A stretch of 55,959 nt of DNA, counting the filler, from Platydemus manokwari (lineage: Eukaryota), in the NCBI GenBank assembly GCA_037951405.1. It is 5 parts of 5 records of this genome, joined end to end, with 100 filler letters (N's around TTAATTAATTAA, not from the genome) between each part and the next. Parts side by side here need not be neighbours in the genome. Positions count along the whole stretch, not along the records: positions 1 to 12,884 come from JBBMOY011925828.1; 4 more parts are not named here. The stretch is one strand, 5' to 3'. Shown here in pieces: positions 1 to 55,959 of the stretch. Made by a program: the position numbers and the translations under genes. Positions within the stretch are counted from its first letter, which is position 1. Every line of letters begins with the position of its first letter. Below the pieces are notes generated by a model, which saw only the letters and a program-made list of their open reading frames with translations, made no database searches and was not told the DNA's origin.

Positions 1-563
1 GGTGCAAATCTAGATGTGTCCATTGACGAAATGGCAGCTCGAGCAGAGGTGAGCATTTGAGTCAGGTCCGCTGCGTTAGTTTCATTCAGTTTAATTGCAT
101 CAATTAAAATTGGGTTCATCGAGGGTCCTGAGTTTTTTACGGTCTGTGTGGCAAGTTTTCTAAATAAAATGGTATCCGAGATTACTTTATTGATGTCGTT
201 GCGCAGTTGTGGGAGAACTGGTGTGTGGTAAATTGCTGAATTGTTGATATGGTCGAGGATATGCTGAATAATGAAGAGGCCACAGTCGTGTGAGTTGAGT
301 TGAAGTGGCAGGTCTGGTAAGAAAGATTGGTTGAGGATAAGTCCATCTTTTAGAGCGCATAAGTTCTGGAAAAGGTTATCCAGTTTGTTCCAAAGGCATC
401 TTTGTTCTGCTGATAGAGATTTAGTTGCTGGGTCAATGTAGTATGATGACATTTTGAGGCGGTCTGCGATGTAGAGATTCCAGTGATTGTTGTTCCAGTG
501 GATTAGCCAGTAAGCATTTAGCCAAGTTGCAAGTTTCCTGAAGGGGAATGAAGGATGGACGCG
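1..563 (-). CDS. Ulp1/SENP-family (peptidase C48) cysteine protease domain; partial ORF running off the window edge, probably part of the mobile element
   Basis: Not in the ORF track. Manual minus-strand translation is open from at least ~563 to 1: RVHPSFPFRKLATWLNAYWLIHWNNNHWNLYIADRLKMSSYYIDP...LPLQLNSHDCGLFIIQHI...FA. It has catalytic His (HW, 483-485), Asp (YIDP, 432-434), oxyanion Gln and Cys in QxNxxDCG (Cys 282-284), matching the C48 pattern. Confidence 0.85.
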
Positions 564-1959
564 GATGCAACAGTTAGAACATGAATACTTGGAGGAAGTG
601 AACCGACAAGCTCACATAAAGCATCTACGTGAACGCTGTTTAGTCTACCAAGAGGCTTTCCAAAAAGGGAAACCATACCAATCTTCACTGGATCATTCAT
701 ACGCTCAGGCTAGTGGCACCAGCTCAAGCAGCTCCACTAATTATCCGAAACTGATTTATAAGTTAGAAGAAGCACGGACTCTTCTGACAGCTAAAATGAA
801 TAATTATATGCAACTCACTCCGTCGAGAGAGCAAACAGACACCTCCAATGGGTTACAAACCCCTTGTCTATCACCGATAGTCATGCGCGTAGAGAAAGCA
901 TACACATGCAACGAATACGAAGAAGAAGGTGACACTACCAAGGTAGTAGACACGTGGGAAATCGAAGAAATTCCCAAGGAAAAGACAAATGAAGCTTAAC
1001 AAAGTCTTACTCAAGTAATCACTCCCGAAAATGTGTTCGCGACAATCGAATTAACAACTGGGGAACAAGCAACGTTGACTCAGTTCTCTCGTAACTTAGT
1101 AAGGGAAGCTCAAAGGAACCCCCTAGACTAACAAATGATCAAGAGTATCTTAAATAATCACATTTACACTGCTATACCTACAGATGTATTGGCTGCCGCT
1201 GCACCAATACTGGTTGAACTCTTGGACAAAGGAGCCATTTACCGAAAAGAAGTACAGTTACTCCTACAACGAAATGGGCTAGCCATTCGGAGTCAACCGC
1301 AAGGAGCACCGATGCTCACGCTGCACATTAGAACCAGTCATCACGGGAACTGGCTCAAGATATACTCTTGCTTCTCACACGTTTGCAAATTAAGACAGGA
1401 TATCCGGCAGGAGAAATCAATCACGGAACCATTCATCATCACAAATCAATCAAATCCGGTAGATGATGACGAATATTTAGTTGACGTAGGCTGCTTACCA
1501 GACTTCGTCACAGTAGTAAAGGTACTAATAACGCCAGTAGAATCTAAACAATGGAGGAGAATACCCACATAGTCCAAGGCAGAAATCGAGCCAGCAACGG
1601 GAAGAGTAGAAACACAGTTATCAGTAGTTTTGGATGAGGACATCCAAGAAACCTCTCAATTCATGGAATACCAGGCAGGGTATGACCCACAACCATCTCC
1701 ACCGCCACCAGAGCCCGTTGTAGATGAGATCATAGAAATTGTGGACCTCGATTCACCAGCTATTGCAAGCAATCAGAACCATGAGGAATTCATACGGGAG
1801 ATAGAAAACCCTCCTCCAGAACCAGAGCCACCGATTGTGCCAACACAGGACATTAGTGAACCACCGCGGAAACGAAGAAACAGAGACACACAAGCCCACA
1901 CCAACAGTCAAGTACAAGCACAGTTGCTACGAGGACTGGCGGACGACACAACTATAAAT

Positions 1960-2445
1960 TCCAAGCAAGACATTCAACAATGTCTCTTGCGAATAGCAAA
2001 AGGGATTGATCCCTACAATCAACGCATAACAGAAGTAACCACCGAGGGTTACGAAAAACTACTCAGCAACATAAGCAGATACATGCCTAGGATTTGACAG
2101 ATCACACATGATCATCCCACCGTTGATTCAGAAAACGTGCTATGGGAAATTATTAAAGGTGGAATAACTGCATCAAGAGCCAAAATCATACTGATCAATT
2201 TGGCAAATAAAATCATGATGGCGTCATACGGGGACACATCACACTACCAAGAAACATTGCAACAGACGATCAAATTAGCACATCGAACCATAGGAAAATG
2301 GATTCAAACGCAAGGAGGATGGACCCAGTTTGGATACAGCGAGTCACTCACCACAGAAGGACTAGGTAACCTCAACAATAATGGGTTAATAAACACATTG
2401 GTAAAAGTTATTCTTATATGCAGCTTGATAGGAAAAACATCTATG
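1960..2445 (+). pseudogene. Bcl-2-like domain within the element polyprotein (one internal stop at 2095-2097)
   Basis: BH3-like IQQCLLRIAKGID (~1972-2010), BH1-like EIIKGGITASRAKIIL (~2146-2193; NWGR replaced by TASR) and a strong BH2 IGKWIQTQGGWTQF (W at 2299). These are followed by hydrophobic LINTLVKVILICSLIG. Confidence 0.75.
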
Positions 2446-4203
2446 CTCACCGCATATGATTGTTCGAATCCCAAGCTGTCCACAATGTATTCGTTAGTTG
2501 ATCTGTTCGAATGTCCAGCAGTCAATGTCAACAGCGTCAGACAAGGGCCACGGGATTCCTATTACTTGTATCAGGAATTAGAGTTCTATCGAACTACAAT
2601 CAAGGAATGTAGGGTCACGAAGGCTACATTCGAATACTATTGAGGAGTCTTTAGCCGCTCATCTGTACTAGATGCCAAACTCATTGCTCGCAGCATCACA
2701 ATCGCACCTAAAGCTTGCCAAGATGCTTTCGTACAAAGAAAACTCAGAGTCGACAGCGAAGACACTCTCACAGCAGAAGTAGGCGAGAGACTTGTTGAAA
2801 CAATCACACGCGGAGGCAAAATCGGAACAGACTGGACATGTATTGGACGAAGCAATGGAGATATTGTCTCTCATGTGGTAGAAATCGAAGACTACACCGT
2901 CGAATTAGTACAATATGAAGGGACATTCGACATGAAAACCGAAAACATGACTCAGTAGCCACATTGTGTATCCAAGTTTAATAGCTGCAATGTAGACACA
3001 GCCACATTAGTATACGAAGCCCGAAGAGCTTACTGTGACGTGGCACTACTCAAACAAGCATCGTTCATCGCAATCAACGGAAGCGCATGGGACCATCATA
3101 TTCCAGGCTGACACAAGGCCGACTAGATGGACGAATCGAAGAAGAGACATTGATCAAAAAGAGTGCTTCAATGGTACTAATATCCGACCAACAAACCGAC
3201 GCTATACGACGGATACGCGGACAGTCACTGGACAAATGTGGGACGCTAATGTACGAAACAAACTATCAAGGGATCTATGTGAGCCACCAGAGTGCTCGAG
3301 ATGCCAAAATTCTGAATGTCAAGGACGTCAAACTCACTACATACACCAACAATAAGGCCGATTACATATACCACGATCTGCTGCTACAATTAGCTACAAT
3401 TAGCAGAAACCCAGCATCATCAATGTAAAAGGGATCAAGAGATCGCACGAAACCGCATGGGCATAGTTATCACAAATCAGGACCTCGAAACACCCATTCT
3501 GATGGAAAATGGGGTGTACAGTCGAATCAGTGGTGAAGCATGGCACACTTACGAGTGTGAGCCAATTCAAGTCGCCATCGCAGACACTAAGAACTGCACA
3601 AGGGAGTTAGCAGTAATCTACAAGGAACAAACCAGGTACATTCAACCCATCACTCACATATTGCTTCCACCACAAAAGACAGAATGTAATCCACTGATTT
3701 CACCATTGTACAAGATTAATGAACAATGGGTGACTATACCGGATCGAAGACCACCTCGAAGTCCAGTACAACTGCTTAGGTTGGGAAACTCATTGACTAC
3801 TCGCGAATTCCAGTCCATATTTTCCACTGGAAAAAGGGGAGTCTACACCTCTAAGGACATTGCCGAAGCACGCAGAGCATTAGGATTTTACGAGCTCCGA
3901 GTCAGGGGAATAACAGAAATCATCAGGACAGTTTATCAGGATAGTGCAACCAGTCCGAACTATGATCACTTGTTCACAGTGGAACATCTCAAGAAAGCTG
4001 CTCACCATGTCACCTATCAAATATGGGGAGCCTTCGCAGCTTTTGGAACATTCATTACAAGATGCGTCGGCATTTATGTCATCTCCATAGGACTAAAAGT
4101 CATCATACAACGATTAGTATTCATGTATGACTTGTACAAACTGTTTGGCTGCTAATCAAAAATCATTTGCGGTATGTGCCCGATAATTGCCAACCGCCTC
4201 TTT
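2446..4203 (+). pseudogene. Chuvirus/Monjiviricetes-like fusion glycoprotein (env-like), disrupted by 3 stops and 2 frameshifts
   Basis: Ordered motifs typical of chuvirus-type glycoproteins: LTAYDC..SLVDLFEC; CRVTKATFEYY*GVFS (stop where the Cys of the CG motif is expected); CGTLMYETNYQGIYV; LTTYTNNKADYIY; QC...GVYSRISGEAWHTYECEPIQV; CTRELAV; PITHIL; CNPLISPLY; GVYT. The C-terminal hydrophobic block is IWGAFAAFGTFITRCVGIYVISIGLKVII...LFGC*SKIICGMC. Confidence 0.75.
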
Positions 4204-4679
4204 CATAAACATCATCACGGAAGAATGTACAAAATAGAAGAGATGATGAGAGAAATGAGACACGAAGTTCACTCTGCTCGACACGCCTCTTTTCGATCTG
4301 CCGTTTACGAGGAACAAGAAAAATACTACCCCTCCGACGAGGACAATGACAACGATAACGGCTATAGACCAAGTGGAACTGAGTCAATCATGATCGAGAA
4401 ACAGCCAACTCAACCCACGCTGCGGATGCAACAAACGATGAGAAACTACGAACAGGAACCATGCCTATCAACAGGCCAGAAACTATAACCGATATACCAG
4501 GAGAACAGTCACAGATACAGCCTCCTTCATACAGACAGTATTATACTCAGGTACAGTACCCAACTCAGGAATTACAAGTTATGGCCCAAACTGAACAAAT
4601 TACTGCGGAAGTAATGGTCAGAATGAACAGACAGAATCAACTGGGTTACAATGAATACTGCAACATAACCAACGAGTCA

Positions 4680-5180
4680 ACATGCACCGTCAAACTGACC
4701 CCGATCAGGATTAATAGACATCATGTCTTTGCATTAATTGATACGGGTGCTGATACTACAGTTATCTACCCTTGCATATTAAACGTACCAGAACTCATGA
4801 GTATCGGAAATACTAACGGAGTATCTATCATCGGAATCGATGGAAATGAACTACCACTCTTGGGATTACTCAGTTGCAAGATCCACCTCTGTGATCAGAC
4901 CATACCTATCGTAACAAGGGTTTCAAAGCTAAGCCCGTACGATTGCGTAATTGGAAAAGACACAATCCGACAGCTAAAGGACATCATGTACGAATGCGCT
5001 ACCGGTTCATTCATCAAAATGGTCAGAGACAGAAAAGCTCATCGAAACAATGTATATGCGGAACAGGAAATCATCATACCCCCTCGCTCAGAAACAATGT
5101 GTTATGTACAAACGAACCGGGCAGACGACGAAGAAGTTCTATTCGAACCCAGCAGTGCAATGATAGACCGCACGAATATA
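4680..5180 (+). pseudogene. Retropepsin (retroviral-type aspartic protease) plus post-protease linker, truncated before RT
   Basis: FALIDTGADTTVI (Asp codon 4740-4742), flap IIGIDG and CVIGKD. It is followed by VYAEQEIIIPPRSETMCYV, the kind of linker seen between PR and RT in metazoan Gypsy elements. Confidence 0.85.
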
Positions 5181-5700
5181 TGAATTTTTTATTTAAGTAC
5201 TTAAAAAGAATTCTAGTGGTTTGAAATTAAATATTAAATACACTTGAACTTCAAAGTCTCCTAAAATTTAACTATTTGAAAAACGGATCAAACTAGGTTG
5301 AATTGCAATTCTTTTGAAAATTTTCGAGGATCTCTTTCTCAACATTAGAAGAAAATTGAAAGATACTCTAAATTTTTACAATTATTTTATAAAAATAAGC
5401 AATGATATTATTAAATATGTTTGTAGTTAAGTAACTCAATTTATTGTTATAAAAAATTAAATTTAAAAACTTAAATAATCATATTGAGTGTTGTGCGTAG
5501 AATAGAAACGTGGTTTAAAAATTGTTTTATTCCTATTGGACATTCTAAAAAGTGAGATATTAACTGATAAATACTAATAAATTAAACGTCATAGTTATAT
5601 ATAAAATTAAGTTACAAAATTATCTAATGCGCGGAAATTTATTATTACAGAAGTAGGTCATTTCTTAACTTAAGCCAAAAATATTCTATATTGAACTAAA
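5179..5700 (+). repeat. Dispersed AT-rich repeat family A (copy 1; begins mid-element)
   Basis: TGAATTTTTTATTTAAGTACTTAA...TTTGAAATTAAATATTAAATACAC and the later ATGCGCGGAAATTT block recur at ~53560-54055 (+). Parts recur at ~36620-36870 (+) and ~46308-46640 (-). Confidence 0.75.
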
Positions 5701-6010
5701 AAAATAAAACTGATTGCAGTTGTTTAGTTGTTAAGTTGATTAATTATAGAACGTCAATATTAGAGTTTTGTTAGATTTATTGTAAGATTTCCATCAAATG
5801 ACGTAAATTCATTTTGATGTAAACCAAGCTATCAAAAATGGGACATTTTAAATTAATTTTGAATATATGTAGTTAATGATATTTGTGAAAAGATTATATT
5901 TTATTGCCAAATATGCTCTAGATGACATAAAAATAAAATTCAATTAGTTATAAATTAATCACTTTGTCAATTGTTTAAACATATTTTAGGATAATTTTTT
6001 AAAAATCCCC

Positions 6011-9000
6011 ATGGATATATCAAAGAGAAATTACTCAAACTTAGAGGATAAATTTTCCATGTAAACAAATATTAATTTTCATTAAAATTTAAGGAATAAA
6101 ATTTTTAGAAAGATCCCAGAAAAGCAAAATAGTAATCTCACAACTGCAACAATGCTTTTAGAAAAGCGTCGTGAGATGATTGAAATTGAAAATGCATTCA
6201 ATTCTCAAAAAGATGTAAGATGAAATTAGATATTAGCAAATTGTTATAAATGATTTAATTCATTTACATTGTTGGGAAATTTATTTTATTAATTTTAAGT
6301 TTTTTCTATCTGAAACTTGCCCATAAACAAATTACATAATATTTTCTAAGTGAATTTCAATATTGTTTAATTTGTATTAAATTAATTAATATAATTTGTA
6401 TTTCAAGTTATGTGGCTTTTCAAAACCATTCTTATTTCAATTTCATAGCGATTTTTTCGATGATATTTTGACAAAGTATTTGTCATTTTGAAATATTTGT
6501 TAAAATTGAATATATAACTATCAGAGAAATATACTATTTATAATAATAAGTCGCTAATTAACAACATTTATTTAATCAATTTGAATTATCTATTCAAAAT
6601 TTTGTAGAGTTTTTACAAAATAATAAACAGAAAAATGAAATTTCAACAAATTATATGAAATGAATTTTTATTTTTATCTATGTTATTGGAATATTTTTAT
6701 TCATAAATGAAATTCTCGAATCGAAATTGTAGGAATTTAAAATGAAAATGGAAAGTTTTCGACAAAGAAAACACGAATTGGACAGAAAAGAATTGGAATT
6801 ATCATCATCCTTATTGAAATTTAATAAATTTCTCAAAGAAAACGAATCGAAACGAAACAGAGCTCTCCATAAAACGTCAATCGAACTGGAAAATCAAAAG
6901 AACAAAGACAAGGAAATAATGGAGTTGGTTTGGTATTTGGTGTTTTAATATATCTTTAATATTCACTCCACAACAAAAAACAACAGTTTCAAACAAACAT
7001 TGGTTCTTTATCGAAATAAACAAGAAAAATTGAAATCGAAATTGGAACGATATCGATTGTATTTGACATTTTTCGAGAGTGTTATAGAGATAACAGAGGA
7101 ATTCACAGAAATCAAAGAAATCGTTGATCGTTATTCGACGCTTGCTAGTGCTCATGATGTAAGTTCAATGAAGGTGATTGGATCAATGTTTTGATGTCGA
7201 TGATTTCAGGATTTATTGGAGCGAAATAAAAATAATCAAATAGCTGTCAATGAGGAGAAACAAAATATGATGCAATTAAAAGAAGTTTTAATTTTTGCAT
7301 TTGTTTTAATTGATTGATTTTTATAATTTAATTTTAAATTTAAAATTTCATTCCGTGATAGAAGGGGGAGATAATATCATTTTAAAATCATTTTTCTATA
7401 CCAGTTCAAGACATGAATGATGTTAATATATAATGCCAAAAAATTTGACTTACAACTCATCGATCAATCTTTTGAGTTGTTTTAATTTTATCAAGAACCT
7501 CATAACATTCAATATTGATATTTTGTTGATCTAGTTTGATTTGATTAGATTTGATATTATTTTCAAAATTATTATTGCTAGACGCTTTTATTTTATAAAA
7601 CGCGCATTGAAAATGAATTGAAAAATCACGACACCAGATTATATTTTCATTACAATGATTTAAACAAATTAATATTTTATATTTTTTCAAATTTCAATTC
7701 ATTATAAATCCTCACATCTTCCATTTCTTTAAAATCTTTGATTTTCTCTGAATTCTTAATTATATCTGTGTCGAATTTTCTAGATAAATTTATCTATGTA
7801 AACATTTTTTTCGCATCTACTTTCTATTTTCTTTATATCACTTCTACATATTCTCTTTATCTTTTATACAACTATGCTGTATCCTTCTTACATCTTTTCT
7901 ATAGGTTCCTCCTCCTCTCCTATACTTCCATGCCACAGATAATCTCAGAATCGAATTCAAATGCGTGGTCGCCATGTAAGCCCCTACTATTTAATAAAGA
8001 ATGCATTGAAACCTAAGTGAAAAGTCAAGCCACAAAAATATATTTTTATTTCAATTATTAAAACAAATAAATATTTCATAAAAATCTGATTTTAAATTTT
8101 TTCAAATTTCAATTTATTATAAATCCTCACAATTATCATTAATATTGCAGCTATGTAGGAGCGTGTTTGGAATTATATTCTGGATTTTATTAATTTGTCT
8201 TTCCTATAATTTTGATTATTAATATTAAAATTACAATTTCAAGTTAGTCTTCATAACTATCTATTTAAACAAACGATTTAATACACAACGCTCATTCGTT
8301 GAATGGATGGCTCCATTTGACGAACCGATATTAATCCCTGAATTGAAAATCTTTCTTCAATACGTTCTGATCGTCCTTCCATTAATAAGAACCATGAGTA
8401 GAATGGACTACAAGACGATCTCTCCTTGGACAGTTTGTTGAAATTGTCAATGGTTTGATTTGAAAAATATTGAGTAAATGAAATCTGTCAATTGATCATG
8501 AGTCCATCATGAGGATGATTATATCAAAGATAAGTGAGATTTCGAATTGGTGAAGATAAAATATTTTATAATTAAATTTTATAAAACATTTTTCAAAGAT
8601 TAAAAAAAACTTGGAATAAAATTTGTTATCTCATAAAAAAACTGAACAATAAATTATATTTAATTAATTGGATAAAACTAAAATTAGATCAACATCTCTA
8701 TTCCAGCTGAGGTCGCGAAATAATAAACAAATAATCAATCATTAAATAAAATCAAAATATTCTCGCTCAATTTTGTTTGTACTTCAATGTTTTCATTTTT
8801 CTTTTGACTGTAGAATAGCAATGGGCAGATTATTCGATGTAATAATCGGCAAGGAATTTTACAATTAGAATATGACCGTCTTCAATCGATAAGTTTGGAA
8901 AAATCAGCAGAATGGAATTCCTTAATCAGTGAAGTGGCCCAAAAAACTTTGGAATATGGGAAAATAAAAATGTTAGATAATTTGATTTTTATGTCCAATA

Positions 9001-10675
9001 ATTATGTATTCAATACATTATTTATCAAATTTATTCAATATTTTCCATATTATTTGAGATTAGAATATTGTTTCATGTCAATTATGTTAATATAATTAAG
9101 ATGAGTCGAATATTGGAACAACTAGTATTGAGATAATAATTGTTGACTCAATTATTTATAAATTTAAAATTATGTCATAATTTCTGACATTTATTTATTT
9201 TATTATTCTTGAACAATTGATCAGTATTGTTGATGGTGTGAGATTATTTAAAAATACGATAAATCATTAAAATTTACATAAGATTAAAATTAAAAAATTA
9301 AAAGATATTTTAAAAAAATATATTAAAAATAATTATACTATATTGATATTTATAAAATGATCTTGTTTAAAAAATTACTATTAACCTCAATAAAAAAAAA
9401 TTAAAATTACTAAAAGTAATTTTAAATAAAAAAATAAAGATATAATATTAAAATATGTGTGCATTTTTAGATTTAAAAAGAGAAGATAAATCAGATGGAA
9501 ATAAATTTTAATATTTTAAAATTTGTTTAAAATGGATGTATTATAAATATATATTTTTTGTTCTGTTGAAAACATGTCTTTTGATTTGAATATTAAAACG
9601 AAGAAGTTTTAGCAACTAACAATATTTATAAGAGTCTTGCTAAGCAATACTGTTAAATTTTAAAATTTGATTGAAATGTGATGTGATAAATATTTGTGCT
9701 GTTAAACAAACATGACTTCTGATTTAAATCACTTGAATGAAGAAATGTTGTCAACTAACAGGTGGTATGAAATGAATGTGTTTGTTATAATTTTGTTTTA
9801 TTGGAACTCTCATTTCTTGTTCATTTTTAACACATCTGTATCAAATGTGAGTTAAATAAAGTTAAAAGAAAAGTTAAAAATGAAAACGTTATACAATCTT
9901 TTGTTTTAATATAACATTACAATTAAGGTTCAATCTTCAGTTTCAATCATTTGTTTTTTCCTCTTTAAGATTCCACAGTTTTTATGATTAATTTTTCTAA
10001 TAATTCAAAAAATAAAAACTCCTTAAACTTAATTTAACATTTTGCTGATAATGAAAACGATGGTTATATTCAGCATGATGAACATCGGCTAAACAGATAT
10101 ATAATCTCGCCATATCTTTAAATGTATTTCTATGAAATTATGAATATATTTAGAGGAATACAGCCATTATAATCAGTATTTATTTTCATAAAGTTTCATT
10201 CAACCTGATAACAAAACATAGAAAAAATAATTAGAAATTCACTTATCAAAATATTTCCATACATTCTTAATAACAAGTTTTGAGTGTTTCCTTTCACAAA
10301 CTCTTACTTGGCGCATAAACATATCCTCTCATTTTCCAACGTGTTTTATTAAAATTACACCCAATTTACCATTATTACTTAGTTTTCTCTACCTTTTATA
10401 AGGTTTTTAATTCATTTTTTTGAAATTTTTACGTCTAAAGCTCATGTTTATTTTCAGGGCAACAAGTAATCTTTATTTTATATCTCAGAAGTTCTTGGGC
10501 AATAAGATCAATTCATTAAATATTGTCGATACATTGAAACAATTGGATAAAGTTTGATTATTCAGCTGAAAATTTTATTTATTGTTGATATTTTTATTAG
10601 ATCAATATTTTTATTGAAGATCTCCAGTATATTTTGAAAGAAGTCAATAACGATGACGAATTAAGCGAAATATAA
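6011..10675 (+). CDS. CFAP73: Cilia/flagella-associated coiled-coil protein CFAP73/CCDC42 (DUF4200 family), 8 coding exons
   Basis: GT-AG exons 6011-6060, 6109-6214, 6733-6923, 6987-7158, 7210-7284, 8814-8971, 10458-10551 and 10601-10675 splice into one frame. The product is MDISKRN...TATMLLEKRREM...LLKFNKFLKENESKRNRA...EFTEIKEIVDRYSTL...KTLEYGKIKMATSNLY...DTLKQLDKINIFIEDL...*. An AATAAA lies at ~10723. Confidence 0.88.
7690..8131 (+). repeat. Dispersed repeat family B (~440 bp, bounded by ~27-bp direct repeats), in CFAP73 intron 5
   Basis: AATTTCAATT(C/T)ATTATAAATCCTCACA at both ends, with a pyrimidine-rich body and core AATCGAATYCAAATGCGTGGTCGCCATGTAAGCC. Other copies are at ~49340-49766 (+), ~44760-44916 (+, partial) and ~21190-21960 (-, several partial). 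The ORF 7738-8016 is a by-product. Confidence 0.75.
9265..9770 (+). repeat. Dispersed repeat family C, in CFAP73 intron 6
   Basis: GATTAAAATT...TTTATAAAATGATCTTG...GAAGA(T/C)AAATCAGATGGAAATAAATTT...CATG(T/A)CTTTTGATTT...CAACTAACA recurs at ~51215-51545. Confidence 0.7.
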
Positions 10676-12758
10676 ATCGTTACTTTACTGCTGTGAAGTT
10701 TTCTTCCAGAATTGTTGTTTTGAATAAATGGGAGATTTATGATTTGTTGAGATTGTTTAAATTAATTACAATTTTATAATTTGTAGTCGATCTTTTTTGC
10801 GTTTCTCAATTAAAACTGATATAAGATTCACAACTAGTTTATATTCATTCATTTAATGCTGGGTAATTTATACGTTTATGAAACGAATGATTAGTTTACT
10901 GAGATCTAGTGAAATGTTCTTTGATTATTTATAAATCCATTTTCTTAATTGTGCGCGCATAAATTTGATACTGAAATATCATAACCATATATATTCTTAG
11001 TTTTGATTGGTTATTATGGTTTACAATTTTTGGATTGAATCTCAGAAACTAATAAAAGATTAAGAATCTAAAATTTCTGATCGACTTATACCAATATTAA
11101 TAGTTTTTCGATTACTTTTACCACTAACTTAAACCAAAATAAACTTAAAAGTTTCCTGGCTAACTGGTTTATTGCTCCTAAAGGTACTGATTTTGAGTAT
11201 CATCTGTCTTCTGCTATTATTGGTTTTGAGTTCGAGGATATTGTCTTGTGTTCGTTATTTCGTTCTCCGTTTCTTCTAAAATGTTCATTCCGTTATGAAA
11301 CCTTTGCTTTTCAAAAATTCCGCCCACAAAAATTATTTTTTGCAATTTGAAAATGAGCTGGCTTTCATATCCAATTTATATTCCAAACTGCAGATACTTG
11401 TTGAGATATTTCTCTATTTTCGTAATTTCTTCATTAATTTCGTCAATAAATAGACCAATCTCTTTTATTTTTAAGCACATAAACAATGAAAAAAGTTCAC
11501 CGTTTGATCTTAAAATGCCTTGGGAAAAATATAATTTCTCTATATTTAAAATAATAAAAAGATATCCTTATATAAATAGCCTAGTCTAAGTATTTTCGTC
11601 ACTTAAATTCTCTCTTGTTTTAAAGCCTCATATGAATTTTTATAATATAGATGTACCCATTTTTTGTTGATATTTCAAAGTTCAGATTCACAATTTATTT
11701 GGTTTTTAAAACCCTGATCTTTAAATGAGCTCTATTTTATTGGAACCACATTTTAATTTTTGAAATATCGATTTTGAAGCTCTCTCTCTTAAAATATTTT
11801 ATATATCCCGACAGATTAATGGACTACAAATCACGATCATCAAATTGTTGGTTTTGAGCTTGTAATGTTTTTTATCTTAATTCTTATCAGACTCAATAAT
11901 ATTCCTATTGTGGATCACAGCTGCCTTGATCAGTCTCTACAAGTCCTAATCAAGCCCAAGGTACAAACTATAAAACCTTAATCTTTCTATTTTCAACTCC
12001 CAATCAATACAATGTGGAGATAGTACGATTGGTAACAATGATCAAAGCTTAATAAACTTAGTCAGTCTCAAATCATCAAAATCTATATAATTTATCAATC
12101 AACAACTAATAAACAAACTATTAACTATGGTAAGATTTATTATGTTCTAAAACACTGATGCACAAATTATACAATAAGCAAGTAATTAATTTTAATACTA
12201 CAAATACTACAAATACTTTTAAACGCAAAACGGCTACCTTACAAATTCTGAAATAAAGCTACGATTGAGAAACTTCAACTAAAGAAGCTGAACTGATAAT
12301 CTCAAAAGGAGTTTTGAGATACAACTCAATAATAAAATGATATATGATACTTTACATGATAGAGATAGTGGTTTTACATTATAAATCGAACTCACTTTGA
12401 ATTCGAATAAATCGGAAAATATAATGGCTGCTGTAATCGCTAACTAGACTAAGGAATCGAAGGCTTAATGACAAATACGATCCAAGATTCTGCAATTGAC
12501 TAGCTTCTGGTTATTTCGTATGACGGCTTACACAATCTAGTGGTTTCTCAATGTATGAACGAGAGCGAAGTTATGATTTTTTCAACTCTTATATATACCT
12601 CTTTTAGGTGGCGCTTATAATAGTCCCGATTATAATATATTTCGTTACATTTTTATAAATATCCCATATTTTTAATGAATATTGCTACAATAATATTGTC
12701 GGGATAATACCCATGCAGGCTGCAAGCCTATAAACTACATAACAATCCCATAAACTAC

Positions 12759-12801
<43 letters not shown>

Positions 12802-13168
12802 AAACCAAAAACCCACATTAATTAAAATGTAGGCGTGTGGGCGGAATGATATTAATAATAGATATAAAATTTTTTCGACAAATTNNNNNNNNNNNNNNNN
12901 NNNNNNNNNNNNNNNNNNNNNNNNNNNNTTAATTAATTAANNNNNNNNNNNNNNNNNNNNNNNNNNNNNNNNNNNNNNNNNNNNTATTTATTACTTTAGT
13001 TTTTTATTATTAGAAATTTTTAAGTGAAATCTTTTAAAATTAAATAAATCAGAGAATAAAATTTATTTTAAAAATCACATTAAAAATAATTTTAACGAAT
13101 ATAATTTCAGATAAATATTAAAATTTTCTATTTATTGCTTGCTTTCATTAGTGACATTATTAAGTTTA

Positions 13169-14851
13169 ATGATGCTGGATTTACCAAACAATTACGATTG
13201 TCTAATTTGTTACGACAATTTAGAAGATGTCGACTTTTTCCGGATGATTTCATGCAAACATGAATTCTGTAAATCGTGTTTTTACGAAATCTTATTCAGT
13301 GACGAGATTGAAATAGTTCGATGTCCTTACGACACAATGCAAGACGATAAATTTGAATTTGTCGAAAAGAATGAAAATAATGAAAGAAATATTTTGTTCA
13401 AAAATAGTGCACAATATCGCCTAGAACATATTCCTGATGCCATCGAATATTTTTACGACGAAATTGAAAATCATTACTTTAACGTGCTAAAAGTTGCCAT
13501 AAAGAACAATGATTTAATGATAAATATCGATAAAACGTATGCAGAATTCTTACAAAATTGTACTCTTTTAATAGGTAGGATCAATGGTAACAATGATACT
13601 GAAATCAAGAACCAAATAAAGGAATTAGCACTTCAGCACGTTGTGACGGTCAATAATTTTCAAAATAACGAACAATTGAATCCCTGTATAAAGTACAATA
13701 TTATTTATAATTCTATAAAACATATGGACCCAAATAAAATCAATCCTAAAATGATTAAAAAGATTTTCGATTGGAAGTTGATCGATAAATTATTAAATAA
13801 TTTTGGAAATTTTAGTTGCCATGCTTTATTTCAAAGTGAAAATTTTACCAACCTTAAATTCGTCGAGAAATTTACAGAAGTAACCAATCAATCGATTAGT
13901 TTGAGGAAATACATGTCAATGTTCATTATTTCGATTATTTTATCAATATCCAATAGCAAAAACAATCTTTACCAGCAGGCACTGCCTAATATTTATCGAA
14001 ATAGTACAGACAGTTGTCTCGTTTGTTTCAGACAGATCGATGGAATACAATACGCAAAATTTGCTGAATGTAATCACAAAATATGTATTGATTGTGTCAA
14101 TAAATTTATGATGACGAATTGTTGCTGTCCATTTGATGAAAAAGAAGCTAATCAAACATTAATGATTATGGAAAATGATTTGTGGATATCAACGTATCAA
14201 TATCTGTTTAATAATCATGCCGAAAATATAAATTCAAAAATCAAATCATTTTTAGGCTTTTGCAGTGAAAGAGTTTCAAACATTGCATCAATACTCTCGG
14301 ATATTCTAACATTTTTCATTCAATTTCATCAAACCATCGAATCGGATCCCGAAACACCAAACATCACAATGTCGGACGCAATGAGAAAAATTATCCTTCT
14401 CCTATTTGACCATTCTGGATTGAGTAAACTTCTTCAAGTGACACAATATTCCTACCAAGCTTACCTATTTAACTGTGAAATGATGGCAGATCAGTGTCGA
14501 TTGAATATTAATAATAATAACAATAAAAGATTCCACAAATTTACGAGAGATTTGAAAAGGGTTGTCACAGCAAATACAAAGTTTCTGAGCAAAATGCACA
14601 AATCCCTGATTGATTTTATCAGTAAAATTTACAATTATTTATGGCTATCACACATGGATGTTCATTTGAAATATTCGATTATTCTGAAATACTTTTTGAA
14701 AATGCAGGATATTTGTGAGTTGGTTTTTCAATGTAAAAATCCAAATGAATGTCAATGTCCTATGAACCAATCAATGGAACAATTGAAAACCATTATGGAT
14801 AAATTAAGCAACTTCTTGATAACAATGAAAAGAGAAGGAAAATGGCCGTGA
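13169..14851 (+). CDS. Intronless protein with two RING fingers (putative E3 ubiquitin ligase), ~560 aa
   Basis: Long ORF in very AT-rich DNA; the first ATG is at 13169 (the ORF track starts at an upstream TTG). RING1 is CLIC..CKHEFCKSC..CPYD and RING2 is CLVC..CNHKICIDC..CPFD. Each is followed by a helical region. Confidence 0.8.
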   Translation: MMLDLPNNYDCLICYDNLEDVDFFRMISCKHEFCKSCFYEILFSDEIEIVRCPYDTMQDDKFEFVEKNENNERNILFKNSAQYRLEHIPDAIEYFYDEIENHYFNVLKVAIKNNDLMINIDKTYAEFLQNCTLLIGRINGNNDTEIKNQIKELALQHVVTVNNFQNNEQLNPCIKYNIIYNSIKHMDPNKINPKMIKKIFDWKLIDKLLNNFGNFSCHALFQSENFTNLKFVEKFTEVTNQSISLRKYMSMFIISIILSISNSKNNLYQQALPNIYRNSTDSCLVCFRQIDGIQYAKFAECNHKICIDCVNKFMMTNCCCPFDEKEANQTLMIMENDLWISTYQYLFNNHAENINSKIKSFLGFCSERVSNIASILSDILTFFIQFHQTIESDPETPNITMSDAMRKIILLLFDHSGLSKLLQVTQYSYQAYLFNCEMMADQCRLNINNNNNKRFHKFTRDLKRVVTANTKFLSKMHKSLIDFISKIYNYLWLSHMDVHLKYSIILKYFLKMQDICELVFQCKNPNECQCPMNQSMEQLKTIMDKLSNFLITMKREGKWP

Positions 14852-15494
14852 AAAATTCGGAAATCGAAATTAATGTGAAATTATTAATACATGTTTATAT
14901 TTAAAATGTTTTATTTTTATTAAAATATTGGTACCCGATTGGTAGCATATCAAAAAACTATATAGATTAAAATATTTGAAAAGTTTAATTAAATACAATC
15001 ATACTATTTACATTTGACAGTAAATTCAAATTAACAAGTAATATTTTATTGTAGAGCAAATTCAATACTTGTTTAAAAGACAATATTTTCAGAGTTGTGA
15101 TCAAGTGCATTGTATTGTTGCATTTGCTACCGTTTCTGTCATATTCTACAATTTGTAAAAAAAATATTGAAACGGTTCTTGTGATGAAAAAATAGATAAT
15201 ATTTAAATATTTTAATTAATTAATATTTTATCGATAAGGTAAACATTTGAATCAATATGTTTAGGTGGGGAAGAATATTGATATATAAATAAATATAAAT
15301 ATTTAACTTAATATTTATAAAGATTTCAATTCTTATTCACGTTTTACTGATATATTTAAATTTGATAATAATAATGGTAATAATTATAATAATAATAATA
15401 ATAATAATGATAATAATAATAATGATAAAAAAATATTAATGTAAATTAAAATAAATGTAAATAAAAATTGATTATTATACGAAATAATGATAAT

Positions 15495-15496
<2 letters not shown>

Positions 15497-15563
<67 letters not shown>
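15497..15563. repeat. (AAT)n microsatellite
   Basis: Run of ~22 AAT units. Similar tracts lie at ~12760-12800, 19380-19610 (degenerate), 20215-20267, 23465-23530, 37051-37096 and 46090-46200. Confidence 0.95.
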
Positions 15564-15981
15564 TGTTATATTTTCATAATGGCGTTATTCATATTTTATT
15601 TGATATTTTATGCAAATATTTCTTTTTCATCGAATTTCGATTTGATAACTCGCAACGATAAACTCCATCAATAGATTTTATGAGTAGATAATTGAATTTT
15701 TAATATTAATTTCCCATTGCGTCTAGCACGGCAAACAATGGTGATAAAATTTGACTTTATCTGTAATTATTTAATCTTTAAATAGTTTTTGTGGGATTTC
15801 ATTTGATACTGAATCACAAAAGAATTGATTAACTTTTTTACTCGTTTTATCATTGAAAATATAAATAAATATCGGAAAATCAATAAATGTTTATGATTAT
15901 TATGATAATCAATAAATGATTTCAGATAATTATTATGGATCGCTTATTTTAGGAGATAATAAATGATAATTTTATTATTAC

Positions 15982-18900
15982 CTGATACAAAATAGAGAAC
16001 GAGGAGGAATGTTGATGAATAGGAACTCAATGCACCATATAATGTCATGATTCTCTGCAAATGGTATGGAGCCCAACAAGAGAAGAATGATATCACCACT
16101 GTTGCTAAAAAGGAAAAATAAATATTTTTAACAAAAGAAAAGTTTTGTAAATATTAATAATAATCACTAATAATATTTTTAAAAGTATAATATAATTAAT
16201 TTTAGACGACAAGCATATTCTGGTTAGATTTCGAGAAGTTCTGATGACATGAAAATATGGGAGAAATGGAAGAAGATTTACAAAAACGAATATAAAATAG
16301 ATAAAAGACGATGTATATAAGATATATAGTAGAAAAAAGAAACAGACTCTTCGAGTTTATTAGATTGGCATGGTAACTTGTTAAATCTAAAATAATTTCC
16401 ATTGATAATTTGGCGGGTTCTTATATTGGCGTAAACTAGTGTGAATGTATTTTGAAGTGAGAACTACTATTGCTGGTGACATTCTTTAAGTCTTTATAAA
16501 GAAATATGCCGGAATATTGGTGTTTCACGAATGTATCATTTCTTTTGTCTCATCAATGATCTAGATAATATATGTGGAGATTATAAAATTATTATTAGTA
16601 ATTTATAATAATAATTTAAACAATTTTAGCCAATATTTAATTTTAACCATAAATTCTAACCAAAAATAAATAATTTTTTATCCTAATTGATTTAAAGGTT
16701 ATTATACAGGCAACCCTCATTAATACGAAAAATTAGAAATTGATTTCATTTCGGTTTGTAAATTAATTCGGATAATAAAGGAATTTAAAACCTATATGAT
16801 TGCCATATTAATGATGAAATTATTAAGAAAAAGATAATTATTTATTTAAAAAATCATCTAAAATTTTTTGTAAAGTTTTCCTTTGAATGAATTTCAGTAA
16901 ATCAGCTTTGACGTCTTTTGAATTTTTATTGTATCATTGGTTATTTTTTGAGTAGAGCCGTTTAAAGAAGAATTTATTTTGATGACAATTTCAATTTCTT
17001 GGAATAAATTGCTTGCACTAATGTTGTAACTGTCATCGACCTGACCATCTTTAGCATTAAGTACAACATCTTCAACAGTGTATTCTTGATACATTGCAAT
17101 GATTTCATCATCATCAACGAATTCTTCTGTTTGGATCATATCCTCTTCAAATATTATCTGGTAAAGCTTATTATTATGTGTCTTAAGAACGTGATCTGAT
17201 GACAAGTTTTTTCAGCATAAGATCCGAGAATACATGAAATAATCGCAACCTTTTTGAAAAAATTTTTGATGGTTTCTTCTTTCACATCTTCCCAAGCTTC
17301 GTGGGGTATCAATATGGCTTTCTTAAGATTAACAACAAAGGATATTGATTGATCAAGCTTTTGAGTATAATATTGAGTATAACCTCTGGGTTAATTCAAT
17401 TTTTCAACCGTTTTTTTCTATGGGTTGAAATATCAACATCATTCATTGAATATGCTTCTCCAGTTTCAGATTAAATCGATTTTTGAATCTATGGAACCAT
17501 CTTTTGCTTATTTAGAGGTCATTAACATATAGTTTTGTTAAATTCCTTGGCTTTTGTAATGATAACTTCATCAGTCACGTAACCATTTATCGTGTCCATT
17601 TGAGATATCCATTCGATCAATGGATTCTCAAGCAGAGAGTGAATTTTCGAAGATTGTCTGGAGTAAGTGTTTGAGCTTTCACAATTTTCCCATTTCTCCT
17701 ATTTTTTCAAAATTTCTGATAAAGTAGGCTTCATAGGTCCATGTTTAATTCTGTTCTGATAATTTGAGACAGTTCACTCAGCGACATTTTCTTTGACACC
17801 TTTATTGCACAAATCATTGCCTTTTGATGAATGGTAATTTCTGTTCTTTTTCTACCCATATGGATATTTAATTTAAATAAATTAAAATTGTAAACAAGCT
17901 TAATATTTAAACAACATTAATACGAAACTCTTAAAAATTATTTGAAATTTAATTCAAAAACGAGCTTTCCGATTGCGGTTCATGAAGTTTCGTATTAATG
18001 AAATTGACGAAATAAATAATTTTTTTTCGGTCTATAAAGTTTTCGGATTATTGAGGACTAACTGTACTATGAAATTATTGGCCATAAGGTTCACATTAAT
18101 TATCTAGATCATTAATGTGAGAAGAGTATAAACTAAAGGTGATTTTTTTTCCTGATAAATCATATACTTCAACTTATGTCTTTTAAACAGAACATCAAGT
18201 TAAGGTTAGCATTATTTACTTAAAAATACAATTTCAAGAACAAATATTAATTTATATTATTTTATTTATCAGAAATCAATCAGGATATATTATTGATTTT
18301 CTGCTATTTAACTTGCTATTAAATGAATGAGTTATTTTAAAATAAATCATTAGATTTAAGATTTATTTAAATTAAAACAACCAAATCATTAAGCTCTTTA
18401 AAAGTATTTAAAGGAAAATTTAATTGAACGCAAATATTTTCATTTAATTTATTTGATTTAAACTTTTAAAATAATAGTAAGGACTGATCATTGTTTGTTT
18501 TATCAGATTATTTTTACTAATTAGATATTTTTCACATACACTCACACATTGTAACGGCCTTTTGCATCGAGGATTTCAACGATAGTAATTGATTGAGAGA
18601 TTGTTCGGAAAAATATTATAAAAATTATGTTAAGATTAACAGCAGTTAAAATTTAAAATGAACTCATAAATATTCTGAAAAAATACATAAAAATATCATG
18701 ATTGTAACATTGACGAGTTGAATGAAATATAAATTTACCCAACATTTTTATCACAGCTTTTCTTGATTTCAAAGATTTGCTATTGAGATTTGTTGCTAAT
18801 GACGATGTAATAAATAACTGCCTAGCAATGAGAATATAAAGAATCAAAATAATAACCATGGGAACAACGAAAAATATAAATGCAGTCGCTTTTAACAATG

Positions 18901-19347
18901 CAGGAAAATGTGGTATTGACAAGTCGGGAAAGCAAGACAGTGATTGAGGAATCTGTTCTCCAGGTTGATACCATCTCGGTTTTTCTTTCAATTCCGCAGA
19001 TATGCACGAGCTGACATTAATCGTAGAATTTTTTAAATATTCCATTGTGTCGTTTGGATATGAAGCGATGTGTTCCGATTTAGACATAGCGCTGATAGGT
19101 AAAGAGAAGAATAAGGCAATCACCCACGAAAAGCCGATGACGACGCAAGTTCGCTTTCGACTAGATATTACGTGGGCTTTCATTGGAAAACAAATGGCCA
19201 CATAACGTTCCACACTGAAAGCTGTTATCGTGAGAACGCTTGTTATCGGTGTCAATTCAAGTATTAAGATTCTTAAATGACAGAAATAGACACCATATCT
19301 CCAAGGATATAATTGTGATTGGGTTTGAATGAGTTCCACTGTTAGTC
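15982..19347 (-). CDS. Rhodopsin-class neuropeptide GPCR, neuromedin-U/pyrokinin/CAPA receptor-like; partial model (2 internal exons)
   Basis: Exon 19347-18739: GLTVEL..YPWRYGVYFCHLR..SVLTITAFSVERYVAICFPM..FFVVPMVIILILYILIA..KSRKAVIKML. Exon 16104-15982: ATVVISFFSCWAPYHLQRIMTLY..LYFVS. Splice sites are canonical and phase-compatible. The TM1-2 and NPxxY exons were not found. Confidence 0.85.
16707..18064 (-). mobile_element. pogo/Tigger-like DNA transposon, internally deleted and decayed, in the GPCR intron
   Basis: TA-flanked imperfect TIRs: CAGGCAACCCTCATTAATACGAAA, and CAGTTAGTCCTCAATAATCCGAAA as the reverse complement of the right end. The minus strand from ATG 17859 reads MGRKRTEITIHQKAMIC...LENPLIEWISQM..VTDEVIITKAKEF (CENP-B/Tc5 HTH). 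A DDE_1 tail follows (NLKKAI..EAWEDVKEETIKNFF) with an acidic C-terminus; the central DDE region is missing. Confidence 0.85.
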
Positions 19348-19707
19348 CTAAGAGTATAATAAATACAAATATTATTTTTTAATGATAATACTAATAATAA
19401 CAATAATAATAATAGTAATAGTAAATGTAATAGTAAGTATATTAGTAAAAATAATAATAACAGCAATTAAAGTAATAATAGTAATAGCAATATTAATACT
19501 AATAATAATATTAACGATAATACTAACAGTAATAATTATAACAATAATAAAAACAATAATAATTATTATTATTATGTTAATAATAATAATGATTATAATA
19601 ATAATATTAATACTGAAGAGTCAACCAAATAAACAGTTAATAAAAAGAAATAACGAAATTAATTTATTAAAATAAGATGAAAAGAGTTTTGGTTGAAATG
19701 ATCTAAA

Positions 19708-20195
19708 TGTGAAAGAAATTGTCCTGAATTTTGTATATTGTCAGGACCAAAGTACCAATTAGTGAAGTTTGTCCGAAAACGGAGTTTGGCCTGACTAGAT
19801 GGTAGTTAATCGGCAAAATGGTTTCAACCGATTTCAGGACAGAAAAACATGAATTCGTGGTGGTTAATTAGTTTACCGCACAGAGCTGCAATATAAAAGT
19901 GAAGGCCCTCATTAGCTGACTGCCATAATTTTTGCCAGCTAGATATTCGAGTGCACTGGCCCGAATATCAGTCAAGTGTTTTGTAGATTGTCACACACGC
20001 TAGTAAGTAGTATAGGCCAAGAGTAGCTCCTAGGCCGATAGCCCAATTTTGCTCACGAATCAGATCGGTATTTAACTGGTTCGATATTTGAAGGTTTCCC
20101 TCGCGTATTTTTTTGTGGTTATAATAAATCTTAGTGACAACTATTGTTAGTCAGAGAGGTGAATAGGAGAATACAAACATTTGTTGCTTTCTACA
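19708..20195 (+). mobile_element. Possible solo LTR
   Basis: GC-richer island of ~490 bp starting TGTGAAAG and ending CTTTCTACA (imperfect terminal inverted repeat), with an internal ATATAAAAG. No clear TSD. Confidence 0.3.
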
Positions 20196-20229
20196 ACCGG
20201 TAGACATAACAATACTAATAATAATTATG

Positions 20230-20268
<39 letters not shown>

Positions 20269-21189
20269 TACTATTCTTTATAAATTTTTCATAAAATATT
20301 TCAGAACTTTAGAAATAAACAAATTCATTATAGATTTTTCGGATTTAGAAATCACAAATTTAACGAATCATTTTTGGTTAACGTTTGAAATTATCTGTCC
20401 AATGTTTATCATTCCCATTAATAATTTCATCGAAATTGTTGAGAAATTCCAACTCCCAGAATGTTTGGTCAACAATAGAAAATATGATTGAATCCAAATC
20501 TGATGGCCAGCATAAAAAATAGAGAAGAAATAATTACGTTTTTCATCTGAGAAATTCCCATTCAAAACTGGGTCAATATTGGAATTTGGATTTTATTAGT
20601 GTTCTCATAATCGAAATGTAAATCAATTTTTTCTTCTAAATTTTCTTTGTCCATCTGAAAGAGGAAGTTCGATTTTTTCTCACTTTCACTGAGTTCTTTG
20701 AGTTTAAATTTTTGATTACAACTTTTCGTTGAATAATTTTCGCTAATTTGTTTTGCGATAATATTTTTGACCACATTTTATTTGATTACTTTTTGTTTTA
20801 ATTTAGTGTATTGATTTTTTGCAAATTATTTATAAAATAAAAATATTATAAATAATTTTCTTTAATAAAAGAACAAAAAAATAAAAGAAAATACATAAAA
20901 TATTTTATCATGTTTATGATTAATTTATTAAGATTTATTAATTAATAAATTTTTTCCCCCATTTTTCTCTGATTGCATTTCACAATTGATTTATTCGATC
21001 CTAATTGTTCATTTTGGAACATGAATTAATCTGATTTCCTTCAACGTGAGAAATCGGCATTTTCTTTTGATGTTCTCATTGTTCTGATTCAATTTAAATC
21101 ACTCCGCTTTCCTCATTTTGTTTTAAACATATTAATGGATTTAATATTTCAATGATTTATTTAATTAAAACAATAAACAAGTAAAATGA

Positions 21190-21960
21190 TATTGTGAGCA
21201 TTTTAAATTGAATAAAAATTTTTTAAAGAATGAATTTCGGATAAAATCTAAATATATAATTTGATGTCGTGACTTTTCAGCTTATTTTCAATGCTTGTTT
21301 TATAAGATAGTAGCGGTTTACATGACGACCACGCATCAGGATTTGATTCTGATATGATCAATGAATGCAAATTATGGGAAAAAAGGAGAGACATGTTGAG
21401 ACTATATAGAGAATATATAAAGAAGATAAAAAAGGTATAAAGTAGATATAAAGAAGACGGGAAGTAGATATAAAGATATAAAGAATATTTATAGAAGATA
21501 TAAAACAGATAGAACAACTTGAGCTTTAATTTAATGCTTGGTTTTTAAAATAGTAGCTGTTTACATGACGACCAAGCATCGGGATTCGATTATGAGAAGA
21601 TCAATGATTGCAAATTATCGAAAATAAGGGGATTAAAAAAAGGTGTAAAGTAGATATAAAGAAGAAATGAAGAATATTTATAGAAGATATAATACAGATA
21701 GAACAACTTGAGCTTTTTATGTAGAGAACTATGTGATCATTCGATACAACATCATTGAAGAATAAAAAGAAAATTAAAGATCTTAAGGAAAGGATGAGGG
21801 TGAATAAAATTGAAATACAACTTTTAATAGATTTAATTTGTATAATTTTTTTTGTGTAAAATCAAATTAGTTTGTTTAAATCATTATATTTAAATATAAT
21901 TTGATGTCGTAGCTTTCAGTTCGTTTTTAATGCGTCTTCCATAAAATAGTAGTGGCTTAC
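21190..21960 (-). repeat. Cluster of partial family B copies in inverted orientation
   Basis: TTTACATGACGACCA(C/A)GCATC(A/G)GGATT occurs twice (~21317 and ~21560). It is the reverse complement of the family B core. Confidence 0.7.
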
Positions 21961-23476
21961 AGATATTATAATCTATAATTGGTACGGTTTTCTGTTTTTT
22001 TCTAAAATTCATTTAAATATTTTTTGATTTATTAAAACAACTTAAAAAATAATTTAATTAATTATTCAGATTTATAATATTAATCAATAATATTATAGTA
22101 GGGATTTTTTATTAAGAAAAAATCCATTGAAACACAATGGTCTATTAAAACAGTGTAATTTATTGAAATATTTCAGTGCATCCATTGTTTTACTGAATAC
22201 TTCTGTTTCGATGTGTCTTAAAGATACTTTCAATCAAAATGTAATTAACGAATATTTTCTCTGCTCAATGATTTGTTTCAAGTCTAATATAAAGTTGAAG
22301 CCAGCAGCTGTAATATTTCTTTAAACACACACAAAATATATTATCCAATGAAATACGAGTCAATAATTCAAACAAGTTTTAATACAAAAATATTATAAAA
22401 AAAAATGGATTGATTAAAATAATACTGTTTCATGATTGGCATAAAAATCAATAAGAAGGAGATTGTTTATTATTTCGATTTCTCTTCCGTGTTTAAAAAA
22501 ACCCATTTCAATCAGCAAATACTTTCTTCAATTAGAAAAATTATTAAATCCAATTCTTCACATTCATTTGTTAATTTGTTGGCAGTTGTGTGCTATTTAT
22601 AATTAATCGATCTCGAATTATTCTTATAATTTCAAAAGTCTATTGTTTCCCGAATTATCAAAATAAAACTTAGTTCTAATAATTGAATGTACGATTTCCA
22701 TGGAGATCGTAAACCGTTGTCAGTTTATAAAGCACACATTGAAAACCAACTGAAAAGCCATAGCGCCAAATTCAATTTTAATTTTAATTATTTAAACAAA
22801 AATAATATTTTATAAAATTTGATGTTGATATTTGTCAAAATTCAATTCATTATAAATCCTCACAGAGATCAAGACCACATATATATATGGACCATTTATT
22901 GATTATACAGTGGCCATCTAGCAATTTTAAAGTAGAAAGTCCATTAACAAATGTCAAAAATATTTTTATTGGTTTTAATTAAATTTTTCTTTTGGAAAAT
23001 GAGAAGCAATTTCTTGTTTCAATTGTTGTGGAATTGAATTGAGACAATGAACCACATCAAATGAGAACAATGGGAATTGATTTGCTTATTGTATATAATC
23101 AATATTTCATTATTCCCCACAGCAAATTGAAACATTTATTCGTTTTAATCATACCACACATTGGATACATTGTGTTTTGAGAAATACAAATCATCAATTA
23201 TTTCCATTTTATATTGTTCCATATAATTGGCCCTTCTCCATAAACATAATTAATTAACATTGTTCATTAAATGCCTAATAGTTAAATGATCCCGACAAAA
23301 GATTAGTAATCAATTAATATAATTATCTCCGGTCAATTCATTTATTCATTAAAAATTCTCTAAATGGAAGCCAGCAAACAAATGAATTGATATATTAGAA
23401 TTTAAATGAGCTCAGATCTGGTCGGGTTGAAATATTCTTATTAAAAATATTTATTAAAATTTTAAATAATAATAAC

Positions 23477-23507
<31 letters not shown>

Positions 23508-24563
23508 GTAATAATGATAATAATATTAATAATATTATTATTCATTATGANNNNNNNNNNNNNNNNNNNNNNNNNNNNNNNNNNNNNNNNNNNNTTAATT
23601 AATTAANNNNNNNNNNNNNNNNNNNNNNNNNNNNNNNNNNNNNNNNNNNNTATATATATATATATATTGTTGGTACACATCACTTCCATTAATTTTGTAA
23701 ATATGACACATTAATTATTATTATTATTGATTTTATTTCAAAAGAAAAACAAAAATAAAAGATAGAGCATTCGGAAATTTTTATTCATAGTTGATATCAA
23801 TTGAAAATCTCAATATTAATAGGAATTGATATTTTTCTCAATTTTTTCTCAATGCATTCATGTAATCATGGAATTCTCATCTCTTAGAATTAAATAAATT
23901 GTAGCAAATTTCACCACCAATTTAAATGTTCCTAATGATATTCAGTGAATTTATTTTAATACATACTTTAAATTGACGTTAACAGCAATAAGTTAAATGT
24001 AAATTAAGAAGGAAAATATCTAAATTATTGATGAAATTTTCTGTTTTTCGTCTTTATTTTCTAGAAATAAAAACTTTTTGTATGTTATCATGCAACTCAG
24101 TGTTAAATGTTTCACGACTATTAAATTCATGGAAATTCAAAAAGTTTTTTCATTAAACAAAAATCAGAATTTATTTTCAGTGTAAATTACATCTGGCAAT
24201 AATTCATTGTTGAAACCTCACGGTAATTTGATATGATTTTAATAAAATTTAAAACAATGGCTTAAATATCGAAGCGATTGTAAATTATTAAAACGATCGT
24301 GAAATTTATTTTTTATGATTTAATTAATTCTAACGAATAAAATTGAATTGAATGAAAACAAGTTATTTAATTGATTGATATATCAGAGAAATGTGTTAGT
24401 TATTATATTTGCTTTAGGTTTCACTAACCATTTATAATTACTGCTATCAAAGAAATCAATCAGTGGAATTGAATTGGTTGAGTGCATACGCAAATTAGAT
24501 GCAATACTAATGGATTAAATATCAGTCGTTTCAATTCAGAATAATAACACCATTCTTAACATT

Positions 24564-27500
24564 ATGACGACGACATCGAATCAGATTAAAGTTTTAAATC
24601 AAAATTTCTACGACAATTTGATTAACAGTCGCAGTTTGATGATTGATAATGTTCTTGTGACTGAAGATATGGTCAACTTAATTGCAGAAAGAAAAGTCGT
24701 TAGTGGTGATAATCTTGCTAAATTACGAGTGAGTGCGTTTTTCATCAAATTGATTATTTTTATTACAACAATTAATTATAAAATGGACTATGGGACAATT
24801 CCCTCTACTGACAACCTGTTTAATGCGTCAGTGGTTCAATTAACAAATGGTCTTAATCTTTTCAATAACCATGATTTTCATTTTTTAAATTATACAATAA
24901 AAATGAATTACAAAAAGTGGTTGAATTTTTTATTCACTGATTATTGGATTAAATAATTAAGCTTATAAAAAATCATTTATAATTTCCTTCAAGTTCAAAG
25001 TAAAGTTCAAATTTTAAAATTTGTTTTAATTATTCAATATCTGTTTTACTTCAATCATAAAGAACCAAAATATTTATTATTACCAAATACGTTAATAATT
25101 TTTTCAAAACTACTTCATTGCTAAACATTTATTTCTGTAAAATTTTAAAAATTAAATTACGAATATCAACAGTTTTTATTTACAATCCATAATCATTATT
25201 AGAAAAAATATTTAAAACCAAAATTAATATACGAAAGTTGTTAGAAATAAATTATTCCACGCATAAGTGTAAGGATTTAATGTCGGTTAATATGATTTTG
25301 ATCATTAGTGTGTTAGGCGTTAAAATAAAGAGCAACATTTGAAAATTAATCCAAGCTCTAGTTTATTATTCCGAGAATAGAGTAACATTGAAAATACTTG
25401 TAAATATATTCACCGAATATAAATGGATGGGCGAATATTGTGACATGTCGGTACCCGCAAAGTTCTGTTAAAATAATCAGGGATTAAAGAACAAGTCTAA
25501 AGTATTGTTTAATAATCGAAAATTTTCTTTTTTAAAGTAGTAAGCTAATCTAAAATTACACTGAGAATTTCTTATGAAAAGTTCGAACTCTTTATAATTA
25601 TCAATATTTTACTAAACGTTGTTTTGAATAGATTAATTAAAATAATTATTAAACATACGTTTCAGTCTTAGACCTTAAATGGGATCATTGTATAATTTCT
25701 GGATATATGCAGTAATAATAATATAATGTATAAATTATTAAAACTTATTATAAATTATTAAAAAATACTCATTTTAATTACACTTTCACATTGTAATAAC
25801 ATCAAAAATTATAAATGAACTTAATTTTTAGATTAAAACCTATTAAACAACTATTAATATCAAACCAATTATAAAGCTATGTCATAATTTTATGATTTGT
25901 AAACAACAAAACAATAAAAGGAAGTTTAAATAGAACATAATAAATTTATTAACTACTTATCGTCTCAATAGAATGACTAAAGATTCAATATATATTTCAT
26001 TGTCAAACTTTGTGAGATAATGGATTGATACAAAACAATTCTTGTACAGGCAATAGTCTCGAACAGTCAAATGGACATTTCTATGAGCAATTAAGAACTT
26101 TAATATGTTAACTTTTTTGAATTTTCTGAATAAGAAGATTGGAAACGAGATCTTCGCAGAATGTGTGAGTCTCGATTTCTGAGGAGACATCGAAAAATTA
26201 CACTTTATTAATATTTATACTCACTGAAGTAGTTATTTGGTGTTCCTAAACTTTAAAATGTATTATATTTACTAAATGTCGTGATTTTCCATTCTTTCCA
26301 TCGCCTAAAACTCAAACACTAATAGTAAGTGAGCATCACCAAAGACGTTGTCAACATTAAGCGGATATTTTTCATTGTTCATCGAAAGAAAATTTTGAAA
26401 GATGAATTTTAAATGAGAAAACAGTTTAAATCAAATAGAAAATAGATTACTTGAATTTGTATTATATGCAAAACTTTAACAAAATGTTAGCAGCTAGCAT
26501 TACGAGCATATATTTGGACAAGATTCAGATAAGGTTAATATAAGAAAAGTAAAAAGGAGAAGATATTTAAGGATTTATTGTATAGTCTAGACGACATTTT
26601 GAGATCTCCAGATTTCGAAACAAACTGAATTATTTGGCCCGAACTTGATGAATGAATATAATGCAAATACTGATAATATAATGATATTCGAAGATAAAAC
26701 GCGGAAATGTAAACGCTTGCTTAAAATCTGTTAATACCATTCACAATACTGAAAGGAATCTAATTCATGGATTTTTTTCGGTCACAACAGATTTAACATT
26801 CCTTTCTAGTTTTTTCTCGAAGATGCAGATCTGATTAACTAAAGAAAAATGTGATACATAGGAAAATTATCTGAAATAAAATCTGTTCTAATAAAATTGG
26901 ATAAAATTCGAGAAAATGTCAGGAATATGACAAGGTCAGATAGTATGTAAAGAAATAACAAAATCAATTATTAAATGGGATAACATTTGAGTAGGGAATA
27001 TGCCGAAACCTACTCTAATTTCTTAAAATCTAGACATATTTTGAGGAATTACAATCTCTAAAAATGTTGATAGTCTTAATTTATTAAGAAAATCATTTAT
27101 ATATTATGATTTAAGAAAGCTAGAGAGTATTATGAGAATTACTAAAAATATATTTATAACCTAGCATTAATGTATCGATTGTAAAAATATTGAAACATAA
27201 AAAGGTAAACAACAAATGGTAAAAGTATAATGAAAGCATTACAACACATGTTAGGTAAAGGCATTATTTGGAAAATATACTAATATTTTCGAAAACAGAT
27301 GAAGATCATTGCTAAAGACTAGAGGAAGTACAATAAAGAATAAGAGAAGCTGAATTACGCTTAAACCCAGAAAAACCTAGCAATATTAAAACGGAAATAA
27401 TGAACATAAAGGAAATTCATGAACATACCAAAACGAATAAGGTATTCTAACAGATTCAAACAAAATCGAATCATCCAAACATCTTTAAAATCCAAAGTGT

Positions 27501-30500
27501 TTAAAGAATCTAATAAGCCTTTTAGGAATTTTTGTTTATCATCGAATCTTTATACAGGATTACTTAAAGATACCATGAGTTGAGAACAACTATGTGTAAC
27601 AAAGTACCTGGCAAGATGCTTAAAGATGGAAAAAGAATCTTGATAGAATCACCGATCTTTTCATTTCCCGACTAAATGAAGAAATGTTTGTCATATATCA
27701 ATGATAATTTGATTGTATATTGATTATAATGCAAGTTATAAAAACAATATTGAATCGCAACAAACGAATCACTAACGTTCGATTATTTTGTCAACATTTT
27801 AACCATTATTTATAAGATAAAATATATACTTGACGAACTTATCGAAAACCAATTACATTTATGCTGAAAACACCTAGATTTGGATTTTCTATAATTTTGT
27901 AACAATATCTCACCGGGTTCGTTATTTGCTTCTATTAAATTAAAAACTAAAACCAGCTCAAAATAAATATCTTAAGAAAGGCTTTTATTGACAAAGAAAC
28001 AAATATCACACAATACACACTGACTCATCTAAAAAAGACATTTATTATGTTTAACGGCTTAATCTTCATAAATTCCCAAAAATTTTAATTATCACCGTTA
28101 TTTAAATGGCTTTTTTTATTATCTTGAAATTTTTTTATTGCTCTTTTATTGCACTCTGAATTTATTATTTATCGCATTATTAAGTTCGTTAAGTTCCAAA
28201 TTTATTTATTAACTCCAACAGTTATAGATTTTATAATACACTCAGTAATAAGTAAACTTCCCCATACACTTTCTCAAACTTTATTATAAAGCTTCAGACG
28301 GTTTTTTAGAGGTTAACTTTTTATATCGATTTTTCTTCATAAAGAATCGTCATAATCACTGTTTGTCCTTAAAGACAATTAAAACCCCAAGATCATAAAG
28401 CATCATAATCACTATTAATCACAACATCTTTTTGAGTTGAGATTGGCCGATCAGCATTCAATGAATGTTCCCGTTTCGATTGACCAAAATAATAATAAGT
28501 GCATTGTTGTATATTGTGGCTCAAATAGAGATTTATGACCGTGTAAGGGTTATTTATTCATGTAAATTTCTCAACAACAATGACATTCCAAGATTCAGAG
28601 ATGGTTAAACTATCCATGTAATTTAAAAATAAGATATTTGGAAAATCGGCTGTGGATGTGCAAGTTTAATTTCAAGGAATTCATGTGACAAGCATTAACA
28701 ATGCCTGATAAAATATTCAGATCCAAATTATTGAAAAATGAACATAGGTAAACTTATATTAATTGTGGAAAACAAAGGTAAATAGTGTAAAATAAGAATT
28801 TAAAATGATAAGTAAATTGTACAGGTTGAACCTCGATGAGAAATTGCTCCTTACCTTAATTTGTACGAATCGATTATAAACATCTATATTAAAATATTGA
28901 AATGTATTGTAACAAATCTCCTAACGACGACCTCGGAATTGAAGAGTTTAACAATAAACTCAACACAAATAAATCGTATTTTGAATAGCAACAATGATAT
29001 TTGATTGTTTTCAAAAACAATGGTAATGAACTATTTCCGCTTGTATTTGGAGTTGATAAAATCAGTCAAAACTGGTTTACTGATACCGAAATTAAATGAT
29101 TTCTTAGATGGTCGTATTATATATTGCAATAATAATTGAATTATTTAATAAGATTTATTATAATTCATTAAAATAAAGATTATAATTTATAATCAATCGA
29201 TTGTTGCTGTTCAGAGTTGTCTAGTAACTATGGAATTCTATTTCAGAGTTCAACCAACAATACGGAAAAGATAGATTGTATTATTGAATCTTTGCAAATG
29301 AAAACCGCTAAATTTTTGAAGGAATTTTGTGATATTCTAGTTTTGCATGGTCATTCACTATTAGCTGATATGTTAAATGGAACTGGTAATTATAATATTA
29401 TTATTTATCTAAAACTACGATTATAGTTCTGAAAAATGATTTAATTGTATTATCATTATACTCGTTAACAAAAAACACTTAAAAATTCAGGCATTGTAAC
29501 CTTGTAATCTACAAAACAATAATATTGGAATTTTCTAATATTGAAAATCAATTCAACTATTTAGTGCTAATATAGTAGAAGGGAGATTTTCACCATTTGA
29601 GAACACAGTTTCAATTTTCGGAAAATCTGTTTTGAATTAGAATAATTCCATATTTTATCTTAATAAGAAAATTTTAATATGCTTACTGATCGAAAAGGAA
29701 AAGAAATTTTATTAAGAGAAAATATTGTGATAATTATTTTAACGGAAAACCGATCTTAAATACTGACCAATTCTATTTTCTAATTTCTATAATGTATAAT
29801 TGTCACGAAAATCAAATATTTCTCTGCTAAAAGTTTTAGCAGGAAATAATTCCCAATCTGTTACTTTCATACTTTTTACCTTGAGATATAAATCAACATA
29901 ATTATTAAATTTTTAAACCTTTTCCACAATTTTTTCACTTTTGTGATCAATAATACCTAATAAAACGAATATTACTATATTAGAGAAATCTGTTGATTTT
30001 TATTTATTGGTAACATTGATTTGAAAATATAATTTTTGAAAGTTTTTGATTTTGATCATCTTCAATACATCTATTAAGCTTTTACCTACATTAGTGTTCC
30101 TCAAAATGGTGCCGGTGAAAAGTTTTTTGAGAATCGCGAAAAATTTCAATTTTCGACACGGACTTGTATTAAGACAAAATATCGATCGAATTTTAAAGAT
30201 CTTGAATTAGTACTGCAATCAACCATCATCGAAATAGAACCAAGATTTGATGTTTTATGCCAGAATAGTTGTTATTATTAAATATATTTTAATTTTTTGG
30301 TGTTACAAAAATAAATTTTATTAAGAAATTACACTATTATCTTTATTTTAGTCCCTAGGAAGCACGAAAAAAATTGGACTCGTAAAGTGCGTCGCAACCC
30401 AAAAAGAATAAAGACCTACATGATTTAGTATTTTTTGGATAAATTGTAATACTGATGAATAAATACAATCCAAATTATTCTTTCAAATTTGACACCATAA

Positions 30501-32040
30501 CAACTCTAAAATAGGAAATTCAAATACTAATCAGATTTAAAAGAACATTAAAATATAAAGCTAAATATATCTTTCAAAGCTTCATTTTCCTTTAAAATGT
30601 TAATAACATTATTAAAATTTATTCTATTGTTTGTTTATGCTCGTTGTTTATCAAAAAATTAAAATGATTTTGAAAAAGTTTTTGAAAAACAATATAATTG
30701 ATATTTTTGTTATATTTCAATTATAATTTTATTTTTCTTATTATGAACAGAAATTTAAAGGATAACTAATTATCTTTTTTCAATATTTTGTCTGGAAATT
30801 ATTGATTATTTTATTTCGAGTGTTCAATTTATTAATTTTTTTATGAATTTTATTTTAAATTATTTTTTTTATTACTATTTAATTGTTTCAATACCAAACT
30901 AATGATGGTGAATAACAGTTTTATTGGCACAAACCATGGCACTTAGCCCTAACATAAACCACCAAAAAATATTTGTGTTTCATTTTCATCGTCTTCACTG
31001 ATAATAGGCCATGTTTGCTATTAAATTTATAATCACAAATTTGTGTGTGTTACCTGTGCTTAATTTCCATTCGATGTTCTGGTTTTCAGTATTCCAATTA
31101 CAATTAACTTTTACAACGACTTGTGTATACATCGTTATGTAGCCATGTATTCCCCAGATTGGAATAATCGTTCCGCGTAGCTTCTGATTGGTTGGTTATG
31201 GCTGATTTTTGATTGTGTAGATAATTATGCATGTAAGATATTGAAACATGTGTTCTGTGGCACTAATAGTCGTTATTTCCATGTGAATCTTCCATACTCA
31301 ACATGATTAATGCAAAAATTCAAAATCATATTATATAACCTAAGAATTCAGTCTTATCTCTGTATTTATGAATATCACAACTAATTTATTGCCTTCTTAG
31401 TTTAATTTCAAAACTATTAAATACATGCATCCCTTCTTGATAAATTAAATAATTAATTGATTCAATTGTAACGTATTAATAATTGTTAATATGTATTCAG
31501 TAACACTAGAGTCCGACATAGACTTGAATGACATTTGGGAAGAAATACCAAGTCTGAAAAAATCTCTTTTACAACGCGACAAGGATGAATTATTGAAATA
31601 CATCAATAACAAGGTATGTTTTCGATTTTTCTTCAGAATATTAAATGATTATATGGTCCGAGTTTTTTCAAACATTAATTTGACCAAATAAAGACTTGAA
31701 AACAATTTTATATTTAATATTAAAAAATGTTATTAATGAAAGCATTATTATAAAAATTATTATTCCCTGCATCGTAAATATTAATTCATTGATAATTTAT
31801 AATTGATTTATTATTGTATTAGTTTTAATATTACTTAAAATAGGATGATTAACTTGTATCGTATTAAAATATATGTTAATTATACAGATTAAAGAATCAA
31901 ATGTAAAGATTCTACTTCGTCAGCCTAAAGAAAATCAAAGAAAAGTTTCATTGGCAAGGTTAAATCAAGTTGAACAAGTTTGGAAATTTAGAAAAGAAAT
32001 TAAAGGAAAAGAAAAAGAACAAGATCAATTAAAAAGTCAA
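24564..32040 (+). CDS. CARD-domain plus coiled-coil protein; 3' end uncertain
   Basis: Phase-compatible GT-AG exons 24564-24728, 29247-29385, 31501-31613 and 31888-32040. Product: ..LINSRSLMIDNVLVTEDMVNLIAERKVVSGDNLAKLRSSTNNTEKIDCIIESLQMKTAKFLKEFCDILVLHGHSLLADML (CARD-like helix pattern), then a helical, charged segment ending RKEIKGKEKEQDQLKSQ. Confidence 0.7.
26900..27850 (+). mobile_element. Highly decayed Gypsy pol relic (RT/RNase H connection), in CARD gene intron 1
   Basis: Collinear remnants YDLRKL (~27106), IREAELRLNPEK (~27340), LGIFVYHRIFIQDY (~27522) and LIESPIFSFPD (~27640). Confidence 0.7.
30092..30420 (+). mobile_element. hAT (Charlie/Buster-like) deletion derivative
   Basis: Starts TAGTGTTCCTCAAAATGGTG. 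It contains IKTKYRSNFKDLELVLQSTIIEIEPRFDVLCQ (~30168-30263), matching the C-terminus of Charlie/ZBED5-type transposases. Confidence 0.6.
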
Positions 32041-35000
32041 GTAAATAAATGATGCTTCATAATAAAGATAATATAATTGCTTTTAAAATTTTAATTATAT
32101 TATTGTATATTGTCAAATATTTTGATAATTTTCTTAGAATATTTATTCTTTTATTGTTGCTCACTGATTTTCATTTAAAAACCAATCAATATTTATTATC
32201 TTATCGGGAATGTTAATTTACAATCTAATTATTTTTTTTCACTGTTTTTTGATATTGATTTTTACGTTTACTAAACTTCGTTGTAATTTGATTGATAATT
32301 CAGAGTGCTTTCACATTTGGATATTTGAAATCTTATCTAAAGTAAAGTCAAAATAATGTTAACAAATAAACTATCATAATACCAAAGTTTTGAATTTCCT
32401 GCATTTCCTGTATAACTTTTGTTCAAAAACTAGTACGCATTTAATAGAGCGGAAATATTTCTAAGAATTCATCGTGATTATTATTCACTCACATTTGATT
32501 TAAATTATTGAATTTCCTTTTAAATAAAAGTTTATTTATGATAGTGATAATACTTTTCATATTGTTCACAAAGATCATATATATAATTTTTTTATATCTT
32601 AACATCTTTTTATATAAACAAACGAGTTTTATGCTTGGATTTACAAACTTTGACCCAAAATGACTATGAATAAATATTTGTTTATATAGATTAAAATTAA
32701 TAAAACCATATTGGCATATAATTAAGCGTAAACTTTATCACAACCATTTCAACTTGACTACCAACTGAAGTATCATCTAATTTAGCCAGATTAAACAGGC
32801 ACGGCTTTAATTCTCCATCTTAAACAATTGATGTCAAAGTGAACATTGATAATTGATTCAATAAATAATATACTCAATTGTTTCATTGTTTAATTTCTGT
32901 GATGGTAATAGACAGGATTTGAAATTGTCAGTTTTTATCAATCTATTCCAATTTTAGAGTTATTTAAAACTAAATAATTTAAAAACTTAAAAATAAGAGA
33001 ATAAATGATATTAATAAATGATAGCTTCATCTTCAACCAAAAATAAATTGCGAAATAAGAAATTTAAATTTATTATCGCTTAGAAAATAAATTTATNNNN
33101 NNNNNNNNNNNNNNNNNNNNNNNNNNNNNNNNNNNNNNNNTTAATTAATTAANNNNNNNNNNNNNNNNNNNNNNNNNNNNNNNNNNNNNNNNNNNNCATA
33201 CTTGAAGTAAGTGAATATAAATTCAAAAACTGTATATTATTCAGTGATTAGTTTTTTTTAATTAAATGATGATTGGATTTCTAAAAGATGATTAATGATA
33301 TTATTACACGTCTCTTGATTGAATGATATGATTAAAATTATCGTCAAATTACAATTTTAAAAATGCGTATTTATCATAGATCTTAATTTTACCTAGTAGT
33401 CATTTCAATTATTCCCAGCATGGTTTTATTATTCAGCTGTTTATGTATACTGACTTCGTAAAGTGATTATTAAACCTGAAAAAATCTTAGGAATAAATAA
33501 TTTTTGCACTTCATTAAATTATAAAAATATTCATATTTTAAAATTAATTTATTTCTTTTAGATTGCTTTGAATAGATGATGGTCAATACGATGACAATAA
33601 TATAATAGATATTCCTAAATTATTATTTTCTCTGGCTCATTTAATTATTGGCATCCGGTTTCGAAGCAATCAAAAATAAGGTTCACTTCGACTCCCATAT
33701 TTACTATGTGTGGCAAATAATCTTCACCAATCTTCAATAATAAATTTTTATTATATTAATCTTAAAATAAATTTATAATATCCAAACAATAATCTCATGA
33801 TATCATAATAAATATAACAAAATTTAGATTTTTCTCGATTAATATATTATTTCATTAATTTATTTTGTGTGTTATTTAGAAGTAGTGACGTAAAGGTTAT
33901 TTACAATTAAATATACTAATCTTACAATATTGTATTCAACAGTTCTCAAAATTGGGTACCGTTTTAATGACCTTGAAAATTTTTACTCATTGTTTATTTC
34001 AAAACTATCATATAATATTGTGCCTATTAGATATAAATAAAAATATTGAGTAAAATAATGAAATATCCAAAGAACCAGGCGATTTTATAAAAACTATCGT
34101 GAAAATAAGACCCCATTTATCCACATAAAATCAGTATCTTCAGTAATAATCTATAGTGTCTGTACATAGCGAGCACCTTCGATATATTATCAACATTTTC
34201 AATGCGTAACAGGAGTCGGTAATACATTAATATATATTTTCAATGTTGATGATTTAATCTATCAAAGAATACTCGTAAGGAAAGTAACTTATTTGAAAAG
34301 CATTCATTGTCGTCAGACAAATGACTTCTAACGATTCGTTAATCATTGTGTTGTATTGATTGCTTATCATTTTGCCATATTATGCCATATCTTTTTTTAA
34401 ATTTTTACATTTATATTTTATTGAATATTTGGATTTATTTATTATAATATTCTATTAACAATAATTTTAATATTAGCACTAATAATCATCACAGTTTCTA
34501 AATCGTAACCGTCTATAAAATTTCTATAAATTTTGAGTTCTTTTAGTTATCTTATCTAAAGTGATATTATAAAACCCATCAGAGTATAACAATGATAATG
34601 AAAGAAAAGTTAGGTCAAATAAATAAATTGTTGAGATTTGATTTAGAGAAGGATTTTAAGACATCATACCACTAGCATAACATGTTCTGGTAATAAGGGA
34701 ATAACATAACCTGAGTAATGTAATTCATGGAACAAGCCGTAATAATGTTCCACAACGATGCTTAATATCCCCTATGATATGAAGTTGCACTATGACAATA
34801 GCAGTGTCTATAGTTTCCTTGGAAGTAAAATTATTTTGACTGATTAAACATAAAACTTACTACCTCGGTCTTTTAAAGCAAAAACTGTCAAGAGATTTTT
34901 ACTTACTAAAATTCAAGACTTTTGAAACACTCAAAATAAACTCGTGATATTTATTATGACTATTAAAAGTTAATTCTATCATTGATATTATGAATTTTCA

Positions 35001-36619
35001 CTTCTCTATGTGTATCCCTTTGAGTTGATTCTTGTAAACAATGCATTTAAGATATATTATTCAGTATTTACCTTAGACAGAGGTCTCTCTTGTTGGTGTC
35101 TAAAATGTATATAGAAAGTTACATTTATATAATTAAAAATATTGAATATACACAGAAAGTAAATTGAATTAATTAAAAAAGTCGCCAACATTTTAGTTAG
35201 AGAAACGAAAAGTTAAACAAAAAATAAATTTAATTTTCTAAGTAAACTGTCAAAATGATCGCATAAAGAAGTTGAAAAAAGTATGGAAATAAATTTAAGA
35301 AATTTAATAATAAAATTCCTTCAAATTTATATAAATTGTAAATCTAAAACTATTATCTTCAATTGCAGAAACTGGTCAATAGGGAAATATCAACTACATA
35401 GTGAGTCAAAGCATTTTTAATTTAGAACAAAACTTGAAAGCTTATTTGGGCCATTGAAATGACATATTTGGAATTAAAGAAGGTCAAGGTTAATCAAAAT
35501 TGGGCTCAATTAATATGGCCGAAGTATATTTGCATTATTTAAAAGCGCAATTTAATTAGATTATTTACATATTATATTTTAAATCCGTTCTCAAAGCAGT
35601 TCTCATTCTTTTTTATCAATTAACTGTTGGAAAGCCACTATTTTTAAATATTCAAAAATGTAATTATAATTACAAAGTTGTACTTTCAAATCAATTTGAC
35701 ACTATTTGCACTCTAACTTACACTCAAGAACAAATACAAATAACAACCATAAGAGATTGGTCATTAGAATAATCACCAAAATAATAAGGTAGTCAAAATT
35801 TTTGATGAAGAAAGACTGGAAGTAACTTCCCATATATACTTTTTTTAATTGCCATACTGTATGAGTTTACCAGTTGGCTTAATTATTTCCATTCACCGAA
35901 ACACTTACTAATTTGTTCGTAAGTCTGCCATTTAAATGTGACAGTTAAACATCAATCAATCTAGTAAAGAATTATAAGCAACTTATCGATTATTACAAAG
36001 AACAAAGAAATAGTTCTCAAAACATTAGATAAAAGAAGAAAAATAACAACTTAATAATAGTAAAAACCGTTCCAAATTGAACACCAATCGATGTTAAATA
36101 GGTAAAATTTTGTATATCTTAATAGATTTCCTTAGCTAGGTCTATGAACCAACTAGCTATAAATGGAATTCATAAAATATCTTTGTTGGAAACAATCTAA
36201 GTTCAATGAAAATCTGAAGTTTTATATCGATTCCAATGTATTAAAGCGAGGAAAAATAAAAAAATTTCATAATAAGGACAACATTAAATATCCAGAATGA
36301 AAAGACATTATAATGTTTACTGAATCGATTAAAGCTGATCATGATATTGAAATATTTCTAGCATTTAAATATAGTGCAAATGGAAACGTCCTTTCGATAG
36401 CTATTATCATTTTTCCAGAAATAAAGAATTTCCAGCATTTTAAAGACAAATATTCCGAACAAATCTGTGTGCTGAAGAGTGCAAAAATCAGAGTTTCACC
36501 TCCAAAATTACATTTTTATTTTGGGTTTCAAAGGAATCGAAGGTTTCACAATATTTATTTCTACTGCACCGTGATATTCAGCAAGTCTCTTGTCAATAAT
36601 TTTTTTTTTAAATATATTA

Positions 36620-36870
36620 AGTGTATTGTAAAAAACTATATGGTTTATTTATTTATATTCTTTAAAAACATTTTGAATTTTTTAATGTAAGTACTTTAAA
36701 ACAATTTTAGCTGTTTGAAATCAAATATTAAATACACTAGAGCTTCAAATACCACTAAAAATTGGTTTTTTATTAAAGGGATGAAAGTAGGTCGAATTGA
36801 ATATGATTTAAAATTATTGAGGACCCCTTTTTTAACATAAGAAGTGTTGGGGTTCCCGGAAAATGACAGT
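36620..36870 (+). repeat. Repeat family A copy
   Basis: AAAACATTTTGAATTTTTT...GTTTGAAATCAAATATTAAATACACTAGAGCTT is shared with the 5179, 46308 (-) and 53560 copies. Confidence 0.7.
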
Positions 36871-37050
36871 TTTATTGACAATTTTTGCCTGATTTGATTC
36901 GATGTATAGTACTAGTTAACTTTTTATCATTTTTATTGTGTACAAAATATTATCTTCAATGCGCATTTACAATTCTTTTTCCTTAAAAAGTATTATTTAA
37001 AGCAGAAATCCAAATAACCCTTAATTGAAAATAGTTTAATAATTTTGGTC

Positions 37051-37097
<47 letters not shown>

Positions 37098-37320
37098 GTT
37101 ACAATTGAATAATTAGACATTTTGATAAAATCTTTTTATCCTAGTTAAAATGTTGAAAAATTTTAATTTATGATAATAATTTAGTTTCATAAATTTTATT
37201 TAATCTAGGATAAATTTGGATTAATTGAATGGAACTAAGTTAATATTTATTTTCCACATAGCGACCAAAAAATATTAAATTTAAAACACCTATTTTCCCC
37301 AATAATCACCCACATTTTTA

Positions 37321-51545: not shown

Positions 51546-53559
51546 ATGAATACAACAAAAAAGCTGACAAAAATATTAAATGGTAATATGGCTTATATGG
51601 TAATATAAAGTAATCAGAAAAATTAATTGCCTGACGAATAATTTACCCTAAATGAAATTACAGTTGTACCCAATTTCGTATATATTCAAATATTCCATTA
51701 AAATATATCTATAAATTAATCAAAAGTAGCTCGGGAATTTATCCAGAAAAGTAAATTCACCCGAATGGAAAGAATTAATAAATTTTAAATTGTACTGCCG
51801 AATGTTCACAAATTATCGCTACAGTGACATTTCAAATAATTACTAGTTTATGGCATTGGTCGTGTGTTTTGTTTTCACTGATGCTTTACTCTCACCGATA
51901 AGATTGTTGCAGCTCGTTTTTTCAAACATTAATGAAGGTTACGAGTGTTCGATGATTGATCGATTAACGATTCCAATAGATATTAACTGATATATCGATC
52001 TCGTAATCCTTTCTGCTAATCAGCACCGAATGAGAACTCGAACTAACCACTTTCTAATTTACTCATTGAAGATTCGAGCATTCTATCATGTAACTTATTT
52101 TCATTATCAAATTAGCGCTCTGGTTTCAATATGTCACGCCCCCCAACACAGAGTAAACGTAACCAGTTTATCATTTTATTATAATATTTAAATTTAAACG
52201 GGAACAAAAAAGAGATTTCAAGATGCCTTGAATTTTATTGATTTTATTATTGATTGTATTATTTCTATTCGGTATTATTTATTTATTTATAACTTATAAA
52301 CTTCCGGGTGAACAATTGCAGAACAATTACAACTAAACTTCTCTTATCGGTTCATTTCAAATTTACTTGTCTTAGATCATCAAAAAATAATTATTGATTT
52401 TTAGTGCTCAGTAATGATATTTATGATAATAAATCGAATCATTACACCTAGTAACCTTTCTTTGGGAAATTTCTAATTTTCCTATATCTTCCGATTGCAA
52501 ATCCGGTTGGTTTCTGTGACATTATTTTTACCAATATGATTTGCATTACAAGCTTTATTAGCGAAAAAAAAATTAGAAATTTTATTTCTATAAATCTATA
52601 ACCAGGGAAGAACTGTGAGGAAATGTGCATCGTTAGTTTTTCTGTTATTGCATTAGGAATTTTCCTATTCTCAAAAAGAAGTATCAGTAAATATTATTAT
52701 TATAGAATCAATGTACTTTTCATTGTATCCAATCAAATCTCGTAAAAATCGATATTCGATATTGGTAAATACTATATTATCTAGTGTCGTTATTTATTGG
52801 AGTCGTTTTTGAAAATTAGTAGAAATGTATGGATTATGATGAATATGTTTTTCGAATTATTTTGTTGATAAACAGGGGCGGAAAATGCAACACTGGTAGC
52901 GAATTCATATTTTTCAATAACTATTAGTTTTTATAATGAGATATTTATTGAATTTTTCTGTGAATGGCAAAAATATTGATGAAAATATTCCGAAAAACAA
53001 TTCCAAAATTTTGATCGCATAAAGTTATTAAAATCGATATCATCAATGCTGGGCATGTGTATTGAAGAAACTAATCAACCTTGCATAATAATATTCTTTT
53101 AGCTGGAGAGATTTTTTTTACTTAAAATGAAAATCAAATTGTTATAAAACAGCTAATAATCATAATTTATGAAAACAGATTCTGAAATTATGATATCCAA
53201 TCAAAACGAATTATTTTTCAATATTTTTGTTATTAATATTGTCTTTATGTTAGTATTGTGACAAACTTTAGATTTCGTAATAAACATTTTTCATACAATC
53301 ACATCAAAAGGGTTCTGGGAATGACTGAAGTAATTTGAATCTTTATCTAATCTTCATGATATTATAATATTAATACCAATTGTTATGATATTAGAAGGAA
53401 AATGAAAAGAAATTTACTGATGGTTTTTATCAATATAAATCCATAATATAAAAATTGCACTTTCGTTTCTAATATTTGTAGAATATCAATGAATGAAGGA
53501 TTGAATATTCGGGCTAAAGTTAAAAAATGGGTCCTAAAATTAAATTTTAAATTTGTTGA

Positions 53560-54055
53560 GTGGATTGCAAAAATCTATATAGTTTATTTAATTATATTCT
53601 TTGAAAACATTTTGAATTTTTTATTTAAGTACTTAAGAAGAATTTTAGTTGTTTGAAATCAAATATTAAAATCAAAATCTCCTAAAATTATATTATTTGA
53701 AAAGTACTTCATATTGCTATTTATTGAAAATTCGAAGAAACTTTATAATTAGTATCATTTTACACAATTATTTTATAAAAATAAGCAATGATATTATTAA
53801 ACATGCCAGTAGTTAACTAACTCGATTTATAATTAAAAAATTTGAATTAAAAATCTCATTAAATCATATTGAAGTGCTGTGATTTAGTTTTAAAATCACG
53901 CCTTGTCCCTATTAGACATCTTAAAATTGAAATATTAACTGAATTATACGAATAAATCAAATATCGTAATTATATAGAAAACTATCTCATGCGCGAAAAT
54001 TCATTGTTACAAAAGTAGATTACAAAAGACTCCATTTCTTAACTAAAGCCAAACA
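53560..54055 (+). repeat. Repeat family A copy (longest)
   Basis: Collinear with 5179-5700, and extends further 5'. Confidence 0.75.
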
Positions 54056-55959
54056 TGTATATTTTAAATTCAATCAAAGTCATTCAAATTTAAATATTCA
54101 AAAATATCAAATCAATAAATAAATTTATAACTGTAATACAATTTTTATCAAATATTTAATGATGAAATAATTTTAAGAATTATTCAATCCAATTTAATTT
54201 TTAACTCGAAATAGTTTCAATCTTTAAGCTTTTTTGGTTGTGGTTCCAAAAGTTCTTAGGAATATTACCAGTTACACGACTACGAACTTCTTCTGTATCA
54301 CTTTGATTATATCACGAACTACCAATGAAACACGTTAAATCATTTTTAGTATTTGTCTTAAACAACACTCACCATTGTCTCTCATTGTACGTGGTAGGTA
54401 TATCGTTTAAATTATTAGAACTACCTTATTATTCATTGAAACACGTGTGTATGAGGAAGAGAGAGCGTTAAGAGAAAGCGTTATTAAAATTTATTTGGAA
54501 ATAACTTCAATATCAATTATTAAATTTTCGAAAAATTGACAAGTGTTTATTATTCCTCACATTTTATCACATTTTTTTAGAAATACAAAATGTCAATAAT
54601 AATCAAAGATGTGTATCGAGCAAAGAGAAATTATAAGAAAATCAAATTGTAAAAAGACCTTTCTATTTTATTATTAACTTCAGAATTTCATCACAAAACT
54701 TTATCTCGACATAACGATTTCGAATGTTTCATTTTAATGATTTCTCTAAATGATAGACAAGAAAAATCTAACTGAAAGAAAATTTTTACAGGAACGAACT
54801 CTATTCTCTCATTATTATTATAATATTTTTTTTTCACGTTTTACAAAGGTAAAACAAAATTTGCTTTTAAATTATTCGTTTTTTTTAATGTAAATTTCTT
54901 GTTTATTTGTTGGGATATTTTTGAGAGACTGATATAGCAAATTAAAAATCTTTAATGCAGTTCGACATTCTCTGTTTTTTTATACGATTCTCCTTTTGCT
55001 AACGGTTTCATCTTCACCTTAGTTTCATCTGCATTTTGCAGATTGTTATATTAAATGGGAAATAATAATAATGCTTCTCCGTGTTTGAAGATAATTTCGT
55101 TTTCATCAACAGAGACAGTTCACTATTAAATATCTTTGACTGCACACTTTGTTAATTTTAGACGGAAAATACAATTTCGTATTCTCTTTAATGTGGAATA
55201 CTCGATAATTTATCACAAGCTCAACATGGATGTTGTAGTAAAGGATTAATCGTAAAAAATATTAAAACTAAGGAAACGGTAGCTTTTATTGAACGAACTC
55301 TTTAATCATACATAGTTTAATAATATAATTTCAAAGGAGTTAAGCAAATATCTTCTTGCGAATGCATATTATTTTTCTATTATTATTAAGTTGCATCAAC
55401 AATGTGTAGTGTAAATATTTGCTATTTATATTATGGGAGTCATTGAGATAGTTCGTGAGGTTTGCCGAGAGGTTATAATGAATTATAATGCGTTATTGAA
55501 TAATGGCATTAAGATAAAAGAGAGCATAAGCAATGATTAATTAAAGACGAGCAGTTGTTAAGTCAAAGATTTGAATTACTTAAAAATTTAATAATTGGTA
55601 ACAAGTGGAAGCAGAACCTGTATTTATTATAATGCTAGGAATCTGATTCTTATATATATCCCACAACATAAATCACACACCATCTGATGAGATTATTAAT
55701 GAGAAAAAATCCGATGAATGAAAAATATATTTTGATAAAAATCTATTAAAATGTCAAAAAATATATCTATATTGAATATTCCGAAACACATATTAATGTT
55801 ATTCACTTGGTCACAAACCCTAGTTGTAATTTTACCTTTAAGATATGGCAGTAAAACCATCACAAGGAGTACTAGCGATATCTGTATTAGGTTGTCCCAT
55901 ATGAAATGTCCGATTTTTATATATTGAACTTTAAATCAAAATTTTTTAAAAACTACTTA

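What the first reader, a model, noticed from the sequence alone, without database searches (positions are those of the whole stretch)
1..5180. Virus-like giant retroelement: Bcl-2 + chuvirus-type envelope glycoprotein + retropepsin in one polyprotein, with an adjacent Ulp1 protease
Seen: one intronless, co-oriented reading frame of ~1500 codons, broken only by point stops and about three frameshifts, carries Bcl-2-like, fusion-glycoprotein and aspartic protease domains in that order. Established: retroviral and errantiviral env genes are normally separate ORFs downstream of pol; chuvirus glycoproteins have been captured by BEL/Pao elements in insects; planarians carry giant Gypsy elements (Burro) with accessory domains (recalled, not verified here). 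Inference: this is a relic of an enveloped, potentially infectious retroelement lineage. It would have its env upstream of PR inside the polyprotein and carry its own apoptosis and SUMO modulators, more like a large DNA virus. I do not know of this combination and order being described. No gag, RT, IN or LTR is visible in the window.
Basis: partly seen in the sequence, partly recalled or inferred. Interest (0 to 1): 0.93.

Follow-up and report, generated by a model that had tools for sequence, protein, structure and literature searches.

The report
Decayed Burro-type giant retroelement fragment
This is a dead, truncated piece of a giant Gypsy-like retroelement whose polyprotein runs Bcl-2-like, then envelope glycoprotein, then protease; that layout was published in 2019 for the planarian "Burro" elements, so it is real but not new.

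Summary
A GC-rich block (about 43% GC, bases 1 to about 5183) sits in AT-rich DNA (20-28% GC). On its + strand it carries the remnant of one co-oriented polyprotein.

- **Envelope:** a Monjiviricetes/chuvirus-type fusion glycoprotein, with a best-piece Pfam E-value of 1e-36.
- **Protease:** a retropepsin scoring above Pfam's cut-off, with its catalytic D-T-G (Asp-Thr-Gly) motif intact.
- **Bcl-2-like stretch:** lies just upstream of the envelope. Support is marginal but specific.
- **Damage:** at least 3 frameshifts and at least 5 in-frame stops. Both ends are cut off, and the window holds no gag, RT, IN or LTR.
- **Ulp1 (C48) remnant:** real, but it is on the opposite strand and lacks its N-terminal half. 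It meets the polyprotein head-to-head where strand composition flips. Nothing ties it to the element.

Uninterrupted relatives (up to 4844 aa) have envelope, protease, RT, RNase H and integrase in one ORF, so the order is not chance nesting.

Arkhipova & Yushenova 2019 (PMC6431247) already describe BCL2, env (mononegavirus-like) and PR in frame between gag and pol in Burro/GYPSM1. The novelty claim therefore fails. Neither the host species nor the exact Burro family could be determined.

The parts
1..617 (-). Remnant of a Ulp1-type (clan CE, family C48) cysteine protease ORF. Only the C-terminal half of the catalytic domain and about 85 further residues remain. It is open through the left edge of the piece and cut off on its N-terminal side.
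   Evidence: Pfam PF02902 scores 27.3 bits against a cut-off of 20.7, matching profile 87-182/217. Top PDB hits are yeast Ulp1 1euv and SENP8, with the His, Asp and Cys positions aligned. The frame is open for 199 codons. The + strand GC skew is +0.24 to +0.45 here, against negative values after about base 600.
600..5183 (+). Remnant of one retroelement polyprotein gene, given as one broken gene. It has at least 3 frameshifts and at least 5 in-frame stops. It is truncated at the 5' side (no gag) and at the 3' side (ends between PR and where relatives have RT).
   Evidence: See (ORF layout; counts and outer bounds of homology, 1060/1138 to 5180; abrupt GC drop at about 5183; strand-composition switch at about 600).
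1138..1520 (+). Conserved region of unknown fold. It is shared with two long relatives, where it lies between the gag zinc knuckle and env. This is the place where Burro is reported to have a SUMO-like domain, but no such domain was detected here.
   Evidence: blastp to P0007 residues 419-547 (E 1e-6) and P0152 residues 240-369 (E 1e-5). No Pfam or NCBIfam hit. The AlphaFold2 model has pLDDT 37 and is unusable.
2131..2325 (+). Bcl-2-like region, matching the C-terminal two thirds of the Pfam Bcl-2 profile. A possible N-terminal part further upstream is not supported by any search.
   Evidence: PF00452 gives E 0.08 at 14 bits, below the cut-off. The homologous place in P0008 gives E 1e-3 and in P0004 E 0.2. 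A small profile of relatives matches the window piece at E 1e-6. The profile against the PDB hits nearly only Bcl-2 family chains, E 0.025-0.45.
2398..2454 (+). Hydrophobic segment between the Bcl-2-like region and the envelope ectodomain. It is inferred to be an internal signal or signal-anchor sequence.
   Evidence: The Kyte-Doolittle 19-residue window mean is 1.69. The segment lies immediately before the match to profile positions 4-82 of PF24664.
2395..4155 (+). Envelope gene region: a Monjiviricetes (chuvirus/mononegavirus) type fusion glycoprotein. It is broken by stops and frameshifts and is given as one part.
   Evidence: PF24664 hits in three pieces, colinear along the profile, best E 1e-36. 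There are 477 library hits, 137 of them at E<=1e-10. Named stand-alone relatives are the glycoproteins of Wufeng shrew chuvirus 2 and 6 and an endogenous glycoprotein of the beetle Zophobas morio.
4033..4128 (+). C-terminal transmembrane anchor of the envelope protein.
   Evidence: Hydropathy reaches 1.93 over 19 residues. It lies at the end of the PF24664 match.
4698..4979 (+). Retropepsin (family A2 aspartic protease) domain with its D-T-G motif present.
   Evidence: PF00077 scores 23.0 bits against a cut-off of 20.7, and PF09668 gives E 9e-5. blastp to the PR region of P0152 (E 1e-18), P0009 and P0001. The motif is seen in the translation.
5184..12884 (.). AT-rich flank (20-28% GC): host DNA, not part of the element.
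   Evidence: No element homology lies beyond 5180.
6742..6945 (+). Exon-like ORF of a host DUF4200 (CCDC42/CFAP73-type coiled-coil) gene.
   Evidence: PF13863 gives E 3.4e-13 at 50.4 bits against a cut-off of 29.7, matching profile 24-85/119.

Best explanation
Bases about 600-5183 are a dead fragment, truncated at both ends, of a Burro-type giant Gypsy-like (Metaviridae-like) LTR retroelement. The host genome is AT-rich, most likely that of a dugesiid planarian.

**How intact members work.** One very long ORF encodes gag, accessory modules, a Bcl-2-like module, a chuvirus/mononegavirus-type fusion glycoprotein, one or more retropepsins, then RT, RNase H and integrase.

**Inferred topology (not shown).**
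1. The gag and Bcl-2-like parts are made in the cytosol.
2. The hydrophobic segment after the Bcl-2-like module acts as an internal signal and carries the glycoprotein ectodomain into the ER lumen.
3. The C-terminal anchor stops transfer, so PR-RT-IN are again cytosolic.
4. Signal peptidase and the element's protease would then separate the parts.

**This copy.** It cannot do any of this. It lacks gag, RT, IN and LTRs, and it carries at least 3 frameshifts and at least 5 stops.

**The Ulp1 remnant.** The piece at 1-617 on the other strand is most likely part of another mobile element or a rearranged piece that abuts the fragment. It is probably not one of the element's genes.
For: - The domain order in the window is Bcl-2-like, env, PR.
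- The same order occurs in uninterrupted relatives. P0001 (2627 aa) has env, RVP, RVT_1, RT_RNaseH, Integrase_H2C2 and rve. P0152 (3003 aa) and P0154 (4844 aa) are alike. P0007 has zf-CCHC, then the 1138-1520-like region, then env, then four PR copies.
- The Gypsy-type domain set (RT_RNaseH, Integrase_H2C2, Ty3 peptidase) appears.
- The Burro architecture and the planarian A/T bias are published (PMC6431247; PMC11410931: >70% A/T).
- Hydrophobic segments flank the ectodomain.
- Break counts come, the abrupt 3' end, and the strand-composition flip at about 600.
Against: - The host species was not identified. Exact look-ups of a host ORF and of an element ORF found nothing.
- No Burro-1 to Burro-4 or GYPSM1 sequence was available, so family membership rests on architecture, not on alignment.
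- The nearest library proteins are only 31-37% identical in env.
- The SUMO-like domain reported upstream of BCL2 in Burro was not detected.
- The Bcl-2 hit is below Pfam's cut-off.
- The topology model is inference only.
Confidence: 0.82

Rival explanations
1. The Ulp1 protease is an accessory gene of this element lineage, encoded antisense. Together with a SUMO-like domain and the Bcl-2-like module, it would form a host-manipulation set.
For: The Ulp1 remnant has the same non-host GC content (41-44%) as the element and directly abuts it. Burro is reported to carry a SUMO-like domain. The catalytic His, Asp and Cys positions are kept.
Against: - It is on the opposite strand and lacks the N-terminal half of its domain at the junction.
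- There is a sharp strand-composition switch at the junction.
- It has no similarity to any of the 156 relatives' proteins.
- It is not mentioned in the published Burro description.
- Ulp1 is a common passenger domain of Ginger1 and Mutator transposases in animals.
Confidence: 0.1
2. The layout is chance nesting or misassembly. In this reading a non-retroviral chuvirus glycoprotein insertion (EVE) happens to lie beside an unrelated retroelement protease and a cellular Bcl-2 pseudogene.
For: Solo chuvirus-derived glycoproteins are common in arthropod genomes. The window copy is so broken that continuity cannot be shown from the window alone.
Against: - At least nine independent long proteins in public data carry env and PR in one uninterrupted ORF. 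Several continue into RT-RH-IN.
- The Bcl-2-like stretch plus the env N-terminus is one conserved block in P0004, P0008, P0002 and P0015.
- GC content and strand composition are uniform across about 600-5183.
Confidence: 0.03
3. This is a BEL/Pao element with a captured chuvirus glycoprotein, of the mosquito 'Anakin' kind.
For: It has the same class of glycoprotein.
Against: The relatives' pol has Gypsy-type domains (RT_RNaseH, Integrase_H2C2, Ty3 peptidase) and no BEL/Pao peptidase family. Here env lies upstream of PR inside the polyprotein. In the Anakin description the polyprotein runs GAG-PR-RT-RH-INT and the glycoprotein is not placed inside it; the BEL/Pao precedents cited there have env downstream of the polyprotein.
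Confidence: 0.04

Closest known systems
Burro (Burro-1 to -4; GYPSM1) giant Gypsy-like LTR retrotransposons of Schmidtea mediterranea, and the Burro-like element of Dugesia/Girardia tigrina (Grohme et al. 2018; Jurka 2007; Arkhipova & Yushenova 2019, PMC6431247)
   Same: Both have a BCL2-like motif, then an env with hits to mononegavirus fusion glycoproteins, then PR, all in one frame between gag and pol. Both sit in an AT-rich host genome. Decaying copies with stops and frameshifts are reported for Dugesia japonica.
   Different: The window holds only the middle of such an element. The SUMO-like domain was not detected. No sequence-level comparison with a named Burro family was possible. An antisense Ulp1 remnant abuts the fragment, and this is not part of the published description.
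Anakin: Pao (BEL/Pao) retroelements of mosquitoes with a captured chuvirus glycoprotein (Dezordi et al. 2020, PMC7642597)
   Same: An LTR retroelement that uses a Jingchuvirales-type glycoprotein as its envelope.
   Different: It belongs to a different superfamily (BEL/Pao, not Gypsy). Its env is not embedded between gag and PR, and no Bcl-2-like module is reported.
Glycoproteins of exogenous chuviruses (Jingchuvirales), such as those named
   Same: They fall in the same Pfam family, PF24664, are 28-30% identical over the C-terminal third, and have the same C-terminal anchor.
   Different: They are stand-alone proteins of about 650-700 aa from RNA viruses. Here the glycoprotein is a domain of a retroelement polyprotein.
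Ginger1 and Mutator DNA transposases with a C-terminal Ulp1 domain (Bao, Kapitonov & Jurka 2010, PMC2836005)
   Same: A C48 domain carried by a mobile element in animals. This is a possible origin of the 1-617 remnant.
   Different: No integrase or transposase part is visible next to the remnant in the window. Membership is untested.

Membership tests
Burro-type giant Gypsy-like LTR retroelement | Fusion glycoprotein (env) encoded in frame inside the polyprotein, upstream of PR | tested here: met
   PF24664 pieces are followed by RVP on the same strand. Relatives have both in single ORFs.
Burro-type giant Gypsy-like LTR retroelement | BCL2-like motif directly N-terminal of env | tested here: met
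   Support is marginal but specific: (PDB hits nearly all Bcl-2 family, E 0.025-0.45). It is below Pfam's cut-off.
Burro-type giant Gypsy-like LTR retroelement | Ubi2/SUMO-like domain upstream of BCL2 | tested here: inconclusive
   No Pfam or NCBIfam hit in the window or in P0007/P0152. The model has pLDDT 37.
Burro-type giant Gypsy-like LTR retroelement | Gag with CCHC knuckles at the N-terminus; dUTPase-RT-RH-IN after PR; LTRs | tested here: inconclusive
   All are absent from the window because the fragment is cut at both ends. Relatives have zf-CCHC (P0007) and RT-RH-IN (P0001, P0152, P0154).
Burro-type giant Gypsy-like LTR retroelement | Nucleotide or protein identity to a curated Burro/GYPSM1 entry; host in Dugesiidae | not testable with these tools
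   No repeat library or planarian genome is on hand. Exact look-ups found nothing.
Monjiviricetes fusion glycoprotein (PF24664) | Score above the curated cut-off; colinear coverage of the profile; C-terminal membrane anchor | tested here: met
   126.5 bits against a cut-off of 27. Profile positions 4-82, 245-329 and 363-583 are matched in order. The anchor is at 4033-4128.
Retropepsin, family A2 (PF00077) | Score above the cut-off and a catalytic Asp-Thr-Gly | tested here: met
   23.0 bits against a cut-off of 20.7. The motif is seen in the translation.
Bcl-2 family (PF00452) | Pfam gathering score | tested here: not met
   14 bits against a cut-off of 31.4. The best relative, P0008, scores 20.1 bits. 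It works like or looks like Bcl-2 only at profile level. The fold was not confirmed (pLDDT 40).
Ulp1/SENP peptidase C48 (PF02902) | Score above the cut-off; catalytic His, Asp and Cys; complete domain | tested here: met
   27.3 bits against a cut-off of 20.7. The catalytic positions align to 1euv. The domain is incomplete: only profile positions 87-182 of 217 are matched.
BEL/Pao with captured chuvirus env (Anakin) | BEL/Pao-type pol, with env not embedded between gag and PR | tested here: not met
   Relatives carry Gypsy-type domains and have env upstream of PR.

The most novel reading that the evidence does not exclude
The fragment could belong to a so far undescribed Burro-like family in which a Ulp1-type SUMO protease is a true accessory gene, encoded antisense. 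Paired with the lineage's SUMO-like and Bcl-2-like modules, it would give the element a fuller host-manipulation set than has been published.
Probability: 0.08. Interest if true: 0.45.

Novelty: already known. Interest (0 to 1): 0.15.

Why it matters
The architecture is unusual among retroelements: env lies inside the polyprotein between gag and pol, next to an apoptosis-regulator-like module. It supports the view that Burro-type elements are integrated proviruses. That point was made in 2019, however, and this copy is a broken fragment that adds no new feature.

The search did add two small things:
- Public metagenome and MAG data hold many uninterrupted relatives with the same env, PR, RT, RNase H, IN order. 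Some have several protease copies. The lineage is therefore broader than the few described planarian elements.
- At least one relative is filed under a bacterial MAG, which is an annotation error worth knowing about.

Tried and rejected
**Searches that found nothing**
- Direct PDB searches with the two pieces around the Bcl-2-like region.
- The search for homologous proteins with the Bcl-2/env-N piece and with the Ulp1 piece: no hits within the tool's length band. This says nothing about longer relatives.
- NCBIfam.
- Exact look-ups of a host ORF and of the largest env ORF, the latter with flank 1 so that no further element DNA was drawn: not on record, so the source genome stays unknown.
- LTR or other long repeats, tRNA genes and Rfam families in the window.

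**Structure predictions that failed**
- The Bcl-2/env-N piece with five relatives gave pLDDT 40. The 1138-1520 piece with two relatives gave pLDDT 37.
- Both models are too poor for a fold search, so none was run.

**A script result I discarded**
- A first break count that let tblastn run through stops overcounted. I replaced it with a count over stop-free, homology-supported pieces.

**Other negative results**
- The possible N-terminal half of the Bcl-2-like module showed no similarity to relatives.
- Cluster look-ups gave no host names for the closest relatives.

- I stopped doing this in the report.


Full report
**What is there**

The piece has two compositional parts. Bases 1 to about 5183 are 41-45% GC. 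From there to 12884 the DNA is 20-28% GC. The change is abrupt, and it falls just after the last protease-side coding piece. The piece contains no N.

**The + strand polyprotein remnant**

From about base 600 to 5183 the + strand carries a chain of stop-free pieces, all co-oriented.

- **Envelope.** Pfam places three of these pieces on the Monjiviricetes fusion glycoprotein family PF24664. They match profile positions 4-82, 245-329 and 363-583, in that order. The E-values are 5e-4, 2e-4 and 1e-36. Two further small pieces between them also match relatives.
- **Hydrophobic segments.** The glycoprotein region ends in a strongly hydrophobic anchor at 4033-4128. A second hydrophobic segment at 2398-2454 precedes it.
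- **Protease.** Downstream lies a retropepsin: RVP at 23.0 bits against a cut-off of 20.7. Its Asp-Thr-Gly motif is present.

**The Bcl-2-like stretch**

Immediately upstream of the first hydrophobic segment lies a stretch that Pfam matches to Bcl-2 only weakly (14 bits against a cut-off of 31.4, E 0.08). Three things raise this above noise:

- The stretch and the env N-terminus form one conserved block in relatives P0004, P0008, P0002 and P0015.
- The same weak Bcl-2 match appears at the homologous place in P0008 (E 1e-3) and P0004 (E 0.2).
- A profile of the window piece with five relatives returns 63 PDB sequences at E<=1. All but a few designed proteins are Bcl-2 family members (BFL-1/A1 at 0.025, Bcl-xL at about 0.1), all in the same register.

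A fold-level test failed, because the model had pLDDT 40. I therefore call the module Bcl-2-like with marginal statistical support.

**State of the copy**

Between the outer bounds of homology (1138 and 5180) the gene has at least 3 frameshifts and at least 5 in-frame stops. No gag, RT, RNase H, integrase, LTR, tRNA gene or Rfam family is in the window. In relatives RT begins roughly 150 residues after the point where the window copy stops. The copy is therefore truncated at its 3' side, and also at its 5' side.

**Relatives**

I searched 1.84 billion representative proteins with the largest env piece. The search gave 477 hits, 137 of them at E<=1e-10.

- **The nine best hits** are 31-37% identical and are long proteins.
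  - P0001 (2627 aa) reads env, RVP, RVT_1, RT_RNaseH, Integrase_H2C2 and rve in one ORF.
  - P0152 (3003 aa) and P0154 (4844 aa) have the same order, with several protease copies.
  - P0007 has a gag zinc knuckle, then a region homologous to window 1138-1520, then env, then four protease copies.
- **What this shows.** The order is a lineage trait, not chance nesting. The pol domains are of Ty3/Gypsy type.
- **Weaker hits** are stand-alone glycoproteins of about 650-700 aa. The named ones are two shrew-associated chuvirus glycoproteins and an endogenous beetle glycoprotein.

**The Ulp1 piece**

On the minus strand, bases 1-617 are open for about 200 codons and run off the left edge.

- **Family.** Pfam C48 scores above its cut-off but covers only the C-terminal half of the domain. 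Yeast Ulp1 and SENP8 are the best solved relatives, and the catalytic positions are kept.
- **Junction.** On the + strand, GC skew is +0.24 to +0.45 and AT skew is negative up to about base 600. Both reverse beyond it. Two coding units therefore meet head-to-head there, and the Ulp1 unit is cut at the junction.
- **No link to the element.** The piece matches none of the relatives' proteins and is absent from the published Burro description. Ulp1 domains ride on Ginger1 and Mutator transposases in animals.

I read it as a neighbouring or nested fragment of another element. The alternative, that it is an accessory gene, I put at about 10%.

**Comparison with what is known**

Arkhipova & Yushenova (2019, PMC6431247) describe Burro/GYPSM1 of Schmidtea mediterranea and a Burro-like element of Dugesia tigrina.

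- They report a polyprotein of about 4900-5100 aa with gag, accessory domains, a SUMO-like domain and BCL2.
- Next comes an env region with hits to arthropod and fish mononegavirus fusion glycoproteins, then PR, dUTPase and RT-RH-IN.
- They note that Dugesia japonica holds decaying fragments with stops and frameshifts.

Planarian genomes are more than 70% A/T, which fits the flank here. The window is thus a fragment of a known kind of element. The mosquito Anakin elements share the glycoprotein class, but they are BEL/Pao elements with a different layout.

**How it works**

These steps are inference for intact members only. One ORF is translated. The hydrophobic segment after the Bcl-2-like module would act as an internal signal, so that the glycoprotein ectodomain enters the ER lumen. 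The C-terminal anchor would return the chain to the cytosol for PR-RT-IN. Host signal peptidase and the element's protease would then separate the parts. What is shown is the domain order and the positions of the hydrophobic segments. The topology and the cleavages are inferred. The copy in this window is inert.

- The host species and the Burro family could not be determined.
- I did not fetch the DNA of the long intact relatives' contigs. They may be near-complete proviruses of animals, and I could not tell whether the bar on fetching animal viruses covers them.

**Verdict**

The novelty claim is refuted by the literature. Interest is low.

Noticed in passing
window 6742-6945 (+), possibly further exons to about 9100: An exon-like ORF of a host DUF4200 (CCDC42/CFAP73-type) coiled-coil gene, Pfam E 3e-13. 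Neighbouring + strand ORFs look like further coiled-coil exons but gave no Pfam hit. The element fragment lies about 1.5 kb upstream of it.
   Followed up: partly
protein P0001 (NCBI HBK71150.1): A 2627-aa env-PR-RT-RNaseH-IN polyprotein is filed as a hypothetical protein of a Flavobacteriaceae MAG. It is clearly a eukaryotic retroelement on a misbinned 9-kb contig.
   Followed up: no
proteins P0154, P0007, P0004, P0005: Relatives carry several tandem aspartic protease domains after env: up to seven matched stretches in P0154 and four in P0007. P0154 also has about 1700 residues beyond integrase, with another protease-like stretch.
   Followed up: no
protein P0025 (791 aa): A gene model that joins a Bcl-2-like/env fragment of this lineage to an ion-transport domain (PF00520). 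It is probably a chimeric prediction across an element insertion.
   Followed up: no
window 7658-7725 and 8073-8140; 12759-12799: An AT-rich 68-nt direct repeat pair (81% identity, 415 nt apart) and an (ATA)n microsatellite of 13.7 units lie in the host flank.
   Followed up: no
window about 600-1135 (+): The first stop-free piece of the + strand unit (144 aa) has coding-like strand composition. It has no homologue among the relatives and no family hit, so its place in the polyprotein is unproven.
   Followed up: partly

Follow-up and report, generated by a model that had tools for sequence, protein, structure and literature searches.

The window analysed here is a stretch of 55,959 nucleotides from Platydemus manokwari, made up of five parts of five records joined end to end. 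Near its start lie the remains of a Gypsy GAG-ENV-POL (Burro-like) LTR retroelement, a decayed internal fragment whose features are collected in Table 1. Sister copies cover positions 544–5179 at 81–90% DNA identity by blastn and carry Gag and zinc-knuckle sequence upstream, and Pol downstream, of the equivalent region, and the GC content of the element is 0.44 against ~0.25 in the flanking DNA. The window copy is truncated at both its 5′ and 3′ ends, breaking off at ~5180; Gag and the RT-RNase H-integrase region are missing, and the copy shows no long terminal repeats. The frame that holds the junction described below (+1) contains seven stops between positions 997 and 3109, the envelope region has frame changes, and a further stop interrupts the membrane block at the envelope C-terminus; this copy is dead. 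A Ulp1/C48 protease-like frame adjoins the element at positions 3–611 on the minus strand (E 5e-6). Elsewhere in the window, short exon-like coiled-coil frames at 6733–7300 (+) presumably resemble CCDC42/CFAP73, and a 578-residue open frame with two RING fingers occupies 13115–14851 (+).

Table 1. Features of the retroelement copy in the window; positions count along the whole stretch
Feature	Positions	Strand	Basis or remark
Decayed Gypsy GAG-ENV-POL fragment	544..5180	+	blastn to sister copies; GC contrast; gene content of sister copies
BH3-like motif (LRGLAD), upstream of the Bcl-2 bundle as modelled	1909..1947	+	Motif spacing in copies
Divergent Bcl-2-like domain	1960..2322	+	Pfam, profile search, model; start approximate, stop at 2095
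BH1-like segment	2149-2202	+	
BH2	2299-2322	+	
Polar spacer, poorly conserved, length varying by lineage	2323..2385	+	Identity among lineage representatives
Hydrophobic helix with polar c-region; likely the envelope protein's internal signal sequence	2386..2445	+	
gB-like (class III) envelope ectodomain from LTAYDC, broken by stops and frame changes	2446..3984	+	PF24664 in four pieces
Membrane block at the envelope C-terminus: one main TM followed by helices that are amphipathic or weakly hydrophobic	4021..4200	+	Stop at 4153
Main envelope TM	4051-4107	+	
Linker and retroviral-type aspartic protease, ending with the copy	4383..5180	+	PF00077, E 1.2e-4, above cut-off

The protein encoded across the junction has 151 matches in the genome, and the window's own subfamily is represented by fragments only. 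In one relative, L031, Gag zinc knuckles, Env, protease, RT, RNase H and integrase follow one another within a single uninterrupted frame; of this order the window copy keeps Env followed by protease. Gag-(ubiquitin-like)-Bcl-2-Env-protease-Pol is likely to be one long reading frame. Scans of L031 and of part of L030, two long open frames, showed no BIR, ankyrin or MATH domains. L031 and L073 share one contig (G000:C1468085), a distant relative of ~14.2 kb with a main open frame of ~3,300 residues and, after it, a second frame of 677 residues that has no Pfam match. This contig bears a 420-base direct repeat at its two ends, ~14 kb apart. The two repeats are just 88% alike despite the open main frame, which may reflect a collapsed assembly or recombination.

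At the junction, the BH2 motif WIQTQGGW is followed in frame +1 by a 21-residue spacer, a hydrophobic helix (LINTLVKVILICSLI, 2386–2430), GKTSM up to position 2445 and, still in frame, LTAYDC (2446–2463); in the window copy the stretch from BH2 to this motif is free of stops. No other 12 residues in the frame 514–3111 are as hydrophobic as those of the helix, which have a Kyte-Doolittle mean of 2.56 (the next stretches reach 2.2 and 2.1), and in an open relative of 2,828 residues a comparably hydrophobic stretch lies just upstream of 2.6% of positions, the true site counted. With stops read as X, the Pfam family Monjiviricetes_fusion (PF24664, E 2e-13) starts inside the helix, at profile position 4. 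Among five lineage representatives, mean identity is 0.16–0.24 in the spacer, 0.41 in the Bcl-2-like domain and 0.52 in the helix. Among the copies, 34 of 37 same-frame junctions are stop-free between BH2 and the motif, and the three stops lie at three different places; this count omits the frameshifted L011, L012, L014/L024, L017 and L043, the duplicate L029, L026, which has no junction, and L039, L041, L048 and L049, in which no BH2 motif was located. An earlier note on this DNA had described a helix about 20 residues past BH2 that runs in frame into LTAYDC, and this junction is real. The note had also named a stop and restart between Bcl-2 and the glycoprotein in intact copies as a finding that would speak against its reading of the helix; we looked for this arrangement, and the 34 open junctions rule it out.

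The same note had assigned the domain upstream of the helix to the Bcl-2 family. PF00452 matches the window frame at residues 710–774, ending at BH2, with an E of 0.0011, below the cut-off. Of 12 aligned copies, 10 match it as well, the best at E 8.5e-6; most if not all of these matches fall below the cut-off. A profile search finds Bcl-xL at E 1.2e-4. The predicted structure is of moderate quality (pLDDT 62) and matches the Bcl-2 family only, with a best Foldseek E of 1.5e-3 (no Bcl-2 match at E <= 0.001) and a VIA Z of 9.1 (rmsd 3.0, 106 residues), a value that is not decisive alone for helical bundles. Sequence profile, Pfam and fold agree, each weakly, in pointing to Bcl-2 and to nothing else, and the assignment is supported. 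Ahead of the modelled bundle, in a low-confidence part of the model, lies a BH3-like motif; its pattern, L[RKH]x[ILV][ASG]D, recurs in 13 of the 15 copies that were examined, at a distance of 125–134 residues upstream of BH2. As judged from sequence, this LRxIAD motif could be an extra BH3 acting on the domain's own groove or on host proteins. There are 62 Bcl-2 matches in the genome overall, and four proteins from outside it carry Bcl-2 ahead of the helix. Four loci (L050, L052, L053 and L054) form a family of intron-free Bcl-2 frames that resemble one another, with 175–182 residues and a classical C-terminal tail.

Downstream of the helix, the Pfam pieces of the envelope protein reach position 4152 in the window, and in open relatives PF24664 matches at E 1e-83 to 1e-95. 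An envelope model built for an open relative on an alignment of 104 sequences reached a pLDDT of 87.3. Its top Foldseek matches are to herpesvirus gB (E 3.6e-14; 115 matches at E <= 0.001), and the family and the fold agree with the earlier reading of this protein as a class III envelope glycoprotein. In the model, a helix of 13 residues leads through a short loop into a strand that begins at the L of LxAYDC, where the mature ectodomain had been expected to start; this prediction favours a mature N-terminus at LTAYDC or slightly upstream. A hydrophobic core of 7–15 residues just before the mature N-terminus is what a signal peptide presents, and such a core is found here.

Whose helix this is can be judged from homologues that have no Bcl-2-like domain. 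A word-based search with the envelope gave no matches; a full HMMER search did find homologues, and in 65 of 97 that start with Met and have 600–800 residues the motif Tyr stands at residue 19–38 (median 25), where the start codons are gene-caller choices and the motif assignment required an upstream hydrophobic stretch, which makes the hydrophobicity of this set circular and leaves the distance from Met unaffected. Of the remaining 32, 5 have the motif Tyr further in and 27 were left unassigned by the script. Two of ten homologue clusters checked hold named insect sequences, the others being without a name or 'hypothetical'; from their sequences, the stand-alone homologues are chuvirus-like glycoproteins by family, not by label. 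Independently of the motif script, PF24664 begins inside the helix in every scanned polyprotein with a full match. Eleven related polyproteins keep the helix with no detectable Bcl-2 before it, a set in which P0005 and P0011 have fewer than 170 residues of upstream sequence and P0005 and P0006 are near-duplicates. The helix sits, as the earlier note had it, at the position of the envelope signal peptide, and its assignment as the envelope's own signal, likely an internal signal sequence in the polyprotein, is well supported by these comparisons. In two further proteins the same kind of helix and glycoprotein follow in frame after a chromodomain (P0070) or after DUF5641 (P0083); these are Pol-Env fusions with an internal signal. 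P0009, a GAG-ENV-POL polyprotein, is recorded as a hypothetical protein from a metagenome bin labelled Flavobacteriaceae; its DNA in that bin is likely of animal origin.

We next consider on which side of the membrane the downstream enzymes would lie. Hydrophobic segments were scored by a crude dG that has no position terms and whose scale values we assume to be correct. The first C-terminal segment of the envelope is strong (−0.9 to 1.9; 12/15 sequences, anchored by script) and the later one is weak and contains several Lys/Arg (4.2–15.1); in the decayed window copy the C-terminal segments score 3.3 and 6.8, and the same strong-then-weak pattern recurs in stand-alone glycoproteins. The Pol region of three polyproteins has no strong hydrophobic segment (best 4.8–8.3). 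After integrase, in the same frame, come a second signal-like helix, a domain of 210–310 residues with Cys, a Ser/Thr-rich stalk and 2–8 sequons, a TM and a basic tail. This module is present in the window's own subfamily and in four distant relatives (for example L071 5943–7014 (+) and L073 1161–2430); the truncated window copy lacks it. Its signal is seen in L070, L071, L078, L079, L082, L086, L073, P0005, P0006 and P0009, and signal, ectodomain and TM are complete in L071, L073, P0005, P0006 and P0009, whereas P0019 has the second signal only and P0020 ends earlier. The signal is weak in L073 (KD12 1.84). Of 12 loci of the window's subfamily that were fetched, six cover this region, and in all six the second signal is in frame with the integrase end; two of them have stops, at different places. 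No Pfam family matches the second ectodomain, and Atlas leads to PTEN C2 were found only below 0.9.

The post-integrase module makes topological sense only with Pol on the cytosolic side, which implies that the envelope passes the membrane an odd number of times. The earlier note had proposed that the C-terminal block returns the protease and polymerase to the cytosol; the one strong TM and the post-integrase module fit this, and from the sequences the block most likely crosses once, two or three passes being possible. The second segment, ~30 residues after the first and conserved in most homologues, reaches KD19 1.3–1.7 in several sequences and would favour an even number of crossings, with Pol needing a separate route to the cytosol. 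Yet that segment is much weaker than the first and carries its several Lys/Arg, and the envelope fold is gB-like, gB being a single-pass protein. With the orientation of the post-integrase signal, sequon-rich domain, TM and basic tail also opposed to it, we regard an even number as very improbable.

Taken together, the comparisons make it probable that the helix is an internal signal in one long polyprotein, with a lumenal ectodomain, a cytosolic Pol, four crossings and cleavage near LTAYDC. Counting against this are the weakness of the helix in the window's clade, the unusual −1 residue before LTAYDC discussed below and the low score of the window's own TM. The ribosome would first produce Gag and the Bcl-2-like domain on the cytosolic side. 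Inserted at the ER with its N-side cytosolic, the helix would then direct the gB-like ectodomain to the lumen. The one envelope TM would bring protease, RT and integrase back to the cytosol, and the second internal signal, after integrase, would send the small glycoprotein domain into the lumen. The last TM would end with the basic cytosolic tail, giving four crossings overall. Cleavage by signal peptidase would fall at LTAYDC or no more than a few residues away, leaving the Bcl-2 domain at first on the ER helix; its lasting stay there is a possibility only. Internal signals of this kind have precedent in the available text of PMC8310223.

That lasting stay is the dual use proposed in the earlier note, in which the helix remains after cleavage as the tail anchor of the Bcl-2-like domain. 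Kept on the ER in this way, the domain would damp cell death in particle-making cells. The geometry allows it: there is one hydrophobic segment only between BH2 and the ectodomain, it starts ~18–28 residues past BH2 in most lineages including the window's (Trp-to-Tyr distance 41–53), and this spacing is close to that of four host-type Bcl-2 tails in the genome. In related viruses, moreover, combined anchor and signal sequences stay on the upstream protein, according to the available text of PMC8310223. Against it, the helix is present in the 11 polyproteins without Bcl-2 and is weaker where Bcl-2 precedes it, with median crude dG values of 4.0–4.6 versus 2.2 without Bcl-2 (26 versus 11 sequences, p 0.003–0.03, or 0.06–0.30 minus the window's clade, the sequences being related); stand-alone glycoprotein signals have a median of 2.7. 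The BH2-to-helix spacer also varies, from ~20 to ~200 residues; measured from the BH2 Trp to the motif Tyr, the distance spans 41–91 residues, reaching 63, 80, 86 and 91 in some lineages, and possibly 229 in one lineage of unclear Bcl-2. Signal peptide peptidase or the element protease could, besides, free the Bcl-2 domain, for which HCV and flaviviruses offer precedents in the same text (PMC8310223). A tail-anchored protein has its single TM at the C-terminus; here the frame continues into Env, and a C-terminal position of the helix on the Bcl-2 part would arise only after cleavage.

The idea that the helix is a Bcl-2 tail by origin or selection is not supported: Bcl-2 can be absent, its presence makes the helix no stronger, and the distance between helix and BH2 varies; an origin from a Bcl-2-derived tail is rejected on the 11 polyproteins that keep it without Bcl-2. 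A quick envelope tree (SH-aLRT support only; 44 rows, 12 of them under half filled and none from published elements) places the polyprotein envelopes on one side of a branch (96). Bcl-2-less rows branch first with weak support (81–84), and three Bcl-2-less rows nest with one Bcl-2-bearing row (98), where the Bcl-2 label of L044 was given by eye. These groupings hint that Bcl-2 came and went while the helix stayed, the Bcl-2 domain being an optional insert in front of the envelope signal. The tail-anchor role is positional only, possible but unsupported, and we hold dual use to be on balance doubtful.

How and when the envelope is released bears on the same helix. Signal peptidase sites carry small residues at −3 and −1. 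The site before LTAYDC obeys this rule in 22 of the 24 polyproteins from outside the window's clade and in 47 of the 65 stand-alone glycoproteins, versus 1 of 22 copies of that clade, where −1 is Met, Leu or Ile in 21 of 22. Of the earlier proposal that cleavage falls just before LTAYDC, the modelled ectodomain start speaks for the general position, and the broken rule at −1 in the window's clade leaves the exact site doubtful. Because of this bulky residue, cleavage in the clade may, to judge from sequence, be shifted or slow. A delay in signal peptidase cleavage would suit the bulky −1 residue, which recurs across several lineages of the clade, and the available texts describe gB-type ectodomains flanked by two TMs in some elements (PMC13524379) and a precedent for delayed cleavage (PMC8310223). 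Nevertheless, adjoining sites obey the rule, after GKT/GKS, two residues earlier, in 20 of 22 copies and after LxA in 21 of 22, and the 22 copies share one ancestor and represent about one or two events; we consider a delay rather unlikely. If cleavage were delayed, Gag, the captured Bcl-2 and Env would be kept tethered across the ER membrane until the element protease acts, within a converged flavivirus-style four-crossing polyprotein with two membrane proteins, and the capsid would be coupled to the envelope with an apoptosis regulator at the budding site. This extended scheme we think unlikely.

A different route to the envelope would be a separate spliced or internally initiated message, in which the helix would act like any N-terminal signal peptide, with the long frame left to serve Gag-Pol. 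A Met at the helix start in 8 of 9 close copies would give a 22-residue peptide resembling a normal signal peptide, but this Met is present in just 3 of 13 sister-lineage copies, and a conserved internal start was rejected as not universal. The full-length frame would, in any case, still carry the helix and TM and hence still meet the ER. That Env comes mainly from such a message is in our view quite improbable. Dual use, delayed cleavage and a separate env message are not mutually exclusive.

The internal signal, together with one TM, would suffice for an element to carry env between gag and pol in one frame without its polymerase entering the ER lumen. Should Bcl-2 indeed stay on the helix, a jumping gene would be positioning a captured regulator of cell death at the ER without needing any additional coding sequence. 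Compared with tail-anchored Bcl-2 proteins, cellular Bcl-xL and viral KsBcl-2 and BHRF1, the domain here shares a helical bundle, BH1- and BH2-like segments and one hydrophobic helix, whereas what we take to be the NWGR signature of Bcl-2 is degenerate. Unlike their tails, the helix is not C-terminal as translated, is the glycoprotein's by homology, and is both shorter and weaker, with 13 residues in the model, a Lys in its middle and a crude dG of ~4 in the window's clade versus 0.1–3.0 for the four host-type tails.

Elements of this class are already in print. The Burro/GYPSM1 giant planarian gypsy-like LTR elements have, as here, a BCL2-like motif, an in-frame Env and a protease (PMC6431247). 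The available text of that account relates the Burro Env, which lies between gag and pol, to mononegavirus fusion glycoproteins, and describes a ubiquitin-like motif before BCL-2 and a dUTPase-like region after protease that the elements here share; its section 7 is without signal peptides, tail anchors or topology. Unlike Burro, which is near 30 kb, the relatives here are compact (~14 kb, one contig) and, in the two frames scanned, without BIR, ankyrin or MATH. BURRO1 RNA was seen after smedwi-2 RNAi, as reported in the available part of PMC8532177. The GAG-ENV-POL errantiviruses of the HSV/gB type from Platyhelminthes, Nematoda and Bryozoa have the same gene order in the available text of Chary and Hayashi 2026 (PMC13524379), a likeness by description and not by sequence comparison. 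There, the authors' DeepTMHMM results place the gB-type ectodomain between a signal peptide and a TM or between two TMs, and two Schmidtea elements span ~14.8 kb. The earlier note had called the topology unusual for a retroelement; with a signal or TM before a gB-type ectodomain already published in GAG-ENV-POL elements, this overstated the novelty. The main text of PMC13524379, as available, does not use 'Bcl', 'polyprotein', 'in-frame' or 'fused' and offers no reading of the junction as a signal internal to one frame, nor do the available portions of PMC12440569, PMC10084718, PMC7642597 and PMC8532177 address it. Our search, outside which most subscription papers lay, found no paper that states dual use of the helix or a topology with four crossings. 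Already published are the class of element, its Bcl-2 motif and a signal or TM ahead of the ectodomain (PMC6431247, PMC13524379); new here are the comparative assignment of the helix to Env, the odd cleavage site of the clade and the cross-check of topology from a second membrane protein.

The same glycoprotein family has been captured by another LTR element, Anakin (PMC7642597, available text), a BEL/Pao element in which the glycoprotein follows Pol, whereas here it lies between Gag and protease. A parallel in layout is offered by the polyproteins of Flaviviridae (HCV core-E1 and flavivirus C-prM; PMC8310223, available text), in which a cytosolic structural protein, an internal signal, a lumenal glycoprotein, a stop-transfer segment and a cytosolic protease and polymerase follow one another in like manner. 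The two are without homology, ours being a reverse-transcribing element with a class III fusogen, and an internal signal followed by a TM would be a solution that it has in common with unrelated RNA viruses.

What the first reader, a model, noticed from the sequence alone, without database searches (positions are those of the whole stretch)
1960..2340. Mobile-element-encoded Bcl-2 homologue with an altered BH1
Seen: a clear BH2 (WIQTQGGW), a BH1-like GGITASR in place of the usual G-x-NWGR, and a BH3-like LLRIAKGID lacking the canonical Gly-Asp. Established: vBcl-2 proteins are typical of large DNA viruses (herpes-, adeno-, pox- and asfarviruses). Inference: the element may block apoptosis in cells where it replicates, for example stem cells. 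The retained BH1 Arg suggests it can still bind BH3 ligands.
Basis: partly seen in the sequence, partly recalled or inferred. Interest (0 to 1): 0.8.

Follow-up and report, generated by a model that had tools for sequence, protein, structure and literature searches.

The report
Bcl-2-like module in broken retroelement
The Bcl-2-like stretch is real: it is a divergent Bcl-2-type domain just ahead of a captured viral fusion glycoprotein in the polyprotein of a gypsy-type retroelement, but this layout is already published for planarian Burro elements and this copy is a broken, truncated relic.

Summary
The three quoted motifs are in the sequence, in one frame interrupted by one in-frame stop. The region belongs to a 43% GC retroelement fragment (about 540-5180) set in about 25% GC flank.

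**Layout:** unknown upstream part, then the Bcl-2-like module, a hydrophobic segment, a Monjiviricetes-type fusion glycoprotein (Pfam 135 bits) and a retroviral aspartyl protease. The fragment is then cut off.

**Bcl-2 homology is supported.**
- The window alone scores below threshold (Pfam E=0.078).
- A profile of natural relatives hits only Bcl-2 family chains in the PDB (Bcl-xL, E=9.6e-5).
- Seven of 11 family members give weak Pfam Bcl-2 hits at the same position.
- A low-confidence AlphaFold model of an intact relative returns only Bcl-2 family folds (TM 0.41-0.56).

**Motifs:**
- The BH2-like motif is conserved among relatives.
- BH1 keeps only the basic residue (R/K in 9 of 9).
- The BH3-like stretch could not be confirmed.

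**Novelty:** the same order (Ubi/SUMO-like, BCL2-like, in-frame env, PR) is published for planarian Burro/GYPSM1 elements (PMC6431247, citing Grohme 2018), so the kind is known.

**State of this copy:** it has eight in-frame stops and three frame changes, and it lacks LTRs, gag, RT and IN. It is not functional. An anti-apoptotic role remains an inference.

The parts
1..540 (-). Neighbour: 5'-truncated Ulp1-like (Peptidase_C48) open frame. It runs off the left edge and abuts the element fragment head-to-head.
   Evidence: Pfam PF02902, E=4e-6, 27.3 bits (cut-off 20.7), profile positions 87-182 of 217 only. Strand composition flips at about 500.
540..5180 (+). Fragment of an env-bearing Ty3/gypsy-type LTR retroelement polyprotein gene (43% GC, A-rich sense strand). 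It has no LTR, no gag zinc knuckle and no RT/RNase H/IN in the window. Broken by 8 in-frame stops and 3 frame changes in all.
   Evidence: Composition. One frame stays largely open. tblastn of intact relatives covers 1060-5168 in two + frames. No repeat pair that could be LTRs. Long relatives run gag(CCHC) - ... - env - PR(x1-4) - RT - RNase H - IN.
1141..1524 (+). Upstream polyprotein segment shared with relatives; candidate ubiquitin-like domain (weak).
   Evidence: Local phmmer against P0007 residues 420-549, E about 1e-7 in a 35-sequence set. AlphaFold pLDDT 52 with a beta-beta-alpha core. Foldseek hits are non-significant (E>=0.46), though many are ISG15, UBX, SUMO or UBL folds. Relative P0003 has a weak Pfam ubiquitin hit at the equivalent place (E=0.031).
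1900..2345 (+). Bcl-2-like module (one part; broken by one in-frame stop, no frameshift). The start is approximate, set from the helix span of the model of relative P0012. Contains BH3-like 1984-2010 (unconfirmed), BH1-like 2158-2178 and BH2-like 2299-2322.
2386..2433 (+). Hydrophobic segment at the junction. It is the signal peptide of the glycoprotein (the Pfam env model starts here) and a possible membrane anchor for the Bcl-2-like module.
   Evidence: The Pfam env model maps its first positions here in the window and in relatives. A hydrophobic 15-mer (mean Kyte-Doolittle 1.5-2.8) lies 22-57 residues after the BH2-like W and 7-17 residues before the conserved [YF]DC in all 9 sequences.
2383..4362 (+). 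env: Monjiviricetes-type (chuvirus/mononegavirus-like) fusion glycoprotein, in frame with the module upstream. One part; broken by 3 in-frame stops and 2 frameshifts. The 3' bound is extrapolated to the end of the Pfam model.
   Evidence: PF24664: best intact piece E=2.7e-39, 135 bits (cut-off 27). Other pieces match earlier profile positions in collinear order. Break counts.
4701..4979 (+). Retroviral-type aspartyl protease domain, reached after one more change of frame. The domain is itself open. The element ends about 200 bases later, before any RT.
   Evidence: Pfam RVP E=1e-4, 23 bits (cut-off 20.7), and related aspartyl protease families. Matches the PR domains of P0028, P0022, P0007 and P0002.
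5181..12884 (.). AT-rich flank (about 16-29% GC), host-like. The exon-like ORF at 6742-6945 (+) belongs to a DUF4200 coiled-coil gene.
   Evidence: Composition. PF13863 E=3.4e-13, 50 bits (cut-off 29.7). No tRNA or Rfam match.

Best explanation
**Shown.** Window 1900-2345 is the remnant of a divergent Bcl-2-fold domain inside the single long polyprotein of an env-bearing Ty3/gypsy-type LTR retroelement. The order of parts is: upstream part (possibly ubiquitin-like), Bcl-2-like module, hydrophobic signal segment, mononegavirus-type fusion glycoprotein, aspartyl protease. This is the order published for planarian Burro/GYPSM1 elements, so I take the element to be Burro-like.

**Inferred mechanism in intact relatives.**
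1. The polyprotein starts translation in the cytosol.
2. The hydrophobic segment after the module then acts as an internal signal sequence for the glycoprotein ectodomain.
3. This would leave the Bcl-2-like domain on the cytosolic face of the ER membrane, held by that segment at its C-terminal side. That is the topology of tail-anchored cellular Bcl-2 proteins.
4. There it would bind BH3-type ligands through a groove that keeps the BH1 basic residue and the BH2 tryptophans. This would delay death of the cell that expresses the element.

**This copy.** It is a relic: the module has one in-frame stop, env has three stops and two frameshifts, and gag, LTRs, RT and IN are absent. It makes no functional protein.
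For: Homology:
- Profile of relatives against PDB sequences: the 60 best hits listed are all Bcl-2 family. Best is Bcl-xL at E=9.6e-5 over 74 residues spanning BH1 to BH2; A1/Bfl-1 scores 0.003 and Bcl-2 0.005.
- Pfam Bcl-2 hits at the same place, immediately before env, in the window (E=0.078) and in P0021 (7.7e-5), P0008 (9.6e-4), P0019 (2.1e-3), P0012 (0.012), P0003 (0.055, profile positions 6-100 of 100) and P0002 (0.2).

Fold:
- The AlphaFold model of intact relative P0012 has seven helices in residues 9-146, with pLDDT 70-80 over residues 71-140.
- The 50 best Foldseek matches in the PDB are all Bcl-2 family (Bcl-xL, Bax, Bcl-2, schistosome Bcl-2), aligned over 135-166 columns with TM 0.36-0.56.

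Conservation: see the column shares.

Element type and order:
- env and PR hits in the window.
- Long relatives carry gag CCHC, env, PR, RT, RNase H and IN in one ORF.
- PMC6431247 describes BCL2-like, then in-frame env, then PR in Burro, with Ubi2/SUMO-like before BCL-2.

Topology idea: the Pfam env model begins at the hydrophobic segment, and that segment is present in all nine sequences.

Decay: counts.
Against: - No member reaches Pfam's gathering score (best 23.6 bits against 31.4).
- phmmer of either window piece against the PDB finds nothing relevant.
- The structural model is low-confidence overall (mean pLDDT 52, pTM 0.43). Foldseek E-values are only 0.013-0.16 with high rmsd.
- The sequence signal leans heavily on BH2. 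Two relatives, one lacking BH2 (P0034) and one with Q-G-W (P0032), give no Pfam Bcl-2 hit.
- The N-terminal half of the window's module, including the BH3-like stretch, matches nothing.
- The canonical BH1 W and G are absent in all members.
- The hydrophobic segment has a signal-peptide-like core of about 15 residues, shorter than typical tail anchors (from my own knowledge).
- Pro-survival against pro-death activity cannot be told from sequence.
- The link to Burro rests on architecture and one review. No planarian or Repbase sequence could be compared, and the closest database relative is only 42% identical.
Confidence: 0.75

Rival explanations
1. The domain has the Bcl-2 fold but does not block apoptosis. 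It could be Bax/Bok-like and pro-death. It could act on autophagy or ER calcium. Or it could serve the element itself, for example as a cytosolic module that helps glycoprotein insertion, trafficking or particle assembly at membranes.
For: - Bax is among the fold matches (rank 28).
- The canonical BH1 signature is lost in all members and no BH3 could be verified.
- The module is always fused directly to the env signal segment.
- Several related elements do without it, so it is dispensable for the basic cycle.
Against: - The best sequence and fold matches are pro-survival members (Bcl-xL, A1, Bcl-2).
- The basic residue at the BH1 Arg position and the BH2 tryptophans are retained in all members. 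From general knowledge these line the ligand groove.
- Burro also carries a BIR (IAP-type) domain according to PMC6431247, which points to cell-death control.
Confidence: 0.17
2. Chance resemblance: a helical linker of the polyprotein happens to carry a W-x3-GGW string and is not homologous to Bcl-2.
For: - Every single-sequence score is below the Pfam threshold.
- Direct PDB searches with the window pieces are empty.
- The model is low-confidence.
- The signal depends strongly on BH2.
Against: - The profile search returns only Bcl-2 family chains among 177,635 PDB sequences at E down to 9.6e-5, aligned from BH1 to BH2 with correct spacing.
- Seven divergent members (24-43% identical) hit the same Pfam family at the same position.
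- The fold search over the whole 135-166-column domain returns only Bcl-2 family.
- Independent authors noted the BCL2-like motif in Burro.
Confidence: 0.05
3. The module came in with the glycoprotein gene from the donor negative-strand RNA virus, as an N-terminal extension of its G protein. It was not captured separately from a host.
For: It is contiguous and in frame with env in every member that has it.
Against: - The Pfam glycoprotein model, built from viral G proteins, starts at the hydrophobic segment and not before it.
- Many related elements have the same env without the module.
- The nearest structural neighbours are cellular, not viral.
Confidence: 0.03

Closest known systems
BCL2-like motif of planarian Burro / GYPSM1 giant gypsy-like LTR retrotransposons (Jurka 2007; Grohme et al. 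2018; Arkhipova and Yushenova 2019, PMC6431247)
   Same: - Same domain order: (Ubi2/SUMO-like) - BCL2-like - env in frame between gag and pol - PR.
- env resembles mononegavirus fusion glycoproteins.
- AT-rich host genome.
- Decayed copies with stops and frameshifts are described for Dugesia japonica.
   Different: - I could not compare sequences, because no planarian genome or Repbase entry is reachable with these tools.
- The window holds only about 4.6 kb of what would be a 25-30 kb element.
- MATH/TRAF, BIR, ankyrin and dUTPase domains were not seen in the window or in the metagenomic relatives scanned.
Cellular pro-survival Bcl-2 proteins (Bcl-xL, Bcl-2, A1/Bfl-1)
   Same: - Best sequence-profile and fold matches.
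- BH2 W-x3-GGW-type motif.
- Basic residue at the BH1 Arg position.
- BH1-BH2 spacing.
- A hydrophobic segment after BH2.
   Different: - It is not a free-standing protein but a module of a retroelement polyprotein.
- The canonical BH1 W and G are missing.
- BH3 and BH4 are not detectable.
- The hydrophobic segment is homologous to a viral glycoprotein signal peptide.
- It scores below the Pfam gathering threshold.
Viral Bcl-2 homologues of large DNA viruses (gammaherpesviruses, African swine fever virus, iridoviruses), plus the Bcl2 of a lancelet adintovirus
   Same: A Bcl-2-fold gene carried by a virus or virus-like element. Weak fold matches to these (E 0.06-0.5).
   Different: - The carrier here is a reverse-transcribing LTR element, not a DNA virus.
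- The domain is fused into a polyprotein.
- The fold matches are weaker than those to cellular Bcl-xL.
Anakin and other LTR retrotransposons that captured a chuvirus-type glycoprotein (PMC7642597, PMC10084718)
   Same: Capture of a Jingchuvirales/Monjiviricetes-type fusion glycoprotein by an LTR retroelement.
   Different: Anakin is a BEL/Pao-family element of mosquitoes (PMC7642597). I did not check whether it carries a Bcl-2-like module, and the search hits show none. In gypsy-like elements other than Burro, env is a separate ORF (PMC6431247). Here env lies in frame between gag and pol.

Membership tests
Bcl-2 family (Pfam PF00452; Bcl-2 fold) | Score at or above Pfam's gathering threshold (31.4 bits) | tested here: not met
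   Window 14.0 bits. Best relative, P0021, 23.6 bits. 7 of 11 members hit at E<=1.
Bcl-2 family (Pfam PF00452; Bcl-2 fold) | Significant profile similarity to solved Bcl-2 family proteins | tested here: met
   Family profile against the PDB: Bcl-xL E=9.6e-5. The 60 best hits are all Bcl-2 family, aligned from BH1 to BH2.
Bcl-2 family (Pfam PF00452; Bcl-2 fold) | BH2 motif (two tryptophans flanking a Gly-Gly) | tested here: met
   Window 2299-2322. Column shares: W 9/10, G 8/10, G 10/10, W 10/10.
Bcl-2 family (Pfam PF00452; Bcl-2 fold) | Canonical BH1 signature (Asn-Trp-Gly-Arg type) | tested here: not met
   Only the basic residue is kept (R/K 9/9). W 0/9 and G 0/9 at the preceding two columns.
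Bcl-2 family (Pfam PF00452; Bcl-2 fold) | BH3 helix with its conserved Leu and Gly-Asp | tested here: inconclusive
Its piece matches neither the relatives nor any Bcl-2 profile. A helix occupies the equivalent place in the model of P0012.
Bcl-2 family (Pfam PF00452; Bcl-2 fold) | Globular bundle of seven or eight helices around a central hydrophobic hairpin | tested here: inconclusive
   Model of intact relative P0012: 7 helices, mean pLDDT 52 (70-80 over BH1-BH2). The Foldseek top 50 are all Bcl-2 family, TM 0.36-0.56, E 0.013-0.16. The window's own broken frame was not folded.
Bcl-2 family (Pfam PF00452; Bcl-2 fold) | C-terminal membrane anchor | tested here: inconclusive
   A hydrophobic segment follows BH2 in all members, but it is the signal peptide of the next domain.
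Bcl-2 family (Pfam PF00452; Bcl-2 fold) | Binds BH3 ligands and regulates cell death | not testable with these tools
   No functional data. This copy is broken.
Burro-like giant Ty3/gypsy LTR retroelements of planarians | env in frame between gag and pol, followed by PR | tested here: met
   Window: env, then PR. Relatives P0002, P0007, P0022, P0028 and P0030 carry them in one ORF. Described for Burro in PMC6431247.
Burro-like giant Ty3/gypsy LTR retroelements of planarians | BCL2-like motif immediately upstream of env | tested here: met
   literature.
Burro-like giant Ty3/gypsy LTR retroelements of planarians | Ubi2/SUMO-like domain before the BCL2-like motif | tested here: inconclusive
   Only weak hints. 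The profile search against the PDB was empty.
Burro-like giant Ty3/gypsy LTR retroelements of planarians | LTRs, gag with CCHC knuckles, RT, RNase H and IN | tested here: not met
   Absent from the window because the fragment is cut at both ends. Present in long relatives.
Burro-like giant Ty3/gypsy LTR retroelements of planarians | Sequence relationship to Burro-1 to -4 / GYPSM1, and a dugesiid host | not testable with these tools
   No planarian genome or Repbase library is available. The window's ORFs are not in the protein collection.
Monjiviricetes-type viral fusion glycoprotein (PF24664) | Score above the gathering threshold, with collinear coverage of the model | tested here: met
   135 bits against 27. 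The pieces cover profile positions 87-193, 245-329 and 332-583 in order.

The most novel reading that the evidence does not exclude
The glycoprotein's signal peptide doubles as the membrane anchor of the Bcl-2-like module. Co-translational insertion and signal-peptidase cleavage would then release an ER-anchored, cytosol-facing Bcl-2 mimic from a Gag-Env-Pol polyprotein. In addition, the module would be an ancestral feature, since lost repeatedly, of a widespread clade of env-bearing gypsy-type elements reaching beyond planarians. The diverse metagenomic relatives and the non-monophyly of module-bearing elements in a rough env tree hint at this.
Probability: 0.3. Interest if true: 0.5.

Novelty: already known. 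Interest (0 to 1): 0.25.

Why it matters
A retroelement that carries its own cell-death regulator next to a captured viral fusogen shows how far LTR elements can go in assembling virus-like gene sets. It is also relevant to animals whose biology depends on long-lived stem cells and controlled cell turnover. That point was already made for Burro elements in 2018-2019.

This analysis adds four modest things:
- Residue-level evidence that BH2 and the BH1 basic residue are the conserved core of the module.
- Evidence that related modules exist in diverse, unnamed metagenomic relatives.
- The observation that the module always sits directly on the env signal segment, which suggests a specific membrane topology.
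- The finding that this particular copy is dead.

Tried and rejected
**Searches that found nothing**
- Direct phmmer of both window pieces against PDB sequences found nothing relevant.
- Word-based protein searches with either piece found nothing. The length window of that tool excludes long polyproteins.
- The exact look-up of the window's ORFs found them absent from the collection, so the source genome could not be named.
- tRNA and Rfam scans of the window were empty.

**Hypotheses rejected**
- Stop-codon reassignment as the reason for the many in-frame stops. The six stops in the first long stretch are 2 TAA, 2 TAG and 2 TGA.
- An LTR pair in the window: none found.

**Tests that were inconclusive or invalid**
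- Ubiquitin-like domain upstream: the profile search against the PDB was empty and the model and fold search were non-significant.
- Testing the upstream piece against a family profile: the first profile contained that piece, so the result was circular and I discarded it. The profile without it gave a score of -1.9.
- The NJ tree of one env piece has no support values. I use it only as a hint.

- The broken frame was not read through.
- dN/dS across copies was not possible, because no close copies are available (best identity 42%).

1. My script printed the bounds of open reading segments, which implicitly shows where stops lie. I did not repeat this afterwards.
4. I first read the BH1 correspondence off the consensus line that HMMER printed. 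I then replaced that with a mapping by profile position and chain coordinates.

Full report
**1. What is in the window**

The piece (1-12884) has three compositional parts.
- Bases 1 to about 540 are G+T-rich on the + strand. On the minus strand they carry an open frame that runs off the left edge. It matches the C-terminal two thirds of the Ulp1 protease domain (Pfam Peptidase_C48, E=4e-6, 27.3 bits).
- Bases about 540-5180 are 40-46% GC and A-rich. One + strand frame is much poorer in stops than the other two.
- From about 5181 to the end the sequence is 16-29% GC. It holds an exon-like ORF of a DUF4200 coiled-coil gene (6742-6945, E=3.4e-13). There are no tRNA or Rfam matches.
- No repeat pair in the window could be LTRs.

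**2. The observation**

- LLRIAKGID at 1984-2010
- GGITASR at 2158-2178
- WIQTQGGW at 2299-2322

That frame has one in-frame stop within the module.

**3. Surroundings**

Directly after the BH2-like motif comes a short linker, then a hydrophobic segment (2386-2433). After that comes a glycoprotein gene that matches Pfam PF24664, 'Monjiviricetes_fusion' viral fusion glycoprotein.
- The largest intact piece scores 135 bits (E=2.7e-39, cut-off 27).
- The other pieces match earlier profile positions in collinear order.
- The model's first positions fall on the hydrophobic segment.

A retroviral-type aspartyl protease domain follows (4701-4979; RVP E=1e-4, above its cut-off). The element then stops abruptly at about 5180, before any reverse transcriptase.

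Break counts (with frames):

| Part | In-frame stops | Frame changes |
|---|---|---|
| Upstream part | 3 | 0 |
| Bcl-2-like module | 1 | 0 |
| env | 3 | 2 frameshifts |
| Between the env tail and PR | 0 | 1 |

The stops are of all three kinds, so this is decay and not a variant genetic code.

**4. Relatives**

The word-based search found nothing in its length range. I therefore used the exhaustive HMMER search with the piece downstream of the stop.
- It gave 30 hits with E<=1e-3. Most align only to the start of the glycoprotein.
- P0002 (1582 aa, E=2e-16) and P0012 (248 aa) align from the BH1-like region onward. Others reach into the BH2 region.
- Eight relatives carry W-[IVM]-x3-[GQ]-G-W in the equivalent place. 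A second search added P0032 and P0034.
- Other relatives (P0007, P0018, P0022, P0024-P0030) have the same glycoprotein preceded only by a basic, low-complexity linker.
- The long relatives show the full architecture in one ORF: gag zinc knuckle, a variable middle, [Bcl-2-like module in a subset], glycoprotein, one to four aspartyl protease domains, RT, RNase H and integrase. This is a Ty3/gypsy-type element with env in frame between gag and pol.
- tblastn of these proteins covers window 1060-5168.
- All come from unnamed ENA, JGI or Logan assemblies. The closest is 42% identical.

**5. Is it a Bcl-2 domain?**

*Sequence evidence*
- The window alone gives Pfam Bcl-2 E=0.078 (14 bits, cut-off 31.4).
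- The same family is hit, always just before env, in P0021 (7.7e-5), P0008 (9.6e-4), P0019 (2.1e-3), P0012 (0.012), P0003 (0.055, covering profile positions 6-100 of 100) and P0002 (0.2). That is 7 of 11 members, and none is above threshold.
- A profile built from the alignment of relatives was searched against all PDB sequences. It returned 177 sequences at E<=10, and the 60 listed are all Bcl-2 family. Bcl-xL is best (E=9.6e-5, 74 residues from BH1 to BH2), then A1/Bfl-1 (0.003) and Bcl-2 (0.005).

*Structure evidence*
- I modelled the intact relative P0012 with the 11-row alignment. Mean pLDDT was 52, and 70-80 across BH1-BH2. There are seven helices within residues 9-146.
- Foldseek against the PDB gave only Bcl-2 family proteins in its top 50 (Bcl-xL, Bax, Bcl-2, schistosome Bcl-2). 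They align over 135-166 columns with target-normalised TM 0.36-0.56 and E 0.013-0.16.
- Against predicted viral structures the matches to viral Bcl-2 homologues were weaker (E 0.06-0.5). These included gammaherpesvirus, African swine fever virus, iridovirus and a lancelet adintovirus Bcl2.

Taken together I regard homology to the Bcl-2 fold as well supported. It is divergent and below curated thresholds.

**6. Which motifs hold**

I aligned the members to the same 568-position profile and used the chain coordinates.

| Column | Share among sequences covering it |
|---|---|
| BH2 first W | 9/10 (Y once) |
| BH2 first G | 8/10 (Q twice) |
| BH2 second G | 10/10 |
| BH2 last W | 10/10 |
| Column on the BH1 Arg of Bcl-xL | R or K in 9/9 (R in the window) |
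| The two columns before it (W and G in Bcl-xL) | 0/9 each |
| The Gly four residues before the Arg | 3/8 |

The BH3-like stretch is not confirmed:
- The upstream piece has no Pfam, PDB or database relative.
- It does not match the relatives or a family profile built without it.

**7. Comparison with the literature**

Arkhipova and Yushenova (2019, PMC6431247) describe the giant gypsy-like Burro/GYPSM1 elements of Schmidtea mediterranea and a Burro-like element of Dugesia tigrina.
- A BCL2-like motif was also noted by Grohme et al. 2018 in Burro-2, -3 and -4.
- They also note decaying Burro fragments with stops and frameshifts in Dugesia japonica.

The window shows exactly this order. I found only weak hints of the ubiquitin-like domain: homology of 1141-1524 to relatives, a low-confidence beta-grasp-like model with non-significant ubiquitin-like fold matches, and a weak Pfam ubiquitin hit in P0003.

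I could not read Grohme et al. 2018. I also could not compare the window with any planarian sequence. The assignment 'Burro-like' therefore rests on architecture, composition and this review. The host is not identified.

**8. Mechanism**

*Shown*
- The module is a Bcl-2-type domain.
- It is translated as part of the polyprotein.
- It is always followed, after 22-57 residues, by the hydrophobic segment that begins the glycoprotein.

*Inferred*
- That segment acts as an internal signal sequence. The module would then stay on the cytosolic face of the ER membrane with a hydrophobic C-terminal end, as cellular tail-anchored Bcl-2 proteins do.
- The conserved BH1 basic residue and BH2 tryptophans suggest a ligand groove is kept.
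- The best matches are pro-survival members. Burro also carries a BIR domain, according to the review.
- A death-delaying role for cells that express the element is therefore the most likely reading.

Sequence cannot tell pro-survival from pro-death activity. The hydrophobic core of about 15 residues is more signal-peptide-like than anchor-like.

BURRO1 is intestinally enriched and de-repressed in differentiated cells on smedwi-2 knock-down. It appears in neoblasts only after triple PIWI knock-down.

**9. This copy**

With one stop in the module, five further breaks in env, three stops upstream, a further frame change, and no gag, LTR, RT or IN, this locus is a dead fragment. It abuts another truncated coding fragment (Ulp1-like) in the opposite orientation, next to a host gene.

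**10. Verdict**

- The kind of thing is already known. A specialist in planarian genomics or retroelements would not be surprised, hence low interest.
- What remains open and mildly novel is the topology idea, and the breadth and age of the module among env-bearing gypsy-type elements. A rough tree of one env piece does not group the module-bearing elements together.
Noticed in passing
window 1-540, minus strand: Open frame running off the left edge with a Ulp1/SUMO-protease domain (Peptidase_C48, E=4e-6, above cut-off). It lacks the first about 86 profile positions and abuts the retroelement fragment head-to-head. Its sense-strand composition resembles that of the element. I did not determine whether it is another mobile-element fragment or an accessory gene.
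   Followed up: partly
window 6742-6945 (+), within the AT-rich flank 5181-12884: Exon-like ORF matching DUF4200 (PF13863, E=3.4e-13), a coiled-coil domain. Neighbouring small ORFs (7000-7191, 8895-9092) gave no family hit. This suggests the element fragment lies beside or within a host gene.
   Followed up: partly
relatives P0002, P0007, P0018, P0022 (proteins): Two to four tandem retroviral-type aspartyl protease domains follow env in one ORF. This is an unusual multiplication of PR.
   Followed up: no
relatives P0007, P0018, P0022, P0024-P0030: These have the same glycoprotein and element type but no Bcl-2-like module. A basic, low-complexity linker precedes the env signal segment. In a rough env tree the module-bearing elements are not one clade, which hints at repeated loss.
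   Followed up: partly
window 7658-7725 and 8073-8140: A 68-nt direct repeat, 81% identical and 415 bases apart, in the AT-rich flank.
   Followed up: no
window 1141-1524 (+): Segment homologous to P0007 residues 420-549. The low-confidence model has a beta-beta-alpha core, and many non-significant fold matches are ubiquitin-like (ISG15, UBX, SUMO1, UBL). It could be the Ubi2/SUMO-like domain reported before BCL-2 in Burro.
   Followed up: partly

Follow-up and report, generated by a model that had tools for sequence, protein, structure and literature searches.

Analysis of the window, the whole stretch of DNA studied here (55,959 nucleotides, filler included), showed that it carries a decayed but near-full-length envelope gene (env) of the Pfam family PF24664 (Monjiviricetes_fusion). 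The gene lies within a surviving fragment of 4.7 kb, in which a SUMO-like part, a Bcl-2-like part, env, and a protease follow in that order (Table 1). The env reading begins in frame 1 with an LTAYDC motif at position 2446. A Pfam scan returned three consecutive pieces of PF24664, ordered as in the profile: 2644–2955 (profile positions 87–193 of 653, E = 0.0015), 3039–3425 (positions 245–329 of 653, E = 0.0003), and 3394–4152 (positions 332–583 of 653, E = 2.7e-39). The last piece, at 135 bits, exceeded the curated cut-off of 27. In-frame stops occur at 2641, 2956, and 4153, and alignment of relatives by tblastn moved the reading from frame 1 to frame 3 near 3090–3160 and back to frame 1 near 3390–3410. 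The family alignment has 14 conserved cysteines, 13 of which could be read in order, and three N-glycosylation sequons were found in the in-frame parts. A hydrophobic peak comparable to the internal segment in Table 1 stands directly ahead of the xYDC motif in five of the six polyprotein relatives examined. These results agree closely with the sequence-only reading of this DNA, which had described the LTAYDC start, ordered cysteines, a C-terminal hydrophobic block, stops at 2641, ~2955, and 4153, and frameshifts near 3100 and 3390; the profile search that it had proposed as a check proved significant. The copy at 2446–4203 is unable to make an env protein.

Table 1. Positions of the env gene and of the features around it in the window
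Feature	Position	Strand	Basis or remark
Ulp1/SENP-like cysteine protease fragment	3..512	-	PF02902 E 5e-6, above cut-off
Decayed polyprotein frame 1, likely of a Burro-type Gag-Env-Pol Gypsy element; Gag-bearing 5′ part outside the window	514..4488	+	
Ubiquitin/SUMO-like domain (by homology)	1246..1530	+	Aligns to P0166 residues 744-841, E 1.4e-8
Bcl-2-like helical segment (BH1/BH2-like end), in frame with env	2137..2340	+	Weak direct hits
Internal hydrophobic segment, predicted env signal or anchor	2377..2457	+	Kyte-Doolittle peak 1.69
Class III fusion glycoprotein (env) of gB/chuvirus type, broken by three stops and two frame changes	2446..4203	+	PF24664, cysteines, AlphaFold2
C-terminal hydrophobic block, predicted env membrane anchor	4027..4134	+	Kyte-Doolittle peak 1.93; long helix in model
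Retropepsin (aspartic protease)	~4700..4980	+	Frame 3; PF00077 E 1.2e-4, PF09668, PF13975
Start of PR-RT spacer, element cut off	4980..5180	+	Homology to relatives runs to ~5180

The polyprotein frame around env is broken in the same manner. Frame 1 of 514–4488 is interrupted by stops at 997, 1129, 1570, 2095, 2641, 2956, and 4153, and by the frame-3 stretch near 3100–3400. With six stops in ~860 codons (514–3090), together with the frame changes and the truncation, the polyprotein copy is dead. The frame is colinear with relatives from ~1060 onward, with no match detected for 514–1059. The ~200 codons at 514–1131 gave no hit in Pfam and matched neither the fetched relatives by phmmer nor the accessory ORFs of two metagenome loci (L001, L002). 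The ubiquitin/SUMO-like piece gave no direct Pfam hit, and the matching region of P0166 bears ubiquitin (PF00240) and Rad60-SLD (PF11976); by eye, the di-glycine end is absent from this domain. Direct Bcl-2 matches for the next segment were weak (PF00452, E = 0.078; TIGR00865, E = 0.071), and P0164 and P0009 aligned to it with their own Bcl-2 segments (E = 3e-5 and 0.002, respectively). A PDB sequence search with this piece found no Bcl-2 protein, and a structure search (VIA) with P0009 gave no Bcl-2 fold among the matches listed, a list filled by one domain.

Env shares its frame with the SUMO-like and Bcl-2-like parts, and the protease of this decayed copy lies in another. A programmed env/protease frameshift was considered and rejected: no canonical slippery heptamer was found by eye in 4383–4488, and relatives read through in frame, so decay is the likelier cause. 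The retropepsin follows env after a short distance (~165 codons), as the sequence-only reading had it in placing env 5′ of the protease. Its best match is the RT-proximal protease of P0165, P0166, and P0167, and ~60 codons beyond it align to the same spacer of relatives; protease and spacer together matched Gypsy-type polyproteins at E = 6e-18. The truncated spacer piece gave no dUTPase hit in Pfam. Among the open frames of the window, none was recognised as an RT or integrase ORF of the element, and RNase H was likewise absent from them. Composition is uniform across 514–5180; the GC content is ~0.43–0.45 in the polyprotein frame and ~0.43 over 1–5180 as a whole, against ~0.25 in host DNA beyond, and GC falls from 0.44 to 0.2–0.3 at the element end, where an AT-rich repeat starts at 5181. 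This dispersed repeat (5181–5470) cuts off the element, and further copies lie near 36675, 46308 (inverted), and 53613.

Upstream, strand asymmetry flips at ~500–600, and the coding-strand composition of the Ulp1-like fragment resembles that of the element. The piece at 3–512 is directed away from the polyprotein, and neither the fetched relatives nor the accessory ORFs in L001 and L002 gave a match to it. No mention of Ulp1 was found in the accessible text of PMC6431247 or PMC13524379, and a literature search found no account of it. The fragment could derive from the element itself by inversion, or could belong to another transposon.

To identify relatives, frame 1 of 1132–4203, with X at stops, was searched with phmmer against 1.84 billion proteins. 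The search returned 635 proteins at E ≤ 0.001, of which the 150 best were listed; with a best value of 5e-94, a chance match of env is excluded. The best nine of the 150 listed (of 635) were retroelement polyproteins, with ~30% identity and E values from 5e-94 to 4e-50. Among these nine best of the matches listed, seven have a protease after env in the same ORF; one of the other two has Bcl-2 ahead of env, and the last has no other Pfam hit. Named chuvirus glycoproteins scored lower (Tacheng tick virus 4, E = 2e-29; Wufeng shrew chuvirus 2, E = 2.5e-25). A word-index search for longer proteins with the C-terminal piece found nothing, and the full HMMER search found them. In the longest relatives a single ORF encodes, in composite order, a Gag zinc knuckle, ubiquitin/SUMO-like, Bcl-2-like, env, one or more protease, RT, RNase H, and integrase domains, not every domain being detected in each protein. 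Where RT-bearing relatives were scanned, RT_RNaseH (PF17917) was present in 11 of 11 and H2C2 plus rve integrase in 10 of 11, a combination which we take to be the Ty3/Gypsy pattern.

Colinearity with these relatives extends across the junctions of the fragment. P0005, P0009, and P0022 align across the SUMO-like/Bcl-2-like/env junctions of the window, and P0165, P0166, and P0167 read from env into the protease without a change of frame. Three metagenome loci (L001–L003) were colinear with the window, all three over the SUMO-like part and env and two of them over the protease. In two of these loci, both near-complete relatives, an accessory ORF further downstream matched an RNase_T-type exonuclease (L001:10617–12104, E = 1.4e-5; L002:12085–13470, E = 0.0011). 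Several retropepsin-like copies per polyprotein were observed in P0154, P0165, and L001:2–10279, with up to seven stretches in P0154. One relative, the Gypsy polyprotein P0008, has the order env-PR-RT-IN and stands at NCBI under a Flavobacteriaceae MAG, labelled a hypothetical protein; it is probably animal DNA that ended up in a bacterial bin.

The fold of env was modelled with AlphaFold2 from window positions 2098–4233, read in frame 1 with X at stops; the middle of the input is therefore out of frame, and the model draws on an alignment of relatives. The model reached a pLDDT of 76.9. Foldseek comparison found chuvirus G proteins to be the closest viral structures (best E = 1.7e-31, against chuvirus glycoprotein models), and solved herpesvirus gB was matched at a best E of 6e-10 with low TM-scores of 0.2–0.3. 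The natural, unbroken relative P0009 was modelled with a pLDDT of 82 and matched gB at E = 7e-14 (Z = 10.4 over 419 residues, rmsd 8.6). On these models the assignment of the window env to the class III gB/chuvirus-type fusogens holds. The class III fold that the sequence-only reading had predicted is thus recovered in both the window model and P0009, and its identification of a chuvirus-type class III glycoprotein is upheld by PF24664 and by the fold matches to chuvirus G and herpesvirus gB.

Kinship of env was examined in two unrooted trees. The first held 103 near-full-length proteins, of 156 env-bearing proteins, plus the in-frame parts of the window, with 53 left out as too partial; all 19 polyprotein-type rows and the window formed one clade (SH-aLRT 99). 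A more careful tree was built from 40 of these 104 rows and again placed 17 polyprotein rows and the window in a clade (100/100, stem 0.47). Two named chuviruses and a beetle-associated row (P0023) fell outside it. Members of the clade are deeply diverged; the window env is a long branch (1.1), with identity to its nearest rows of at most 35–36%. Being unrooted, without a mixture model, and with two named viral rows, these trees show kinship only, and neither donor nor direction.

These data are best explained by a broken class III env within a truncated SUMO-like/Bcl-2-like/env/protease fragment, likely from a Burro-type Gag-Env-Pol Ty3/Gypsy element and likely in a free-living flatworm, and we hold this explanation to be very probably correct. 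Because the window lacks Gag, RT, integrase, and LTRs of the element, the Gypsy and Burro status rests on relatives. By the relatives' PF17917, integrase, and protease match, the carrier is most likely Gypsy rather than BEL/Pao, the case that the sequence-only reading had considered. Pfam families typical of BEL/Pao are Peptidase_A17, DUF1758, and DUF1759. No scanned relative shows such families, and the match of protease and spacer to Gypsy-type polyproteins also counts against a BEL/Pao carrier akin to Anakin. Anakin, a BEL/Pao element of mosquitoes (Dezordi 2020, PMC7642597), is likewise an LTR retroelement with a chuvirus-like glycoprotein, and the window holds no RT by which BEL/Pao could be excluded directly. 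However, the Anakin carrier is a BEL/Pao element in insects, whereas the relatives of the window are Gypsy-type with env inside the polyprotein ahead of the protease, and a BEL/Pao carrier is very improbable. Just as improbable is a stand-alone chuvirus glycoprotein EVE that integrated beside or into an unrelated retrotransposon fragment. Such EVEs beside Gypsy fragments are common in insects according to PMC10084718, a study of arthropod Jingchuvirales EVEs that also lists a flatworm chuvirus genome, and the frames of env and protease differ in this copy. Yet env is in frame with the Bcl-2-like and SUMO-like parts, three relatives align across those junctions, composition does not change along the fragment, and the nearest relatives, with which env groups at 100/100, are polyproteins rather than stand-alone G proteins. 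The colinear polyprotein relatives largely refute this possibility.

The origin of the env lineage is a separate question. An independent, lineage-specific capture from a chu-like virus infecting flatworms, with the Gypsy polyprotein clade descending from one event, would be compatible with a Burro-type element at this locus. In its favour, env is structurally nearest, among viral proteins, to chuvirus G; the envs of the polyproteins make up a single clade that leaves out the beetle-associated row; and a Jingchuvirales virus is on record from a tapeworm, itself a flatworm (PMC7305300). Against this, the clade does not branch from within the named chuviruses (two named viral rows, unrooted), and its stem is long and its members deeply diverged. 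According to PMC13524379, moreover, cnidarians, ctenophores, tunicates, nematodes, and bryozoans have env of the gB type, and the authors argue that it was not captured recently. Such a capture is conceivable but rather doubtful. Less likely still, the Gypsy polyprotein envs could be an old lineage, sister to or even the source of chuvirus glycoproteins, with the window copy a deep, compact branch. The sequence-only reading took env for a separate acquisition from negative-strand RNA viruses and for a fossil of chu-like viruses that infected this host, which the analysis does not show: in the unrooted trees env falls within the retroelement polyprotein clade, outside the named chuviruses.

Comparison with published elements places the Burro-type fragment among known systems. 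Burro/GYPSM1 is a giant planarian Ty3/Gypsy element with a SUMO-like motif ahead of BCL-2 (PMC6431247; Arkhipova & Yushenova 2019). Its env lies between BCL2 and protease, with multiple matches to arthropod and fish mononegavirus fusion glycoproteins; the available text words this env as homologous to gypsy Env and mononegaviral fusion proteins, which differs from "class III". Burro-type elements are giant, 25–30 kb with LTRs, and have a dUTPase-like domain between protease and RT, and decayed fragments with stops and frameshifts are described from Dugesia japonica. The window shares with Burro, as described there, the order SUMO-like, BCL2, env, protease. Unlike Burro, it is a fragment without Gag, MATH, BIR, ankyrin, RT, integrase, or LTR, and its env and protease are out of frame. 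Its env–protease interval also differs from that of P0164–P0167 in having no extra protease or ankyrin modules. Judged from the published description and from relatives, membership of the window element among Burro elements is likely.

A second account (PMC13524379; Chary & Hayashi, eLife) describes, from Nematoda, Bryozoa, and Platyhelminthes, GAG-ENV-POL gypsy elements whose env is gB-type and Chuviridae-like. Nine are flatworm elements, six of them from Schmidtea (Smed_errantivirus_1–6), which have a C1a configuration of cysteine bridges. In its accessible text the gB-type env is argued to be ancient, and the entry mechanism of these errantiviruses is stated as unknown; neither Bcl nor Ulp was found in the accessible main text. 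As in these errantiviruses, the window has a gB-type env upstream of pol, that is, ahead of the protease. Compared by eye with six rows of supplementary file 3, its env domains I–II were closest to Smed_errantivirus_4 (8 copies), with which they have the most motifs in common (TITRGG, YEGTF, YETNY). The elements described there are intact and multi-copy, whereas that of the window is dead and truncated. With the G protein of Jingchuvirales (Tacheng tick virus 4), the window env shares the Pfam family, the 14-cysteine frame, and its best structural match. Unlike it, chuvirus G (~20–25% identical to the window) is encoded by a stand-alone ORF, begins with an N-terminal signal, and falls outside the clade of polyproteins.

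The window element is thus a new, divergent, dead member of an already published layout and family, and an ordinary new copy in that this layout has been published for the giant planarian Burro elements. The sequence-only reading missed that layout and env are known from Burro elements and flatworm errantiviruses, and that a flatworm Jingchuvirales virus is on record. As one decayed copy the element contributes little: a further divergent family in flatworms, whose identity to the nearest relatives in the databases reaches ~36% at most. The family itself matters because a viral fusogen, apoptosis regulators, and replication enzymes are joined in one polyprotein. It matters also because gB-type envelopes may have passed from virus to retroelement or the reverse; the window copy decides neither matter.

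Viral polyproteins with internal signals are produced in a manner on which a working of the intact ancestor can be modelled. A single long polyprotein would have been translated, with its Gag, SUMO-like, and Bcl-2-like parts in the cytosol. The hydrophobic segment after Bcl-2 may have acted as an internal signal that threaded the env ectodomain into the ER. There the ectodomain would be freed, form its disulfide bonds, and acquire glycans. Through the C-terminal anchor the chain would then pass back to the cytosol for the protease, RT, and integrase, so that, as we propose, the protease could free Pol. With an env trimer, particles could have fused with further cells of the animal that carried them and so spread from cell to cell. 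By analogy, the env of the window element would likely work as that of Burro-type Gag-Env-Pol errantiviruses, with fusion as its predicted function.

The host was placed with a DDX21/DDX50-like nucleolar RNA helicase gene at 39594–41297 (minus strand), which is intronless with a GC content of 0.41. In the match list alone its top matches were molluscs (~50%), and the placement came from a tree of 30 rows, with no planarian or named triclad row, in which it was sister to eight neodermatan flatworms (99/95). This bears out the non-arthropod host of the sequence-only reading, and on the evidence of this gene a flatworm outside the parasites, such as a planarian, fits. Other features were noted in the window. 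An apparently intronless open frame of 578 aa with two RING fingers lies at 13115–14851 (plus strand), and a host gene with DUF4200 (E = 3e-14), its introns very short by eye, at 6733–7280 (plus strand). By eye, an exon resembling a neuropeptide GPCR was seen at 18653–19378 (minus strand), and an apparent decayed fragment of a mariner-type transposase at 42854–43267 (plus strand).
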